Positions 1-64,000 are shown, counted from the stretch's first letter. The stretch is DNA of 64,000 nucleotides from an uncultured Spirochaetota bacterium (GCA_963820525.1 CAWGAA010000003.1:384001-448000); one strand, 5' to 3'. Program-made: numbers and translations. The notes: generated from the sequence alone by a model not told the origin.

Positions 1-1
1 G

Positions 2-220
2 GTGGCAAAGGCTTATATGGAGCTGGAAATCCGCGGCCTGGTCCAGACGCAGGTCGGAAGCGGGACCTACGTCACGGACAAGCAGCCCGACCCGGGCGAA
101 AGGGATCGCGCAAGAAAAATGGTAGAAGAGCTCTGCCTCGACCTTCTCAGGAAAGCGAGCGCCCTGGGAGTGGAAAAGGAAGAAGTTATCTCGATCGTTC
201 GAGATTTAAACGCGAAGTGA
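2..220 (+). CDS. GntR (YtrA-like) transcriptional regulator, 3' part (truncated by window edge)
   Basis: wHTH tail 'AKAYMELEIRGLVQTQVGSGTYV' plus short C-terminal helices; precedes an ABC operon. Confidence 0.85.
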   Translation: MAKAYMELEIRGLVQTQVGSGTYVTDKQPDPGERDRARKMVEELCLDLLRKASALGVEKEEVISIVRDLNAK

Positions 221-232
221 GAGGAGGCGGCC

Positions 233-1324
233 ATGATAGGACTGAAAAAGAAGCAGGAGAACTACCTCATCAAGAACACGCAGGTGACGGAGCTTGAGAG
301 GCACTTTTCGTGGAACGTCGCAAGCGTGATCTGGTTTCTGACATTCCTGGTGGCGGGGATCGCGGCCTACCTCGCCTCGAGCGCCTGGAGCCTTCCGGGG
401 ATTGCCGGGATTGCGGCTCTTGCGTCACCCCTCATCCTATTCGCCACTTTGCTCCTTGCCCGGTGGGAGGTGGTGTTCATCGTTATAATTTCCACAGGAT
501 TGGGCTCGTGCCTTACTCTCGGATCGTCTTGCTGGACGTTCCTCATCTTCTCTGCGGTTGGAAGTATCGGGGGGCTTATGTTTCAAATTGCCAAGGAATG
601 GGAAAGAGCCGTGGTCCTGCGGCTGGGAAAGTTCAAGAAGATCAAGGGGCCGGGGCTCTTCCTGGTCCTCCCCTTCATCGACACCATCGCTCGCAGAATC
701 GACCTGCGCATCCGTGTGACGGACTTCGCGGCCGAGACCGTCCTGACCAGGGACTCCGTGCCCGTCACCGTGGATGCGCTGTGCTTCTGGCTTGTGTGGG
801 ACGCCGAGAAGGCGATGCTCGAGGTGGAAAATTATTTCGAGGCCGTGGTCTTGAGCTCGCAGACCGCTCTGCGAACCGCCGTTTCCAGCAATGACCTGAG
901 CACCCTGTTGACCAACGGTGAGAAGTTCGAAGACGACGTTCGCAAGGAAGTGGAACGAAAGACCACGGAATGGGGAATCACCATCCAGCACGTCGAGATC
1001 ACGCAGATCGAGATTCCTGACGAGCTGGAGAAAGCGATGAGCAGCGTCGCCCAGGCCGAACGCGAGGGGAGGGCCCGCATCCTCCTGAGCGAAGCCGAAA
1101 AGGAGGTGGCGCGAAACCTCGACGAGGCGTCGAGGGTCTACAGGGAAAACCCGGCCGCGCTCAGGCTGAAAAACTTGAGCGTTCTCCAAGAGGGATTCAA
1201 GAACGGCGCCGGCTTGGTTGTTGTGCCATCGCACCTGCCGGAAGAGCTCGGTCAGGACGACGTCTTCGGCCTGAAGGCGCTGAACGAGATGCGCGGCCCC
1301 AAGGGAAAGCCCAACGCTCCATAA
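233..1324 (+). CDS. SPFH/band-7 (stomatin-like) membrane protein
   Basis: N-terminal TM helices; 'ERAVVLRLGK..GPGLFLVLPFID', 'TRDSVPVTVDA', 'QAEREGRARI'. Confidence 0.9.
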   Translation: MIGLKKKQENYLIKNTQVTELERHFSWNVASVIWFLTFLVAGIAAYLASSAWSLPGIAGIAALASPLILFATLLLARWEVVFIVIISTGLGSCLTLGSSCWTFLIFSAVGSIGGLMFQIAKEWERAVVLRLGKFKKIKGPGLFLVLPFIDTIARRIDLRIRVTDFAAETVLTRDSVPVTVDALCFWLVWDAEKAMLEVENYFEAVVLSSQTALRTAVSSNDLSTLLTNGEKFEDDVRKEVERKTTEWGITIQHVEITQIEIPDELEKAMSSVAQAEREGRARILLSEAEKEVARNLDEASRVYRENPAALRLKNLSVLQEGFKNGAGLVVVPSHLPEELGQDDVFGLKALNEMRGPKGKPNAP

Positions 1325-1351
1325 GGGGCGACGGATGCGAGGAGATGCGAC

Positions 1352-2035
1352 ATGCTGATAATCGAGACGAGGGCTCTGGTCAAAGACTACGGGGTCAACG
1401 GAGTCACGGTGAAAGCGCTGCGGGGAATAGACGTGGGCTTCGAGGAGGGGGAGTTCACGGCGATTGCCGGTCCCTCGGGGAGCGGAAAATCGACCCTCCT
1501 CCATCTCATCGGCTGCCTGGACACGGCCACCGCAGGGGAGATTCTCATCGACGGGCGCAATATCGCCGGCTTACGCCGCGGAGATTTATGCGGCCTTCGC
1601 AGGGACAGCATCGGCTTCATCTTCCAGTCCTACAACCTCATCCCGGTCCTCACGTCCCTGGAGAATGTATCTTTCCCTCTCACCTTGCTGGGAGAAGGCC
1701 GCAGAGCTGCCAGGGCCAAAGCAATGGAGGCTCTCCGCGTCGTGGGCTTGGGAGGGCTCGAGAACCGAAGGCCAAAGGAGCTTTCCGGCGGACAGCAGCA
1801 GCGCGTCGCCATTGCCAGGGCGCTCATCAAGAGGCCCCGGCTCATCCTGGCGGACGAGCCGACGGCCAACCTCGACTCCAAGACCGGAAGTGAGATACTC
1901 GCGCTCATGCTGGCGCTGAACGCGGAGATCAGGACCACATTTATTTTCTCAACCCACGACAAGATGGTCATGGATTTCGCGCGCAGGCTGATTCTCCTGC
2001 GTGACGGCAGGATCGTCGAGGAGCAGGAAGGATGA
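1352..2035 (+). CDS. ABC transporter ATP-binding protein (LolD/MacB-like)
   Basis: Walker A GPSGSGKST, LSGGQQQR signature, ILADEPT. Confidence 0.95.
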   Translation: MLIIETRALVKDYGVNGVTVKALRGIDVGFEEGEFTAIAGPSGSGKSTLLHLIGCLDTATAGEILIDGRNIAGLRRGDLCGLRRDSIGFIFQSYNLIPVLTSLENVSFPLTLLGEGRRAARAKAMEALRVVGLGGLENRRPKELSGGQQQRVAIARALIKRPRLILADEPTANLDSKTGSEILALMLALNAEIRTTFIFSTHDKMVMDFARRLILLRDGRIVEEQEG

Positions 2036-3355
2036 CGGCGGTGAAGAGACCGCGGGCGAAGCTGCTGGGCCTCGCCTTCAAGAACCTTTCACGGCACAGG
2101 GTAAAGACCGCGATCACGGTCACCGCGGTTGCACTGGGAATCGTCTCCTATCTCTACATGGACGGCTTCATCGCGGGGGTCAACACGGAGTCGCGGAGGA
2201 ACCTCGTCAACTATGAAATGGGAGCGGCGAAGATATACTCCAGGGCCTATTGGGACAACAAGGACGAACTGCCCCTTTACGAGGGCTTCAGGGGCTATCG
2301 GACCATCAGGGAGGCGCTCGAGCACGCGGGGTACAGCGTTGCGCCTCGCGCAACCTTTGTCGGTACGCTCCTCAGCCGCGAAGAGGAGCTGCCCTTCGTG
2401 TTCGCCGGCGTGGAGCCGGCCTCGGAGAAAAAGATGTTCCTGTATCCCGCCTCCATTGAGCAAGCCGAGGGGGGGCACTTTCCCTCGGACGGGGTCTTCG
2501 AGATCCTGCTCGGCGTCAGGGGTGCAAAGGATTTGAGGGTTCGTGTCGGGGACACGGTGAGGCTCTCTACCGTCATCGACAAGCGCGATGAGGCGGGGGT
2601 GCTGCGTCACATCAACCAGGTCATCGACCTCGTGGTGGCCGGGATCGTCAACTCTCCCGATCCGGTGGTGAACGGGTATATGGCTTTCCTCCCTTTGAGC
2701 ATTCTCCAAGACGAGATGGGCATCCTCCTGGAGGGGAGCGTCACGGGAGCTCATCATCCGGAAGGCGGGAGCCCGCGAGGACGAGCTTCCTGGCGCCTTC
2801 GAAGCGCCCGCCGTCATCGCGGCGAAGCTCGGCGACTCGCTTCCCGAGTCCCTGATGGTGGTGGGCTGGCAGGACAACGCCAGGGACTACCTGGTCGCTT
2901 CCGCGAGCGACGTCATCCAGTCCGTGGTGTTCCTGGGGTTTTTCTTCGTCATCGTGCTCCTGGTGATCGCAAATACGGTTCTCATGGCTGTCCTGGAGCG
3001 CACCAGGGAGATCGGCATGCTGCGGGCCCTCGGGATGGGCGACGGGGCCATCGTCAGGCTCTTCTCCATAGAAACGGGACTGATCGGATTCCTCGGGGCT
3101 CTCATCGGGATAGTCCTCTCTTTGCCGCTCAACTACTGGATGGTGAACCACGGAATCGACTATACGCGGATGATGGAGGATTCCGGAATCACCAACCTCG
3201 GTTACCGGGTGACGGGAGTTTTCAAGTCCGCCTGGAACTTCCCCACCATGGCCTGGAGCATACTCGGGGCCACGCTCCTTTCGTCGGTGACGGCGTTGTT
3301 CCCCTCGGTCAGGGCCGTCCGTATGGCGATCACGGACGCGTTCCGGACGGATTGA
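2032..3355 (+). pseudogene. FtsX/LolE-like ABC permease with a frameshift (or sequencing error) near 2746
   Basis: 5' frame starts 'KNLSRHRVKT'; 3' frame has 'AVLERTREIGMLRALG'. Removing one G from GGG at 2745-2747 gives continuous VTELIIRKAG... Confidence 0.8.
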
Positions 3356-3362
3356 AAAGGAG

Positions 3363-4676
3363 ATGGCGGGGATGAAGAACGGCACAGAGCGGGTTGTCAA
3401 AGGCAGGCGGACGAGGAGAGGCGGCTTTTTCGCTCTCCTGGTGATCGCGCACAGGAACATCTACAGGAACAGGCGCAGGTCCGTGCTGTGCGTCGTGGCC
3501 ATCGCCGTCACTGTTTTTTTCATCATCGCGCTGGCAGCATTGATGGACGGCATGATGGACACTTTCCGAAAACAGATCATCACGTACGAGAGCGGGCATA
3601 TCCTGGTCTCATCGGCGGAGTACGAGAAGAAGAGCCTCTTCATGCCCCTGCAGTATCCCCTCGAGCTGCCGGACAAGGACCTGCCGGAGCTCGTCCGGGA
3701 GCTGGAGCAGGGCCCGAGGGTCGCCAGGGCCTTCCCCCGCATAAAGACGCGGGTCAGCATCCTCAACAGCGCGACCAAGAGCGCTCTGCTCTGGGGAATC
3801 GATATGGAGAAGGAGCTGGCCTACAACGTCTTCAACTATAAGACCCGAAACGCGGGCAAGTGCCTCGTGGAAGGCCGCTATCCGCTGCCGGATGCGAACG
3901 AGTGCGCCATCGGATTCCGTCTTGCCCGAGCCATGGGCGTGCAGGTGGGCGACAAAATCCAGATGCGCATGATCTCCGCCGAGTTCTCCGACAAGTACTA
4001 TTCTCCCGTCATCGTCGGTATTATGGACCTCAATTTTTCGGAGATGGACAAGAATGCCGTCGTCATTCCTTTCTCCCGGGCGCAGAGGCTTGCATCGCTT
4101 GCCGGAAAGACTCAAGTGCTCACCGTGTATCTCAAGGACATCAATGCTGCGGACGCGGTGAGCGCGGAGCTGCAGAGGAAGTACGCGGGGTATCAGGGGC
4201 TTTCCATAAAACCCTACACACGGCATCCATACCTCACGCTCTTGAAATCGAGCGAGATCATGATGGTGATCATCTACGCGGTTTTCATGGTGGTGGCCTC
4301 GTTCCTCATCGTCAACACGGTGATCATGGTCATCCATGAGCGGATCAAGGAAATCGGCATGATGGCGGCGCTCGGGATGACCAGGCGGGAGATCGTCGAG
4401 GTCTTTTTCCTCGAGTCCTTGGTGCTGAGCGGTCTGGGATCGGCCATGGGGGGGCTGGCGGGCGGCGTCACAACGTACGTCCTCTCGCGCGTTCCCTTTG
4501 ATATCGGTTCAATCATGGAAAGCATGATGGCGACAAACAATACGCTCTACGTCACTTTCTCTCCCGCGATCATCGTTCAGGGGCTGCTCTTCGGGCTGGT
4601 TGTATCGGGTGTGTGCACCATCCTCCCCTCCCTGAAGTCGGCCTTCGTGAAGCCGGTGGAAGCGATACGCAGATGA
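3363..4676 (+). CDS. FtsX/LolC-like ABC permease
   Basis: 'RNIYRNRRRS' N-terminus, 'ERIKEIGMMAALG', 4-TM layout. Confidence 0.9.
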   Translation: MAGMKNGTERVVKGRRTRRGGFFALLVIAHRNIYRNRRRSVLCVVAIAVTVFFIIALAALMDGMMDTFRKQIITYESGHILVSSAEYEKKSLFMPLQYPLELPDKDLPELVRELEQGPRVARAFPRIKTRVSILNSATKSALLWGIDMEKELAYNVFNYKTRNAGKCLVEGRYPLPDANECAIGFRLARAMGVQVGDKIQMRMISAEFSDKYYSPVIVGIMDLNFSEMDKNAVVIPFSRAQRLASLAGKTQVLTVYLKDINAADAVSAELQRKYAGYQGLSIKPYTRHPYLTLLKSSEIMMVIIYAVFMVVASFLIVNTVIMVIHERIKEIGMMAALGMTRREIVEVFFLESLVLSGLGSAMGGLAGGVTTYVLSRVPFDIGSIMESMMATNNTLYVTFSPAIIVQGLLFGLVVSGVCTILPSLKSAFVKPVEAIRR

Positions 4677-4686
4677 GGAGGATGCC

Positions 4687-5430
4687 ATGAGAACAAACCC
4701 CGCATTGATTGCCGCCGTGGGAATAGCGTTGATTTCCGTTCTGCCCGTCGCGGCGGACGATGTGCTGACCATTGTGAGAAGGCTCGACACCAACGATGTC
4801 TATAAGACCCTCAAGGCAGAGGCCGAGTTCCTCATCCAGTTCAATGGGAAAAAGATCGTGAAGCGCTTCGCCATCCAGGCCAAGGGAGACAGGAACAGCT
4901 TCGTCGAGTTCACCAATCCCGAGGATGCGGGGACCAGGTTCCTCAAGAAGGACGGCAATCTCTTTCTCTACTCCCCGGACGCGGAGGAGATCATTCCCAT
5001 CACGGGCCACATGCTCAAGGAGTCCATGATGGGGTCGGACTTGAGCTATGAAGACACGGTCGGGAACGACACCCTCGAAAGCCTCTACGATGCGAGCATC
5101 GCCGCCGAGGCGGATTTCGATGGAAAGGCGGTGTGGGTTCTGGACTTCGTGGGAAAGAAGAAGACCATCTCCTATCCCCGGCTCAAGATGTGGGTGGACA
5201 AGGAGACGTTTATCTCTTTGAAGACCGAGCGGTATGCGCTATCGGGGGCTCTCCTGAAGGAAGAGCTGGTGCGCGAAACCAAGGAGATCGGAGGAAGGAA
5301 CTTCCCCGTCCGGGTTGAAGTGCGTGATCTGCTTCGAAAAGACTCGCGGACCGTGTTCGCCCTGAATAAGGTGGAGCTGGACACGCCCATCCCGGATAGC
5401 GTTTTCAGCATGCGGAATCTCCAGCGGTAG
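4687..5430 (+). CDS. Outer-membrane lipoprotein-sorting protein (LolA-like)
   Basis: Signal peptide; 'F..PED.GTRFLK', 'MMGSDLSYED', C-terminal 'IPDSVFSMRNL'. Confidence 0.85.
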   Translation: MRTNPALIAAVGIALISVLPVAADDVLTIVRRLDTNDVYKTLKAEAEFLIQFNGKKIVKRFAIQAKGDRNSFVEFTNPEDAGTRFLKKDGNLFLYSPDAEEIIPITGHMLKESMMGSDLSYEDTVGNDTLESLYDASIAAEADFDGKAVWVLDFVGKKKTISYPRLKMWVDKETFISLKTERYALSGALLKEELVRETKEIGGRNFPVRVEVRDLLRKDSRTVFALNKVELDTPIPDSVFSMRNLQR

Positions 5431-5443
5431 CAGGGAGAGGAAA

Positions 5444-6733
5444 GTGTCCAGGTTCTTGTTCCTTCTCTGGGGAGTCACTCTCCTCTTGAGCACGCCTCCC
5501 GTGGAGGCCCAGACCCGGCCTTCCCCGCTTATCAATGGAATCTTCACCTCGCAGATAGGTGTTCTCAATGAAAGGTCGTATCCCGGCGACGGCGGATCGT
5601 TCAGCCAGGGCTGGTCCAACCTGGCCAACCTCAGATACAAGGCCGTCGTGAACGAATGGCTCAGCTTCTCGGTATCGGCAAATATCAGCGCCGAATCGGG
5701 CTTCTACGCGCAATCTCAAGCCGCGAGCGCGGGAATCGAGCTGGAACGCCTTTTCTTCAGGGCGGGAAACGAATGGGTGGAGGTGGAGGCGGGGCTGCTC
5801 AGGATCCCCCGCGGCTATGGATACGTGTTCAGCCCGATGGACCTCTTCAATGTCAGGGACCCGACTAACAGCCTGGATCCCCAGGCGCGCCCTGCGGGGA
5901 AATGGGGAGTTCATGCCACTTTCTTTGCCGAGGACATGTGGAAAATAGAGCTTTTCGGTCTTGCCCCCGATGATCTCCTGGAAAAGGGACCGTGGGGGAG
6001 CAAGCTCGGAGCGGCCAGCACATTCTCCCTGGGAAAGGTCAATGTCGACACCCTCTTCTCCGTGTTCCTTCCCTCTCTTGAATACGGGGTCGATCCGGCA
6101 AGCCGATCTCTCCCTCCGTACACCAACAACGATTTCACGGAGGCGGCGGGATTCGCCGTCAAAGTCGATGTGGAGATCGGCCTGTACATCGAAACGGTCT
6201 ACAGGATCGAGAACAGGAGTTTCGCGGAGGGCAGCTACTACGGCAAGAATCTCGCGTGGTACCGGGGCCTGGAGGCGGTTCTCGGCGCGGATTACACGAT
6301 TAGCGATCTCTATCTCATGGCAGAATACCTTTTTTACGGGCCCGGACACGTGGATTGGGGCGAAAGCCTCGATGCCCTCTACACGTCGCCGAACTGGAAA
6401 AACCTCTCCCCGGCGGGCAGGCCGGCGCTCCTCGACCTCTCGATGAACCCTCTTGCCTTCGCGCGCCACGATTACCTTTTCTTGATGTCGCGATACTCGC
6501 CGGCACAGGACCTGAGCGTCGGCGTGTCATGCCTGGCCGGGCTCGACGACCTTTCGGCGCTCTTCACGGTGTTCGGCGAGTACGAGGTGGTTCAAGGGTT
6601 GACCTTGCAGGCAAGCGCGCTTTTTCCCGTGGACAGAACGCTCTCCGATTCCTCAGCTGCGCCCGGGGAATGGGGTTCCACCAACCTCGGATTCCACCAG
6701 ATGTTCGGGCTGGCGGCGAAAGTGAAGTTCTGA
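5444..6733 (+). CDS. Hypothetical exported protein, probable outer-membrane beta-barrel
   Basis: Signal peptide, alternating amphipathic strands, C-terminal ...AAKVKF. Confidence 0.65.
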   Translation: MSRFLFLLWGVTLLLSTPPVEAQTRPSPLINGIFTSQIGVLNERSYPGDGGSFSQGWSNLANLRYKAVVNEWLSFSVSANISAESGFYAQSQAASAGIELERLFFRAGNEWVEVEAGLLRIPRGYGYVFSPMDLFNVRDPTNSLDPQARPAGKWGVHATFFAEDMWKIELFGLAPDDLLEKGPWGSKLGAASTFSLGKVNVDTLFSVFLPSLEYGVDPASRSLPPYTNNDFTEAAGFAVKVDVEIGLYIETVYRIENRSFAEGSYYGKNLAWYRGLEAVLGADYTISDLYLMAEYLFYGPGHVDWGESLDALYTSPNWKNLSPAGRPALLDLSMNPLAFARHDYLFLMSRYSPAQDLSVGVSCLAGLDDLSALFTVFGEYEVVQGLTLQASALFPVDRTLSDSSAAPGEWGSTNLGFHQMFGLAAKVKF

Positions 6734-6766
6734 TCCTGGACGATCTTGCAAAGTCTGTTACAATAT

Positions 6767-6880
6767 ATGGCAACCAAGCCCGACATCGGGGCCGTGGTGG
6801 CGATCAGCTTCGAAGGCCTCGCCAGGGAGGAGGCCTTGAAGATGGCGCAGCGCTTCAACTGGACAAAGATGAAGGAGTAA
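6767..6880 (+). other. Small 37-aa ORF or gene remnant (MATKPDIGAVVAISFEGLAREEALKMAQRFNWTKMKE)
   Basis: Intergenic ORF with GC3-rich, protein-like codons; below the ORF-track cutoff. Confidence 0.3.
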
Positions 6881-6966
6881 GTTGCCAGGCTGAAGCAGCC
6901 GCCGCGTGACGGCCGCTGGCGGTTGTCTTGTTCAGGAAACAGAGCCGTCCGCAACGCCGGGGAGAA

Positions 6967-7854
6967 ATGGACATGTCGAAAAAAGCGCTGGGCGAGTCTC
7001 TGCTGGCCGATATTGCGGGCTTTCAGAAAAACGAGATCACCGAACATCTCATCTACCACCGGCTCTCCCGGCGCGTGAAGAGCCCGCCGAACGCGAAGCT
7101 TCTCAGAAAGATCGCGGCCGACGAAAAAGCCCACTACGATTTCTGGAAAAGCCACACCCGGCGGGAGGTGAGGCCGAGCCGCTGGAAGGTCTTCAAATAC
7201 TACTGGTTGGCCAGGCTCTTCGGGGTCACTTTCGGCGTCAAGCTCATGGAGCGCGGCGAAGCCGGAGCGCAGGTCGCCTACCGGCGCGTCTTGCGAGTGA
7301 TACCTCGGGCGCGCAAGATCATGGAGGACGAGGAGAAGCACGAGCACGATCTGCTGAAAGCGTTCGACGAGGAGCTTCTGCGCTACGTCGGGTCCATTGT
7401 GCTGGGGTTGAACGACGCGCTGGTCGAATTGACGGGCGCTCTGGCGGGGCTCACCTTCGCCTTGCGCAACACCCGTTTGATCGCGCTGGCCGGTCTGGTC
7501 ACGGGAATCGCCGCCTCCCTGTCGATGGCCGCTTCGGAGTATCTTTCCACAAAGTCCGAGGGGGAGGGTAAAAACGCCTTGAAGAGCGCCGTCTATACCG
7601 GGGTGACGTACGTCGTCACCGTCATGCTCCTCATCGCGCCCTACCTGCTCATCTCGAGCTATCTCCTTTGCCTCCTGCTCACCCTGTCTCTTGCGGTGTT
7701 GATCATCCTTGCGTTCACCTACTATATCGCCGTTGCGAAGGACCTGCCCTTCGGCAGGAGGTTCGTGGAAATGGCCGGAATAAGCCTCACCGTGGCCGTG
7801 CTCAGCTTCGGGATCGGCTCCGTCATCCGGATTCTTCTCGGTGTCGAGGTCTAG
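6967..7854 (+). CDS. Ferritin/rubrerythrin-like domain fused to a VIT1/CCC1 transporter (MbfA-like iron exporter)
   Basis: E..EH / DE..H diiron-type motifs, then 'IVLGLNDALVE', 'SLSMAASEYLS'; start may be 6973. Confidence 0.85.
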   Translation: MDMSKKALGESLLADIAGFQKNEITEHLIYHRLSRRVKSPPNAKLLRKIAADEKAHYDFWKSHTRREVRPSRWKVFKYYWLARLFGVTFGVKLMERGEAGAQVAYRRVLRVIPRARKIMEDEEKHEHDLLKAFDEELLRYVGSIVLGLNDALVELTGALAGLTFALRNTRLIALAGLVTGIAASLSMAASEYLSTKSEGEGKNALKSAVYTGVTYVVTVMLLIAPYLLISSYLLCLLLTLSLAVLIILAFTYYIAVAKDLPFGRRFVEMAGISLTVAVLSFGIGSVIRILLGVEV

Positions 7855-7999
7855 GATTGTCGCCTCAGGATTCCCATTTATTCATGGCGCATTCTTCATA
7901 AAAAGAGGCGCGCCATCTACCTTGCCCCGGAACGCGCCGCAGCATTCGGAATCCGGTTGCCTATACGGAGGGAAGGCTGTAGTATTTCCTGAACGGTTC

Positions 8000-9424
8000 A
8001 TGACAGCGACCATGGGTAATCGCAGAGCCAAAGCCGGGCCAAACGGGAAGCAGGATGCCACGGCCATAATCCTTGACAGCATTTCAGACGGTGTTTTCAC
8101 CGTGGACGAGAGCTGGCGCATCACCTCCTTCAACCGCGCCGCCTCCGACATCACGGGGGTCGCGCGCAAGGCCGCCTTGGGCAAACCCTGCTCAGAGGTC
8201 TTTCGGGCAAGCATGTGCGAGACGGACTGCGCCCTGCGCCGCACCATCGAGTCCGGGAAACCCATTATCAACACGTCCGCCTTCATCGTGACGGCGGAGG
8301 GCCGGCGCGTTCCGATCGGCATTTCAACGGCAATACTTCGTGACGCGAAAGGCCGGGTCATCGGAGGCGTGGAAACCTTCCGGGACCTGAGCCTGGTGGA
8401 AGAGCTTCGAAAGGAGATCCAGGGGCGCCGCCAAGTGGGGGACCTGGTAAGCCGCAGCGCCGCCATGCGCCGGATATTCGACATCATCCCGCAGGTGGCG
8501 GAAAGCGACAGCACCGCCCTCATCCTCGGGGAAACGGGGACCGGCAAGGAGCTTCTGGCCCGCGCGATTCACGATTTAAGCCCCCGCCGCGAGAATCCTT
8601 TCATCGCCGTGAATTGCGGCGCCCTGCCCGACACCCTGCTTGAGTCCGAGCTGTTCGGGTACCGGGCCGGAGCCTTCACCGGAGCGGACAAGGACAAACC
8701 CGGCAGATTCGCCCTGGCTGAAGGCGGGACGCTGTTTCTGGATGAAATCGGGGACGTGAGCCCGGCGCTCCAGGTGCGGCTGCTCAGGGTTCTCCAGGAA
8801 AAAGCCTTTGAGCCGCTGGGGGGCACGGGCTCGGTGAAAAGCGATGTCCGGATCATCGCCGCCACGAATAGAGACCTCGCCGCGGACGTCAAAAAAGGCG
8901 CGTTCCGCCGGGACCTTTTCTACCGCATCAATGTAGTCAGGATAGATCTGCCGCCGCTCAGAAAGCGCCGGGAAGACATTCCGCTCCTGGTGGATCACTT
9001 CATCTCCCGCTTCAACAAGGTCCAGGGCAAATCCGTTTCCGGCATCGATCCGGAGGCCATGGCGCTGCTCATGGCGCACGACTATCCCGGCAACGTCCGG
9101 GAGCTGGAGAACATCATCGAGCATGCCTTTGTGCTTTTGCGGGAAGGATCCATAGGGACGAAGCATCTCCCGGAGGAATTCCTGGCGCGCAATCCGGCGG
9201 CACCCGCTCCCGCGGGGATGCAGTCCTCGGTGCGCGCCGCGGAAGCCCAGGCGATCCGGCAGGCCCTTTCACGGAACAACTTCAACCGCCTTGCGGCGGC
9301 GCGGGAGCTGGGCATGCACAAGAGCACGCTCTTCAGAAAGATCAAGTCACTTGGGCTGGAGCTTTCCGATAAAAACGCCCGGACCGAACCCCGGAAAAAA
9401 GAGCTGCAAAAACGCCACCGTTGA
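8000..9424 (+). CDS. PAS-domain sigma-54-dependent activator, OrpR-like
   Basis: PAS with C-X8-C-X3-C (CSEVFRASMCETDC), GETGTGKE, GAFTGA, C-terminal Fis-type HTH. Confidence 0.9.
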   Translation: MTATMGNRRAKAGPNGKQDATAIILDSISDGVFTVDESWRITSFNRAASDITGVARKAALGKPCSEVFRASMCETDCALRRTIESGKPIINTSAFIVTAEGRRVPIGISTAILRDAKGRVIGGVETFRDLSLVEELRKEIQGRRQVGDLVSRSAAMRRIFDIIPQVAESDSTALILGETGTGKELLARAIHDLSPRRENPFIAVNCGALPDTLLESELFGYRAGAFTGADKDKPGRFALAEGGTLFLDEIGDVSPALQVRLLRVLQEKAFEPLGGTGSVKSDVRIIAATNRDLAADVKKGAFRRDLFYRINVVRIDLPPLRKRREDIPLLVDHFISRFNKVQGKSVSGIDPEAMALLMAHDYPGNVRELENIIEHAFVLLREGSIGTKHLPEEFLARNPAAPAPAGMQSSVRAAEAQAIRQALSRNNFNRLAAARELGMHKSTLFRKIKSLGLELSDKNARTEPRKKELQKRHR

Positions 9425-9452
9425 ACGATCGAATAGTCGCAATTCCGCGACT
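9402..9452 (+). promoter_or_regulatory. Tandem upstream activator sites (GTCGC-N6-GCKAC type)
   Basis: AGTCGC-AATTCC-GCGACT inverted repeat at 9435-9452 and a degenerate copy 33 bp upstream; same geometry as 15414-15464. Confidence 0.6.
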
Positions 9453-9539
9453 GGGCTGTCACGCCGGGGGGTATCTTTCATAGCGACAACTCCTTATAGG
9501 AAAAGAGAATATATACATTCTCGACCTTCACTGGGTGAA

Positions 9540-9555
9540 TGGCACATATCTTGCA
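9540..9555 (+). promoter_or_regulatory. Sigma-54 (-24/-12) promoter
   Basis: TGGCAC-ATATC-TTGCA matches the consensus. Confidence 0.85.
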
Positions 9556-9660
9556 AACTCTGGCAATGAGACCGCCGTCATGAAAGCGCCAATATCCACA
9601 TGGCATCGCAACCGCCGGCGGGGATGCTCACAACGCGGGGAGGAGGATCTCGCCTCGCAG

Positions 9661-10599
9661 ATGATTGTCTTCGGTCCCGTTCCTTCCCGGCGGCTCGGGC
9701 GGAGCCTGGGAGTGAACAACATCCCGCCCAAGCACTGCAGCTACTCTTGCGTCTACTGCCAAGTGGGGCGTACCCGCCATTCGACGGTGGAGCGCCATAC
9801 CTTCTACGAACCTCGGGACATACTGGCCGAGGCCCGTGCCCGGCTGGAACTCCTGCGCGCCGCCGGCGAGAAGGTCGACTACCTGAGCTTCGTGCCGGAC
9901 GGCGAGCCGGCCCTGGACGGCAACCTTGGGCTCTCGATCGAGCTGCTGCGGACGCTGAAGGTTCCGGTGGCCGTGATCACCAACGCCTCGCTGATCGACA
10001 GCAGGGAGGTGAGGCGGGAGCTGTGCCTGGCGGACTGGGTCAGCCTGAAGGTGGACGCCGCCGCCGAGCGGCCCTGGCGGCGGGTCAACCGTCCGCACCG
10101 CTCGCTGCGCCTGCCCGCCTTGCGGGAGGGAATGCTGGCCTTCGCCGCCGGGTTCACGGGGCGCCTGGTCACCGAGACCATGCTGGTGCAGGGGGTCAAC
10201 GACGCACCGGAACAGCTCGCCGAAACCGCGGGTTTCCTGAGCCGTCTCGGGCCGGCCGTCGCCTACATCTCCGCGCCGATACGCCCGCCGGCCGAATCCT
10301 GGGTCACGGCGCCGGAGCCCGGCGTCGTGCTGCAAGCCTACAAGATGTTCACCGCCAATGGCCTGTCCGTGGAGCTGCTGACCGGCAGCGAAGGCGACGA
10401 CTTCCGCGGCAGCGGAAGCGCCGAAGAGGACCTGCTGGCCATCACCGCCGTGCACCCCATGCGCCGCCAGGCGGTGGAAGGTCTGCTGCAGCGCTGCGGC
10501 GCCGGCTGGTCGGTGGTCCAGGATCTGCTGGACCGGGGACGCCTTGCGGAGAGTCGTTACGAGGGGGAGACATTCTACTTGAGACGGTTCCCGCGATAG
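9661..10599 (+). CDS. Radical SAM protein
   Basis: 'FGPVPSRRLGRSLG' N-terminus and CSYSCVYC (CX3CX2C). Confidence 0.9.
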   Translation: MIVFGPVPSRRLGRSLGVNNIPPKHCSYSCVYCQVGRTRHSTVERHTFYEPRDILAEARARLELLRAAGEKVDYLSFVPDGEPALDGNLGLSIELLRTLKVPVAVITNASLIDSREVRRELCLADWVSLKVDAAAERPWRRVNRPHRSLRLPALREGMLAFAAGFTGRLVTETMLVQGVNDAPEQLAETAGFLSRLGPAVAYISAPIRPPAESWVTAPEPGVVLQAYKMFTANGLSVELLTGSEGDDFRGSGSAEEDLLAITAVHPMRRQAVEGLLQRCGAGWSVVQDLLDRGRLAESRYEGETFYLRRFPR

Positions 10600-10663
10600 A
10601 TCGACAAGGAGAGATCATGGAAAAACGCCTTCATGCGCTGCGGTGCGGCACCGCTCTCTCGGT

Positions 10664-11119
10664 TCAGTCGTAGTCCATACGGGTTTTCTCGTCGGAAAGG
10701 CTTGGAGCGATCATCCGTTGCCATTGGTCGCTCTTCCAGGTACCCAGTCGAGCGTGGCCGGTGTAGTACTTCTGGGGAATCGGATGAGTGCCGATCTTGA
10801 CGTCGACTCCGTATTTTTGCACGAGAAATTCGACGAAAAAAGATAGCCGGGGGCACGGGGGGTAGCCCACCACCATGCCGGTGGCCAGGTGGATGACCTC
10901 CGCTCCATTGCGGATCATCTCGGCCGGGGCATACTCGATGTTTCCGCCGGGACATCCCCCGCAACTGGTATAACCCACCAGTTCAACCTCGCAGTCCCGA
11001 TAGATGCCGAACGCCCCCTCCCGCCGGCGGAGCGCTCGAAAACACTTGCCCCCGGCGCAGGTAGCGTAGCGGCTGCAAATGATGATGCCGATCTTTTTCG
11101 TCTTCGTTTCCATTGTCAT
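10664..11119 (-). CDS. CGGC-domain protein
   Basis: 'IGIIIC..Y..CAGGKC', 'SCGGCPG', 'IHLATG', 'PPCP', 'GTH'. Confidence 0.9.
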   Translation of the reverse strand: MTMETKTKKIGIIICSRYATCAGGKCFRALRRREGAFGIYRDCEVELVGYTSCGGCPGGNIEYAPAEMIRNGAEVIHLATGMVVGYPPCPRLSFFVEFLVQKYGVDVKIGTHPIPQKYYTGHARLGTWKSDQWQRMIAPSLSDEKTRMDYD

Positions 11120-11125
11120 GTTTTT

Positions 11126-11155
11126 AGTGTACGGGGCGCAATTCTCCGTTGTCAA
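11126..11155 (-). promoter_or_regulatory. Sigma-70-type promoter for the CGGC gene (probably leaderless)
   Basis: TTGACA-N18-TACACT ending 6 nt before the ATG. Confidence 0.55.
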
Positions 11156-11208
11156 TCGCGGCAATCATGCGGCGTGTGTGTTGCCGGGCAAGCCCTTAAG
11201 CGAAGAGG

Positions 11209-11742
11209 CTACCGGCGATTCAGGTTCAGCGGAACGCGGAAGCTGCGGAACTTGAGGGGAAGAAACATCGGTACTCGCGCCTGGTATTTCCGGTATTCAG
11301 CCCCGAATTTCTTGACTAAAAGCAGCTCTTCATATTTCGCCGCCAGGTAGTAGAAAAGAAAGATCAAGAGGCTCACGGCCGCGGAAGACACGGAAAGAGT
11401 CATTATGACGAGGCCAAGAGAGAACACCCATGAGCCAAGATACATCGGATGGCGGACGAACGAGAAAACCCCCTTGCTGATGACGCCGGGTTCCCGGTCG
11501 GGCCCGCCGAAAACGGCCTTGTGCGCCGACAGGGCAAGAAAAGCGGAAGCGACCAATGCCGCCCCACCGACAGCAAAGCGAATGGAGACGGGCACATGGA
11601 CCGCGAGGAAAACGGAGTAACGAAAAAGGAAGGAGTCGGTGATCCAGGTGGCCAGAAAAATCGTAAAAAGGACCAATTGTCCGATATCGGTCAAGGCATG
11701 CTCGCCGGCCATCCCATGCCTGTTGGAATTTTGTGCACCCAT
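11209..11742 (-). CDS. Isoprenylcysteine carboxylmethyltransferase/PEMT-family membrane protein
   Basis: 'GVFSFVRHPMYLG', 'EE..L...FG.EY..Y...VPMF'; GAGGAGG RBS. Confidence 0.85.
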   Translation of the reverse strand: MGAQNSNRHGMAGEHALTDIGQLVLFTIFLATWITDSFLFRYSVFLAVHVPVSIRFAVGGAALVASAFLALSAHKAVFGGPDREPGVISKGVFSFVRHPMYLGSWVFSLGLVIMTLSVSSAAVSLLIFLFYYLAAKYEELLLVKKFGAEYRKYQARVPMFLPLKFRSFRVPLNLNRR

Positions 11743-11837
11743 CGTGTGGACCTCCTCGTGTTCTTTCACCCACACAGACGGTCTAGGGGTGGGCTTATTG
11801 CATATCGGGTCCTGATTGCCGTGGCAATGTTAGGGGC

Positions 11838-11881
11838 TTGTAAGATTTTTCGGTATGCCGTATAATATTCGGTGTTCCGAA
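11838..11881 (+). promoter_or_regulatory. Sigma-70 promoter with two TTCGG-N4-CCG(A/T)A palindromes (probable DtxR-family operator)
   Basis: TTGTAA-N17-TATAAT; palindromes at 11849-11862 and 11868-11881. Confidence 0.7.
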
Positions 11882-11893
11882 GAAGGAGTAAGA

Positions 11894-12421
11894 ATGGACG
11901 CGAAAGCGCTGAGCGAAAGCCTCGAGGATTACCTGGAGGCCATTCATCACATCGTGCGGGCAAAAGGTGCCGCTCGGGCAAAAGACATTTCGCAGCGGCT
12001 CAAGGTAAACCGCTCCTCGGTCACCGGTGCCCTGCGCGCACTCGCGGAGAAGAATCTGGTAAACTATGCCCCCTATGACCTGGTAACACTGACCCCGGAG
12101 GGCGGGCGTGTTGCAGAGCGCATCGTTCACCGCCATGAGGTTCTCAAGGATTTCATAAGCCGTGTGCTCGGACTGGAAGAACGGATAGCCGAGGAAGACG
12201 CCTGCCGGATGGAGCATGCGGTTTCAGAGCCGGTCCTGGATCGACTTGCGCAGTTCATTGACTTCATCCGTATCTGTCCCCGGATCGACATCCACTGGAT
12301 AGAGGAAATCGGCTACTTCTGTCGCAGACCCGACACGCTGGAGGATTGTGAACGGTGCATGCAGGCATCGCTTGGCAGCCTCGGAAAGAAACGGGATGGA
12401 GATGGAAAGATATCTCACTGA
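11894..12421 (+). CDS. DtxR/MntR-family metal-dependent repressor
   Basis: 'SESLEDYLEAI', 'RHEVLKDF', 'DACRMEH'; Cys-containing C-terminal tail. Confidence 0.9.
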   Translation: MDAKALSESLEDYLEAIHHIVRAKGAARAKDISQRLKVNRSSVTGALRALAEKNLVNYAPYDLVTLTPEGGRVAERIVHRHEVLKDFISRVLGLEERIAEEDACRMEHAVSEPVLDRLAQFIDFIRICPRIDIHWIEEIGYFCRRPDTLEDCERCMQASLGSLGKKRDGDGKISH

Positions 12422-12647
12422 CCTGGCCAAAGGCGAAGAAGGGATCATCGTCGCTCTCCAGGGCGGCTCGGGCATGCAGCAGCGTCTACGCCGCCTGGGT
12501 TTGGACGAAGGGCAGGCGATCCGCAAGCTCTCCGATCTGGCCTTGGGCGGCCCGGTGATCGTCCTGGTCAACCGGACCCAGGTGGCGATCGGCCGAGGCA
12601 TGGCCAGCAGGATCCTGGTCCGCCCCGGCACCGCGGCAGGCGCGTAA
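12402..12647 (+). CDS. feoA: Ferrous iron transport protein A
   Basis: 'LTDLAKGEEG', 'RLRRLGL', 'GGPVIV', 'VAIGRGMA'. Confidence 0.9.
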   Translation: MERYLTDLAKGEEGIIVALQGGSGMQQRLRRLGLDEGQAIRKLSDLALGGPVIVLVNRTQVAIGRGMASRILVRPGTAAGA

Positions 12648-12657
12648 GGAGGGGCTG

Positions 12658-14526
12658 ATGAGCCGGGCCAAGGACCGAATCCGGACGCAGAGCGACATCC
12701 TGCTTGTGGGACAGCCCAATGTCGGCAAGAGCGTCCTGTTTTCGCGCTTGACCGGCGTGCGCACGATCGCTTCGAATTACCCCGGCACGACGGTCACCTT
12801 CACGTGCGGCCGCCTGAGCGCCGGCGGGGCAAACTTCCTCGTGGTGGACGCTCCCGGAACCTACTCCCTGGAACCCTTCGACGAGGCGGCCAGAGTTGCC
12901 GTAGATCTGCTTGCCGGTGCCCGGCGGATCGTGAACGTGGTGGACGCCACCCACATGGAGCGGCACTTGCCGCTCACTCTCGAGCTCATCGCGCAGAGCA
13001 AGCCTCTGGTCATAGCCCTGAACATGAGCGACGAAGCCCGCCATCTGGGAATCGCCATCGATTCCGCCCGCTTGGCCGCGAGGCTCGGCGTTCCGGTCGT
13101 TCCCATCGTGGCCCGCAGCGGCGAAGGGGTAAGGAGGCTGGTCGAGGCGGTGCTGTTCCTACCCGCGGCAGAGCAGACCGGGGGTGAGCCAGCACCCCTG
13201 CGGCAACCCTCTCCTCACCTGCCGCGGGCAGCCGGCCATGCTCACGCGACCGGGGCGGAGCACCTGCATCTGGATCGGGATCGGATCTGGCAGCGCATCG
13301 GCGGGCTGGTGGACGAGGTCCAGACCATTGTCCACCATCATCACAGCTTCGGAGAAAGGCTGGAGGAGTGGAGCATTCACCCGGTGTGGGGCAGCCTGGT
13401 CGCCCTGCTTGTGCTCGCCGCTTCCTTTTCCCTGGTTCGTCTGATAGGGGAGTTTCTCATCGGGGGGACCGTCGGCATCGTCGGTTCAGCGTGGTTCCAG
13501 GTGCCTTTCGGCACGAAACTTCTCTTCGAACGCGCGTTGGAGCCGCTTCTGACGGCGCTTTCCGGGCTTCTGGGCCCCGGCTCCTTCCTGCACCGTCTCC
13601 TCATCGGCTCCCTGGTGGACGGCCGGATCTCCTTCGAACAGTCCTTCGGCCTGCTCACCTCGGGGCTGTTCATCCCTCTGGGCATCGTGCTGCCCTACCT
13701 GTTGTCTTTCTACTTCGTCCTGGCCCTGCTGGAAGACAGCGGGTACCTCCCGCGGTTGGCGGTGTTCCTGGACAATATCATGCACCGCCTCGGTCTGCAT
13801 GGGTACGCCATCATCCCCACCCTCCTCGGCCTTGGCTGCAACGTGCCCGGGATCATGGCTACGCGCATCCTCGAAACCCGCGGGCAGCGTTTCGTCACAG
13901 CCACCCTCATCTCGATTGCCGTGCCCTGCGCCGCCCTGCAGGCCATGATTGTCGGCATCCTCGGCGGCCGCGGACCGGGGCCGGTTCTCCTGGTCTACGC
14001 GATCCTGTTCGTAGTCTGGGTCCTCATCAGCCTGGCACTGCGCTTCACCTCGCGGGGATTCCGTCCCGAGCTCCTGGTGGAGATCCCCCCCTACCGGCTG
14101 CCCACCGCGCGGGCAATCCTGACCAAGCTGTGGATCCGCATCTCCGGTTTCCTGCGCGAAGCGCTTCCGATCATTTTCGCCGCCGTTCTGGTAGTGAACA
14201 TCCTGTACCAGCTGGAGGTATTCGAAGCGCTGGCCCGCTTCGCCGCCCCATTGGTCACGCGGCTCTGGGGAATGCCCCAGGAGTCCATCGTCCCGCTTTT
14301 GGTAGGAATCCTGCGTAAAGATCTGGCGCTGGGCATGTTCGTACCCCTTCACCTGAGTACCAAACAGCTGGTGATCGGCAGCGTGCTGCTGGCCATGTTT
14401 TTCCCCTGCCTGGCAACTTGCGTGGTCCTTTTCCGGGAGCTGGGCCTGCGGGGCGGCCTGAAGTCACTGGGAGTGATGCTGCTCGCGGTGATCGTGACCG
14501 GAGCGCTGCTCAATCTGATTCTCTAG
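12658..14526 (+). CDS. feoB: Ferrous iron transport protein B
   Basis: GQPNVGKS, NYPGTTV, DAPG, NMSD G-domain; 'LEDSGYLPR', 'GLGCNVP' membrane domain. Confidence 0.92.
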   Translation: MSRAKDRIRTQSDILLVGQPNVGKSVLFSRLTGVRTIASNYPGTTVTFTCGRLSAGGANFLVVDAPGTYSLEPFDEAARVAVDLLAGARRIVNVVDATHMERHLPLTLELIAQSKPLVIALNMSDEARHLGIAIDSARLAARLGVPVVPIVARSGEGVRRLVEAVLFLPAAEQTGGEPAPLRQPSPHLPRAAGHAHATGAEHLHLDRDRIWQRIGGLVDEVQTIVHHHHSFGERLEEWSIHPVWGSLVALLVLAASFSLVRLIGEFLIGGTVGIVGSAWFQVPFGTKLLFERALEPLLTALSGLLGPGSFLHRLLIGSLVDGRISFEQSFGLLTSGLFIPLGIVLPYLLSFYFVLALLEDSGYLPRLAVFLDNIMHRLGLHGYAIIPTLLGLGCNVPGIMATRILETRGQRFVTATLISIAVPCAALQAMIVGILGGRGPGPVLLVYAILFVVWVLISLALRFTSRGFRPELLVEIPPYRLPTARAILTKLWIRISGFLREALPIIFAAVLVVNILYQLEVFEALARFAAPLVTRLWGMPQESIVPLLVGILRKDLALGMFVPLHLSTKQLVIGSVLLAMFFPCLATCVVLFRELGLRGGLKSLGVMLLAVIVTGALLNLIL

Positions 14527-14575
14527 GAGGCCGGACTGATTCAGCTTACAACACCGGCAATCCGAACAGGCGCAA

Positions 14576-14629
14576 TTGACAGGTTTATCGGTACGGAGTA
14601 GAGTAACACGATATTATTTTTCGTAGCAC
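14576..14629 (+). promoter_or_regulatory. Sigma-70 promoter with an overlapping NikR-like box
   Basis: TTGACA-N17-TAGAGT; GTAACAC-N13-GTAGCAC at 14603-14629. Confidence 0.55.
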
Positions 14630-14638
14630 TATCTAGCC

Positions 14639-15346
14639 ATGATTCAGGGAGGGCCGGTTGATATGAACGAAGAACAGCCCAGGCAGTCAATCGAAGAAGC
14701 CATCGCCGCCGGCGACCTGCGAAAACTGCTCGTGATCAGCGGCATGCTCCATGGTCATTACTGTCCGTTCTCCGCCCTCGGCGTCAAGGCGGGGGCCTAT
14801 GCGATGAGGAAGCTGGGCGCACGCTCCACCGGGATGGAGGACCTGGTCGCCATCGTGGAAACCAACAACTGTTTCAGCGACGGCGTCCAGATCGTGACAG
14901 GCTGCACCTTCGGGAACAACGCCCTGATCTTCCGCGACTGCGGCAAGACCGCGTTCACGCTCGCCCACAGGACGGGAGAGGGTTTGCGGATATCGGTGAG
15001 GGCCGACAGGGTGATGGAAGAGCGCTCTGCGGAATGCGCGGAGCTCTTTGAAAAAGTCGTCGTGCAACGCAGCGGCAGCAAAGAAGAGGAAAGGCGGATG
15101 GGGGGGTTGTGGAAAGAACTCTCCTTCCGGGTTATCCAACTTCCCGATGAGGAGGTTTTTGATATCAAGACGGTGCCCGTCGAGATCCCCCGCTATGCTC
15201 GGATTTTCGCCAGCGTGAAGTGCTCCGTGTGCGGCGAGAACGTCATGGAACCGAGAGCCAGGATGAAAGGGGGCCAACCCGTGTGCCTGGCCTGCGCGGG
15301 CAGCGAATATTACCAGCTCGCCGGTGACGGCATCTCAACCGTTTGA
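14639..15346 (+). CDS. FmdE-family protein with C-terminal zinc finger
   Basis: 'HGHYCP', 'ETNNCFSDGVQ..TGCTFGN', CSVC...CLAC. Confidence 0.9.
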   Translation: MIQGGPVDMNEEQPRQSIEEAIAAGDLRKLLVISGMLHGHYCPFSALGVKAGAYAMRKLGARSTGMEDLVAIVETNNCFSDGVQIVTGCTFGNNALIFRDCGKTAFTLAHRTGEGLRISVRADRVMEERSAECAELFEKVVVQRSGSKEEERRMGGLWKELSFRVIQLPDEEVFDIKTVPVEIPRYARIFASVKCSVCGENVMEPRARMKGGQPVCLACAGSEYYQLAGDGISTV

Positions 15347-15413
15347 AAACGGGAATAGTGATATCGGTATTATAAAAGGCATCGCTTGCGCTGTCCGCGG
15401 CAACCGCATACGC

Positions 15414-15464
15414 GGTCGCATATTCGCTACCATCAAATGACCAGATGGTCGCGATTCTGCTACT
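15414..15464 (+). promoter_or_regulatory. Tandem upstream activator sites
   Basis: GGTCGC-N6-GCTACC and GGTCGC-N6-GCTACT, 33 bp apart; proximal site ends 88 bp before the -24 box. Confidence 0.6.
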
Positions 15465-15551
15465 CGGGCTTCACACAAGGCAATGTCTTATACTCCGACA
15501 ACTCTTTGTAAAGAAAGAAAATAAATCCATTCTCGGCCTTCAATAATAGAA

Positions 15552-15567
15552 TGGCACGCATTTTGCA
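15552..15567 (+). promoter_or_regulatory. Sigma-54 (-24/-12) promoter of the ORP-type operon
   Basis: TGGCAC-GCATT-TTGCA. Confidence 0.85.
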
Positions 15568-15592
15568 CATCCATGGCAGTGAGACCACATTC

Positions 15593-15982
15593 ATGAAAGT
15601 GGCAATTTCCACATGGAACGGAAGGATATCGCCGGTCTTCGACGTGGCGCGCACGCTGTTGGTGCTGGAAATCGGGGAAGAGGGAATCGCCGAAAGGCGC
15701 GAGCAATCCCTCGGTGACGGTCCCGCGGGGCGGATAGAGCGGATTGCCGATGCCGGAGTGCAGGTCTTGCTGTGTGGAGCGATATCGCAACCGCTGGCGG
15801 GGATGCTCGCCGCGCGGGGAGTGAGGGTTGTCCCTTTTATTTCCGGCGATGTCGAGGAAGTAATCCGGGCGTACCTTGCCGGAGCCCTCGACTGCCCTCG
15901 GTTCGCCATGCCAGGTTGCGGCGGGCGACGCATGAGACTGAGAGGAGGCGGGCGCGGCTGCGGGAGGAAAGACGGCCGGTGA
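15593..15982 (+). CDS. NifB/NifX-family (FeMo-co-binding-like) protein
   Basis: 'MKVAIST..GRISPVFD', 'LLCGAIS', 'MPGCG' plus Arg/Gly tail. Confidence 0.85.
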   Translation: MKVAISTWNGRISPVFDVARTLLVLEIGEEGIAERREQSLGDGPAGRIERIADAGVQVLLCGAISQPLAGMLAARGVRVVPFISGDVEEVIRAYLAGALDCPRFAMPGCGGRRMRLRGGGRGCGRKDGR

Positions 15983-16018
15983 CGGGCGAAGAGAATTTAC
16001 CATGAAGGAGGCATCGTC

Positions 16019-16429
16019 ATGCCAAGAGGAGATGGAACGGGACCTATGGGATTTGGACCGATGACGGGAAGGGCCGCCGGGTATTGCGCCGGCTTCGGCA
16101 TGCCGGGATTCATGAACCCGGTCCCCGGATTCGGGGCGGGAGCCCGTTTGGGCCGCGGGCGTGGAGCGGGGTTCTGGGGCGGCGGAGGAGGCCGAGGCTG
16201 GAGGAACATGTTCTACGCCACGGGGCTTGCGGGCTGGCAGCGGGCGGCCATGGGCTGGCCCGCGTTCGCCGGGGGGTTCTACGGAGCGCCCGCGGCCCCG
16301 GCGATGACCAGGGAGCAGCAGGTGGAGACGCTCAAGGATCAGGCGGAGTTGCTGGAGGAGCAACTCGGCGCGATCAAGAGGCGCATGGAGGAGTTGTCGG
16401 CTGCGGGTTCCGCGGAGGCGGAGAAATGA
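16019..16429 (+). CDS. DUF5320-type Gly-rich protein
   Basis: 'MPRGDGTGPMGFGPMTGRAAGYCAG' plus C-terminal coiled coil. Confidence 0.85.
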   Translation: MPRGDGTGPMGFGPMTGRAAGYCAGFGMPGFMNPVPGFGAGARLGRGRGAGFWGGGGGRGWRNMFYATGLAGWQRAAMGWPAFAGGFYGAPAAPAMTREQQVETLKDQAELLEEQLGAIKRRMEELSAAGSAEAEK

Positions 16430-16788
16430 AGATCGCGATAAGCTCCCGCGGGGATGCGCTGGGCGCCGCCGTCGACCCGCGCTTCGGGCGCGCCGCGAAG
16501 TTCATCCTGTTCGATACCGCGACCGGCTCTTTCGAGGTCCGCGACAATGCCCAGAGCCTCAACGCCGCGCAGGGCGCGGGCATCCAGGCGGCGGAGACGA
16601 TCTCCCGCCTCGGGGCCCAAGCTGTCATCACGGGCCACTGCGGGCCGAAGGCTTTCCGGACGCTGCAGGCGGCGGGCATCCAGGTGGTGACCGGCGCCCA
16701 GGGCACGGTGGCCGACGTAGTGGATGCTTTTCGCAAAGGGACGCTCAGACCGGCCGAATCCGCCGACGTGGAAGGGCATTGGGCGTGA
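16426..16788 (+). CDS. NifB/NifX-family protein, orange-protein (ORP)-like
   Basis: 'VDPRFGRA..FILFD', 'GAGIQAA', 'VITGHCGPKAF'. Confidence 0.88.
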   Translation: MKIAISSRGDALGAAVDPRFGRAAKFILFDTATGSFEVRDNAQSLNAAQGAGIQAAETISRLGAQAVITGHCGPKAFRTLQAAGIQVVTGAQGTVADVVDAFRKGTLRPAESADVEGHWA

Positions 16789-17783
16789 GCCGCCCCTCCC
16801 AGATGGAAGGGTCTGCGATACTCGAGGTGGAGGGCATACGAAAATCTTTTGGAGCGGTGCGGGCGGTGGGCGGCGTATCGTTCACCGTATGCGCGGGCGA
16901 GCTGTTCGGCTTTCTGGGTCCCAATGGCGCGGGAAAGACCACGACGATCAACATGCTCACCGGTCTTGCGCGCCCGGATGCCGGCACGATCCGCATCGCG
17001 GGCGTCGACTGCTCGCGAAATCCCAAGGCCGCCCAACACCTGATGGGCATCGTGCCCGACGAGAGCAATCTCTACCCCGAGTTGACGGGCTTTGAGAACC
17101 TGTGCTTTTGCGCGGCCTTGTATGGAATGCCCCGGCGGGCCCGCGAAGAGGCCGCGCGCGGATCGCTCGTCCGCTTCGGCCTGGAAGAGGCGGCCCGCAG
17201 GAAGGTCGCCGGATATTCGCGGGGCATGAAGCGGAAGCTCACGATCGCCGCCGGCATCATCCACAGCCCCAAAATCCTGTTCCTCGACGAGCCGACCACG
17301 GGCATCGATGTCGCCGCCGCCCGACAGATCCGCAGAATCATCGCGGACGTGCAGCTTCACGGAACCACGGTCTTTCTGACCACCCATTATATCGAGGAGG
17401 CGGAGCGGCTGTGCGGCCGCATTGCGTTCATCGTCGACGGCCGCATTGTCCGCATTGGGGCGATCGAGGAACTGATGCGGCAGGCCCAGGACAGACACGT
17501 CGTGGAGTTCGCGGTCCGCGAAGGAGCGGCGGGACTGTGCGAGGCGATTTGCGCGGAGTTCCCGGCTCTCGAGTGCCAGGCCGTCATGGACGACGCGGTC
17601 CGCGTGACCTCTTCCGCGCCGGTGCGCATCGGTCCCCTGGTGAGGCTCATCGAGGAGCACGGGTCCGAGGTCATCGAGGCCCGCAAAATCCGGCAGTCGC
17701 TGGAGGAAGTGTTCGTGCAGGTAACCGGCGTCGAAGCGGCCGTGATGAAGAAAGAAAATGAAAAAAGGGGAGGCGGCGCGTGA
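16785..17783 (+). CDS. ABC-2-type exporter ATP-binding protein
   Basis: GPNGAGKTT, YSRGM, LDEPT; start is 16785 (GTG) or 16803. Confidence 0.92.
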   Translation: MSRPSQMEGSAILEVEGIRKSFGAVRAVGGVSFTVCAGELFGFLGPNGAGKTTTINMLTGLARPDAGTIRIAGVDCSRNPKAAQHLMGIVPDESNLYPELTGFENLCFCAALYGMPRRAREEAARGSLVRFGLEEAARRKVAGYSRGMKRKLTIAAGIIHSPKILFLDEPTTGIDVAAARQIRRIIADVQLHGTTVFLTTHYIEEAERLCGRIAFIVDGRIVRIGAIEELMRQAQDRHVVEFAVREGAAGLCEAICAEFPALECQAVMDDAVRVTSSAPVRIGPLVRLIEEHGSEVIEARKIRQSLEEVFVQVTGVEAAVMKKENEKRGGGA

Positions 17784-18517
17784 AGACATGGATCGCGTTC
17801 TGGAGCATCGTGGCGAAGGACGCGCGGACGTACTATCTCAAGCCGCCCAACATCAGCTGGGGGATCATCTTCCCGCTGGCCTGGGCCGGGATGTTCTTCA
17901 TCAGATCGGGCAGCGGTCTGCAAGGCGCGCGGGATCTGCTGCCGGGATTGATGGTTTTATCCATTCTTTTCGGCACGACGTCGCTCCTGGCGGTCACGGT
18001 GACGTTCGAGAAGAAGGGGCGTTCGTTCGAGCGGCTGCTCCTTGCCCCGATCCCGTTGGAACTGCTCATGCTGGCCAAGACTTTGGGCGCGATTCTCTTC
18101 GGCATCGCGAACGCGTTCGTGCCGCTCCTCCTGGCGGCGTTCCTCACCGACCTTCGGAACCTGAACTGGCCGGTTCTTATTCCCACCGTCGCGTTGATCG
18201 CGGCCGCGTCCACGTTCCTGGGCCTGTTCATAGCGGTCTCCGTCAGTGAAGTATTCGAGGCGCAGACGTTTTCGAACTTCTTCCGCTTCCCGATGGTCTT
18301 TCTCTGCGGCCTTTTCGTCCCCATCGGGCGGCTGCCGCTCTGGCTGCGGCCGCTGGCGTATGTTCTGCCGCTGACATACGGCGCCGATGCCGTTCACGGA
18401 GCAGTCAATGGAAGCAACGCCATGTCCTACCCGCTCGATATGTCCCTGCTCGGGGCCTTCTGCGTCGGTCTATTCATCCTGTGCGTCGTCAACCTGAAAA
18501 GGAAGTGGATCCAATGA
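17780..18517 (+). CDS. ABC-2-type permease
   Basis: About 6 TM helices, 'PMVFLCGLFVP..LP.WL', 'LPLTY'. Confidence 0.9.
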   Translation: MKTWIAFWSIVAKDARTYYLKPPNISWGIIFPLAWAGMFFIRSGSGLQGARDLLPGLMVLSILFGTTSLLAVTVTFEKKGRSFERLLLAPIPLELLMLAKTLGAILFGIANAFVPLLLAAFLTDLRNLNWPVLIPTVALIAAASTFLGLFIAVSVSEVFEAQTFSNFFRFPMVFLCGLFVPIGRLPLWLRPLAYVLPLTYGADAVHGAVNGSNAMSYPLDMSLLGAFCVGLFILCVVNLKRKWIQ

Positions 18518-19389
18518 TCGTTGCCGTCGCCTCCGGAAAGGGCGGTACCGGAAAAACGACTGTTACCGTGAACCTGGCGCTTGCCATGGCGGGACCGGTT
18601 CGCCTGCTCGACTGCGACGTGGAGGAACCGAACTGCCATATCTTCCTGAATCCGAGCATACGGGCGCGCGAGGTGGTCGGCATTCCCGTCCCGGCGGTGG
18701 ACGAGGCGAAGTGCACGGCGTGCGGGGAATGCGGCCGCATCTGCCAATACCACGCCATCGTATCTCTGAAGACCAAGCCGCTCATCTTCCCGGAGCTGTG
18801 CCATGGCTGCGGCGGGTGCGCGAAGGTCTGCCCGACAGGGGCCATATCCGAGATCGAGCACGAGATCGGTGTGGTCGAAACGGGGAGCGCAGGTGCGGTG
18901 GAGCTCGTTCAGGGACGCTTGAAGGTCGGCTTTCCCCTGTCCCCGCCGCTCATCCGCGCCGTGAAGCGTTATCACGATGATGGCGGACCGGTCATCATCG
19001 ACTGCCCGCCCGGAACGTCCTGTCCGGTCATCTCGGCGCTCAGGGGAAGCGACTTCGTCGTGCTCGTGACCGAGCCCACGCCGTTCGGCCTGCACGACCT
19101 CACCCTCGCCGTCGAAACGGTGCGGCAAATCGGCATCCCTTTCGCCGTGGTGATCAACCGCTCGGACGCGGGAGATGGGCGTGTGGCGGATTACTGCCGG
19201 CAGGAAAGTATCTGTGTCCTTCTCGAGGTGCCCGAGGACAGACGCGTGGCCGAGGCATACTCCCGCGGGCAGGCTGCGGTGGAGGCGCTGCCGGGATACG
19301 GGAGGATCTTCCGGCAGCTGTGGAAAAGCATCGAGGAAGCGGCGGATTCGCGGCGTGCCGCTGAAAGGATGGCCCATGCCGACGTATGA
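18514..19389 (+). CDS. MinD-like P-loop ATPase with inserted 2x[4Fe-4S] ferredoxin domain
   Basis: SGKGGTGKT, DCDVEEPN, two CxxCxxCxxxC motifs, DCPPGTSCP. Confidence 0.92.
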   Translation: MIVAVASGKGGTGKTTVTVNLALAMAGPVRLLDCDVEEPNCHIFLNPSIRAREVVGIPVPAVDEAKCTACGECGRICQYHAIVSLKTKPLIFPELCHGCGGCAKVCPTGAISEIEHEIGVVETGSAGAVELVQGRLKVGFPLSPPLIRAVKRYHDDGGPVIIDCPPGTSCPVISALRGSDFVVLVTEPTPFGLHDLTLAVETVRQIGIPFAVVINRSDAGDGRVADYCRQESICVLLEVPEDRRVAEAYSRGQAAVEALPGYGRIFRQLWKSIEEAADSRRAAERMAHADV

Positions 19390-19633
19390 ATACGAGTGCG
19401 CCGCCTGCGGATGCCGATTCGAGCGGTTTCAGGGAATGACCGAGCGGCCGCTGGAGATGTGTCCGGAGTGCGGAGGAGCCGTGCGTCGACTGATCGGGGC
19501 GGGAGCCGCCATACTTCTGAAAGGCGCCGCCTCGCACGGTCACGACAAGGCATGTTCGCTCGAGAGCACCGGCCGTACCTGTTGCGGGCGAAACGAGCGG
19601 TGCGGCAAGCCGCAGTGCGGGAGTGGCGAATGA
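19376..19633 (+). CDS. FmdB-family zinc-ribbon protein
   Basis: 'MPTYEYECAACG..FE', 'CPECGG', Cys-rich tail. Confidence 0.88.
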   Translation: MPTYEYECAACGCRFERFQGMTERPLEMCPECGGAVRRLIGAGAAILLKGAASHGHDKACSLESTGRTCCGRNERCGKPQCGSGE

Positions 19634-19685
19634 CGGCTCGGCCATACAGGTACTGCCATGAAGACGCCTCAGCGAGGCCGGCAAA

Positions 19686-20429
19686 ATGACGTTGGCTTTG
19701 ATCATCCTCTTCTGTCTGCTTGGTTCGGTGATCGCGGTCTGTTTTGCAGGGATAATGCTCCTCCTCAAGGAGGGGGTCTCCAAGCGCCTCACGGCCCACG
19801 CCGTCAATTATGCCACGGGAACGTTGCTCGGAGCGGCGTTTCTCGGCCTGATACCGCAGGCTCTGCATTCTCTGTCCGGTGAACGCGTTCTTTCGGCGGT
19901 CCTGGCAGGAATCGTTCTGTTTTTCCTTCTGGAGAAGCTGATGATTTGGCGCCACTGCCACAGGGGAGAGTGCGAGATTCATTCGAGCGCGGGGGCGCTG
20001 ATCCTCCTCGGCGATTCCATTCACAATTTCGTGGATGGGGTTGCGATCGCCGTGGCATTCTCCGCGTCGATTCCCTTGGGAATTGCCGCCTCCGTTGCGG
20101 TTTTCGCCCACGAGGTACCCCAGGAAGTCGGCGATTTCGCGATCCTGCTGGAAAGCGGCTACTCACGGGCACGCGCGTTCACATACAACGCGATCTCCAG
20201 CACGTCCGCCATTCTGGGAGCCGTCCTCACCTATTTTTTCTTGCTGTCTTTACAAAACGCGGTTCCCTACTTGATGTCGTTGTCCGCCGCAAGTTTCCTC
20301 TATATCGCCCTGGCCGACCTGATCCCGAATCGGCGCGGCGAAGCGAGCCTCCGCGGTTTCGCGTACCAGATCGGGTGGCTCTTTTTGGGCATTGGCACGA
20401 TTGCCGCGCTGCATATGCACCGTCAATGA
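19686..20429 (+). CDS. ZIP-family metal transporter
   Basis: 'GDSIHNFVDG', 'HEVPQEVGDF', HCH loop. Confidence 0.92.
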   Translation: MTLALIILFCLLGSVIAVCFAGIMLLLKEGVSKRLTAHAVNYATGTLLGAAFLGLIPQALHSLSGERVLSAVLAGIVLFFLLEKLMIWRHCHRGECEIHSSAGALILLGDSIHNFVDGVAIAVAFSASIPLGIAASVAVFAHEVPQEVGDFAILLESGYSRARAFTYNAISSTSAILGAVLTYFFLLSLQNAVPYLMSLSAASFLYIALADLIPNRRGEASLRGFAYQIGWLFLGIGTIAALHMHRQ

Positions 20430-20449
20430 CGAGCGTCGAGAGCAATGTC

Positions 20450-21334
20450 ATGAAAGAAATAGTCGTCATCAGCGGCAAGGGCGGCACCGGCAAGACCAGC
20501 GTGCTCGCCTCGTTCGCCGCCCTGGCGAAGAACGCGGTCATTGCCGACTGCGACGTGGATGCGGCGGACCTTCATCTCGTCCTCGCCCCTACGATCGAGC
20601 GTAGCGAAGGGTTCAGAAGCGGCCGGCTGGCGGTCATCCGAAGGGAAGATTGCACCGGCTGCGGCGCGTGCCTCTCACATTGCCGTTTCGATGCCGTAAA
20701 AACGGACGGACGGGCGACAGGAAAGGCGACATTTTCAATCGATCCTATCGCCTGTGAGGGCTGCGGGGTATGCGTCCGGTTTTGTCCCGCAAAGGCGATC
20801 GAGTTTCCCGAGCGGTCATGCGGGGAGTGGTACGTTTCGCGGACGCGATTCGGGCCGATGGTCCACGCCCGTCTCGGTATCGCGGCGGAGAACTCCGGCA
20901 AGCTCGTCTCCACTGTCCGCAGAGAGGCCAGGCGTATCGCCGAAGAGCGGGTGAGCGACTGGATTCTTGTGGACGGGCCGCCCGGCATTGGATGTCCCGT
21001 GATCGCGTCGGTCGCGGGCGCGACCCTTGTCCTGGCCGTCACCGAGCCGACCCTCTCGGGCGGGCACGACCTGGAGCGTGTCCTGGCCCTTGCGCGCCAC
21101 TTCGAGATTCCGTCCGCCGTATGCGTGAACAAGTGGGATCTCAATCCGGGGATGGCGGAGCGGATCGAGCGCACGGCGGCCGCTGCGGGGGCGGCCGTGC
21201 TCGAAAGAATCCCTTACGACCGCTGCGTGACGGCGGCTCAGGTGAACGGAAAACCCGTCGTGGAGAACGGCGACTGCCCGGCGGCGGGCGGCATCAGACA
21301 ACTTTGGGAGGATGTATGTCGGACAATCTCGTAG
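20450..21334 (+). CDS. Second MinD-like P-loop ATPase with 2x[4Fe-4S] domain
   Basis: SGKGGTGKT, DCDVDAADL, two ferredoxin motifs, ENSGKLV, DGPPGIGCP; alternative start 20426. Confidence 0.92.
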   Translation: MKEIVVISGKGGTGKTSVLASFAALAKNAVIADCDVDAADLHLVLAPTIERSEGFRSGRLAVIRREDCTGCGACLSHCRFDAVKTDGRATGKATFSIDPIACEGCGVCVRFCPAKAIEFPERSCGEWYVSRTRFGPMVHARLGIAAENSGKLVSTVRREARRIAEERVSDWILVDGPPGIGCPVIASVAGATLVLAVTEPTLSGGHDLERVLALARHFEIPSAVCVNKWDLNPGMAERIERTAAAAGAAVLERIPYDRCVTAAQVNGKPVVENGDCPAAGGIRQLWEDVCRTIS

Positions 21335-22524
21335 CGGACGAACGTGAAGATCTTCGGCTTCTCAGGGACCGACTCTCCAGGATCGCGCACAAGATCATCG
21401 TCCTTTCGGGCAAGGGGGGAGTCGGAAAGAGCACCGTGGCGGTGAACCTTGCCGTATCGCTCACGCTCGCCGGAAAGCGGGTCGGGCTTCTCGACGTGGA
21501 TATCCACGGACCGAGCGTGCCGAAGATGTTGGGGCTCGAAAGCGCCACTATCGGGGTGGATCTCGGCAGCATTCTCCCCGTGGAGCTGGGCGGCCTTCGG
21601 GTCATGTCCATCGGTTTTTTGCTCCACAACAGGGACGACGCGGTCATCTGGCGCGGACCGATGAAGATGGGCGTCATCAAGCAGTTCCTGAAGGACGTCG
21701 AATGGGGAGACCTGGACTTTCTGGTGGTGGATGCGCCCCCGGGCACGGGAGACGAGCCGCTTTCGGTCTGCCAGCTCATCGGGGACGCCGACGGGGCGGT
21801 CGTCGTCACGACGCCGCAGGAGGTCGCGCTCGCGGCCGTGCGGAAATCCATCACCTTCTGCCGCAAGCTCAACCTTCCCGTCCTCGGGGTGGTGGAGAAC
21901 ATGAGCGGCTTCGCCTGCCCGCATTGCGGGACGCCATTGGAGGTCTTCGGATCCGGAGGCGGCGAGCGGATGGCGCGGCAGATGGGCGTGCCTTTCCTGG
22001 GACGGATTCCGATCGATCCGGCAATCGGAGAGGCGTGCGACGTCGGCAAGCCCTTCATCGGCGCCTACGCGCAGTCGGAAGCGGCAAAGTCCTTCAGCCG
22101 CGTTGTTCAACCAATACTGGATCTCGGCGGCCGCACGGAAGAAGCGGCCGATGTCGAACGGATATTCCCGAAAAAGGAGCACTCAATGCGTATCGCAATC
22201 CCCATTGCCGACGGCAGGCTCGCAATGCATTTCGGCCACTGCGAGCGGTTCGCGCTCATAGACGTGGATCCCGTCGGGAAAAAAATCGTCACACGGGAGG
22301 AAGTGGCCGCTCCCGAGCATGAGCCCGGTCTTCTGCCCCGTTGGCTCGCGGAACGGAACGTGAAAACCGTCATCGCGGGCGGAATGGGCTCCCGCGCCCA
22401 GGGCTTGTTTGCGGAGAATGGCATTGAGGTCGTCGTGGGCGCGTCCGCCGATCCCCCGGACAAGCTCGTCGCCGACTACCTCGCCGGGACGCTCGAGGCA
22501 GGCGCAAACGTCTGCGACCATTGA
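21316..22524 (+). CDS. Mrp/NBP35 (ApbC) Fe-S carrier fused to a C-terminal NifB/NifX domain
   Basis: GKGGVGKS, WRGP, PPGTGD, ENMS..CPHC, then 'MRIAIP..GRLAMHFGHC...NVCDH'. Confidence 0.92.
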   Translation: MSDNLVADEREDLRLLRDRLSRIAHKIIVLSGKGGVGKSTVAVNLAVSLTLAGKRVGLLDVDIHGPSVPKMLGLESATIGVDLGSILPVELGGLRVMSIGFLLHNRDDAVIWRGPMKMGVIKQFLKDVEWGDLDFLVVDAPPGTGDEPLSVCQLIGDADGAVVVTTPQEVALAAVRKSITFCRKLNLPVLGVVENMSGFACPHCGTPLEVFGSGGGERMARQMGVPFLGRIPIDPAIGEACDVGKPFIGAYAQSEAAKSFSRVVQPILDLGGRTEEAADVERIFPKKEHSMRIAIPIADGRLAMHFGHCERFALIDVDPVGKKIVTREEVAAPEHEPGLLPRWLAERNVKTVIAGGMGSRAQGLFAENGIEVVVGASADPPDKLVADYLAGTLEAGANVCDH

Positions 22525-23378
22525 AGGCGATCGGCATGTTCACTCTCACCGTTCTTGTGGACGACGCGCCGGGTCCGGGGGCCGCGCGGGCCGAGCACGG
22601 CCTCTCCATTTGGATCGAGACAGGGGGCCTCCATGTCCTCTGGGATTCGGGACAAGGGCCCGCGGCGCGTGACAATGCCAGGCTTCTCGGCATCGATCTT
22701 ACGGAGGCCGACGCGGTCGCGATCAGTCACGGACACTATGACCACACGGGAGGACTGTCATACATCCTTGCGGATTGCCGGAAGGCGCGGTTGTTCCTCC
22801 ATCCCGATGCGGTGAACCCGCGGTATTCCCGATCGATCGACGGCGGCGTTCACGCGGTCGGATATCCGCATCGAGTCGAAGAGCTGTGGGCTGGCCGATC
22901 GGGCGGTATAGCCTGGACGCGAACGGTTACACACATCGGCCCCTCGATCTTCGTGACGGGTGAAATACCCCGCTCGATGCCGCCCGAAGCGCCCGCGGGG
23001 CGTTTCTTTCTCGATTCCGGATGCCGTGTTCCCGATCCTCTGGCAGATGACCAGGCGCTGGTCGTCGAAACCGACGGAGGAGCCGTCGTGATTCTCGGCT
23101 GTTCCCATGCGGGGGTGGGGAATACGCTCTCTTATGCGCTGGGCAAGTCCCGGTCGGGGAGACTGCGCGCGGTGATCGGCGGGATGCACCTTTCAGAGGC
23201 CCCGCAGGAAGAGATCGTGCGGCTTGCCGATCGTCTCGAGGAGCTGTCCCCGAGTCTCGTGTGTCCCTGTCATTGCACGGGACAACGTGCGAAAGAGGTT
23301 TTCAAGCGCAGATTCCCGGAAGCGTATCGGGAAGGGAGCACGGGCGCAACGCTCACATTCGATTCGGGCTCTCATTGA
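22521..23378 (+). CDS. MBL-fold metallo-hydrolase (7,8-dihydropterin-synthase-like group)
   Basis: AEHGLS, SHGHYDHTGG, GCSHAG, GGMHL, PCHCTG. Confidence 0.9.
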   Translation: MKAIGMFTLTVLVDDAPGPGAARAEHGLSIWIETGGLHVLWDSGQGPAARDNARLLGIDLTEADAVAISHGHYDHTGGLSYILADCRKARLFLHPDAVNPRYSRSIDGGVHAVGYPHRVEELWAGRSGGIAWTRTVTHIGPSIFVTGEIPRSMPPEAPAGRFFLDSGCRVPDPLADDQALVVETDGGAVVILGCSHAGVGNTLSYALGKSRSGRLRAVIGGMHLSEAPQEEIVRLADRLEELSPSLVCPCHCTGQRAKEVFKRRFPEAYREGSTGATLTFDSGSH

Positions 23379-23513
23379 GGAGGAGGATACATGAAATCCC
23401 CATTCGAGCGGCCGCCCCCGTTTCCGGCGGCGGCAGCGTTGTTCATGAGGGCACCTACGGGCCGCGCGCGCGTGCGCACGGCTCATATAAAACTTCGTTG
23501 AGGAGGAATTATT

Positions 23514-24230
23514 ATGGAAAACACGAATCAAGCGTCCGTACTGCCGATGCCCCGCATCGGCGATAAAGCGCCTGCATTCAAGGTCGTCACCACGCAGGGA
23601 GAGATCACCTTCCCCGAGCAGTATGCCGGAAACTGGGTCATTCTCTTCAGCCATCCCGCCGATTTCACCCCGGTCTGCACGTCCGAGTTCATGACGTTCG
23701 CCACGCTCGAAGATAAATTCGACAAAGCGAACTGCAAGCTGGTGGGTCTGTCGGTGGACGGGCTGTACAGTCACATCGCGTGGCTCCGGACCATCAAGGA
23801 GAAGATCGAATACAAGGGCATGAAGAACGTCGAGGTGAAGTTTCCCCTGATCGAGGACATCACGATGGAGATAGCGAAAAAATACGGGATGATCCAGCCC
23901 GGTGAGAGCTCGACGAAAGCGGTGCGTGCCGTCTTCGTCATCGATCCCAAGGGGATCATCCGCACGATCATCTACTACCCGCTGAGCCTCGGGCGGAACT
24001 TCGATGAATTGTACAGGGTCGTGATCGCTCTGCAGACGGCCGACGCCTTCTCGGTCGCCACTCCGGCGGATTGGAGACCCGGCGACGATGTTATCGTGCC
24101 GACCGCTGGTTCGTGCGGGGTCGCAAAAGAACGGATGGAAAACAAGAAGGACATGACATGCCATGATTGGTTCTTCTGTACAAAAAAGATCGACAAGGAT
24201 AAGGTGCTGAGCACGATCCTGAAAAAATAG
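23514..24230 (+). CDS. Peroxiredoxin (Prx6/AhpC-type)
   Basis: 'FSHPADFTPVCTSEF' and C-terminal 'CHDWFFC'. Confidence 0.95.
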   Translation: MENTNQASVLPMPRIGDKAPAFKVVTTQGEITFPEQYAGNWVILFSHPADFTPVCTSEFMTFATLEDKFDKANCKLVGLSVDGLYSHIAWLRTIKEKIEYKGMKNVEVKFPLIEDITMEIAKKYGMIQPGESSTKAVRAVFVIDPKGIIRTIIYYPLSLGRNFDELYRVVIALQTADAFSVATPADWRPGDDVIVPTAGSCGVAKERMENKKDMTCHDWFFCTKKIDKDKVLSTILKK

Positions 24231-24312
24231 GCTTCTGGGGCCGCGCCGCATCTGTCTTAAGTCCAGTCGCTCTTCGGCGCGGCGCCTGCCATGACACCTT
24301 CTGGAGGATGCA

Positions 24313-25212
24313 ATGATCCGATCCCTCGTGTACGCCCTTGTGCTCGCATGTGCGGCTTGCTATTCATCACCACGGGCTTGTGCGCAGTCCGCAGCCGGGA
24401 TTTCATTCGTCGAGATATGCGCGGCAGGAGACTCCTTCACGATGGGAGACGGCTCGCTTGGCCCCAATGTGTCCCAAACCATCTCCTACAACTTCTCCAT
24501 TTCCAAGTTTCCGATCACCAATGGCCAGTTCGGCAGGTTCGTCGCTGACGGAGGCTACGCCGAGCGCAGCTATTGGACGGCGAACGGCTGGAAATGGAAG
24601 GGGAGAATCGCAGAGCCCGCTTGCTGGAAGGACGGCAAATTCAACGGACCGGACCAACCCGTCGTGGGCGTGAGCTGGTATGAAGCTGTGGCGTATTGCA
24701 ACTGGCTGTCCCTGAAAGAAGGCCTGACCCCGGCGTACGACGCCCGGGGCCGCGCGAGCCTCGGCGCTTCCGGCTACCGCCTGCCTACCGAGACGGAGTG
24801 GGAGTACGTGACGGCGAAGGGCGCGCCCGATCAGGCTGAGCGGATCTACCCCTGGGGCGATGCGTGGGACTCGAAGAACGCGGTCTGCAGGGTGGCGCCT
24901 GCCAGGGCCTCGAAAACGGCCGCCGTGGGCAGCAGGAGCCCGCAAGGCGATACGCCCCAGGGGCTGGCCGACATGAGCGGCAACGTGTGGCAGTGGTGCA
25001 GCGACAATGCACAAAGCGATGACGAAATCGCCGATTCGCCGCACGCTGATCGATACTGTTTCCGAAGCGATTCCGCGACCGAGCACATGGCGCTCCGCGG
25101 CGGGTCGTGGTGGAACGATTTCCAGAATGGATTTCGCTCGGCATTCCGCAGCTTCACCGCCCAGCCGGGCAACAGCCCCAATGTGAGCGGATTCCGCATC
25201 GTGCGCCGCTGA
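24313..25212 (+). CDS. Exported FGE-sulfatase (SUMF1/PvdO)-domain protein
   Basis: 'PVVGVSWYEA..YC.W', 'RLPTETEWEY', 'DMSGNVWQW', 'RGGSW', 'GFRIV'. Confidence 0.9.
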   Translation: MIRSLVYALVLACAACYSSPRACAQSAAGISFVEICAAGDSFTMGDGSLGPNVSQTISYNFSISKFPITNGQFGRFVADGGYAERSYWTANGWKWKGRIAEPACWKDGKFNGPDQPVVGVSWYEAVAYCNWLSLKEGLTPAYDARGRASLGASGYRLPTETEWEYVTAKGAPDQAERIYPWGDAWDSKNAVCRVAPARASKTAAVGSRSPQGDTPQGLADMSGNVWQWCSDNAQSDDEIADSPHADRYCFRSDSATEHMALRGGSWWNDFQNGFRSAFRSFTAQPGNSPNVSGFRIVRR

Positions 25213-25300
25213 CGGCGCCACCGGCTGCCCCCATTGCAGATCCGGTTTTTCCCTTTGGAATCGGTAGGATCTGTCGAATAGAGAAACAACAAAGGCTTGC

Positions 25301-26110
25301 ATGCGGACGCGAAGACTACCTGTGCCCGTCGCTTTGACCGCCCTTCTCTTTTTTCTGGTCCTGTCCTCGTGCGCCGACAAGAGGATAGTTCCCGAGTTCG
25401 CCCTCACTGTGGAGGATCTGCGCGCCATGACCGGGACCTTGCCGGAGTCCGTCCGGGACGACATCCTGGCCCGCCCGGCCGAGTTCCTCCGGCTCGCGTC
25501 CAGGGTGCTTGACGAGCCCGAAGAGCTCCTCGTTCTTGTCGACAAGCGCAACTCGCTGGCGGCAGATTACGTTCCGCCGGACCTCGTTCGGCTAGAAACC
25601 TATGGCCTGTGCGTCACCAGGGACGGTCTCCTTCTGCGAAAGACCGTGATGCCCGCGGTGTTGGACATGGTCCGGGCGGCCCTGGCGGACGGCGTGACGG
25701 TCACCTTCTCATCGACCTACCGCTCCTATGGGTATCAGGGCGCCATTTACGAGCGCGAGGTGAAGGCGTATGGGTAAGAAACCGCGGACAGGGAATCCGC
25801 GAGGCCGGGTTTTTCCCAGCACCAGCTCGGAACGGCGATCGATTTTGGATCTATCAGCGACGGGTATGAAGACACGCCGGAAGGCAAATGGGTGGCCGCC
25901 CACGCGTGGGAGTACGGATTCACGCTGTCGTACCCCGCGGGCTTCGAGGAGGTGACGGGGTACCGCTATGAAAGCTGGCACTATCGCTACGTGACGCGAG
26001 CGGGCGCCCTCATGCAGCGGGAGTTTTTCGGCGACGTTCAGCAGTATTTTCTGGAATTCCTTCACGACAGTCGCGCCTTTTTGGAGTCAAAACGGATCGT
26101 TCGCGATTGA
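25301..26110 (+). pseudogene. M15B D-Ala-D-Ala carboxypeptidase lipoprotein interrupted by an in-frame TAA at 25775-25777
   Basis: Lipobox LSSC, 'STYRSY'; after the stop the same frame continues 'SARPGFSQHQLGTAIDF...YESWHYRY'. Confidence 0.85.
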
Positions 26111-26179
26111 CAGGGACGGATGGGGAGGGTTCGGAAGTGGAGACCACCGCCGCCGGCCAAAAGCTCGCGCGCCCCGGAT

Positions 26180-26866
26180 TTAAGCGGTGCCCGTTACCTT
26201 TGGGCGGGCGCCACGTCTCGCCCCGCCGATCGCCTTCCATTTCACGATCAGGAAGATCAGCCCATACATACCGGCCAGGAAGAGGAAGGCGTCCTCGTAA
26301 CAATCATAAGCACCAAGGGCTTTCGGCAAACCCATGAGGCCCCAGGGCAGCAGGGCCAGCAATACCTTGCGGTCCAGGCTCGGATAGGCCCCTGAGACCA
26401 TGAAGATGGCGAAGACCGTGGACGGGCAGGGATCCATCGGCATGCACAGGTTGGGGAAACCCCGGCCCAGGAGCATGCCGAAGAGGGGATAGGTATAGAC
26501 CGATAGCAGCCCGAGAATTGTGGCGACCCTGAGCCCTGGCTGTTCGGGCAGGCGAAACGCGATTTTATTCCTGAAGACATCCAAGAGGAACAACAGGGAA
26601 ACGAGGATGAACAGCGCGCTGAACACATAGTTTCGGGCGGAATTGGCCCCGCCGTAAACAATGAAGAACAGCGGTCCGTTGATCAGGAAGGTGAGAGAGA
26701 GAAAGATCTTCATCGAGGTGCCGGCAGGTTTGCAGCCACGGCGGAAGACCCAAAAAACCAGGCCTAACGAGATGATGATCCAGGTAAGATGCAACCAGGC
26801 AAAGTCCTGGTTGAAACTGCCGATCTGCTTCCAGAATTCGGCTATGCTCATGAGTTGATTGACCAT
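26180..26866 (-). CDS. DUF6064-like membrane protein
   Basis: 'EFW..I..FN' start, multiple TM helices, 'PCPSTVF'. Confidence 0.7.
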   Translation of the reverse strand: MVNQLMSIAEFWKQIGSFNQDFAWLHLTWIIISLGLVFWVFRRGCKPAGTSMKIFLSLTFLINGPLFFIVYGGANSARNYVFSALFILVSLLFLLDVFRNKIAFRLPEQPGLRVATILGLLSVYTYPLFGMLLGRGFPNLCMPMDPCPSTVFAIFMVSGAYPSLDRKVLLALLPWGLMGLPKALGAYDCYEDAFLFLAGMYGLIFLIVKWKAIGGARRGARPKVTGTA

Positions 26867-26933
26867 AATGCCTGTTCCCTTCTCCATGCGAAACGTAGAC
26901 AAGCTCACGAAGAGAATAGTCCCCAACGGTGTG

Positions 26934-27584
26934 TCACCCCGAAGGCGCAAACCCCGCGTAAGCCGGAAGATCCGCCAGATAGGCGAAGCTGCCTTCCCGT
27001 GCGCCCAGGACCCGCTCCATGATCCCCACGACCTCGGTTGAGCGGCGCGCGAACTCCCCAGCACCCGACGGGAAGATCCGCGGATCCAAGAGGGTTCTGT
27101 ATCCCACCAGCAGGAATTCCGCGGCCGTGCGCGGAACGCTGGTGAAGAAGCTGCCTTCCCCCACGCCTTGCTCCACTACGGCCGCCAGGATCGGCGCGTA
27201 GCGCCGCACCCCCTCCCCGAGAACCCTCAGGTGCAACTCTGCGTTTCCGGGGCTGTAGAGGCCGGCGAAGAGATGGCGCCGCTCCTTGTCCCTGCGGGCT
27301 TCCTCGCCCAGAATGCACCGGAGTTTTTGCTCCGCGTCCAGCGTCGTGTCGGCGGCGATAGCCGCCGCCGCCAGCACTAAGCCCTCGACGTGCCGGTTGA
27401 CCGCGGCGGCTAGGATTTCTTCCTTGGACCGGAAATGATAATAGAGCGTGCCCCTTGTGATGCCGACTCGGCCCAGGATCTCGTCAACCGAGGTATGCTC
27501 GTACCCCTTGGCCGCGAAGAGCGCGTCTGCCGCGTCCAGGATCTCCTCCTTGCGAACCAGTGTACTTTTAGACCCTTTGCGCAT
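26934..27584 (-). CDS. TetR/AcrR-family regulator
   Basis: 'RKEEILDAADALFAAKGYEHTSVDEI...GTLYYHFRSKEEI'. Confidence 0.95.
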   Translation of the reverse strand: MRKGSKSTLVRKEEILDAADALFAAKGYEHTSVDEILGRVGITRGTLYYHFRSKEEILAAAVNRHVEGLVLAAAAIAADTTLDAEQKLRCILGEEARRDKERRHLFAGLYSPGNAELHLRVLGEGVRRYAPILAAVVEQGVGEGSFFTSVPRTAAEFLLVGYRTLLDPRIFPSGAGEFARRSTEVVGIMERVLGAREGSFAYLADLPAYAGFAPSG

Positions 27585-27596
27585 CTGGTAATCTCG

Positions 27597-27619
27597 TATA
27601 TACCGACTGTCGGTATATA
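27597..27619. promoter_or_regulatory. Perfect palindrome, probable TetR operator
   Basis: TATATACCGAC-T-GTCGGTATATA, 12 bp upstream of the TetR start. Confidence 0.8.
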
Positions 27620-27715
27620 GAATTTCACTTTTTCTTCTATATGTCAACGTTATCGTGACTTGGGTGGTGGATCAGTCTGATCGAAACCGCGGAATGCAAG
27701 CGCATTTTGGACCAC

Positions 27716-27760
27716 TTGACGACCTTTTCTATTCGTGATAAAATATACAAGCTTTAATAT
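27716..27760 (+). promoter_or_regulatory. PadR gene promoter with imperfect operator
   Basis: TTGACG-N17-TAAAAT followed by ATATACAAGCTTTAATAT (27743-27760). Confidence 0.65.
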
Positions 27761-27762
27761 AA

Positions 27763-28377
27763 ATGGGAAGGACTGAGATGTCAACTCGATTGGCTATCCT
27801 TGGTTTCCTGCGCGGGCGGCCTTTATATGGCTACGAGATAAAGCAAATGATCGAGCGCATCATGGGCGATTGGGCCAACATCGCCTTCGGCTCCATCTAC
27901 TTTGCGTTGAAGAAGCTGTCTGATGAGGGATTCGTCGAGAAAGTCGGTACCGAGCAGGAAGGCAGGCGTCCTTCACGGATGGTCTACCGGATCACCGATA
28001 CCGGGCGGGATGAATTCATGCGCCTTCTTCGGGAAGTATGGGATAACGTGGAGCGGCAGACATTTTCTTTCGACATCGGCCTCAGTCTCATGAGCGCATT
28101 GCCCATCGAGGAGGTGAAGGGCTTCCTGAAAAAGCGGGTGACCCAACTGGAGCACATCCTGAACTTTCTCGATTCGCATCAGGCGGAAGAACTCGAGGAT
28201 GAGCACGTGCCGCGCCATCTGGCATCTGCGGTATTCAGCCATCATCGGCTTCACCTCCGGGCAGAGCTTGATTGGACGAGAGAGCTCCTGCAGAACGTGG
28301 AGAAGGGAGAGTATGACGCCGAGCTCGATTGGATGCGCGGGGTATTTGATTGGAAGGAGCAAGAGGACGCTCCGTAA
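27763..28377 (+). CDS. PadR-family regulator
   Basis: 'LAILGFL...LYGYEIK', 'GSIYFALKKL', 'YRITDTG'. Confidence 0.92.
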   Translation: MGRTEMSTRLAILGFLRGRPLYGYEIKQMIERIMGDWANIAFGSIYFALKKLSDEGFVEKVGTEQEGRRPSRMVYRITDTGRDEFMRLLREVWDNVERQTFSFDIGLSLMSALPIEEVKGFLKKRVTQLEHILNFLDSHQAEELEDEHVPRHLASAVFSHHRLHLRAELDWTRELLQNVEKGEYDAELDWMRGVFDWKEQEDAP

Positions 28378-28391
28378 ATTTTTTTTGAATG

Positions 28392-28409
28392 ATATACAAG
28401 CTTGTATAT
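28392..28409. promoter_or_regulatory. Perfect 18-bp palindrome, probable PadR operator
   Basis: ATATACAAGCTTGTATAT upstream of the methyltransferase operon. Confidence 0.75.
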
Positions 28410-28427
28410 TCGGTGTTTTATATAGGG

Positions 28428-28989
28428 ATGGAGCTTATGGATAGAGAACAGAAGGACAAGTACGTTGCCGCCGAGTTCGACATACAGGCCGGGCGGCACC
28501 GGTACGGCGACCCTGGATATCGCTTCACGACTGGAGGGAACCGGCATGGTCGTGGGGCTCGATCTCTCGGAGAAAATGCTCGGCGAGGCCGGGCGGAAGC
28601 TGGCGAAGTCGGGGTACGCCAACGTGAAGCTTGTCCTGGGGAGCGCAGGCGACATGAGATACCAGGCCTGCTTCGACTATGTGATCGGCACAAACGCCTT
28701 CCACCATTTCGTCGACAATGCTGGGGTGTTTTCCCGGGTGTGGCGGTCGCTTAAGCCCGGCGGGCGCTTCCTGGTACAGGATATCTGCGACGATTTTATC
28801 CTGATGAAGGTCGTAGACTTGGCCGGCAAGCTCGGCGAAAGGGCGCACGTGGGGAGCACGACCTCACAGGGACTGAGACAATTCTTGGCCTCGGCGGGTT
28901 TCTCCGGGATTGAGGTGGAGGTCGCCAGGCTGAATTGGTTCTGGGGAATCATGATCGGTAAAGGCGTGAAGCGAACCGATCCCGCGTAA
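28428..28989 (+). pseudogene. Class I SAM methyltransferase with an internal deletion/frameshift near 28490
   Basis: 'MDREQKDKYVAAEFDIQAG' is in one frame; 'GTGTATLDIA..VVGLDLSEKM..AFHHF..LKPGG' is in another and lacks the start of motif I. Confidence 0.7.
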
Positions 28990-29004
28990 GGAAGGAGGTC
29001 GAAA

Positions 29005-29685
29005 ATGGCGAGTTTCTTGCAGACGTTAAAGCAATTTGTGTCCCCTGGTGGGATTGAGGGCTACTTTGCGGTCAAGTACGCCGAGTGGGCCAAGAACTCG
29101 GAGGTGGTGAGAGACGATTACAGGGAGTTGGCCGCCAAGGGCGCTTCCGCGGTGCAGCGTGGAAAGGTTCTCGAGGTCAGCTCGGGGCCCGGGTACATCT
29201 CCATCGAGATGGCCAGGCTTCTGCCGGAGATCGAGCTTGTGGGACTGGACATATCCGATACGATGGTCGAAATCGCGACGCGGAACGCGAGTGAGTACGG
29301 AGTATCGCAGCGGGTCACGTTCAGACAGGGAGATGCCGCGGACATGCCGTTCGAGGACTCCTCGTTCGACTTTGTCATATCCAGCGGTGCGCTTCATCAC
29401 TGGAAGAAGCCGCCGGAGATATTCAAAGAGATCCATCGCGTGCTGAAGCCGGGTTGCCGTGCCCTGGTCAATGACTTGCGGCGAGACGTCCCGGCAGAAA
29501 GCGTGAGGAAATGGACAAGCGGCATTGAATCGCGCTTCATGCGATGGGGAGCCAGACACTCATTCTCGGAAGCCTACACGGCTCGAGAGATCGAGAGCAT
29601 GCTGGAGGGTTCCACATTCGAGGACTTCAGAGTCAAGGTCAACGAGATTAATATGGAGATTTGGTTGAGAAAGCAGGGGGTGTGA
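29005..29685 (+). CDS. Class I SAM-dependent methyltransferase
   Basis: 'VLEVSSGPG', 'GLDIS', 'MPFEDSSFD', 'LHHW', 'VLKPG'. Confidence 0.9.
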   Translation: MASFLQTLKQFVSPGGIEGYFAVKYAEWAKNSEVVRDDYRELAAKGASAVQRGKVLEVSSGPGYISIEMARLLPEIELVGLDISDTMVEIATRNASEYGVSQRVTFRQGDAADMPFEDSSFDFVISSGALHHWKKPPEIFKEIHRVLKPGCRALVNDLRRDVPAESVRKWTSGIESRFMRWGARHSFSEAYTAREIESMLEGSTFEDFRVKVNEINMEIWLRKQGV

Positions 29686-29686
29686 G

Positions 29687-30376
29687 ATGGAAAGGATACC
29701 GGAAGACGAGGCGATTGCCGAACCGGTGGATGCCCGACGTTTCAACGAAGCGATGAGCGGCAACCTTTTCAGGCAGGCGGATTATCGTCGGTTGGCACGC
29801 AAGGCGGCGGGAATGAAAATCCCGCAGGGAGGAAAGGTGCTGGATATGGGCACCGGCCCGGGCTTTGTGGCCATCGAGACGGCCAGGTTGTTGCGGGGTA
29901 CGGGCTGCCGGGTCGTGGGGATGGATCTCTCCCGATCGATGCTGATGCTGGCAGCCGAAAACGCGGCGAAGGCGGGATTGAATGATGTATTGTCCTGGCG
30001 CGAGGGCGACGTCAAGGAGATGCCCTTCGGCGACGGCGAGTTCGACTGTGTCGTCTCGAACGACTCGCTGCACCATTGGGACGATCCGCTGCCGGTCTTT
30101 GACGAGATTGCGCGGGTGCTCAAGGATGATGGGCGGTGCATCATCCACGACTCGAAACGCCTGCAGCGCTGGGGGTCGTGGCTGTTCGTCAAGACCATCA
30201 GCCTGACAATCCCGCGCGATTTTCGCGTCCACTGGTGGAACTCGATCAAGTCGTCCTACACGGCGGATGAGCTGCGGGCAATCCTGGATAACTCGCGGCT
30301 GACGGGATGGCGGATCGAGGAGGATTTTATGGATTTGACGGTCGTCAAATCCTCCAATGACTCCCGGGAGGCGTGA
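29687..30376 (+). CDS. Class I SAM-dependent methyltransferase
   Basis: 'VLDMGTGPG', 'MPFGDGEFD', 'LHHW'. Confidence 0.9.
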   Translation: MERIPEDEAIAEPVDARRFNEAMSGNLFRQADYRRLARKAAGMKIPQGGKVLDMGTGPGFVAIETARLLRGTGCRVVGMDLSRSMLMLAAENAAKAGLNDVLSWREGDVKEMPFGDGEFDCVVSNDSLHHWDDPLPVFDEIARVLKDDGRCIIHDSKRLQRWGSWLFVKTISLTIPRDFRVHWWNSIKSSYTADELRAILDNSRLTGWRIEEDFMDLTVVKSSNDSREA

Positions 30377-30810
30377 TTGTGCCCAGGTTGGTCAAAGGGG
30401 CCAAGTGGACGTTCGGTTGGGTGGTCGTCGGACAGGGGAAAAAGGTCATCATCCCGCCGGAGGCGTGGCGCGAGTTCGGCTTTCGGGCCGGCGATGAGGC
30501 GATCTTTACACCGGGCAGCCGCACGTCCGGCGGGTTCGGCGTCAGCACGCAGGCGCTGCTGACCGAGGCCGGCGGGAAGATGGAGGGCGCGGATTTGCGT
30601 GTGATAGACCGCGATCGGTTTGGCGATGGATGGGTGATTGTGCAGCCAGAGGTGGGCGTGAAGCCCGGCCGAAGGTTGTTGACGGTGCGCGGAAGTCGCT
30701 ACGGGCTGGGGTTCGTCGCACAAGGACCGATCTATGAAGAGGCGCTGAAACACCCGGAGCTGGAAGTGTTTGGGCAAAGACGAATTAAAAGGAGTGAATA
30801 CGATGGGTGA
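30373..30810 (+). CDS. Hypothetical protein with AbrB/MazE-like swapped-hairpin features
   Basis: 'FGWVVVG..KVIIPPEA..EFGF..GD'. Confidence 0.55.
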   Translation: MIVPRLVKGAKWTFGWVVVGQGKKVIIPPEAWREFGFRAGDEAIFTPGSRTSGGFGVSTQALLTEAGGKMEGADLRVIDRDRFGDGWVIVQPEVGVKPGRRLLTVRGSRYGLGFVAQGPIYEEALKHPELEVFGQRRIKRSEYDG

Positions 30811-31603
30811 GAAGAACCGTCGACTGGTCATCGCTTTGGCGATCTCTGTGGCCTTCACGCTCCTGATGGGCGCGGCGAATGTGTTGAACTATATCGGCGA
30901 GCGAGATGGCTAACGGGAGACGCTGGAGCCTATTGCCGGGATGCTGATGGGGCTGCTGGCGTTCCCTGTCTTCTGCATCGGCCTGCCTGTGGCTGGCCCG
31001 ACGCTGGGGGCTGGAGTTCTCCTTCTGGCCCCGCGGCAAGCGCTGGTTGCCGGGAGTGGCCGTGATCGCGCTCTTCCTGGTGTTGTCGCAGCAGCAGTCG
31101 CTGGAGCAGATCGCGAGGTCAGGCATACAGCCGCTCGATTTCCCAGTTCATTTCGTGTCGTCCGCCTTGTTCCACGTTTCCTACTATCCGATTTTCGCCG
31201 TCTTCCTGATGCCCGTGATCCGCAGGAGGTTCGGGCTGGTGGCGAGTCTGGTGACGACGGCGACTCTCTTCGCCCTGTTCCACCTGGCGGGCTTTTACTA
31301 CTTCCCTGCGGGGGTGACGCTGCGCCTTCAAGTCCTGCTCTTTGCGTCGTTTCTCGTCAATCTGTTGTTGTATCTGTGGACGGAGAGCATCATCTTGGTG
31401 GCGCTGGTGCATGCGATCGGCGGCAGTGTGGGTTTGGCGGTCAATGGCACTCTCTTTAACCAGGTGGATGAAATGCTCGTCGTCACGGCGATCATCATGG
31501 CCGGGCTTTTGCCTACATGATCCTCTGCGAGCTGAGCCACCGCGGGAGGCCGTATCGGGCCGGATGGTGGCTGCAAACGCAGATCAAGGATCGGGCCGAG
31601 TAG
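30803..31603 (+). pseudogene. CPBP (CAAX/Abi)-like intramembrane protease pseudogene
   Basis: 'LFALFH', 'LYLWTESII..LVH'; in-frame TAA at 30911 plus frameshifts near 30987 and 31507. Confidence 0.7.
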
Positions 31604-31622
31604 TAATGGTGACGGCTCGGAT

Positions 31623-32384
31623 TCACTTTGTCCCGAAGATGATGCCGATTCTGCCGACCATGAACGGAAGCTTGAGCGCGCAGGGGATAAAGTCGGAAGC
31701 GCTCGTGTCCGCGAACGAAACATTGGCGGTTCCCCAGCCTCTGATCGTCTCCAGCAGATCGTCTATCCCGCCGTACAGCCCTTTGATCAGGAACAGATCC
31801 TGGAAAGCAAAGTGCCCGCCCTTGTTGATTACCCGCAGGGCTTCTTTGATGAGCTTTCGCTTGTCTTTGGCGCCGCTCACCTCGTGGAAAACAAAATTGC
31901 TGACCGCCGCCTCAAAGAAACCATCCTCGAAGGGCAGGGCAGAGGCGCTGGCTTTCTGAAAGTCCGTCCGCTCAGCGACGCCTGCGATCTCCGCGTTGTG
32001 TTCGCAGACCGCCTTCGAGTAGTCCCACGCCTTGCCCCAGGAGTCGATCCCGGTCACGTGGGCTTTGGGGTGCCGTCCGGCCAGGGCGATGGTCAGGGGG
32101 CCGTTGCCGCACCCGATGTCGAGGGCCCTGCCTTCGCCGTTCCAATTCAGGCGATCCAGCACCAGCTCCCAAAGCATAGCCTGGATATCCCCGCCGCGAG
32201 GGGAGAAGGCGCGGTAGGCATACACAAAGTAGGCGAGCGAGACAATGAATGGCGCTGCGCCGAGGAGGAAGGCCGGGTGCAGGAAAGATAGTCCCAAGAA
32301 TAGGGCGCTCATCACGGCTGAGCCGTAGATCAGTTTGGTGGATACCCAATTGCCATAATTTGTGACCGCGATTTGTTCAGACAT
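31623..32384 (-). CDS. Class I SAM methyltransferase with N-terminal membrane anchor
   Basis: 'NYGNWVS', TM segments, 'ALDIGCGNG', 'SNFVFHEV'. Confidence 0.9.
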   Translation of the reverse strand: MSEQIAVTNYGNWVSTKLIYGSAVMSALFLGLSFLHPAFLLGAAPFIVSLAYFVYAYRAFSPRGGDIQAMLWELVLDRLNWNGEGRALDIGCGNGPLTIALAGRHPKAHVTGIDSWGKAWDYSKAVCEHNAEIAGVAERTDFQKASASALPFEDGFFEAAVSNFVFHEVSGAKDKRKLIKEALRVINKGGHFAFQDLFLIKGLYGGIDDLLETIRGWGTANVSFADTSASDFIPCALKLPFMVGRIGIIFGTK

Positions 32385-32408
32385 GAGTGCCTCCTGAAGT
32401 GACCTGGA

Positions 32409-32544
32409 CTAGGAGCCTGTCGGACTTGCCTGCTTTTGTGTATGTTCATGCACAACAACCCGAGGAAACCTGCATAAACATACACCGGCGGCCTGTCTGC
32501 TGAATTTTTATGCAGGAAACGGCCAAAGTCCGACAGGCTCCTAG
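32409..32544. mobile_element. 128-bp MITE (non-autonomous IS derivative)
   Basis: Perfect 15-bp TIRs GAGCCTGTCGGACTT (32413-32427) and AAGTCCGACAGGCTC (32526-32540), flanked by CTAG on both sides; no transposase. Confidence 0.75.
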
Positions 32545-33425
32545 ATCCCTGCAATCACGATACAGTGTGTCCCGTTGATGCGTCCAAATCTCGTCCCATC
32601 TTCTGCCGTGAGATAAACTGCCTCCAGATCGGACGGCGTATAGTGCGAGAGAAGCTTGAGCCCGCGCTCGGCGAGAAAACCCTCGATTGCTCCTGCTTCG
32701 ATGCCGAACGTCCATCCCTCGCCCGTACGTGCAACGGTGTCATAGATCCCCTGCTCGCCGTAGAACCGGTTCTCGCGCCGGAGCACCGAGGCATAGATGT
32801 AGTCGAAGGCAACGATGCTCCCCTCCGCCGCACTGCCGCGAATGAAGGCCAGCGTGCCGTCCACCGCCTCCGGCTCCAGATACATCGTCACACCTTCCCA
32901 TAGGAAGAGCGTTTTTTGCTTCTCTTGGTATCCCACCTCCGATAGCACATCGGCGAGATGCTGCTTGCTAAAATCAATGGGCGCGAAGACGAGCATCTTG
33001 GGCAGTACGATTTTTTTACGCTTCAGCACCATGAGCTTGTAGCGCTGTGTGGCGTGGATATCCAGTTCGAATATCGTCGTGCCCTTGTTCCTGCTTTGAA
33101 AGCGCAGCGCCCGCGTGTCCATGCCGGCGCCGAGCAGCACTATCTGGGGAAAGCCGCGATCCAGCGCATCTGCAAAGACCTCGTCGAGCAGTTGCGTCCT
33201 CGCCATAACGTATTCGTATATGCCAGTCGGAAACATCTTGCGCATAGACCATTTTCGCAGGAAAGGGACGTTGAGCAGGATCTGGGGGATGAGTGGGGGA
33301 AATATCTCAGCCAGATAGTCAGGCCCACGAAAGCGTTCGTCCTTTTCCCTGACGGCACACGCCCGAGAAAAGCACGTGTATCCGGCTGTGCTCGATCCCT
33401 TGCGTTCGATCGTTCGTTCTGCCAT
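32541..33425 (-). CDS. SAM-dependent methyltransferase (LCM/TIGR00027-like)
   Basis: 'MARTQLLD', 'QIVLLGAGMDTRA', 'FELD', 'WEGVTMYL'. Confidence 0.9.
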   Translation of the reverse strand: MAERTIERKGSSTAGYTCFSRACAVREKDERFRGPDYLAEIFPPLIPQILLNVPFLRKWSMRKMFPTGIYEYVMARTQLLDEVFADALDRGFPQIVLLGAGMDTRALRFQSRNKGTTIFELDIHATQRYKLMVLKRKKIVLPKMLVFAPIDFSKQHLADVLSEVGYQEKQKTLFLWEGVTMYLEPEAVDGTLAFIRGSAAEGSIVAFDYIYASVLRRENRFYGEQGIYDTVARTGEGWTFGIEAGAIEGFLAERGLKLLSHYTPSDLEAVYLTAEDGTRFGRINGTHCIVIAGI

Positions 33426-33564
33426 GGTTCAAGCTCCTCTCTCGATGAGTTTGGACGGCCATCCATCTCTCAGTGTCGTTTTCATGACGGCTTTTCTCGA
33501 ACCAGGCCGACCAATCGGCTGCCAGGTGGCCGGTAACTCGGATGTCGTAGCGCTGCCGTTTCAT
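33422..33564 (-). pseudogene. Remnant of a small conserved protein (YxIRVxGHLxxxWSxWF family)
   Basis: 'MKRQRYDIRVTGHLAADWSAWFE' then loss of similarity; 3' boundary approximate. Confidence 0.5.
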
Positions 33565-33610
33565 CCCTGTGTCTCCTGCGGCGGGCCTGCACACTCTCAC
33601 CTCCGACAGA

Positions 33611-33760
33611 CTAAGGATAGCCGACGGAGGCGGAGATGAGGGTCCGCCGGTGGCCCAGAAGCAGCCCCTCGTCCAGCCGCTCGATCAGTCGGGGCCGCTC
33701 TACTAGGTTGGGGTGCGGCGGCGGGATGTAGAGTTTCGTGACCAGAAGGGGTGTATCCAT
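33611..33760 (-). pseudogene. N-terminal remnant of a MalT-like LuxR/ATPase regulator
   Basis: MDTPLLVTKLYIPPPHPNLVERPRLIERLDEGLLLGHRRTLISASVGYP*, truncated at Walker A. Confidence 0.75.
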
Positions 33761-34000
33761 CGCATCACAATCTTACCATGTTCGTGATAGGAAATACGAC
33801 GATTCCCCGGATTCGCCATCGACTGCGATGGCTCTTAGAGCTTAACACCCGCACTCGTATACTACACCATCAGCCCTGGTGCACTGGATACGGGTATTGG
33901 AGTCGAAACGGATCCCTCGCGATGGACAGATGCGGATCGAGGGAGCGTGGCAAAAAAAACCGCGATTGCCCGACGAACATGGAAATGATACGCTTGACCG

Positions 34001-35032
34001 GTGATCCTTAGCGAAAGGATTCTCATTTACGGAACCGGGGTGATCGGCAGCTTGTACGCGGTCCGCTTTTCTCGCGCGGGATTCGACGTGACCGTATTGG
34101 CGCGTGGAGACCGTTTGAACGCGATCCGCTCCGGCGGACTGCGGGTGAGGCACGTATTCCTGGGGGAGGAAGAACGGGCCGACGTCAGGTACGTGGATTC
34201 CCTCGATCAGGCGCGGGAGTACGATCTGGCGCTGGTCACCGTGCGCGCTCCGCAGATCATGAGAGCGTTATCGGACCTGGCGCGCTCTCCAAATCCCGCG
34301 CCGGTGGTCGTGATCGGCAACAACTTCCAGGGACACGCTGAACAGGCGGCGTGTATCGGACACGGACGGCTCGTGCTCGGCTTCGGATCTTTCGGCGGAT
34401 ACCGGGATGAGGGGGTCATCGTGTACCTGGACGGACGGACCCCCAAGCGTCCCGAGGCGGAGCGTCGGCGCGCGACCACCCTGGGGGTGACGTCACCGGA
34501 AGCGGAGCCTGCTCTATCGTACGCCATCGACTGTTTCAGGGCCGCGGGACTCCCGACGGCAAGAAATGCCGATATGGTGGCGTGGCTCAAGTGTCATGCC
34601 GCCCTTGTTTTCCCGCTTGCCGGCGCGATCTACGCGGCCGGGGGCGGGCAGGAATGCACCTGCCGCACCCGCGACGCGTTGGTGCTGGGCGTGCGGGCAT
34701 GTCACGAGCTTTTCCGCGCCCTGCGGAAGCTCGGAGTGGGGACGGAGCCGAGGAGCTTGAAGCTGTTCTTGGGAATGCCCGAGCCGCTCATCATCCGAAT
34801 GCTCGAGCGTGGACTGGCCGGCAGGAGCGCCGCGGTCGCCGTGTTCGGGCATGCGAATGCCGTGGGTGGACGCAGGGAGATAGCCGAACAGGCACTGGCG
34901 CTCGACGCGTTCGTCAGGGCCGCCGGGCTTCCGCTTGAGAGCTGGGACTGGCTGCTCCCCTACTTCGCCCCCGGCAATACCGTCCCTCCGATCGCGGACG
35001 GAAGCAGGGCTCTCCGGCTCCGCGTGTGGTGA
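34001..35032 (+). CDS. Ketopantoate reductase (PanE/ApbA)-family protein
   Basis: 'ILIYGTGVIGSLYA', 'VTVLARG', 'WLKCH'. Confidence 0.8.
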   Translation: MILSERILIYGTGVIGSLYAVRFSRAGFDVTVLARGDRLNAIRSGGLRVRHVFLGEEERADVRYVDSLDQAREYDLALVTVRAPQIMRALSDLARSPNPAPVVVIGNNFQGHAEQAACIGHGRLVLGFGSFGGYRDEGVIVYLDGRTPKRPEAERRRATTLGVTSPEAEPALSYAIDCFRAAGLPTARNADMVAWLKCHAALVFPLAGAIYAAGGGQECTCRTRDALVLGVRACHELFRALRKLGVGTEPRSLKLFLGMPEPLIIRMLERGLAGRSAAVAVFGHANAVGGRREIAEQALALDAFVRAAGLPLESWDWLLPYFAPGNTVPPIADGSRALRLRVW

Positions 35033-35115
35033 GGGAGCGCCGCAGCCCGGACCGCCCCTATCGGCTCGCTATTCCCGAAACGGCGGACCACACGAGCACC
35101 GTCCGCCTCCTGCCA

Positions 35116-35217
35116 AACCGCAATCCCTTCCGGGATGTCGTGAAGGGCGATGGCGACCGCGATGATGATGCCGAGGGCGAGATCCTGTATCGTGCCCACG
35201 AACGTGGTAATGCCTTC
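35116..35217 (-). pseudogene. Internal fragment of a ZupT/GufA (ZIP) transporter
   Basis: EGITTFVGTIQDLALGIIIAVAIALHDIPEGIAV with no flanking gene parts. Confidence 0.65.
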
Positions 35218-35354
35218 ATGCTCGGCGTGACTTTGAGGCGCCGCGCATTACTGCGGCCGAAGGATGGAGTCGGCCGCCCGCGGCGAGCGGGCTGTCAGGG
35301 GCCTATGGGGGAGCCGGCCGCCCGATTGAACGGGCGGCACAGCGCCTTTGAATC

Positions 35355-36719
35355 TCAGCCTACCTTGGGAAGGGCCAGCTCGGCCTTCATGATGGCCGCC
35401 TCGGGATACTCGTAGTCCTCCATCTTTCCGCTGAAGTACTGCTCGTAGGCAGCCATATCGAAGTGGCCGTGGCCGGAGAGGTTGAACAGGATCACCTTCT
35501 TTTCCCCCGTTTCCTTGCACTTCTTGGCCGCCCTGATCACCGATACGATGGCGTGGGCGGACTCGGGGGCGGGGATGATCCCTTCCGTGCGGGCAAAGAG
35601 CACGGCAGCCTCGAAGGTTTCCTTCTGCTTCAACGCTTCGGCCCGGATGATCCCCTTGGCGTTGAGAAGGCTCACGATGGGCGATGCCCCGTGGTAGCGC
35701 AGGCCTCCCGCGTGCACGGAGGGCGGGATGAAATCGTGCCCCAGGGTGTACATCTTGGCCAGGGGAATGAGCTTTCCCGCGTCCCCGAAGTCGTAGGCGT
35801 AGATTCCCCTGGAGAGCGACGGGCAGGCTAGGGGCTCGGATGCGATGAACTCGATATCCCTCTTGCCCGAAAGCTTGTCCTCGATGAAGGGGATGGCGAT
35901 GCCGCCGAAGTTGCTCCCGCCGCCGTGACAGGCGATCACGATGTCGGGCATCAGTCCCAGCTCTTCGAGCACGGCGCGCGCCTCCAGCCCTATCACCGTC
36001 TGGTGCATGAGCACGTGGTTGAGCACGGAGCCAAGGCAATATTTGACCTTGCCGCCTGAGGTGGCCGCTACCTCGACCGCCTCGCTGATGGCGATGCCCA
36101 GGGAGCCGGGGTAGTTGGCCTTGTTCTCCAGCATCTTCTTTCCAATGTTCGTTTCCTTGGATGGGCTGGGCGTCACCTTGGCGTTGTAGCATTCCATCAT
36201 GATCTTTCTGTACGGCTTCTGCTCGTAGGAGGCCCGGACCATGAAAACCTTAACGCCGACGTTGAAGTGGACGCCGGCAAAGGCCAGGGCGCTGCCCCAC
36301 TGCCCCGCCCCCGTCTCCGTCACGAGGTTCTTCACGCCCTCTTTCATGTTGTAGTAGGCCTGGGCGACGGCCGTGTTGGGCTTGTGGCTTCCCGTGGGCG
36401 TCACGCTCTCGTTCTTGAAGAAGATCATGGCGGGTGTTCCGAGGGCCTCCTCGAGGAACTTGGCCCTGATCAGGGGCGTGGGCCGGAAGAGAGAATACAC
36501 CTTGAGCACCTCGTCGGGGATCACTATCTCCCTCTGACTGGAGACCTCCTGCTCCAGCAGGCCCATGGGGAAAAGGGGCGTAAACGCCTCCAGCGGTACG
36601 GGCTTGCCGTCGGCCGGGTTGAGCATGGGCGGAAGCGGCTCGGGAAGGGAGGGAAGAATGTTGAGCCACTTCTTGGGGATCCCATGGGTTGGGAGTTGGA
36701 AGATCCTGTTGTCGGTCAT
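35355..36719 (-). CDS. trpB2: TrpB2 (tryptophan synthase beta-like PLP enzyme)
   Basis: 'TGSHKPNTA', 'TETGAGQWG', 'SLGIAISEA', 'HAGGLRYHG', 'PAPES', 'LSGHG'. Confidence 0.93.
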   Translation of the reverse strand: MTDNRIFQLPTHGIPKKWLNILPSLPEPLPPMLNPADGKPVPLEAFTPLFPMGLLEQEVSSQREIVIPDEVLKVYSLFRPTPLIRAKFLEEALGTPAMIFFKNESVTPTGSHKPNTAVAQAYYNMKEGVKNLVTETGAGQWGSALAFAGVHFNVGVKVFMVRASYEQKPYRKIMMECYNAKVTPSPSKETNIGKKMLENKANYPGSLGIAISEAVEVAATSGGKVKYCLGSVLNHVLMHQTVIGLEARAVLEELGLMPDIVIACHGGGSNFGGIAIPFIEDKLSGKRDIEFIASEPLACPSLSRGIYAYDFGDAGKLIPLAKMYTLGHDFIPPSVHAGGLRYHGASPIVSLLNAKGIIRAEALKQKETFEAAVLFARTEGIIPAPESAHAIVSVIRAAKKCKETGEKKVILFNLSGHGHFDMAAYEQYFSGKMEDYEYPEAAIMKAELALPKVG

Positions 36720-36816
36720 GGAAGACTCCTCTCTTTCTCTGTCTATGGCGCGCTCGCCGCGGCACTGCCGCGGGCGAAAGGCGCATGTCCGCCGCGCACC
36801 GCGCGGCGCTGAAAAT

Positions 36817-36905
36817 AAAAAAACCCGGGCTCATGCCCGGGTCTTCGCGCATAAAAAAACCGCGGGCGGTTTCGCTCTCCTTCGGGGAGGAAAACCGCCT
36901 GCGGT
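36817..36905 (-). terminator. Two tandem Rho-independent terminator hairpins of the trpB2 attenuator
   Basis: Minus strand: ACCGCAGGCGGTTT...AAACCGCCCGCGG+T7, then CCCGGGC-ATGA-GCCCGGG+T7. Confidence 0.8.
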
Positions 36906-36927
36906 CTCCTGATTCGGTGCTACAGCC

Positions 36928-36984
36928 TCAGGTGGACCGGGGTCTCCCTCCCGTGATCCACCACCACCAGTTGCGCGGCCGCAT
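36928..36984 (-). CDS. trpL: Trp attenuator leader peptide MRPRNWWWWITGGRPRST
   Basis: Four consecutive TGG codons upstream of terminators and trpB2; alternative in-frame GTG start at 37008; TTGACA at 37044-37039. Confidence 0.85.
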   Translation of the reverse strand: MRPRNWWWWITGGRPRST

Positions 36985-37027
36985 CTGCAAGAGGACTTTT
37001 CGTACCACGGAAAACAATGATGCATAT

Positions 37028-38430
37028 CTATTCATTCTTGTCAACTTTTTTTTCAGGCAGGGGCGCCGGCGCGAGGGGCCCGGAAGCGCCGCCACCGATG
37101 GAAAGCTCCGAGCCGGGATAGATGAGGTTGGGGTCCTGGATGCCGTTTCGTTTTTGCACCTTGTTCAGGAAATCGAACCAGCTGCCCTGCACGAGCCCTT
37201 CCACCTTGAGCGAGAGGTAGATTTTCCACAGGCTGTCGCCCGCCCTCACGGCATAGGAGAGCCCTTCGGCCTGGTTCCGGGGTTTTTCCTGGTTCTGCGC
37301 GGATGGAACGATCGAGGCCGAAGCATGCTGGAGGGCAGGGGTCCTGGCGGGCATGGGCCGGAGGAAGAGATAAAAGAGGACTGCCAGCGCGATGACGGCG
37401 AATGCGGCGCATCCAAGAAGCACTCCCCGCGGAATGCGAGGGCCTTTCCCTTCCGAAACCCGCCGGGAACGTTGCCCGCCGGCGGGCGAGCTTCTCACCG
37501 CGGGAGGCTGGATATGGAGCACGGGCGGCGGCCCGGCTTTCACGTGAGCGGCTCGTCTGGGGGTCTTTACGGGGGCTTCCTGCTTCACCGCGGCGCCGCT
37601 CCTCAGGACCGGAGCCCTGGCGCGGCGCACCGTCTTCACAACCTTCTGTTTTAGCTCCCGCTTCGAATCAAGCCCCTCTGGCGGACCGCTCGCCCGGGAC
37701 AGGGCTTCATCCGAGAAGTATTTGTCAAGGAAAAAGGAAGCTGAATCGCTGGTGATCCCTTTCCTGCCGGGACCGCTCTCCTCCCATTCCAGCGGATCAT
37801 CCGCCGCGCTTGCCGTCTTTCGAAGCTCGGCCCACAGTGCCCGATAGTCGGCCGACGGGACGCCTCGCCTTTTTACACGCGCTGCAAGGGAAGGCGAGCA
37901 ATATGAGAGAACGGAAAAAATGAGCTGGAAGTTCTCGTTGCTCAAGTCTTCGCGCAGCGAAAGCAGGTAGAGATGCAGAAGGACCGAGGGATTGGCGATC
38001 CTCTTGACCTCCTGCCCGATCTCCAGGCCTTTCTTCACAAGCACGCGCTTCTCCAGATACGTGTATTGCGTAATCTCGAAGAGAAGCGGTTGGGGGATGG
38101 GCACCTCCGCTTTGAAAAGGACCCCGAGACAAACTGGAACTGCGGGAGGCTCAAGCTGCCGGGGATGGTGCAGGTGAAGAACCGAAGAATACGCTGGGGC
38201 GGGGAGCCCATGAGGTGAAGGAGGCAGCCTACCAGGAGCGACGCCTCCGTGGACATCGGGGCACGCTCCATCATCTGTTCTCGGATCCTCTTTCGCGCGG
38301 CAGGGAAGAGCTCGGGCCGAAGCTCGACGGAAAGCGCTTTCCACGTGCCGGGGAGATCCAGCGGCGCGCCTCGAAAAGGGCTTTCGAGGAGGTCTCTCAG
38401 TCGACTTTGGAGCGTTCTTTCCCGGGGCAT
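37028..38430 (-). CDS. Single-pass membrane protein with C-terminal LysM domain; apparent frameshift near 38128
   Basis: ORF 38430-38035 (MPRERTL...QFQFV) joins the frame 'LGVLFKAEV...'; basic linker, TM helix, LysM 'YAVRAGDSLWKI...IQDPNLIYPGSEL'. Confidence 0.7.
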
Positions 38431-38620
38431 ACCGAAGCCATTCGCATCCGCTTGCGGCGGCGCCGCCTCTGGAGCGGAAATGTGCGTGAAAAATCGTAGC
38501 TGAGAGAGGGAAACGTGTCAAGGAAAACTTGTGCCGCCTGTCGCGGGTAATTTTTATTCATTTCAAGGCCGAGAATTATGCTGGGGGCACCGACCGGGAC
38601 CGCCCGCGAAAGGGAAACAT

Positions 38621-39430
38621 GTGCTGACGAAGATCACCAGGTACAAGACTCAAGGCAAGAAGCGGGCTCTGGCCATCTCCTATCGCAGGAGGACGAAGAG
38701 CGCGCTCCTCGCCCTTGCCCGCAGCGTCATCCTCTGCAATACCGTGGAATCTGTGGACGCGGCGGCCGCGCTCGCCCAGGTGATCAGCCGTGAGGGCATG
38801 AACAACCGCAATTACCTGCTGTTTCTCGTTGTGTTGGATACCAATAACCCCCACGTCATCGACGTGCTCATCGGGCGGAGAAACCCGTACCTGCTTTTTT
38901 CTCCGATAAAGCCGAATTGGTTTCTCATCAAGGAGACCTTCCGCATCCTGGCGAAATACAAGGTGAACGAGCTCTGCGAGAAGGCGCTCCTCGCCCTCAT
39001 CGGCGTGGTGCAGAACGCCTATAAAGCATCAAAGGACGGTCACCGAATCTATCCCCTGAGCCTCTCCGCCGTCTACTCGATAGGAAAGTACCTGGACAAG
39101 GAGAAGGACCAGCTGGATGAACGCAACAGGCTGCTCCTGGAGATCCTTTTCGACATCTATTTCGTGGGCATCGACAGCGAGGACAATAACGCAATACGGG
39201 TGGGGATCCGGGCGAACGATATCCGCATGGCGTATTTCGACAACACGAAAAAGATGGTGGACGTCATTCCCCACGTTCTGCTCCTTCACGAAGAGGCCCG
39301 GCCTCCCATCGCCCCGCTTTATTTCGCGGGCGCGGGAAAAAGGGAAGCGCAGGAAAGAAAACCGGGCAAAAATCGCCCGGGGGAGCGCACCCAACCCCGT
39401 TCCCGCCGAACACCCTCACGCCCGAAATAA
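38621..39430 (+). CDS. Uncharacterised alpha-helical family, paralog 1 of 5 (most divergent)
   Basis: Shared motifs NYLLF, N..VID.L.G, GKYLD, Q....NR, IR.AYFD; GTG start after AAGGGA. Confidence 0.8.
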   Translation: MLTKITRYKTQGKKRALAISYRRRTKSALLALARSVILCNTVESVDAAAALAQVISREGMNNRNYLLFLVVLDTNNPHVIDVLIGRRNPYLLFSPIKPNWFLIKETFRILAKYKVNELCEKALLALIGVVQNAYKASKDGHRIYPLSLSAVYSIGKYLDKEKDQLDERNRLLLEILFDIYFVGIDSEDNNAIRVGIRANDIRMAYFDNTKKMVDVIPHVLLLHEEARPPIAPLYFAGAGKREAQERKPGKNRPGERTQPRSRRTPSRPK

Positions 39431-39432
39431 AT

Positions 39433-39461
39433 TTGACAGCCCGCCGACGACGAACTACACT
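39433..39461 (+). promoter_or_regulatory. Sigma-70 promoter for paralogs 2-4(5)
   Basis: TTGACA-N17-TACACT. Confidence 0.75.
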
Positions 39462-39516
39462 ATTACTATAGGCATTACATTCGGGCATCGGCTCGTGAGT
39501 CCGCAGGGAGGCAGAA

Positions 39517-40233
39517 ATGCTTCAGTTTCCGATACTCACATTCTGGAGCGAGGATGACCTGTACAAGCTCCAGGTGCAGGCGGTCTCCTGGTTCCTGAGA
39601 TGCGACTCTCCCCGCAGCGTGGAGGCGTCTCTGGAGTTCGCGCGATACCTGAACTCCAAGGGCCTCGACAGCGACAACTACCCGCTCTTCCTGGAGATGC
39701 TGAGGAACGAGAACGGCTTTGTCGTGGAAGCGCTGGTAGGCAGGGAGAAGGCTTTCGATCTGTTCACGCGCGTGCAGCCGAACCCCTATATCCTCGATTT
39801 CTGTTTCCAGATGCTTCGTCAGTACTCGGTTGGAGGGGTGCACGATCTCACCCTGGAGATCATCTTCGGCATCCTGTACCGCACGTATCACAGCGCCAAG
39901 GAGGGGTACATGCTCCATCCCCTCACCGTCGAGGACGTGAACTCCATCGGGAAATTCCTGGACAAGTCCCGGGACCAGAACAATTCCATCAACCGGTTCA
40001 TCCTCGACATCCTCACGGACATCTCGGAGTATCGCTCCATCAACAACGAAAACCCCGCCGTCGACAGAGTATCCTCTCACGCGACGGCTATCCGAAACGC
40101 GTTCTTTGACAGGAAGAAGAAAATGGCCAGCGTGATGCCCTCGGAGATCCTGGTACGCAAGGAGTATTCCGAGACTCTCGTGCGGCCGAGGAAGCAGAAG
40201 AAATTCACCGATACCGAGAAAACAGGAGAATGA
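39517..40233 (+). CDS. Uncharacterised family, paralog 2 of 5
   Basis: NYPLF, QPN, GKFLD, NRFILDIL, IRNAFFD; GGGAGG RBS. Confidence 0.85.
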   Translation: MLQFPILTFWSEDDLYKLQVQAVSWFLRCDSPRSVEASLEFARYLNSKGLDSDNYPLFLEMLRNENGFVVEALVGREKAFDLFTRVQPNPYILDFCFQMLRQYSVGGVHDLTLEIIFGILYRTYHSAKEGYMLHPLTVEDVNSIGKFLDKSRDQNNSINRFILDILTDISEYRSINNENPAVDRVSSHATAIRNAFFDRKKKMASVMPSEILVRKEYSETLVRPRKQKKFTDTEKTGE

Positions 40234-40246
40234 GAGGAGGTAGCGC

Positions 40247-40939
40247 ATGGCTCAAATGGACGAGTTCAACAGGGAGGTGTGGTCGGAGGATTCGATATTC
40301 CGGGTCGAAAACCACATCATCAACAACATCTTCGCCGGTAGGACGGTGGACGCGGTGGAGGCGGCGATCACCTACACGTCTTTCCTGCGCAGGAGCGGCC
40401 TGACCAATGAAAACTACCCGCTGTTCCTCAAGCTGCTGGAAATGGACAATCACTTCGTGATCGACTCCCTGCTGGGGAGCACGGACCCCTTCCTGTTCCT
40501 CACCCCAATCCAGCCCACCAAGCACCTGGTATCCACGTGCTTCAGGCTGCTCACCAACTGGCACCCCGGAGGCATCTACCCCAAGACCCTCGCCATCGTG
40601 CTGGGTGCCCTCCAGGCGACGTACAGCTACGCCAAGGACGGATACAAGATCCACGATGTGTCCATCAATGACGTGAACAACCTGGGCAAGCACCTGAACA
40701 AGGAAAAGGGCCAGGACGAGCCGGTGAACAGGGCCATCCTCGATATTCTCGACCGCCTTGCCTCCCTCGAGGGACAGGGAGACGACGCGATGGAGCTCAT
40801 CGCCCGGCAGTGCAACGTGATCCGCGGCAACTTCTTCGACAAGCGCCGCAAGATGGAAGACGCGATTCCCCAGGTTCTCCTGGTCAAGTCCGACTTCCTC
40901 GTGAAAGAGGTTCTTCCGAGCCTCGTGTTCGAAGATTGA
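40247..40939 (+). CDS. Uncharacterised family, paralog 3 of 5
   Basis: AVEAAITY, NYPLF, HPGG, GKHLN, NRAILDIL, IRGNFFD; GAGGAGG RBS. Confidence 0.85.
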   Translation: MAQMDEFNREVWSEDSIFRVENHIINNIFAGRTVDAVEAAITYTSFLRRSGLTNENYPLFLKLLEMDNHFVIDSLLGSTDPFLFLTPIQPTKHLVSTCFRLLTNWHPGGIYPKTLAIVLGALQATYSYAKDGYKIHDVSINDVNNLGKHLNKEKGQDEPVNRAILDILDRLASLEGQGDDAMELIARQCNVIRGNFFDKRRKMEDAIPQVLLVKSDFLVKEVLPSLVFED

Positions 40940-40961
40940 CGATTCGACAGGAGGGTGAGAT

Positions 40962-41819
40962 ATGGTAATTCTTGACAGACAGAAGACCTATACGGCAAAG
41001 GAGATCGCGGCCATCGAGAACAAGATGCTGGGCGGGATTCTGGCGTGCCGGACGACGGAAGCGGTGGAGGCTGCCATAACGTACGCCCGCTTCCTGAACA
41101 AGACCGGCTTGACGGCGGAAAACTATCCTCTCTTCATCAAGGTGCTGGAGATCGGCAACCACTGGGTCATCGATGCGCTCATCGGCACCCGGGATCCGTT
41201 CCTGTTCTTCAGCTCCATCCAGCCCAACTACCAGCTGCTCACAGCGGCGTTCAACCTGCTGGCGGAAAGACACCCGGGGGGCCTGTACGCGAAGTCCCTC
41301 TCCGTGGTGCTGGGCATCCTCCAGGCGGCCTACAACGTCCCCATCGACGGGTACAAGATCTACGGCCTGACGGTGTCGGACCTCAACGCCCTGGGCAAGC
41401 ACCTGGACGAGGAAGCCGGCCAGGAGGATTCGCTCAACCGCTGCATCCTCGACATATTGGAGAAGGTTGCGCAACTGGAAGGCCTGGATGCGGCCAACCG
41501 CGACATGGAAGAGGTGGCGATCCACGCCAACGAGATCCGAAACTTCTTCTTCGACAGCACCAAGCACTTGAACGAGGTCATCCCGCCCGTGCTCCTGGTC
41601 CGCATGAGCTACAAGGACTTCGAGGTGCCGCCGCGCAAGGAAGTCGAGTTCACCAAATCGAAGCTGTTTGACACGGACAAGATCGCCAAGGAGCAGATCA
41701 ACATCAGGGTGTCCTCGCGCGGTCAGGGCACCACCAAGGAAGCCAAGGAAGCGCCCGCGCCGGCTGCCCCGAAAAAGAGCACCGAATCTTCCGGCGGCTC
41801 CGGGCGGAAGACCAAGTAG
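40962..41819 (+). CDS. Uncharacterised family, paralog 4 of 5, with Ser/Thr/Lys-rich disordered tail
   Basis: AVEAAITY, NYPLF, HPGG, GKHLD, NRCILDIL, IRNFFFD. Confidence 0.85.
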   Translation: MVILDRQKTYTAKEIAAIENKMLGGILACRTTEAVEAAITYARFLNKTGLTAENYPLFIKVLEIGNHWVIDALIGTRDPFLFFSSIQPNYQLLTAAFNLLAERHPGGLYAKSLSVVLGILQAAYNVPIDGYKIYGLTVSDLNALGKHLDEEAGQEDSLNRCILDILEKVAQLEGLDAANRDMEEVAIHANEIRNFFFDSTKHLNEVIPPVLLVRMSYKDFEVPPRKEVEFTKSKLFDTDKIAKEQINIRVSSRGQGTTKEAKEAPAPAAPKKSTESSGGSGRKTK

Positions 41820-41921
41820 TCGAGTCGGATCTCACGGGGGCGCCGCGGGGTGCGAGCGCGCTCTTAAGTCCCGTGTCGCCCTTCACTGTTCGCCTGAGCT
41901 TGAGGAAACGAAGGTAAGCCC

Positions 41922-42626
41922 ATGGACGTGAAAAAGCTGAAAGAGGAAGCGAAGGTAGGCCATATATCCCAGGATTATATAGACTACCTCAAATACAGGT
42001 TCATCATGGAGGTGCTGGACTCCCCTGATACCCCATCGGCAAACGCCCTCTGGGCATACGCGAGCTTCTTGAACGATCACGGGATCAACAGCGACAACTA
42101 TCCACTGTACATCGAGCTTCTTGCCAGCAACAACAAATCCGCCATCGACGCGCTTCTGGACGGCCACGATCCGGAGAAGTACTTCGATTGCGTGACGCCC
42201 AACCCCTATATCGTCAGGGCCACCTTCGAGACCTTTGCCCGGTTCAAGAGCAACGAGATCTACGATAAATCCCTGAGGGTATTCCTGGGATTCCTCTTCA
42301 AAGTGTACGAGTCCTCGGAGGTGGGCTACCAGTTGTATCCCCCATCAATCGCGGATGTGAACAACCTTGGAAAGTTCCTCGACGAATCGAAGGACCAGGA
42401 GTTCCCTCTCAACCGGGGCATCCTCGACTGCCTGGGGTGTCTGGCGGATTTGGAGAAGCCCCATGAGACGAGCATCGAAAAGCGGGAGCTCGCCGCTCAA
42501 GCCGGAAGGATCCGCTCTGATTTCTTCGACGCCAAGCGCCGCCTGAACCAGTCCATTACCGAGGTGATACTGGAGAAGGCCAAAAAGCCGACCTTCGGGG
42601 TACCCCCCGAGCATATCTACGGATAG
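41922..42626 (+). CDS. Uncharacterised family, paralog 5 of 5
   Basis: NYPLY, PNPY, DVNNLGKFLD, NRGILDCL, IRSDFFD. Confidence 0.85.
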   Translation: MDVKKLKEEAKVGHISQDYIDYLKYRFIMEVLDSPDTPSANALWAYASFLNDHGINSDNYPLYIELLASNNKSAIDALLDGHDPEKYFDCVTPNPYIVRATFETFARFKSNEIYDKSLRVFLGFLFKVYESSEVGYQLYPPSIADVNNLGKFLDESKDQEFPLNRGILDCLGCLADLEKPHETSIEKRELAAQAGRIRSDFFDAKRRLNQSITEVILEKAKKPTFGVPPEHIYG

Positions 42627-42673
42627 GGGGGCGGCCCCAGACCGACCCCTCCCCTTTCCCCCCGCTCCCATCA

Positions 42674-43600
42674 TCAACCCTTCTTGCCCTTTCCGTAAAT
42701 GGCCCGGAAGGTCTTTCCCATGTCCAGGTACTTGTCCTCTCCGGAGGGTGCCGCAGCGGCGGGGAACTGGCTCTCGAAATAGCCGCGCACATAGTCGATT
42801 CGCTTGAGAATGTTGGCCGCGACCGTCCTTGCCAGCGTGGAGCGGTCTTTCTGGAAACGGAGGCACACCTTGCAGAGCTCCAGGAGCATCTTCTTGCCTA
42901 CCGGCTTGAAGGCGTTGAAGCGGATGTTGAAAAACTGCATGTCGTAGCCCTGGAAGTGCTCCAGCTTCAGGGGGGTCAGGTATCGCGTCTTCTCGGTTCT
43001 CTCCCAGCCGAAGGTTTTAGGACGTCCCTTGATCTTCACGCCCTCGTGGAGCAGGTCCACGTTCGAGTAATCGATGGCGATGACGATCTGGTCGTCCTTG
43101 GAGTTGTATCGGATCATGTAGTTGTTGGGGTTTCTGTCCTCATCGTAGTAGATCCAGCGGTTGATCAGGTCCAGGAGGAGCTGCTCCTTGAGCTGAAGGA
43201 TGTCGGTATAGTTGGCCCCTGAAAGCTGCTCCGCATGGGTGATGATCTTCGTCGCCTTGTACAGCGTGCCGCCGATGCGCGTCACGATGGTGGGGGCTGA
43301 AATGGTCCGCGAGAAGAAATCGAGGAAGAAGCAGATGGAGCCCATCGCGGCCCGCACCGCCTCATCCGCCGCGATGGGCTTCACGATCCAGCTCTCCCCG
43401 GGGTTGTCCCGCTCGACCGCGCCGACGTAATCGCGCACCTCCGCGAAGAAGGGGATTTTCAGGGACTGATCTATGGACAAAAGGTCGTCCACGGAGAGCT
43501 TCTTCAAGAGCTGCTCGTAGCTCTGGTCCGCGCACAGGAGATGAATCAGCTCCGCATCGCGGAGAAAGCGCGGAACCTCGGAATAGTCGAAGTATCCCAT
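42674..43600 (-). CDS. Putative atypical kinase (HipA/CtkA/PI3K-PI4K-like fold)
   Basis: 'WIVKP' (ATP Lys), 'DEDRNPNNYMI' (DRxxxN catalytic loop), 'IVIAIDY' (Mg-binding Asp). Confidence 0.7.
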   Translation of the reverse strand: MGYFDYSEVPRFLRDAELIHLLCADQSYEQLLKKLSVDDLLSIDQSLKIPFFAEVRDYVGAVERDNPGESWIVKPIAADEAVRAAMGSICFFLDFFSRTISAPTIVTRIGGTLYKATKIITHAEQLSGANYTDILQLKEQLLLDLINRWIYYDEDRNPNNYMIRYNSKDDQIVIAIDYSNVDLLHEGVKIKGRPKTFGWERTEKTRYLTPLKLEHFQGYDMQFFNIRFNAFKPVGKKMLLELCKVCLRFQKDRSTLARTVAANILKRIDYVRGYFESQFPAAAAPSGEDKYLDMGKTFRAIYGKGKKG

Positions 43601-43639
43601 CGAATACCTCCCGTTGACAGCGTGCCCGAAAGCCCGCGG

Positions 43640-44587
43640 CTAGCGATAGTCGTCCATGACGTAGCGGCGCGGCTTGAGCTCGAGATCCGCGTACTTCACG
43701 TTATAGCCGGAAGAGGAGCGAATCGACAGGTACGGGCATATCGTCTCCAGCGTGTCGTAGAGGATGACGTGATCGTGGGTGCCGAGGATATCGATCCAGA
43801 TCGAATCCTGCTCTCCCCACGTCCACATCGGGTTGTGGCCCACGATGAACGGGATGCTCTTGGGGCAGCCCAGGAGTCGCCTCGTCTCGTCCAGGTCCTC
43901 GGGCCCGTACTCCTTCATGCTCGGGGTGGAGCGCGTCTCGTTAAGCCTGTTCCACGTGAGCTGCCAGAAGTAGTTGTCGAAATGCCGAACATTGATGAGC
44001 TCGTTCCTGGTGATCCCGCCCCGCACGGGGCCGGCGTGCGTTGCCAGGAACCAGCGGTGGATCACGAACAGGGGCAGCGCATCGTAGAGCTCCTGCATCA
44101 GCTCCACGTACCGCTTGCCCCGCGCCTTGGCCAGCGCCTCCCGCCAGAATAGGCCCTGCTGGATGCCGCGCTTGGAGAGCTGGGGGTTGAGGGAGTCGTG
44201 GTTGCCCAGGATGTAGATGACGTTGTCGGGATACTCGTTGAGAAGCTCAATGATGATGTCCATGGTCTCGATGGAGGAGTCCATTTCGTAGGCGAAACCG
44301 GTCTTGTCGTTATGGACGGCGTCGCCGAGGAAGAGCAGCACCGCCTTGTTCTGCCGGACCTTCGACAAATTGTCCGAATCCTTGAGGATTGCGCGAAGGT
44401 TCTTGAAGTTGCCATGCAGGTCCCCAATGACTATGAACTCCCTCTTCTCGCTGCGAGCAAACTCGATCAGCCCCCCGGGGCGGCCGTCGGAGCCGGCGGG
44501 ACGCAAGCTCTCATCCAGGGAGAGGACCTTGGCCACAGCGTCTTGAAGGAGTTTGGAGTGTCGATCGCGAACGCCGCGGACGCCCAT
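43640..44587 (-). CDS. Calcineurin-like metallophosphoesterase (PPP-type Ser/Thr phosphatase-like)
   Basis: GDLHG, GDAVH, GNHD, THAG, VGHNP motifs. Confidence 0.88.
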   Translation of the reverse strand: MGVRGVRDRHSKLLQDAVAKVLSLDESLRPAGSDGRPGGLIEFARSEKREFIVIGDLHGNFKNLRAILKDSDNLSKVRQNKAVLLFLGDAVHNDKTGFAYEMDSSIETMDIIIELLNEYPDNVIYILGNHDSLNPQLSKRGIQQGLFWREALAKARGKRYVELMQELYDALPLFVIHRWFLATHAGPVRGGITRNELINVRHFDNYFWQLTWNRLNETRSTPSMKEYGPEDLDETRRLLGCPKSIPFIVGHNPMWTWGEQDSIWIDILGTHDHVILYDTLETICPYLSIRSSSGYNVKYADLELKPRRYVMDDYR

Positions 44588-44594
44588 TGCTGCC

Positions 44595-45605
44595 TTACTG
44601 GAAGTCGACCAGCTCCACTTCGAAGACCAGAAACGAGTCGGGAGGAATGGCGCCTGGATATCCCCTCTCGCCATAGGCGAGCTCCGGCGGAATCACCAGC
44701 AGCCGCTTCTCGCCCTTCTTCATTGCGGCGAGCGCTTCGTTCCATCCCGGGATCACCTGCCCGATCTTGAACTGGGCGGGGCTGCCCCGCTCGATCGAGC
44801 TGTCGAATACCCTTCCGTCGAGGAACTTCCCCGTGTAGTTCACGGTCACCAGAGCGCCGGCCGCGGGGCTCGGGCCGTTTCCCGTCTTGAGCGCCTGGTA
44901 CATGAGGCCGGATTTTGTGGTCGTGAGCTTGGGCCACCGCTTCTGGATCTGAGTCAGGGCGGACTTCCTGGCTTCGGCACGCTTCTCCCCAAGGCCTGCC
45001 TTGGCTTTAGCCACCATGGCGTCGAAGCCGGCCTGGCTGGCCGTGAACGCCTTGGCCGCAGCGCCGATGCGCAGGATCTTGACGCTCACGATCTTGTCTC
45101 CCTGCTTGACGCTCTTCACCACGTCCATGCCCTGCACGACGCGGCCGAATACCGTGTATCCGCCGTCGAGCTGGGGGAGCTCCTTGAGAGTGATGTAGAA
45201 CTGGCTGCCGTTTGTGTTGGGCCCGGAGTTGGCCATGGCGAGGATGCCCGGCGCGTCGTGCTTCAGCTCCGCCACGATCTCGTCGGGAAACGAGTAGCCC
45301 GGGCCGCCGGTGCCGTCTCCTCGGGGATCGCCGCCCTGGATGATGAAATCCGCCACGACGCGGTGGAAGGTGAGCCCGTCGAAAAAGTGCTTGCCCTTCG
45401 AGCCGTTGGCGGAGATCGTTCCCTCGGCAAGACCGACGAAGCTTGAAACCGTCAAGGGAGCCTGCTGGAAGGCCAGGCTGCACACGATCAGTCCCCGGGA
45501 TGTATTGATTTGAGCGTACAGGCCGTCCGGCAGGCTCGTGGTTTCGGCGTGAGCGGCCATAACGGCCACCACAAGGGAAGAGGCGATAAGAAAAGTGTAT
45601 TTCAC
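44595..45605 (-). CDS. Cyclophilin-FKBP dual peptidyl-prolyl isomerase with signal peptide
   Basis: 'FHRVVADFIIQGGDP', 'MANSGPNTNGSQFYIT', 'VNYTGKFLDGRVFDSS', 'VIPGWNE'. Confidence 0.93.
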   Translation of the reverse strand: MKYTFLIASSLVVAVMAAHAETTSLPDGLYAQINTSRGLIVCSLAFQQAPLTVSSFVGLAEGTISANGSKGKHFFDGLTFHRVVADFIIQGGDPRGDGTGGPGYSFPDEIVAELKHDAPGILAMANSGPNTNGSQFYITLKELPQLDGGYTVFGRVVQGMDVVKSVKQGDKIVSVKILRIGAAAKAFTASQAGFDAMVAKAKAGLGEKRAEARKSALTQIQKRWPKLTTTKSGLMYQALKTGNGPSPAAGALVTVNYTGKFLDGRVFDSSIERGSPAQFKIGQVIPGWNEALAAMKKGEKRLLVIPPELAYGERGYPGAIPPDSFLVFEVELVDFQ

Positions 45606-45706
45606 GCGCCAGTGATAGCCCCTTCCACCGGCCGCTGTCAAGGGACTCACGATGGAGCGTTTACAAAGCCTGATCCGAGGGGTAAATTCTGGATTGAGGC
45701 TACCGA

Positions 45707-45949
45707 ATGAACGGCGAGAACAGGCGAATCCTCCTGCGAAACGAAGTCGAGGCCGCCCTTCTGGAGGAGATCCTCCAGCGGGACGGAATACCTCACTACA
45801 TAAAATCGTACCACGATCGCGTGTACGACGGAATCTGGCAGCTGCAGAACGGCTGGGGGCAGATCGACGCTCCCGTCGAATACCTGAGCGGGATAGAAGC
45901 GCTGCTCAGCCTGATCAGGAACAACAAGACCCTTCCGCCCGTCGTGTAG
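45707..45949 (+). CDS. Small DUF2007-like protein
   Basis: 'NEVEAALLEEIL...GIPHYIKSYHD..YDGI'. Confidence 0.7.
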   Translation: MNGENRRILLRNEVEAALLEEILQRDGIPHYIKSYHDRVYDGIWQLQNGWGQIDAPVEYLSGIEALLSLIRNNKTLPPVV

Positions 45950-46111
45950 AAACGGCGGCCGGCGATACCCTCACCGCGGCGGCGAGATCTTCGCGCCGCA
46001 CCTGCGCCTGGAGAAGGCCCGCCGCCGGGCAATAGTCAAAAACCGCGTATTGCGCAATCAGGGCCTTGGCACTACACTCAAGGCGCACATAAGCGACAGG
46101 TTTTTTGGACC

Positions 46112-46966
46112 ATGATTCGAAACGGCGCAGCCCTCTTTTCAGCGAAGAAGGGCATCTGGATCTTTCTTTTCCTTGTCCTGTCGATATCCCTGTCGGCCGC
46201 CCTCGAACATGCCGACCCCGGGCAATCCACCCACACCCTCCGCATCGGGGAGAGAGACGTCGAGTACCTCAACTACCTGCTGTACCTGCCGTCCAGCTAC
46301 GGGAAGGATCCGATCAGAAAGTGGCCCCTCATTGTGGCTCTCCACGGAAGCGAGGAACGGGGAAACGATCCGGCCCTGGTGAAGGCGAGCGGCCTGCCGG
46401 CGCTCGTGGAAAAGAACAGGGAGTTCCCCTTCATCGTGGTCTCTCCCCAGTGCCCGGCAGACCAGAGATGGTCGCCCTCGTGGACCAAGAAGCTCCTCGA
46501 CGTGGTGGTCAAGCGCTTCACCGTGGACCGGGACAGGATCTACCTCACCGGCTACAGCATGGGCGGGTACGGCACCTGGGACACGGCGGAAGAGTATCCC
46601 GAGCTTTTCGCGGCAATCGCTCCCATCTGCGGCGGAGGAGACACGGATCAGGCGGGGCGCATCAGGGGCCTTCCCGTCTGGGCCTTTCACGGCGCGAAGG
46701 ACCCGAACGTTCCGGTTGACGAATCGATCCAGATGGTGCGGGCGCTCAAGCGCTACGGCGGGGAGGTGAAGCTCACGATCTATCCCGAGGCGGAGCACGA
46801 CGTATGGACGGTCACGTACCGAAATGCCGGGCTGTACAGCTGGTTTCTGACGCACAGGAAAATGGGCCCGGCCGTCCAGTACCTCCGCGCAGATCTCGGC
46901 AGGAGGGCCCAGGCCGGAATCCAGCTTCTCAAAAGCACCGTTCTCATCCCGATGACGGTCCACTAG
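46112..46966 (+). CDS. Exported alpha/beta-hydrolase (esterase/peptidase)
   Basis: 'LHGSEERG', 'SPQCP', nucleophile GYSMGG, 'FHGAKD', 'EH'. Confidence 0.9.
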   Translation: MIRNGAALFSAKKGIWIFLFLVLSISLSAALEHADPGQSTHTLRIGERDVEYLNYLLYLPSSYGKDPIRKWPLIVALHGSEERGNDPALVKASGLPALVEKNREFPFIVVSPQCPADQRWSPSWTKKLLDVVVKRFTVDRDRIYLTGYSMGGYGTWDTAEEYPELFAAIAPICGGGDTDQAGRIRGLPVWAFHGAKDPNVPVDESIQMVRALKRYGGEVKLTIYPEAEHDVWTVTYRNAGLYSWFLTHRKMGPAVQYLRADLGRRAQAGIQLLKSTVLIPMTVH

Positions 46967-47008
46967 CTCAAAACCGAACGCCGGAGGCTCTCGGGGCGCG
47001 CGTAGGAG

Positions 47009-47527
47009 TCAACCTGAGCTCTCCAGCTCCACCTCCGCCGGGTCATCGGGCCGGGCCACCACCCTCCACTGCTGGGCTTCCCTGTCGAAATCCGCGATCT
47101 TCTCCAGCGGCATCTTGATGTATCTGCCCTTGGCCTCCACGGCGACTTCACCGCTCGCCAGCAGCAGCTCTCCCGATCCCTCGAAAAAGCGCGGGGAATC
47201 CTTGTCGATGCGTCCTACGACGCGAAGCGCCCCGCCGATGGGGATGGGCTTTCGAAGGCGCATGGAGAACTCGACCGTCACGCCCCACACCTCGCCGCTC
47301 CCGCGCATCATGATGGCGCGGCCGATCGTCTCATCCAGGATGGCGGCTGCCACCCCTCCGTGGAGCCGGGCAGGATAGCTCTGGTGCCCCTCCGACGGCT
47401 CGAACACTGCCAGGAGCTCCCCGTTGTCAAGCTCGTAGAAGGCGGTGCGCAGGCCCATCGCATTGGAGAGGCCGCAGACAAAGCACATCTTGGTGTTTGG
47501 CTGTTTGCCCGTCACCTTTCGTCTCAT
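47009..47527 (-). CDS. PaaI-family (hot-dog) thioesterase
   Basis: 'MCFVCG..N..GL', 'LHGGVAAAILDE'. Confidence 0.9.
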   Translation of the reverse strand: MRRKVTGKQPNTKMCFVCGLSNAMGLRTAFYELDNGELLAVFEPSEGHQSYPARLHGGVAAAILDETIGRAIMMRGSGEVWGVTVEFSMRLRKPIPIGGALRVVGRIDKDSPRFFEGSGELLLASGEVAVEAKGRYIKMPLEKIADFDREAQQWRVVARPDDPAEVELESSG

Positions 47528-47531
47528 CTCT

Positions 47532-49226
47532 TTACTCCGAAACAAGCACGATTTGCGAGGCCTCGTGGTATTCGGGCCCCAGGTGGGGAAGAAGCTCGGC
47601 CACGTCCCGCTCGCTTCCCTCGATGCCCAGGGCGGCGAAGCCTTTGTCTCCCCGTGCGCCCAGCTGCAGGTCCACGACGTTGACTCCTCGCGAGGCAAGG
47701 GCGGAAAGAAGGACGAGGAGCACTCCCGGCTTGTTGGCGTGCACCGTGATCAGCATGTGGCGCGAGACGGGCACGGGCAGCCATGCCCCGTCCACCTCCA
47801 GGAGGTAGGCCGGCGCCCTCTTCAGCGGCGGAAGGGCGATGCGCTTCTCCGGCTCGATGCTGAAAAAACGCTCCCGGGCGGTGCCGATGACGAAATCGAC
47901 GGCCTCGCGCACCCGCTCCCGAGGCCCGTTGAGGGTCAGGTAGGCCGTGGCCGTCCCGTCCTCGCGCGAGTTGAGGTAGGCGGTCTCCACGTTGATCTCC
48001 TCGGAGGCGAGGGTGTTGAGCAGTATCGCGAGGGTCCCCGGGGTGTCCGTATGGTGAGAAAACAGGCACGACAGCTCCCCGCCACGGTACGCCGGCACGC
48101 GGTCCGAGATCGTGAGAGACCTGTCCAGCCTCCGCGCGCGCAGGGCGTGGAACGACCCCAGGGACGAGGACTCGGGAAAGATGCGGGCAAGCGGCTTGAA
48201 GTCTCCCCCAAAGGAGAGGTGGGGGATCTCCAGGCGCAGCTCGCGATCGAACCTCTGGTTGAGCATCTCGATGGCGAGGTTGAGGACGCGAAACCTGTCC
48301 TCTCCCCGCGTGCCGCGCGGGGCGGTTTCAAGGGGGCGCTTCTCGGGGATCCCGCGGGAGAAGGAGACGTAGTAGCGGTAGCCTGCCTCCTGCATGTGGC
48401 GGATGCCGGCCGCGTAATCCTTGCCAAGGTCCTCCACCCCATGGGTGTCCGAACCGATGGCCACGGGGATTCCCAGCCCGCGCGCCCGCTTGAGGATCTC
48501 GAGGTCGGGATAGATTCCCACTCCCTTGCGCAGGCCGGAGAGGTTCACATCGAGGGCGAGGTTTCGCTCCGCGATCATCTCCAAAAGCGTGAACAACCGG
48601 TGGGACGCCCCGTCGTCTGCGGAGTCGAAATCCTTGAAGGAGTCCGGCAGGGGAGCATAGAGCTTGGGAATGTCGAGGTGGCCCACCACGGAGATGATCT
48701 GGCCGCAGGCGTCCACCATCTCGATCATCTCGTCGAAATACCCCTCCCACAGCCCCTGGAGTCCTCCCCGCAGGCCGATGAGACGCTCCGTATCCTCCTT
48801 GGAGCCGTCGTAGGGAATCCCCTCGGGGGAGAAGTGGACGGAACAGATGACGAAATCCACGCCGGGGGCCTGGTAGAGCTTGGCGCGGGTCCACTCCATT
48901 CCCAGCCCCGTTCCCAGCCACTCCAGCTCCACGCCGAAGCGGATCCGGATCCTGCCCGCGTAGCGCCGCCGCAGGTCCTCCATCCTGGCCGAATAGTCGA
49001 AGTATGCGGCGTCCCCGCGGATGAACTTGACGTCCGTGGCCCGCTCGCTGGCATAGCGGAACCGCGTGAGCCGTGGAGTGTGGATGATGAGGGTGAGAGA
49101 GGGGAATCGGAGAGCCAGGGCGCGCTCGATCAGGCCGTCCAGGTCGTCCACCCCATGGCTGACGTGATCCTTTCCCGTTCCGACGTGTATCCCGTGGGTC
49201 TCCCAGACGTGCGCTCCGCGTTCCAT
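47532..49226 (-). CDS. HisJ-like PHP phosphatase fused to two ACT domains
   Basis: 'GVELEW', 'ICSVHF', 'GHLD', 'GSDTH'; C-terminal 'DTPGTLA..N' and 'NKPGVL..NV' ACT motifs. Confidence 0.8.
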   Translation of the reverse strand: MERGAHVWETHGIHVGTGKDHVSHGVDDLDGLIERALALRFPSLTLIIHTPRLTRFRYASERATDVKFIRGDAAYFDYSARMEDLRRRYAGRIRIRFGVELEWLGTGLGMEWTRAKLYQAPGVDFVICSVHFSPEGIPYDGSKEDTERLIGLRGGLQGLWEGYFDEMIEMVDACGQIISVVGHLDIPKLYAPLPDSFKDFDSADDGASHRLFTLLEMIAERNLALDVNLSGLRKGVGIYPDLEILKRARGLGIPVAIGSDTHGVEDLGKDYAAGIRHMQEAGYRYYVSFSRGIPEKRPLETAPRGTRGEDRFRVLNLAIEMLNQRFDRELRLEIPHLSFGGDFKPLARIFPESSSLGSFHALRARRLDRSLTISDRVPAYRGGELSCLFSHHTDTPGTLAILLNTLASEEINVETAYLNSREDGTATAYLTLNGPRERVREAVDFVIGTARERFFSIEPEKRIALPPLKRAPAYLLEVDGAWLPVPVSRHMLITVHANKPGVLLVLLSALASRGVNVVDLQLGARGDKGFAALGIEGSERDVAELLPHLGPEYHEASQIVLVSE

Positions 49227-49361
49227 GGCGGTGAGTGTAGCAGAAAAGGCCGGTACGCGTCTGTGCGCCCTCTCCGCCTCTCTCGTGGTTCGACGGTGAA
49301 ATGCGAATCCTTGAACGGCGATCCCTTCTTTACTATCTTAAGGTGAGAGGGGGCGGCTGAA

Positions 49362-49817
49362 GTGGATGCACAGCAAATGTCCGATAAGCTGCGGACGATC
49401 ATCGACGCTCATGGCGCCGGAATCCTCGCATCGACGGATGCGGAGGGAAGGCCCCACGTGCGGTGGCTCACTCCCGTGATCTTTCCCTCCCGGCCCGGGA
49501 GCATCTACGCCCTCACGGTCCCTATTTTCCCCAAGGTGGGCCAGCTTCGCGCCAGTCCCTTCGTGGAATGGCTCTTCCAGACCCCTTCCTTGAGCGAAGT
49601 GGTAACCGTCCGCGGCAGGATCGTCGTCGTGGACAACCCGTCCCTGCGCTCCCAGGTGCTGGAGGCGATCGGCAAGCGTCTCTTTTCCCTCTGGAAGCTG
49701 ACGCACGACGCGCGGGACCTGGCCGTGCTGGAGACGGAGATCGAAGAGGCGACCTACTACAAGCCCATGGAGGGCAGCAGGGAGGCCGTTTCCTTCGGCA
49801 GGCAAGGGAGCCCGTGA
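49362..49817 (+). CDS. Pyridoxamine 5'-phosphate oxidase-like FMN-binding protein
   Basis: 'ILASTDAEGRPHVRW', 'KVGQL..P.VE'. Confidence 0.75.
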   Translation: MDAQQMSDKLRTIIDAHGAGILASTDAEGRPHVRWLTPVIFPSRPGSIYALTVPIFPKVGQLRASPFVEWLFQTPSLSEVVTVRGRIVVVDNPSLRSQVLEAIGKRLFSLWKLTHDARDLAVLETEIEEATYYKPMEGSREAVSFGRQGSP

Positions 49818-50812
49818 TGGCGAAGCTGAAACAGAAAACGGCCCCTGAGGTGGATGTGCTCACGGGATATCTACGGCAGATGCTCCTCATCCGCAGGTTC
49901 GAGGAGAAGGCGGCACAGATGTACGGCCTTCGAAAGATCGGGGGCTTCTGCCACCTCTACATCGGCCAGGAGGGGGTGGCGGTCGGCGCCATTTCCGCCC
50001 TTGACCTCGGCCGGGATTACGTCGTGACGGCCTACCGGGACCACGGCCACGCCCTGGCCTGCGGGATGGACCCCAAGACGGTCATGGCGGAGCTCTTCGC
50101 CAAGGAGACGGGATGCTCGCGGGGCAAGGGCGGGTCCATGCACCTGTTCGACAAAGACAAACACATGTTCGGCGGAAACGGCATTGTTGGGGCCCAGATC
50201 CCCGTGGCCACGGGGGTGGCCCTGAAGTGCCGCTACAGGAAGGACGGCGGGGTTGTGCTCTGCTTCTTCGGAGACGGAGCCATCCACCAGGGCTCGTATC
50301 ACGAGAGCCTCAACATGGCCAAGATCTGGAACCTGCCCATCGTCTACATCTGCGAGAACAACCATTACGGGATGGGCACCGATTGGCGGCGGGTCTCCGC
50401 CGTGACCGACTTTTCCTCCATGGGCTGCTCTTACGGCATCCCCGGCAAGCAGGTCAACGGCATGGATGTGCGCGAGGTCCACCGGGAAGTCTCCGCCGCG
50501 GTGGAAAGAGCGCGCGCGGAGTCCTCCCCGATGTTCCTGGAGATGCTCACCTACCGCTACCGCGGCCACTCGATGAGCGACCCGGCGAAATACAGGACCC
50601 CGGAGGAGCTGGAGTCCTACAAGAAGCAGGACCCCATCCTCATCCTCAAGCAGGCCATGACCGAGTCGGGGGCCTTGAGCGAATCCGACTACGAGGCGCT
50701 GGACGCTTCCAGCAAGGCGGCCTGCGAAGAGGCGGTGAGCTTCGCCGAGGAGAGCCCCGAGCCTCCCCTCCAGGCGATGTACGAGGACGTATTCTCCGAG
50801 GGTGAAACCTGA
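49817..50812 (+). CDS. pdhA: Pyruvate dehydrogenase E1 alpha
   Basis: 'KIGGFCHLYIGQE', GDGA..N TPP motif, 'YRYRGHSMSDP'. Confidence 0.95.
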   Translation: MAKLKQKTAPEVDVLTGYLRQMLLIRRFEEKAAQMYGLRKIGGFCHLYIGQEGVAVGAISALDLGRDYVVTAYRDHGHALACGMDPKTVMAELFAKETGCSRGKGGSMHLFDKDKHMFGGNGIVGAQIPVATGVALKCRYRKDGGVVLCFFGDGAIHQGSYHESLNMAKIWNLPIVYICENNHYGMGTDWRRVSAVTDFSSMGCSYGIPGKQVNGMDVREVHREVSAAVERARAESSPMFLEMLTYRYRGHSMSDPAKYRTPEELESYKKQDPILILKQAMTESGALSESDYEALDASSKAACEEAVSFAEESPEPPLQAMYEDVFSEGET

Positions 50813-51789
50813 TGGCCTCAATCACGGTCCGCGAAGCGCTCCGCCAGGCCATGGACGAAGAGATGGCCAGGGACGACAGGATCATCCTCCTGGGCGAAGA
50901 GGTGGGCGAGTACGACGGCGCCTACAAGGTGAGCCAGGGGCTTCTCGCCAAGTACGGACCCGAGAGGGTGATCGACACCCCCATCTCGGAGCTGGGGTTC
51001 ACCGGCATCGGAATCGGCGCCGCGATGGCGGGCCTCCGTCCCATCGTGGAGTGGATGACCTTCAACTTCTCGCTCCAGGCGTTCGACCAGGTGGTCAGCA
51101 ACGCGGCCAAGATGCGCTACATGTCGGGCGGCCAGTTCAGCCTGCCCATCGTCTTTCGCGGGCCCAACGGACCGGCCGAGCACCTCGCCTCCCAGCATTC
51201 CCAGGCGCTCCAGTCGATGTTCGCGCATGTCCCCGGGCTCAAGGTGGTGGCGCCGTCGAACGCCGCGGACGCGAAGGGTCTGCTCAAGGCCGCCATCCGC
51301 GACGACAACCCCGTGATCTTCATGGAGGCGGAGCTCATGTACGGGTGGAAGGGCGAGGTGCCTGAAGGGGAGCACATCGTCCCGCTTGGCGCGGCAGAGG
51401 TGAAACGGGCGGGAAAGGACGTCACCCTCGTCGGGTTCTCCAAGCCCCTGAAGACGATCCTCGAGGCGGCGGACGCCCTCCTGACCCAGGGGATCGAGGC
51501 CGAGGTGGTGGACCTGCGGACCGTCAGGCCCCTGGACGAGCGGGCGGTCTACGCCTCCGTGTCGAAGACCAACGCCTGCGTCGTGGTGGACGAGGCCTGG
51601 CCCTTCGCGAGCGTCGGCTCTCACGTGGCGTGGCTGGTTTCGCGCAACTGCTTCGACGATCTGGACGCTCCCGTGGAGCTGGTGTCCTCCGAGGATGTTC
51701 CCCTGCCGTACAATCACACCCTGGAGCTCGCCGCACAGCCCTCCGTGGAAAAGATCGTGGACGCCGTGAAACGCGCCCTGTACAGGTGA
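50812..51789 (+). CDS. pdhB: Pyruvate dehydrogenase E1 beta
   Basis: 'GEEVGEYDGAYK', 'DTPISE', 'SQHSQ'. Confidence 0.95.
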   Translation: MASITVREALRQAMDEEMARDDRIILLGEEVGEYDGAYKVSQGLLAKYGPERVIDTPISELGFTGIGIGAAMAGLRPIVEWMTFNFSLQAFDQVVSNAAKMRYMSGGQFSLPIVFRGPNGPAEHLASQHSQALQSMFAHVPGLKVVAPSNAADAKGLLKAAIRDDNPVIFMEAELMYGWKGEVPEGEHIVPLGAAEVKRAGKDVTLVGFSKPLKTILEAADALLTQGIEAEVVDLRTVRPLDERAVYASVSKTNACVVVDEAWPFASVGSHVAWLVSRNCFDDLDAPVELVSSEDVPLPYNHTLELAAQPSVEKIVDAVKRALYR

Positions 51790-51798
51790 GGAGGGGTC

Positions 51799-53154
51799 AT
51801 GGCAGAAAAAGTGGTGATGATCGCCCTCTCTCCCACGATGGATGCGGGAACTCTCGTGAAGTGGCGCAAGAAGGAAGGCGACACGGTGAAGAGCGGGGAC
51901 GTGATCTGCGAGGTTGAGACGGACAAGGCCACAATGGACTACGAGTCCAGCTCCGAGGGCGTGCTCTTGAAGATCCTCCTCCCCGAGGGAGGGCAGGCGA
52001 AGGTGGGAGACCCGATCGCCATCCTGGGAAAGCCGGGAGAGGACATCGCCGCGCTCCTGGCGGAAAGCCCCCCGCCGCCCGCGGCGCCAAAGCCCATTTC
52101 GGCAGCGGCGGCGCAGGTCCCGGCCGCCGGGCTCTCGGGGCAGCAGACGGCGCCCGCTCCGGCAGCGCAGATCGCCCAGACCGGCCGCACCCTCAGCTCG
52201 CCCCTTGCCCGAAGGATGGCCAGGGAGCGTGGAATCGACCTCCGAGCCGTGCCGGGAAGCGGCCCGGGCGGGCGCGTCGTTAAGCGGGACATCGAGACGG
52301 CTTCCACCGGCGCATCGCGGGCCGCGGCGGGGCTCCCCGCTTCGCCGGCCTTCCCGGCGGGGCCTTCGACATTTGCGGGCGGCGCTACTCCGGTCCTTGC
52401 CCCCGCGCCGCAGGACCAGGTCCTGCCGCTCACCGGGATGCGCAGGACCATCGCCCGGCGTCTCTCGGAGTCGATGTTCACGGCGCCGCATATCTACCTC
52501 ACGGTATCCATCGCCATGGACGCGATCATGGCCGCTCGGCGGGAGCTGAACGCGGGCCGCGCGCGAAAGGTGTCGATGAACGCCTTTCTCATCAAGCTTT
52601 CCGCCGAGGCCTTGAAGCGGCATCCCCGGGTGAACTCCTCGTGGAACGGGGATTCAATCCTGGTGCGGGGAAGCATCGACATCGGCCTGGCAGTAGCCCT
52701 CCCGGACGGCCTTGTTACTCCGATTGTCAGAAACTGCGGCTTCAAGGGAATCGGCGCAATCGACGAGGAGCTCGCGGACATGGTCGAGCGGGCGCGCGCG
52801 GGAAGGCTCGCGCCTGAGGAGTACAACGGGGCGAGCTTTTCCATCAGCAACCTCGGTTCCTTCGGGGTGGAGGAGTTCACCGCGGTCATCAACCCTCCCG
52901 GCTCCGCCATCCTCGCCGTGGGCGCCATCAAAAGGCAGCCCGTTGTCGATGAAGAGGAACAGCCGGCGCCGCCGGGAGGGCGGCCCATCGCCGCGCCGGA
53001 CATCGCCGGCATCGGAGGGCCCGCCCTCACCGTTCGAAGCATGATGCGGGTCACTCTCTCCTGCGACCACCGCGTCATCGACGGCGCCGTGGGCGCCGCG
53101 TTTCTTGCGGACCTGCGGGCTATGATGGAAAACCCCTTTCGCATACTGTATTGA
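51799..53154 (+). CDS. pdhC: Dihydrolipoamide acetyltransferase E2
   Basis: Lipoyl 'EVETDKA', E3-binding 'SPLARR', 'DHRVIDG'. Confidence 0.95.
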   Translation: MAEKVVMIALSPTMDAGTLVKWRKKEGDTVKSGDVICEVETDKATMDYESSSEGVLLKILLPEGGQAKVGDPIAILGKPGEDIAALLAESPPPPAAPKPISAAAAQVPAAGLSGQQTAPAPAAQIAQTGRTLSSPLARRMARERGIDLRAVPGSGPGGRVVKRDIETASTGASRAAAGLPASPAFPAGPSTFAGGATPVLAPAPQDQVLPLTGMRRTIARRLSESMFTAPHIYLTVSIAMDAIMAARRELNAGRARKVSMNAFLIKLSAEALKRHPRVNSSWNGDSILVRGSIDIGLAVALPDGLVTPIVRNCGFKGIGAIDEELADMVERARAGRLAPEEYNGASFSISNLGSFGVEEFTAVINPPGSAILAVGAIKRQPVVDEEEQPAPPGGRPIAAPDIAGIGGPALTVRSMMRVTLSCDHRVIDGAVGAAFLADLRAMMENPFRILY

Positions 53155-53175
53155 AACAGCAGGGAGGAGCATGAT

Positions 53176-54567
53176 TTGAGCGGTTTCGATTACGACGTGC
53201 TCATCATAGGCTCAGGCCCCGGTGGCTACGTGGCCGGGATCCGCGCGGCGCAGCTCGGGCTGAAGTCCGCGGTGATAGAGAAGGACAAGCCGGGGGGAGT
53301 ATGCCTCAACATCGGCTGCATCCCCTCCAAGGCCCTCATCCACCAGGCGGAGATCTTCCGTGGAATAGCGGCGCTTCAGGAGGCGGGGGTCACGGTCGAC
53401 TGCACGGGATTCGATTACGCCAAGGTCTACGAGAAATCCCGAAAGGCCGCGGACACGCTGTCCCGGGGCGTCGAATATCTGCTGAAGAAAAACAAGGTGG
53501 AGCTCATCACGGGAGAGGGAAAACTCTCGGGAAAGAACGAAGTGCTGGTCGGCGGCAGCAGGAAGGTGACGGGCAGGAACATCATCATCGCCACCGGCTC
53601 GCGCCCGCGAGAGCTTCCCGGCTTCCCCTTCGACGAAAAGCGGGTCCTCTCGTCCAACGGCGGGCTCATGCTCACCAAGCTTCCCAAGAAGATCGTCATC
53701 CTGGGCGCAGGCGCCATCGGCGTGGAGTTCAGCCACATCCTCAACGCCTTCGGGGTCGAGGTGCACCTGGTGGAAATGATGGACCGCATCCTTCCCCTGG
53801 AAGACGCGGAGAGCGTTTCCGTTCTCGAGCGGGCCTTCAAGAAGCGCGGGATCTCGATCTCAACATCCACCAAGGCCCTATCAATGGAAAAGGGAAAATC
53901 GAGCGTCAAGGTCGTCCTGGAGGATTCCTCAGGCGTGAAAAGGACGGTGGAGGCGGATCAGCTCCTTGTGGTCGTGGGGCGTGCCCCGAACTCCGAGAAG
54001 ATCGGCCTGGAGACCGTGGGGCTGTCCACGGAGAAGGGCGCCATCCCCGTGGGGGATTTCTATCAGACGAAGGTGAGCGGAATCTACGCCATCGGGGACG
54101 TGATTCCCGCTCCCCTCCTCGCCCACGTGGCATCCAAGGAAGGGGAGATCGCGGTGGAGCACATCGCGGGCAAAAATCCGCCGCCGCGCATCGACCCGCT
54201 CTCCATTCCCAACTGCGTGTACAGCGATCCTCAGGTGGCCAGCTTCGGGCTTCCCGAATGGAAGGCGAAGGAGCTGGGCCGGAAGTACCAGAAAGCGAGC
54301 TTCCCGTATCGCGGGGCGGGAAAATCGGTGGCGGTGGAGCAGACCGAAGGCTTCATCAAGGTCCTGCTCGACGCCGACACGAAGGAGATCATCGGCGCCC
54401 ACGCGGTCGGTGCCGAGGCAACCGAGCTCCTGCACGAGATCCTGCTTGCGCGAACCGCGGAGCTGCTTCCCGAGGACATCGCGAACATGATCCACGCGCA
54501 CCCCACGCTGTCGGAGGCGGTCATGGAGACCATGCGCGCCGCCGAGGGCTGGGCGATTCACATCTAA
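53176..54567 (+). CDS. lpdA: Dihydrolipoamide dehydrogenase E3
   Basis: GSGPGG, CLNIGC, HAHPTLSE. Confidence 0.95.
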   Translation: MSGFDYDVLIIGSGPGGYVAGIRAAQLGLKSAVIEKDKPGGVCLNIGCIPSKALIHQAEIFRGIAALQEAGVTVDCTGFDYAKVYEKSRKAADTLSRGVEYLLKKNKVELITGEGKLSGKNEVLVGGSRKVTGRNIIIATGSRPRELPGFPFDEKRVLSSNGGLMLTKLPKKIVILGAGAIGVEFSHILNAFGVEVHLVEMMDRILPLEDAESVSVLERAFKKRGISISTSTKALSMEKGKSSVKVVLEDSSGVKRTVEADQLLVVVGRAPNSEKIGLETVGLSTEKGAIPVGDFYQTKVSGIYAIGDVIPAPLLAHVASKEGEIAVEHIAGKNPPPRIDPLSIPNCVYSDPQVASFGLPEWKAKELGRKYQKASFPYRGAGKSVAVEQTEGFIKVLLDADTKEIIGAHAVGAEATELLHEILLARTAELLPEDIANMIHAHPTLSEAVMETMRAAEGWAIHI

Positions 54568-54699
54568 AGCCCGGTTTCCGGCTTCACCCTTGCGCGCTCA
54601 GAACCCGGGATATATGCTCTAGATATATGATCGCTTGCCCCTCATTTTCCATTCCCGTTTTTTCTCGGATGGCGGGCCCTATCCTGTAAGAGAGGCGGC

Positions 54700-57015
54700 A
54701 TGGAGATCGAGAAAAAGCGCGCTTCAAGAATCTGTTTTCTGACCGACAACATCATCAGCTTCGGAAAGTATCAGACCCTGATCTGGGAAGGCGCCACGGA
54801 AGCCGCAAGAAAAAACCGCGTCGATTTTGCCTGCCTCTGCGGAGGAACCCTCGAAACCTCCCCCTTGAGCCCCTACGAGAAAAGGCGCAACGCCGTCTAT
54901 GAGCTCATCAACCCCGGCCATTTCGACGGGCTCATCGTCATCTCAACGGTGGGCAGCTTCATCGGCCTGGATCAATTCAGCGCCTTCCTGCGCCGCTTTT
55001 CGCCCCTCCCCACGGTGGTCATAGGCCGGCCGACCGAATCGTTCGCCTGCGTCGTGGAAGAAAACTACTCCAGCATGAAGGAGCTCGTCAGCCATCAGAT
55101 CCGGACGCACGGAAAGAAGCGTATAGCCTTCATCCGCGGCCCCGCCGCCTTGCAGGAGATGGAAGACCGATTTCGTGCCTACCAGGACGCCCTCAAGGAA
55201 AACGGAATAGAGTACGACCCGAGCCTCACGTTCATGGGAGACCTGATGCCGGATTCGGGAAGGAGGGCTTCCGAGTTCTTCTTCGATGGAAGGAGAGCGG
55301 CGCCGGACTGCCTGGTCGCGGTCAACGACAACATGGCGCTTGGCGCGATCGAGGAGCTGAAAAACCGGGGGATATCCATCCCGGACGATCTGGCCGTGGC
55401 GGGATACGACGACATCGAAGAGGCGGGAGTTTCGATTCCGGCCCTCACCACGGTCCGATCTCCCATCAAGCAGATGGGTTTCGCCTCCGTGGAGCTGCTC
55501 TTGAAAACGCTTCGGGGGAAACCGGGCCCGTCCCGGCTGACGCTTTCCTCGGAGGTCGTCATACGGGAATCCTGCGGCTGCTCGCTCACCAAGCTCGTCA
55601 CGTATCGGCCCCGGCGGAACAGTCCATCGGCCGGCCTGCCCGGAATCAGAAGGAATAAGAAGCGGATCATCGGCTCCCTCTCCCGGCTCTTCAATGGAGC
55701 CATGGAGAAGCGATTCATCGAAAACCGTCTTGAAACCCTCTTCGATTCGTTCGTCAAGGATCTGGAGGAAAAGAAGCCGGTCCGCCGCTTCGCCACGAAC
55801 CTATCGGCCGTCTTGAACGATACCGTTCTCTCGGACAGCAACATCCTGCTGTGGCATGGAATCATCGCTGCGTTCCGCAGGAAGGTCCAGGAGTTCCTGA
55901 CCGAGACGGAGGACATCGACTATGCTTCCGCCCTCTGGGATTCAGCGCTCCTGGTGATAGCCAACTACGCCTTCCGCATTCCGAAGTTCCAGACCATCGA
56001 GCGCGAGAAGCAGTCCGAGATCCTCAGGTCCGTGGGCAGGAACATCAACACTCTCTACGACATGCAAAGGCTGGCGGAGATCATCACGGACGAGCTTCCC
56101 AGGCTGGGCATCCGGTATTTCTTCATCTTCATGAACGAGGAGACGGCGGAGGGAATGCGCTGCGGAGGCATGCTCTCCGGCACCCTCAGGCTCACCGCGG
56201 CCTTCTGCGCCGGAGCGAGGCTGAACCTCGAGGCGATGCAGAAGGAGTTCCATCGCGACGCTTTCTTCGAGGACTTTTTCACGATCGCATCGAGGCAGGG
56301 CGAGAACGCGTCATTCCTGGTGGAGGCGCTCCACTTCCGGGAAGAGAACTTCGGCTTTGTCGTCTACCAATCCGACGCGCGCTCCAATGTCATCTTCGAG
56401 AATCTCACGGGTCAGATCAGCAGCGTCCTCATGAGCAGCATCCTCTATCACGAGCGGCTGGCCGCCGAAGCCAGGCTCACGTCAGCCCTCCAGGAGCTGG
56501 AGAACACGAACGAGAAGCTGGAAAGCTATTCCATCATCGACGAGCTCACGGGGCTGTACAACAGGCGGGGGCTCTTCACCTTCGCCGAGCAGCAGATGAA
56601 CCAGTCCATCCGCACGAACAAGCGCTTCCTCCTGTTCTTCGGCGACATGGACGACCTGAAGCTGATCAACGACGGCTGGGGCCACAGCGAAGGCGACCGC
56701 GCCCTGCGGGCGCTCACGAGGATTCTTCAGGACTCGTTTCGGAAATCGGACATCATCTCCCGCATCGGCGGGGACGAGTTCGTGATCATCGCGCCGGAAA
56801 CGCCGGCCTCCATGGCGGGCGCGATTCTGGACAAGCTGGCCGAAAAAATCAGGACGGCGAACGAAAAAGAGCCCCACCAGTATCCCCTGGACATCAGCTT
56901 CGGCGTCGCCGAGTTCGACGCTGAAAAAAAACCGGACATCGAATCCCTTCTTGCCGAGGCGGACAAGCAGCTGTACCTGAATAAGGAAAGAAAAAAGCAC
57001 CAGGCCGAAGAATAG
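54700..57015 (+). CDS. Diguanylate cyclase with N-terminal LacI-type sugar-binding sensor domain
   Basis: 'HGKKRIAFIRGP', 'NDNMALGA', 'IRESCGC'; GGDEF with RKSD I-site. Confidence 0.9.
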   Translation: MEIEKKRASRICFLTDNIISFGKYQTLIWEGATEAARKNRVDFACLCGGTLETSPLSPYEKRRNAVYELINPGHFDGLIVISTVGSFIGLDQFSAFLRRFSPLPTVVIGRPTESFACVVEENYSSMKELVSHQIRTHGKKRIAFIRGPAALQEMEDRFRAYQDALKENGIEYDPSLTFMGDLMPDSGRRASEFFFDGRRAAPDCLVAVNDNMALGAIEELKNRGISIPDDLAVAGYDDIEEAGVSIPALTTVRSPIKQMGFASVELLLKTLRGKPGPSRLTLSSEVVIRESCGCSLTKLVTYRPRRNSPSAGLPGIRRNKKRIIGSLSRLFNGAMEKRFIENRLETLFDSFVKDLEEKKPVRRFATNLSAVLNDTVLSDSNILLWHGIIAAFRRKVQEFLTETEDIDYASALWDSALLVIANYAFRIPKFQTIEREKQSEILRSVGRNINTLYDMQRLAEIITDELPRLGIRYFFIFMNEETAEGMRCGGMLSGTLRLTAAFCAGARLNLEAMQKEFHRDAFFEDFFTIASRQGENASFLVEALHFREENFGFVVYQSDARSNVIFENLTGQISSVLMSSILYHERLAAEARLTSALQELENTNEKLESYSIIDELTGLYNRRGLFTFAEQQMNQSIRTNKRFLLFFGDMDDLKLINDGWGHSEGDRALRALTRILQDSFRKSDIISRIGGDEFVIIAPETPASMAGAILDKLAEKIRTANEKEPHQYPLDISFGVAEFDAEKKPDIESLLAEADKQLYLNKERKKHQAEE

Positions 57016-57091
57016 CTCAGGCGGCGCCCAGACCGCGGCTCGTGAAAAGCGCTGAGCCTACCTCTGAATGCGAGCCTGAGGTGGCCCCCGT

Positions 57092-58121
57092 CTACCGCTG
57101 GACCCGGCCGGAGCCGGACCCGCCCATGAGGCTCTTCACCTCGGAAACGGAGAGAAGGGGCAGGTCTCCGGGAATGGAATGCTTGAGGCACGAGGCCGCG
57201 ACAGCGAACTCCAGCGCCTCCTTCGGCCCCGACAGAGAGCCCAGGCCGTAGATCAAACCCGCGGCAAACGCATCGCCGCTTCCCACCCTGTCCACCACGT
57301 CGCGGATCTCGTAGCCGCGGGAAACGAGGAACTCGCTTCCCGTGTGCAGCAACGGCGGACCAACCGTTGTCGTCAGCGGAGCGGCTCTGGCGAAGGGTTA
57401 TGGCGAGATGGGAGAGGTTGGGGTATTTTGAAAGCACCTTTTCCGCGAGCCCCCGGTACTGGCTGGGCTCAAGCGATCCGGATTCAACGTCGGCGGCTAC
57501 GCTAATTCCCAGGGATTTCTGGCAGTCCTCCTCGTTGGCCATGGCGACGTTCGCGTGCTTCACGAGCTCCCCCATGATCTCGGGGGCTGACGCGCCGTAC
57601 TTCCAGAGATTCTTTCGAAAGTTCAAATCGCAGGACACGGTGACGCCCATCCCGCGCGCCTTCTTCACCGCCTCCAGGGAAAGATCCGCTGCGGACTGGG
57701 AAATTGCGGGAGTGATGCCCGTGATATGCAGCCAGCCCGCGCCGGAAAGCGCGCTTTCCCAGTCGATGTCGCCTTTTTTCGCCTCCGCGATGGCGGAGCC
57801 GGCCCGGTCATAAATGACCACGGAGGGTCTCTGATTGGCGCCGCCCTCGAGGAAGTAGATCCCCAGGCGGCTTCCCTTTCGAACGATTGCCGACGTGTCT
57901 ATTCCATGCCGGGCGAGCTCGGCGACGCACGCGTCGCCTATCGCGTTCGCGGGTATGACGGAGATGTAGGCCGAGTCCAGGCCGAAGCGCGCCAGGGCCA
58001 CGGCGACGTTCGCCTCGCCTCCGCCGAAGGTCGCCTCGAAGCGCGGGCTCTGGAAGAAGCGTTCCGCACCCGGCGGCTTGAGACGCAGCATGATTTCACC
58101 GAAGGTGACGTATCGCGCCAT
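57092..58121 (-). pseudogene. kdgK: 2-dehydro-3-deoxygluconokinase (PfkB) with a frameshift (or sequencing error) near 57345
   Basis: 'FGEIMLRL', 'GGGEANVA' in one frame; catalytic '[12 protein letters not shown]' in another. Confidence 0.8.
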
Positions 58122-58140
58122 GCCCACCTCCTCTCTTTTC

Positions 58141-59097
58141 TCACCTCTGCAGAAGGTGGACGGCGAATCCGGAGATCTCGGCGTCGAGGTAAATCGCGGT
58201 GAGCCTGCCGTCCTTCTCCTTCGCGGTCTCCGGCTTCGAGTGAACGCCCTTTCTCTCGAGGCAGGCAAGGGCCCGCGGGATACTCAAGCTCGAAACGGCC
58301 AGGTGCCCATGGGACCCGAGAAACGGGCCCTTCATGAACTCGAAGCCGCCGGCGAAGGTCGAGCTGTTGCCGTCCTTGAGGGGAAACGCGAAAAGCCGGG
58401 CCATCTCACGGGCGCCGGCCATCGCGCTTTCCGCGCTCGATTCATTGATCCCCACGTGGGCCAGCTCGAAGCCGAGGGAAAGGGCGACCGCTTCGCGCGC
58501 GAGCTTTTCGATCTCGTCGAACTTTCCGGCTGAGATCATCGCATCCTTGGCAATCCACGTTCCGCCTACCGCCAGAACGCGGTTGAAAGAGAGGTATTCC
58601 TTGATATTGGAAGGATCCACTCCGCCGGTTGGGATGAACTGTACGCCCCCGAAGGGCGCCGACATGGCCTTCAGGAACTCCAGTCCTCCCGAGGCGCCCG
58701 CGGGGAAAAACTTCAAGACTTCCAGGCCGCGCTCGAGGGCAAGCTCGATCTCGGTGGGCGAGCACACCCCCGGGGTCACCGCGATTCCCTCACCGACGCA
58801 GTAGTCCACCACCTTCGGGTTGAAGCCGGGAGAGACGATGAAGCGCGCCCCGGCGCCGACGGCTTTCTTCACCTGCTCCACGGAAAGGACCGTTCCCGCC
58901 CCGACCAGGAGCTCGGGAAGCTCCCGGGTAATGGAGGCGATAGCCTCCTCGGCGGCCGCCGTTCTGAAGGTTATCTCGACAATCGGAAGGTCAGCCGCGA
59001 GGAGAGCCTTGCCCAGGCCCACCGCGTCCGACGCCTTGTCTATCTTGACCACGGGGATGACCCCGATCTCTCCGATCCTCTTCAACGCCTCGTGCAT
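58141..59097 (-). CDS. eda: KDPG/KHG aldolase with C-terminal extension
   Basis: 'EITFRT', 'GAGTV', 'KFFPA', 'PTGGV'. Confidence 0.92.
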   Translation of the reverse strand: MHEALKRIGEIGVIPVVKIDKASDAVGLGKALLAADLPIVEITFRTAAAEEAIASITRELPELLVGAGTVLSVEQVKKAVGAGARFIVSPGFNPKVVDYCVGEGIAVTPGVCSPTEIELALERGLEVLKFFPAGASGGLEFLKAMSAPFGGVQFIPTGGVDPSNIKEYLSFNRVLAVGGTWIAKDAMISAGKFDEIEKLAREAVALSLGFELAHVGINESSAESAMAGAREMARLFAFPLKDGNSSTFAGGFEFMKGPFLGSHGHLAVSSLSIPRALACLERKGVHSKPETAKEKDGRLTAIYLDAEISGFAVHLLQR

Positions 59098-59144
59098 TCC
59101 GTCTCCTCCCTCGCCCAAGACCGCAGGCCCGAGTGAAAAACCAA

Positions 59145-60134
59145 TCAGCGCGCAAGCGCCCGCGCCGCCGACGGTGAGTTCACCGGATAGACCGGTTTCC
59201 CGCCGGTGAGGACGGCCGCGACGTTCCTGGCCGCCTTGGTCTTGAGCTCAACAACGGACTCCTCGCTGTACCAGCCCGTGTGATCCGAAAGAACAACGGT
59301 GTCCAGGCTCCGCAGGGGGCTGTCGGCGGGAAGCGGCTCCTTTTCGAAAACATCGAGGCCGGCGCCCGCGATCCGTCCGGCCTGGAGCGCACGCGAGAGA
59401 GCCCCCTCGTCGATAACGGCCCCGCGGGAAGTGTTGATGAGGATGGCGCTCGCCTTCATCCGCGCGATTTCACGCGAGCCGATCATTGCCCTGGTATCCG
59501 CTTTCAGCGGAACGTGCACCGAGATGTAGTCCGATTCTTCGAGCACCCTCTGGAGGCTCGCCTTTTCCCCCCCGGCCTTGGCAATGCTTCCCTCGTCCTC
59601 CGTCGGGTCGCAGACGAGCACGCGCCGAAAGCCGAAGCCGCTGACCTTGCCATGCAGGCATTTTCCCACCCTGCCGTATCCGATGATCCCCAGCGTCTTT
59701 CCCGCGATCCTGCTCGTAGGCTGGTCTCTGTGGAGATTCCACCCCCCCTGGCGGATCCGTCTGTCCTTGTAGGCGATCTTTCTCACGCAGGACAACAGGA
59801 GCGCCATGGCCTGATCCGAGGCTTCCTCGTGGCAGTAGTCCGGAACGCGGGCCACCCAGATCCCCTTCCGCGTGGCCGCCTCCACGTCGACATTGTCGAA
59901 GCCCACCCCGTAGCGCGAGATGACGCTGCAGCGGGCGAGGCCCGAGATGATCGCTTCCGTCATGGGAAAGAGGTTCACCAGAATCCCGTCCGCTTCCCGC
60001 AGGGCGACGGCCGCATCCTCGGGGCTCGTGAGGCTCCTCACCTCCAGGCGGGCGCCGATCTCGCCGAGGACCGCTTCCTCCTCCCGGTAGCTTCCGAATC
60101 GGTCGTCGGTGACGACGACGGTGAACATGTCCAT
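59145..60134 (-). CDS. D-isomer-specific 2-hydroxyacid dehydrogenase (CtBP-like)
   Basis: 'RYGVGFDNVD', GYGRVG, 'INTSRG', 'DVFEKEP', 'HTGWYS'. Confidence 0.92.
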   Translation of the reverse strand: MDMFTVVVTDDRFGSYREEEAVLGEIGARLEVRSLTSPEDAAVALREADGILVNLFPMTEAIISGLARCSVISRYGVGFDNVDVEAATRKGIWVARVPDYCHEEASDQAMALLLSCVRKIAYKDRRIRQGGWNLHRDQPTSRIAGKTLGIIGYGRVGKCLHGKVSGFGFRRVLVCDPTEDEGSIAKAGGEKASLQRVLEESDYISVHVPLKADTRAMIGSREIARMKASAILINTSRGAVIDEGALSRALQAGRIAGAGLDVFEKEPLPADSPLRSLDTVVLSDHTGWYSEESVVELKTKAARNVAAVLTGGKPVYPVNSPSAARALAR

Positions 60135-60275
60135 GAATGGTCCCCTCCTCGATGCTCGAACTTCCAGTATACATGATCGGCGCAGCCGCAATCCAGGCCA
60201 AGGGGAAGATCGGGCGCCAGCTTGCGCGGGGTGTGCCGATGGGATACAAAGTGAGCAAATCTCGAGGAGGATGCA

Positions 60276-61409
60276 GTGGGTTTGGCCGTCGAGATCCTTC
60301 CCGTGGAGTCCGGCAGGGGCCGGCTCGCGGACCAGTTCATCGAGCTTCCCCACGGGGTCTACCGGGGATGTGACCGCTGGATCCCCCCGTTCAGAATGGA
60401 CGTGCGCGCCCTTCTCTCCCGCAAGCATCCCTTCTTCGAGCGCTCCGCCGCGGCCTTCTTCATCGCCCGGCGTGACGGCCGGGCCGTGGGCACGATCGCG
60501 GCCATCGACAACAGACCCTTCAACGAATGGCACAAGACAAGGACGGGCCACTTCCACTTCTTCGACGTCTTCGAAGACCCCGAAGCCTCCCATGCCCTCT
60601 TCGAAGCGGCATTCTCGTGGTTTCGGACCCGAGACCTCGACTCGGTCATGGGCCCCTTCGGCTTCGGCCTCATGGGGATGGGGATCCTGGTGGATGGTTT
60701 CGAGCACCACGCCGCCATGACCATGATGGGCTACAACCACCCCTACTACCAGCGGCTTCTGGAGAGCGAGGGGATGGCCAAGTTCAAGGACCAGCTGTCG
60801 GCCTACATCGACGCCCGGAGCTTCGCGCTGCCGGATAAGATCCGGCGGGTAGCCGAGATCGCCCTTGCCCGCGGCAATTTCACTGTCCCCGATTTCACCT
60901 CCAAGAAGGAGCTGGCGCGCTACGCCCAGGACATCGGCAGGGTCTACAACGAGTCCTTTATCAGCCACGGGGACGAGTACAATCCCTTCTCCGAGGGCGA
61001 GATCGCCCGGATAACGGAGGAGCTGATCCGGGTAGCTGATCCGACCCTGATAAAGCTCCTGCTCTATAAAGGGGAGGTGGCCGGCTTCCTCTTCGGCTTC
61101 CCCGACCTGTCGGCGGCCTTACGGAGGTCCGGGGGCAGGATAACCCCCTGGGCCATCGCCGACCTGCTCCTGGAATACCGGCGCACCCGGTGGCTCATCG
61201 TGAACGGCGCGGGAATCCTGCCGCAATACCAGCGCCTGGGGGGCAATGCCCTTCTCTACTACCAGCTTGAAAAGATCGCCTCCCAGAGACAATTCCTCCA
61301 CGTTGACGCGGTCCAGATAGCGGAGACGACGGAAATGATGCTCGCGGACCTCAAGACCCTCGGAGGGAGGGTTTTCAAGGTCCACAGGATCTTCAAGCGG
61401 GCCCTCTAG
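60276..61409 (+). CDS. YghO-like tandem GNAT-fold protein
   Basis: 'WIPP', 'HPFF', 'GTIAA', 'YNHPYY', 'GILPQYQRLG'. Confidence 0.75.
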   Translation: MGLAVEILPVESGRGRLADQFIELPHGVYRGCDRWIPPFRMDVRALLSRKHPFFERSAAAFFIARRDGRAVGTIAAIDNRPFNEWHKTRTGHFHFFDVFEDPEASHALFEAAFSWFRTRDLDSVMGPFGFGLMGMGILVDGFEHHAAMTMMGYNHPYYQRLLESEGMAKFKDQLSAYIDARSFALPDKIRRVAEIALARGNFTVPDFTSKKELARYAQDIGRVYNESFISHGDEYNPFSEGEIARITEELIRVADPTLIKLLLYKGEVAGFLFGFPDLSAALRRSGGRITPWAIADLLLEYRRTRWLIVNGAGILPQYQRLGGNALLYYQLEKIASQRQFLHVDAVQIAETTEMMLADLKTLGGRVFKVHRIFKRAL

Positions 61410-61507
61410 ACCGATCGCCCGCCCCTCCACGGGGTTGGCCGGCCCAGACGGCGAGCAAGCCCAAATGTTGACACTTTCGAACGCTTTCGGGCACAATGCC
61501 GCCAATC

Positions 61508-62416
61508 ATGAACGACAAGGTCGAGCTTGACCGCAGCCAGTTCGCCCAGACCATCCGCAGGATGATCGGAAACTCCCAGGGAGACCGCGTGGTGACGGAG
61601 AAGAACGTCTACCAGGAGGGAAACCCCTCCAACAAGCCGCTCATGCGGGAGATCGTGACAGACCTGATGCTCCCGGGAAGCCAGATCATCGGCTTCGAGA
61701 ACCTGGCCGAGCTGCATCAGCTTGCCCAGAGAAAGAAACCCTGCCTCATCCTGATGGAGCACTTCAGCAACTTCGACATCCCCTGCCTCTACGAGCTCCT
61801 GGAGAGGCGTGGCCCGGAGGGAAAGCACGTGGCCGACGCCATCGTCTCGGTGGCGGGGGTGAAGCTCAACGAGACGGGCAGCCTCGTTCTGGCCTTTACC
61901 GAGATTTTCACCCGCGTCGTCCTGTACCCCTCCCGCTCCATGGACAACATCATGGACCCCAAGGAGCGAAAGGAGGCCCTCAAGCGCCGCGCAAAGCTCA
62001 ACATGGCGGCCATGAAGGCGCTGATGAAACTGCGCAAGGACGGCAGGATCATCCTCGTGTTTCCCACCGGCACCCGCTACCGGCCGTGGGACCCCTCCAC
62101 GGGACGGGGCCTGAAAGAGATCAACTCCTACCTGAAGTTCTACTCCTACATGGTCACCATTGCCATCAATGGAAATACCCTGCTGCCCAACCCCAACGGG
62201 AACATGGAGGAGGATTTCCCCAACAAGGACGTGATGATCTACACGGTGAGCCCCGTTACCAGATGCGCCGAGTTCCGCCGGGAAGCCCTCAAGACCAGAA
62301 ATGGAGAGAAGGATCCCAAGCAGCACGTGGCGGACCAGGTGATGGCGGCGCTCGCCGCTCTGCACGAGCAGACCGAAAAGATCCGCCGTCCCCTCCTCGA
62401 TGCCCCGCAGGGCTGA
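61508..62416 (+). CDS. Glycerol-3-phosphate / 1-acyl-G3P acyltransferase
   Basis: HX4D (HFSNFD), 'VFPTGTR'; TTGACA...CACAAT promoter upstream. Confidence 0.85.
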   Translation: MNDKVELDRSQFAQTIRRMIGNSQGDRVVTEKNVYQEGNPSNKPLMREIVTDLMLPGSQIIGFENLAELHQLAQRKKPCLILMEHFSNFDIPCLYELLERRGPEGKHVADAIVSVAGVKLNETGSLVLAFTEIFTRVVLYPSRSMDNIMDPKERKEALKRRAKLNMAAMKALMKLRKDGRIILVFPTGTRYRPWDPSTGRGLKEINSYLKFYSYMVTIAINGNTLLPNPNGNMEEDFPNKDVMIYTVSPVTRCAEFRREALKTRNGEKDPKQHVADQVMAALAALHEQTEKIRRPLLDAPQG

Positions 62417-62437
62417 GGCGCCCCGGCTGAATACCCT

Positions 62438-63337
62438 CTAGTAGGGAAGCGTTTCGAGGCTGCACTCCAGAACCTGGGAAAGGGGCACGAAGCCCAGGGA
62501 CTGGAAGAACTCCGAGAAGCGGAGGGACTTGCCGGCAAGCTCCGTGGTGAGCTTGCTCATGCCCTTCTCCCGGATGTCGCTGAGGAAGCGCTTCATGATC
62601 ACCTGCCCCAGACCGATCCCACGCAGCTCCTTGATCACTGTAAGCTGAACGATGTGCACCGACTGTCCGCTCGCGACGCCCCAGGCGAACCCCGCCAGCT
62701 CTCCCGACGGAGTCTCGGCGACGAGCACGAGCGAGGCGTCGGCGTCGGGCTCCGGGATCCCCTCCCGCTTCTCCCGGAAGCGCGCATCGATGCGCGCCGA
62801 CTGCTCCTTGGGGAAGAGCTCGAAAAACGCCTCCCGATCGAGGCGGAGGATCTCCTCGCGATGCCCCCTCACGCCCCACTCCAGCGAGAAATCGCTCGTG
62901 ACCAGCTCGTCGGTCTCCTCAGGCTCCGGCGGCATCTTCTCCAGGCCCCGGGCTTCGCGGTTGAGGTTGTACCAGGAGATGATCACGGAGCGCAGCCGCT
63001 TTTCCTTGTAATTGAACCAGAGCTTTTCGATCTCGTGGTTCTTCTTGAGGGTGTTCTTGAAGTTGCGGAATACCCCCTTGCCGGTGGCAAGCGACGTTGC
63101 CAGAAGCTCCCGGTATACGGGGTTATACAGGGAAGTGACGAAACTCTCCATGAGGTGGAAGCCCTCCGCGGAGCCCCAGCGCGGAAGCGGGATGTACTGC
63201 TCCTTCGGATAATCCTCCGGGAGCGATTTCAACAGCAGAAGCTCTCCCGAGTCCGCGTCGATCACGTAGCGCTCCTCCTGATCCTCCATGGCGAATCCGA
63301 TTTTGTCGATCATCTGCGGGGTGAGCTCGAACTTCAT
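62438..63337 (-). CDS. UPF0158 domain-GNAT acetyltransferase fusion
   Basis: 'GFHLMESFV', 'GKGVFRNFK', then 'LRGIGLG' acetyl-CoA motif. Confidence 0.8.
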   Translation of the reverse strand: MKFELTPQMIDKIGFAMEDQEERYVIDADSGELLLLKSLPEDYPKEQYIPLPRWGSAEGFHLMESFVTSLYNPVYRELLATSLATGKGVFRNFKNTLKKNHEIEKLWFNYKEKRLRSVIISWYNLNREARGLEKMPPEPEETDELVTSDFSLEWGVRGHREEILRLDREAFFELFPKEQSARIDARFREKREGIPEPDADASLVLVAETPSGELAGFAWGVASGQSVHIVQLTVIKELRGIGLGQVIMKRFLSDIREKGMSKLTTELAGKSLRFSEFFQSLGFVPLSQVLECSLETLPY

Positions 63338-63402
63338 GGAAACAATTGTACGGGAGGCTCCCCGCTTGGATCAAGTCCACTCGCGCCCGGCGCCCCGTAT
63401 TG

Positions 63403-64000
<598 letters not shown>

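Follow-up and report, generated by a model that had tools for sequence, protein, structure and literature searches.

Bacterial operons of the Hanks type, such as PknB/PstP and PrkC/PrpC, encode a kinase together with its opposing phosphatase, and in the Bacillus spore the atypical kinase CotH phosphorylates the coat proteins CotB and CotG to drive their assembly. Other kinases, among them PI4K-II, MavQ and LepB, phosphorylate phosphoinositides, and the PI4KA-TTC7-EFR3 complex offers a model, by analogy only, for solenoid proteins as membrane-proximal adaptors. Phosphatases of the PPP family carry a second motif, GDxVDRG, with a phosphate-binding Arg, and the PP2A holoenzyme places such an enzyme alongside helical-repeat proteins, whose solenoid fold typically serves protein binding. 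Here we compare with these systems a locus in a 64,000-nucleotide stretch of DNA (the window) from an uncultured Spirochaetota bacterium; a search of the literature found no description of this module.

In this locus, five tandem paralogs are flanked on one side by a gene for a LysM membrane protein and on the other by a convergent run of genes for a kinase-like protein, a metallophosphatase and a peptidyl-prolyl isomerase (PPIase). This arrangement was described in an initial annotation made from the sequence; the observation as a whole is confirmed, the interpretation offered with it holds in part, and each gene is found where it was placed:

37028..38426 (ORF 37028-38521), minus strand: LysM membrane-protein gene, diverging from and upstream of the array (Pfam LysM)
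38531..39430, plus strand: paralog 1, par1-type (alignment, own-genome match, tree; exact start uncertain)
39517..40233, plus strand: paralog 2, par2-type (alignment, own-genome match, tree)
40247..40939, plus strand: paralog 3, par3-type (AF2 model, ortholog alignment, tree)
40962..41819, plus strand: paralog 4, par4-type (alignment, survey of 79 loci, tree)
41922..42626, plus strand: paralog 5, par5-type (alignment, own-genome match, tree)
42674..43600, minus strand: atypical protein-kinase-like gene (AF2 model, Foldseek, VIA, conserved motifs)
43640..44587 (ORF to 44674), minus strand: calcineurin-like metallophosphatase (Pfam Metallophos, invariant motifs)
44595..45650, minus strand: cyclophilin+FKBP PPIase (Pfam), a neighbor only

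The 39-bp and 7-bp gaps reported for the minus-strand run are both present, the former at 43601-43639 and the latter with the phosphatase starting at 44587; this ATG is the probable start, since homology to relatives begins near residues 36 to 43 of the phosphatase ORF. The GC content of the region, 0.58 to 0.62, falls inside the range of the window (0.57 to 0.66), and the window contains no tRNA genes and no Rfam matches.

The five genes had been proposed to form a single family that could not be assigned, and this holds: they align across their whole cores with 27 to 35% identity to the first paralog and 28 invariant columns among the five sequences, with no match to a curated family. They are the only copies in their own genome, all in the one array (the own-genome match of paralog 1 has an E value of 6.3e-98). 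Pfam, NCBIfam and PADLOC return no family for any of the five, ARM, HEAT and other curated repeat families included, and a paralog profile finds no match below E 0.28 among PDB sequences. The AF2 model of paralog 3 (pLDDT 93.2) is all-helical, with 12 helices; its top VIA matches are ARM/HEAT proteins with Z scores of at most 8.0, which is below the level that VIA rates informative for helical repeats and makes the fold match a generic one, possibly reflecting, according to the tool, only a common arrangement. Foldseek returns no match to this model at E ≤ 1e-3. From a confident model with generic fold matches, the paralogs are thus predicted to be small ARM/HEAT-like α-solenoid proteins. Since seven polar residues (N56, N68, K148, Q156, N161, R193 and D198) are common to all paralog types, a shared putative binding groove is suggested. 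The C-terminal tail of paralog 1 is basic, and that of paralog 4 is long and rich in Ser, Thr, Lys and Pro.

A tree of the window and 15 further loci resolves the paralog types as well-supported, ancient orthogroups, older than the split of several spirochaete families, and the paralogs are therefore non-redundant. The par3 and par4 types occur in every locus of this sample and have the shortest branches, which identifies them as the two slowest-evolving types; par4 lies directly 3′ of par3 in all 79 related loci. The par2 type is restricted, in the 15-locus sample, to the clade of the window, the SAR324-type loci and locus L062.

The gene noted for its kinase motifs does encode a kinase fold. 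The AF2 model (pLDDT 88.4) is bilobal, and VIA, for which background Z scores are 7 to 8, aligns it with Helicobacter pylori CtkA (3akj; Z 15.6 over 214 residues), PI4K-II alpha (4pla; Z 15.2 over 235 residues), Fam20 (Z 13.9), Legionella MavQ (Z 13.1) and CotH (5jda; Z 12.2). Among 25 sequences of the family, W149 and the stretch D153-Y161 (DEDRNPNNY), which includes D155 and N160 of a D-x-x-x-x-N loop, are invariant, and K74 and D177 are nearly so (≥90% each); an invariant ID[FY] motif accompanies the loop. In the model, K74 sits on an N-lobe strand and the D155..N160 loop follows a long helix and precedes two strands, after which comes D177; this order along the strands and helices fits kinase topology. 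From the motif pattern, K74 would be the N-lobe Lys, D155 and N160 the catalytic Asp and downstream Asn, and D177 the metal-binding Asp. At the level of sequence, no Pfam or NCBIfam family matches the window protein at E ≤ 0.1 (PF00454, HipA_C, CotH and Fam20C are all unmatched), only one of the 25 relatives touches PF00454 (E 0.12), and the family profile finds nothing among PDB sequences even at E 10. The protein is thus placed, on the basis of its model, as an unnamed family in the CtkA/PI4K-II/Fam20/HipA structural group of atypical kinases. It resembles CtkA and type II PI4-kinase in overall fold, N-lobe strand Lys, D-x-x-x-x-N catalytic-type loop and following Asp, but lacks sequence-level membership, carries DEDRNPNN as its loop and has other genomic partners. 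CotH is a structural neighbor as well, and its action on CotB and CotG is similar in idea, a dedicated atypical kinase with structural proteins encoded alongside it as its targets; however, the paralogs have no sequence relation to coat proteins, the host is no spore-former, the module proteins all look cytoplasmic, and the module has a dedicated phosphatase.

These structural relatives bear on the substrate. One reading, which we regard as quite improbable, is that the kinase has a membrane lipid or an envelope precursor as its substrate, that the metallophosphatase reverses the reaction and that the solenoids are membrane-proximal adaptors, the module controlling envelope or membrane identity. 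PI4K-II alpha and MavQ are among the top structural neighbors, PI4K and PI3K head the 33 PDB matches that Foldseek returns at E ≤ 1e-3 (PI4K-II alpha being first), and LepB_N and PI3_PI4_kinase label the nearest named Atlas clusters. Yet protein kinases, namely CtkA, HipA, CotH and actin-fragmin kinase, score equally or nearly so, no lipid-synthesis genes are conserved across the loci, and the translations of the core proteins contain no predicted membrane segment.

The phosphatase matches Pfam Metallophos (PF00149) with 54.1 bits (cut-off 21.5), and GDLHG, GD..H, GNHD, H.GP and GH are invariant among 63 sequences. Its second motif reads GDAVHND, in which GD and His are invariant in the same set and the Arg is absent. 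The closest sequences of solved structure are BSU1 (E 0.0012), PP2A-C (E 0.03) and PP5 (E 0.08), all weak matches (E 0.0012 to 0.09), and within NCBIfam ApaH scores best, with 19.7 bits where the cut-off is 176. Because the Arg of GDxVDRG is missing, we file the enzyme, from its sequence, as calcineurin-like and PPP-like rather than as a PPP member. It shares with PPP Ser/Thr phosphatases the metallophosphatase domain and the GDxHG and GNH[ED] motifs, and differs in the second motif and in the weakness of the similarity. With a kinase fold bearing conserved motifs and with all metal-ligand motifs of the phosphatase invariant, both enzymes of the module look active.

Whether array, kinase and phosphatase stay adjacent across genera was a check set beforehand, and linkage is found: the phosphatase adjoins the array in 62 of 79 related loci on genome contigs and the kinase in 56, with both present in 55. 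Where at least 3 kb is available on both flanks of the array (n = 40), the counts are 37 and 33, respectively. In nine of nine genomes lacking an adjacent kinase (five of five SAR324-type and four of four spirochaete genomes), the kinase is found elsewhere, at a distance of some 15 kb or on a different contig; linkage in some genomes is thus loose, and in the SAR324-type loci the phosphatase still adjoins the array though the kinase has moved away. One genome, G007 (94% complete), has one paralog and the phosphatase, with the kinase not found. The joint encoding of kinase and phosphatase recalls the Hanks-type operons, as does a Pkinase-domain protein in 35 of the 79 loci (absent from the locus in the window), which on inspection has no HRD motif; unlike those operons, however, the core module has a kinase that is not Hanks-type, a phosphatase that is not PP2C-type and no PASTA sensor.

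With the phosphatase as the tightest-linked partner and the one that stays when the kinase is displaced, the module might instead be a phosphatase holoenzyme, in which the paralogs act as alternative subunits for regulation or targeting, like the HEAT/ARM subunits of PP2A, PP4 and PP6, that direct the phosphatase, and perhaps the kinase, to substrates outside the module; it would then be a signaling hub and not a structural complex. We consider this unlikely. PPP catalytic subunits, PP2A-C included, are the best solved-sequence matches of the phosphatase, and the PP2A scaffold chains 2iae_A and 2npp_A occur among the weak Foldseek matches of the paralog model, but at E ~0.5 and TM 0.22 to 0.25 the latter are far from significant. 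By gene linkage, the module does pair a phosphatase with helical-repeat proteins, their binding being putative, as in the PP2A holoenzyme; its solenoids, however, are 230-residue, single-domain proteins from four to five paralogous genes, whereas PP2A has one 15-repeat scaffold. Alternative subunits should also be variable in number and easily lost, yet four orthogroups are kept across families, and the conserved neighbors across loci indicate no external substrate.

Paralogs occur in 17 genomes out of 401 from the Spirochaetota, and the 12 genomes that match the kinase profile all belong to these 17. This patchy spread, one or more apparent transfers to SAR324-type bacteria seen in the tree, and the HipA toxins among the structural neighbors of the kinase (Z 12.4 and 10.3 to 10.4; HipA_2 is also an Atlas lead) would suit a defense or toxin-antitoxin-like system, in which a HipA/CtkA-like kinase is a toxic effector restrained by the phosphatase and the solenoid paralogs are sensors. 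We do not favor this reading and judge it very improbable. PADLOC finds no match for eight of nine proteins and, for the phosphatase, one weak and irrelevant TIR-like match (E 0.014, 13.1 bits); neither viral contigs nor plasmids yielded a relative; the own genome has the family in one array only; and the ORFs surrounding the array include no mobile-element genes, which agrees with the earlier remark that hallmarks of such elements are missing. Conservation of par3-type proteins is very high, with 67 invariant columns among 75 orthologs and 59 to 92% identity across families (the lower bound reflecting the ≥55% selection rule), and the orthogroup trees are largely congruent, unlike those of fast-evolving defense genes. 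The module is chromosomal and vertically inherited in free-living spirochaetes, and SAR324-type bacteria have it too.

Two further genes had been counted with the set. The dual PPIase (Pfam cyclophilin and FKBP, 147.6 and 110.6 bits) does not belong to it: it is found in none of the 79 related loci and in none of 12 loci, relatives with a third paralog 91% identical included, and is a neighbor outside the conserved module. A hydrophobic N-terminal segment in its translation suggests export. The LysM protein stands as a partner in some lineages, its N-domain family adjoining the array in 26 of the 79 loci, within two locus arrangements, but not in the remaining 53, and envelope tethering therefore cannot be a core feature; this linkage of a membrane protein would also suit the lipid-kinase alternative. 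The gene is split over two frames in the window, with ortholog residues 48 to 106 in frame 38035-38430 and 110 to 248 in frame 37028-38137 (both minus strand). One extra C is present behind position 38121 in contigs of all three runs that cover it, so the break is an assembly error, the loss of 1 nt near 38121, and the real gene extends from an ATG at 38426 to 37028. The protein consists of an N-domain, a low-complexity linker, one hydrophobic segment, as judged from the translation, and a C-terminal LysM domain (PF01476), which passes the cut-off of 20.9 bits marginally in the window protein (22.1 bits) and in the ortholog of locus L055 (22.5 bits). It is accordingly predicted to be bitopic, with the N-domain in the cytoplasm and the LysM domain in the periplasm, where the latter would bind peptidoglycan. 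The N-domain has no Pfam family and is unrelated to the paralogs in hhalign (probability 0.1).

Given that array, kinase and phosphatase are kept together in many free-living spirochaetes, the module has the appearance of a protein machine, so far undescribed, under phosphorylation control. The reading we prefer, though tentatively and at somewhat short of an even chance, is a phospho-switched, hetero-oligomeric solenoid complex of four to five non-redundant paralogs, served by an atypical kinase of its own and by a PPP-like metallophosphatase. We infer that the solenoid paralogs would build a fixed hetero-oligomer in the cytoplasm, on which, or on docking partners of which, the kinase would write and the phosphatase erase phosphate; candidate phosphosites lie in the paralogs' Ser/Thr-rich tails and in the disordered linker of the LysM protein. 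Phosphorylation may then switch assembly or partner binding, and in the lineage of the window and a second lineage the bitopic LysM protein would anchor the complex at the inner membrane and to peptidoglycan. Against a protein substrate we count the lipid kinases PI4K-II and MavQ and the glycan/protein kinase family Fam20 among the closest structural relatives of the kinase, which make a non-protein substrate conceivable. A more specific and rather unlikely form of the proposal is a new cytoplasmic ring, coat or filament of four to five ancient α-solenoid paralogs, with assembly switched by a PI4K-II/CtkA-like kinase and a PPP-like phosphatase, that the LysM protein would bolt to the cell wall in some lineages. 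If true, this would be a eukaryote-style, phospho-regulated solenoid scaffold in the envelope organization or morphogenesis of free-living spirochaetes.

The array consists of five tandem genes on the + strand (paralogs 1-5), on which a run of three − strand genes converges and from which a LysM gene diverges upstream, an organization that bears out the initial annotation in each of these parts:

38531-39430, + strand, paralog 1
39517-40233, + strand, paralog 2
40247-40939, + strand, paralog 3
40962-41819, + strand, paralog 4
41922-42626, + strand, paralog 5
42674-43600, − strand, kinase-like protein of 308 aa
43640-44674, − strand, metallophosphatase ORF (Pfam Metallophos, 54.1 bits)
44595-45650, − strand, PPIase with cyclophilin and FKBP domains (Pfam)

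Paralog coordinates are those of the ORF list, and the spacers between successive paralog genes are 86, 13, 22, and 102 bp. Homology of the phosphatase to its relatives begins at the ATG at 44587, and taking this codon as the start reproduces the 39-bp and 7-bp gaps reported earlier for the convergent run. The GC content of the region is unremarkable, the 64-kb window holds no tRNA genes, and Rfam families give zero matches over its whole length. The sigma-54 promoter consensus pattern has 22 matches in the window, close to the 22.7 expected by chance, and none of those at the locus is persuasive; a scan for sigma-70 promoters and terminators gave counts close to shuffled expectation. Two exact matches to the sigma-54 consensus, at 9540-9555 and 15552-15567 (+), both lie outside the module region.

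A search covering a single genome for each species found 168 stretches that encode a relative; the best 80 of these were kept and reduce to 79 distinct loci, of which 69 are labeled as spirochaete, five as SAR324 or Deltaproteobacteria, and five only as "bacterium." Marispirochaeta, Alkalispirochaeta, Sediminispirochaeta, and Treponema are among the genus labels. Neighboring genes were scored by tblastn with the window proteins, and all ORFs of ≥80 aa were in addition clustered de novo. The phosphatase is found in 62 of the 79 loci, the kinase in 56, and the two together in 55; among the 40 loci with at least 3 kb on both sides, these counts are 37, 33, and 33, respectively. Loci that lack the kinase or phosphatase are mostly short contigs. 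Of the seven fully flanked loci without a kinase, four are SAR324-type and the others are L048, L051, and L074; the kinase is encoded elsewhere in the genome in all nine cases searched (5/5 SAR324-type and 4/4 others, namely L048, L051, L074, and L052). Three SAR324-type genomes have in common a conserved protein of ~306-335 aa encoded just after the relocated kinase (L131:8604-9611, L132:10252-11172, and L133:8221-9213).

The same association is evident at the level of whole genomes. Across 401 evenly sampled Spirochaetota genomes, the paralog profile matches 17, with G017 matched only at an E value of 8e-4, and the kinase profile matches 12, all of which are among the 17 paralog carriers. 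Paralogs occur without the kinase in G007 (94% complete, with a single paralog), G017, G077 (92%), G098 (83%), and G140 (85%), and the kinase occurs without paralogs in no genome searched. The predicted adjacency of the array to the kinase and phosphatase therefore holds across genomes, and homologous arrays are not unlinked from this enzyme pair. A reduced version of the locus is present in G007 (L042, contig G007:C33, 7843-11400), with one paralog, the N-terminal part of the LysM protein, and a phosphatase ORF of unusual length (2196 bp); a search of this spirochaete genome did not find the kinase.

The PPIase, which had been counted as part of the set, does not share this linkage. It is encoded in none of the 79 loci and in none of the 12 loci of the phylum sample, not even in those of relatives with 91% identity in paralog 3; we reject it as a module member on synteny, and it is best seen as a chance neighbor. 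Its translated sequence has a hydrophobic N-terminal segment. Over its cyclophilin domain (45148-45438), the summed depth of contigs from public sequencing runs rises to 45-115, compared with ~6-17 elsewhere, with many short and partly fitting contigs, and probably reflects cross-mapping of this conserved domain from other organisms. A different accessory protein of ~650 aa, absent from the window, follows the array in 35 of the 79 loci; a Pkinase domain is recognized in it at 39.2 bits and AAA_16 only weakly, and its sequence lacks an HRD motif.

The LysM ORF at 37028-38521 (−) has an implausible N terminus. Residues 48-106 of the ortholog from related locus L055 match the frame at 38035-38430 (−), and residues 110-248 match that at 37028-38137 (−), so the window gene changes reading frame at a run of G (C on the + strand). 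Contigs from four public sequencing runs were compared with the region; the site is covered in three of these (X1, X3, and X4, but not X2), and in all three an additional C stands after 38121. One of the runs may be the source of the window itself and thus not fully independent. On this evidence, we attribute the frame break to a one-base assembly deletion in the C/G homopolymer; the LysM gene is intact and extends over 37028-38426 (−) from an ATG at 38426. Initial clustering placed the LysM protein in 13 loci. A 611-aa neighbor in 11 other loci contains the N-domain of the LysM protein (BLASTP E value of 3e-5) and has the same layout of N-domain, long low-complexity linker, one hydrophobic segment, and C-terminal LysM-like end; with an iterated profile, the N-domain family, which corresponds to no Pfam family, is found in 26 of the 79 loci. 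The proposed tie of the LysM protein to the module is upheld in these loci only as that of an accessory component, which the other loci lack. A relationship of this N-domain to the paralogs was considered and rejected (hhalign probability of 0.1).

The five paralog products align over the whole core, with 27-35% identity to the first, 28 invariant columns, and a mean column identity of 45%, and none matches Pfam, NCBIfam, or PADLOC, in keeping with their earlier description as one family that could not be assigned. A five-paralog profile finds exactly five places in the 5.05-Mb genome of origin, all in this array. The family is small: of the 8000 best-word candidates, 264 proteins match at E ≤ 1e-3, and an exhaustive HMM search matches only 226 of 1,835,955,588 cluster representatives (87 at E ≤ 1e-30), which marks the family as a lineage-specific invention. 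Every source name seen among the relatives and cluster members is "hypothetical protein." We looked for fused or longer forms and found none; a 354-aa protein in which the N-terminal part of a paralog is joined to an epimerase appears to be a chimera of gene calling. A profile search against PDB sequences returned nothing meaningful (best E value of 0.28). The AlphaFold2 model of paralog 3, from a 53-sequence alignment, is of high confidence (pLDDT of 93.2, pTM of 0.87) and has 12 helices; it gives no Foldseek hit to the PDB at E ≤ 1e-3, and retrieves only generic ARM/HEAT solenoids in an exhaustive VIA search (Z ≤ 8.0, a level that may reflect the common arrangement alone); its best score in the Protein Atlas, 0.86, is too low to rank above a lead by the standard of that resource.

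We inferred a maximum-likelihood phylogeny from 74 paralog sequences, drawn from the window and 15 loci (ORFs of <190 aa were excluded, as were the remaining 64 loci). It resolves well-supported orthogroups, such that the duplications are old, and the retention of every copy argues against redundancy. Par3 and par4 types occur in every locus sampled for the tree and have the shortest branches, and the par5 and par1 types are likewise widespread; the par2 type appears in this sample only in the clade of the window, SAR324-type loci, and L062. The module comprises four to five nonredundant, putative solenoid proteins. Conserved polar residues are common to all paralog types. The par3 type has 67 invariant columns in 75 sequences, with an identity floor of 59% that is partly by construction given that orthologs were chosen at ≥55% identity to the window protein, and the par4 type has 58. 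In paralog 4 itself, X2 and X3 contigs carry small compensating indels at 41777-41783 (one base out, one in), which indicates strain variation in its disordered C-terminal tail.

In the par3 and par4 subtrees, the SAR324-type copies fall within the spirochaete clade closest to the window, and in the par2 and par5 subtrees they branch beside it, a placement that suggests transfer from a spirochaete. Loci L063-L070, from SAR324, Deltaproteobacteria, and other MAGs, encode paralogs 65-69% identical to paralog 3 of the window, and in the SAR324-type genomes of this group, the kinase has moved to another contig. Three genomes contain a three-gene paralog block twice, ~7-8 kb apart, in identical or nearly identical copies that flank the phosphatase and kinase genes (L062, 9245-11478 and 16042-18167; L123, 10001-12195 and 18206-20400; G317:C1, 2269251-2271425 and 2277404-2279581); these could represent recent segmental duplication, gene conversion, or an assembly artifact. 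No relatives were found on viral contigs or on plasmids, and with the PADLOC link missing as well and a pattern of conservation that disfavors it, a defense or toxin-antitoxin-like module is highly improbable.

The enzyme pair belongs to recognizable superfamilies. GDLHG, GD..H, GNHD, H.GP, and GH are invariant in 63 phosphatase sequences, and the best relatives among solved sequences are PPP phosphatases (BSU1, E value of 0.0012; PP2A-C, ~0.03). In contrast to these, the module phosphatase has no Arg in the second PPP motif, and we therefore term it PPP-like. This kinship brings to mind a PP2A-like holoenzyme in which the paralogs would act as targeting subunits, a possibility we regard as unlikely.

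The 308-aa protein belongs to no Pfam, NCBIfam, or PADLOC family and has no match in a profile search of PDB sequences. Its structural model (pLDDT of 88.4) clearly adopts a kinase fold, with 33 PDB hits by Foldseek at E ≤ 1e-3 and VIA matches to Helicobacter pylori CtkA (Z of 15.6 over 214 residues, rmsd of 3.3), PI4K-II alpha (15.2), Fam20 (13.9), MavQ (13.1), HipA (12.4), CotH (12.2), and actin-fragmin kinase (11.6), in support of the original kinase assignment. W149 and a nine-residue block, D153-Y161 (DEDRNPNNY), are invariant in 25 relatives, and K74 and D177 are ≥90% conserved. Read against the strands and helices of the model, rather than from a superposition, these residues would fit a layout of Lys, catalytic loop, and DFG-type Asp. 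Both kinase and phosphatase look catalytically competent. The presence of PI4K-II, MavQ, and LepB_N among the neighbors of the kinase lends some weight to a lipid or small-molecule kinase system, which we nonetheless consider quite improbable.

Three of the four recurrent families, the solenoid paralogs, the atypical kinase, and the LysM-protein N-domain, are nameless in Pfam, NCBIfam, and PADLOC, and these three are inherited and retained together with the PPP-like phosphatase. Our tentative reading, to which we give somewhat less than an even chance, is that the solenoid paralogs would form a fixed hetero-oligomer whose assembly or partner binding may be switched through phosphorylation by the kinase/phosphatase pair, and which the LysM protein may anchor at the envelope in some lineages. 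Full-text searches of openly available literature yielded no description of the module. We rate it as outside any described kind of system, with parts that belong to known superfamilies; this rating reflects the absence of a described counterpart rather than a demonstrated new mechanism.

Across many spirochaete genera and in SAR324-type bacteria, the members of the set remain linked and co-occur within genomes, with a sequence conservation that resembles that usual for core machinery. Defined orthogroups, catalytic residues to mutate, and the genera that carry the module provide experimental handles. If a kinase/phosphatase-controlled paralog complex is indeed what these genes encode, it would represent a new type of bacterial cellular machine. 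Its helical-repeat proteins, PPP-like phosphatase, and PI4K-like kinase would also form a combination well known in eukaryotes and rare in bacteria.
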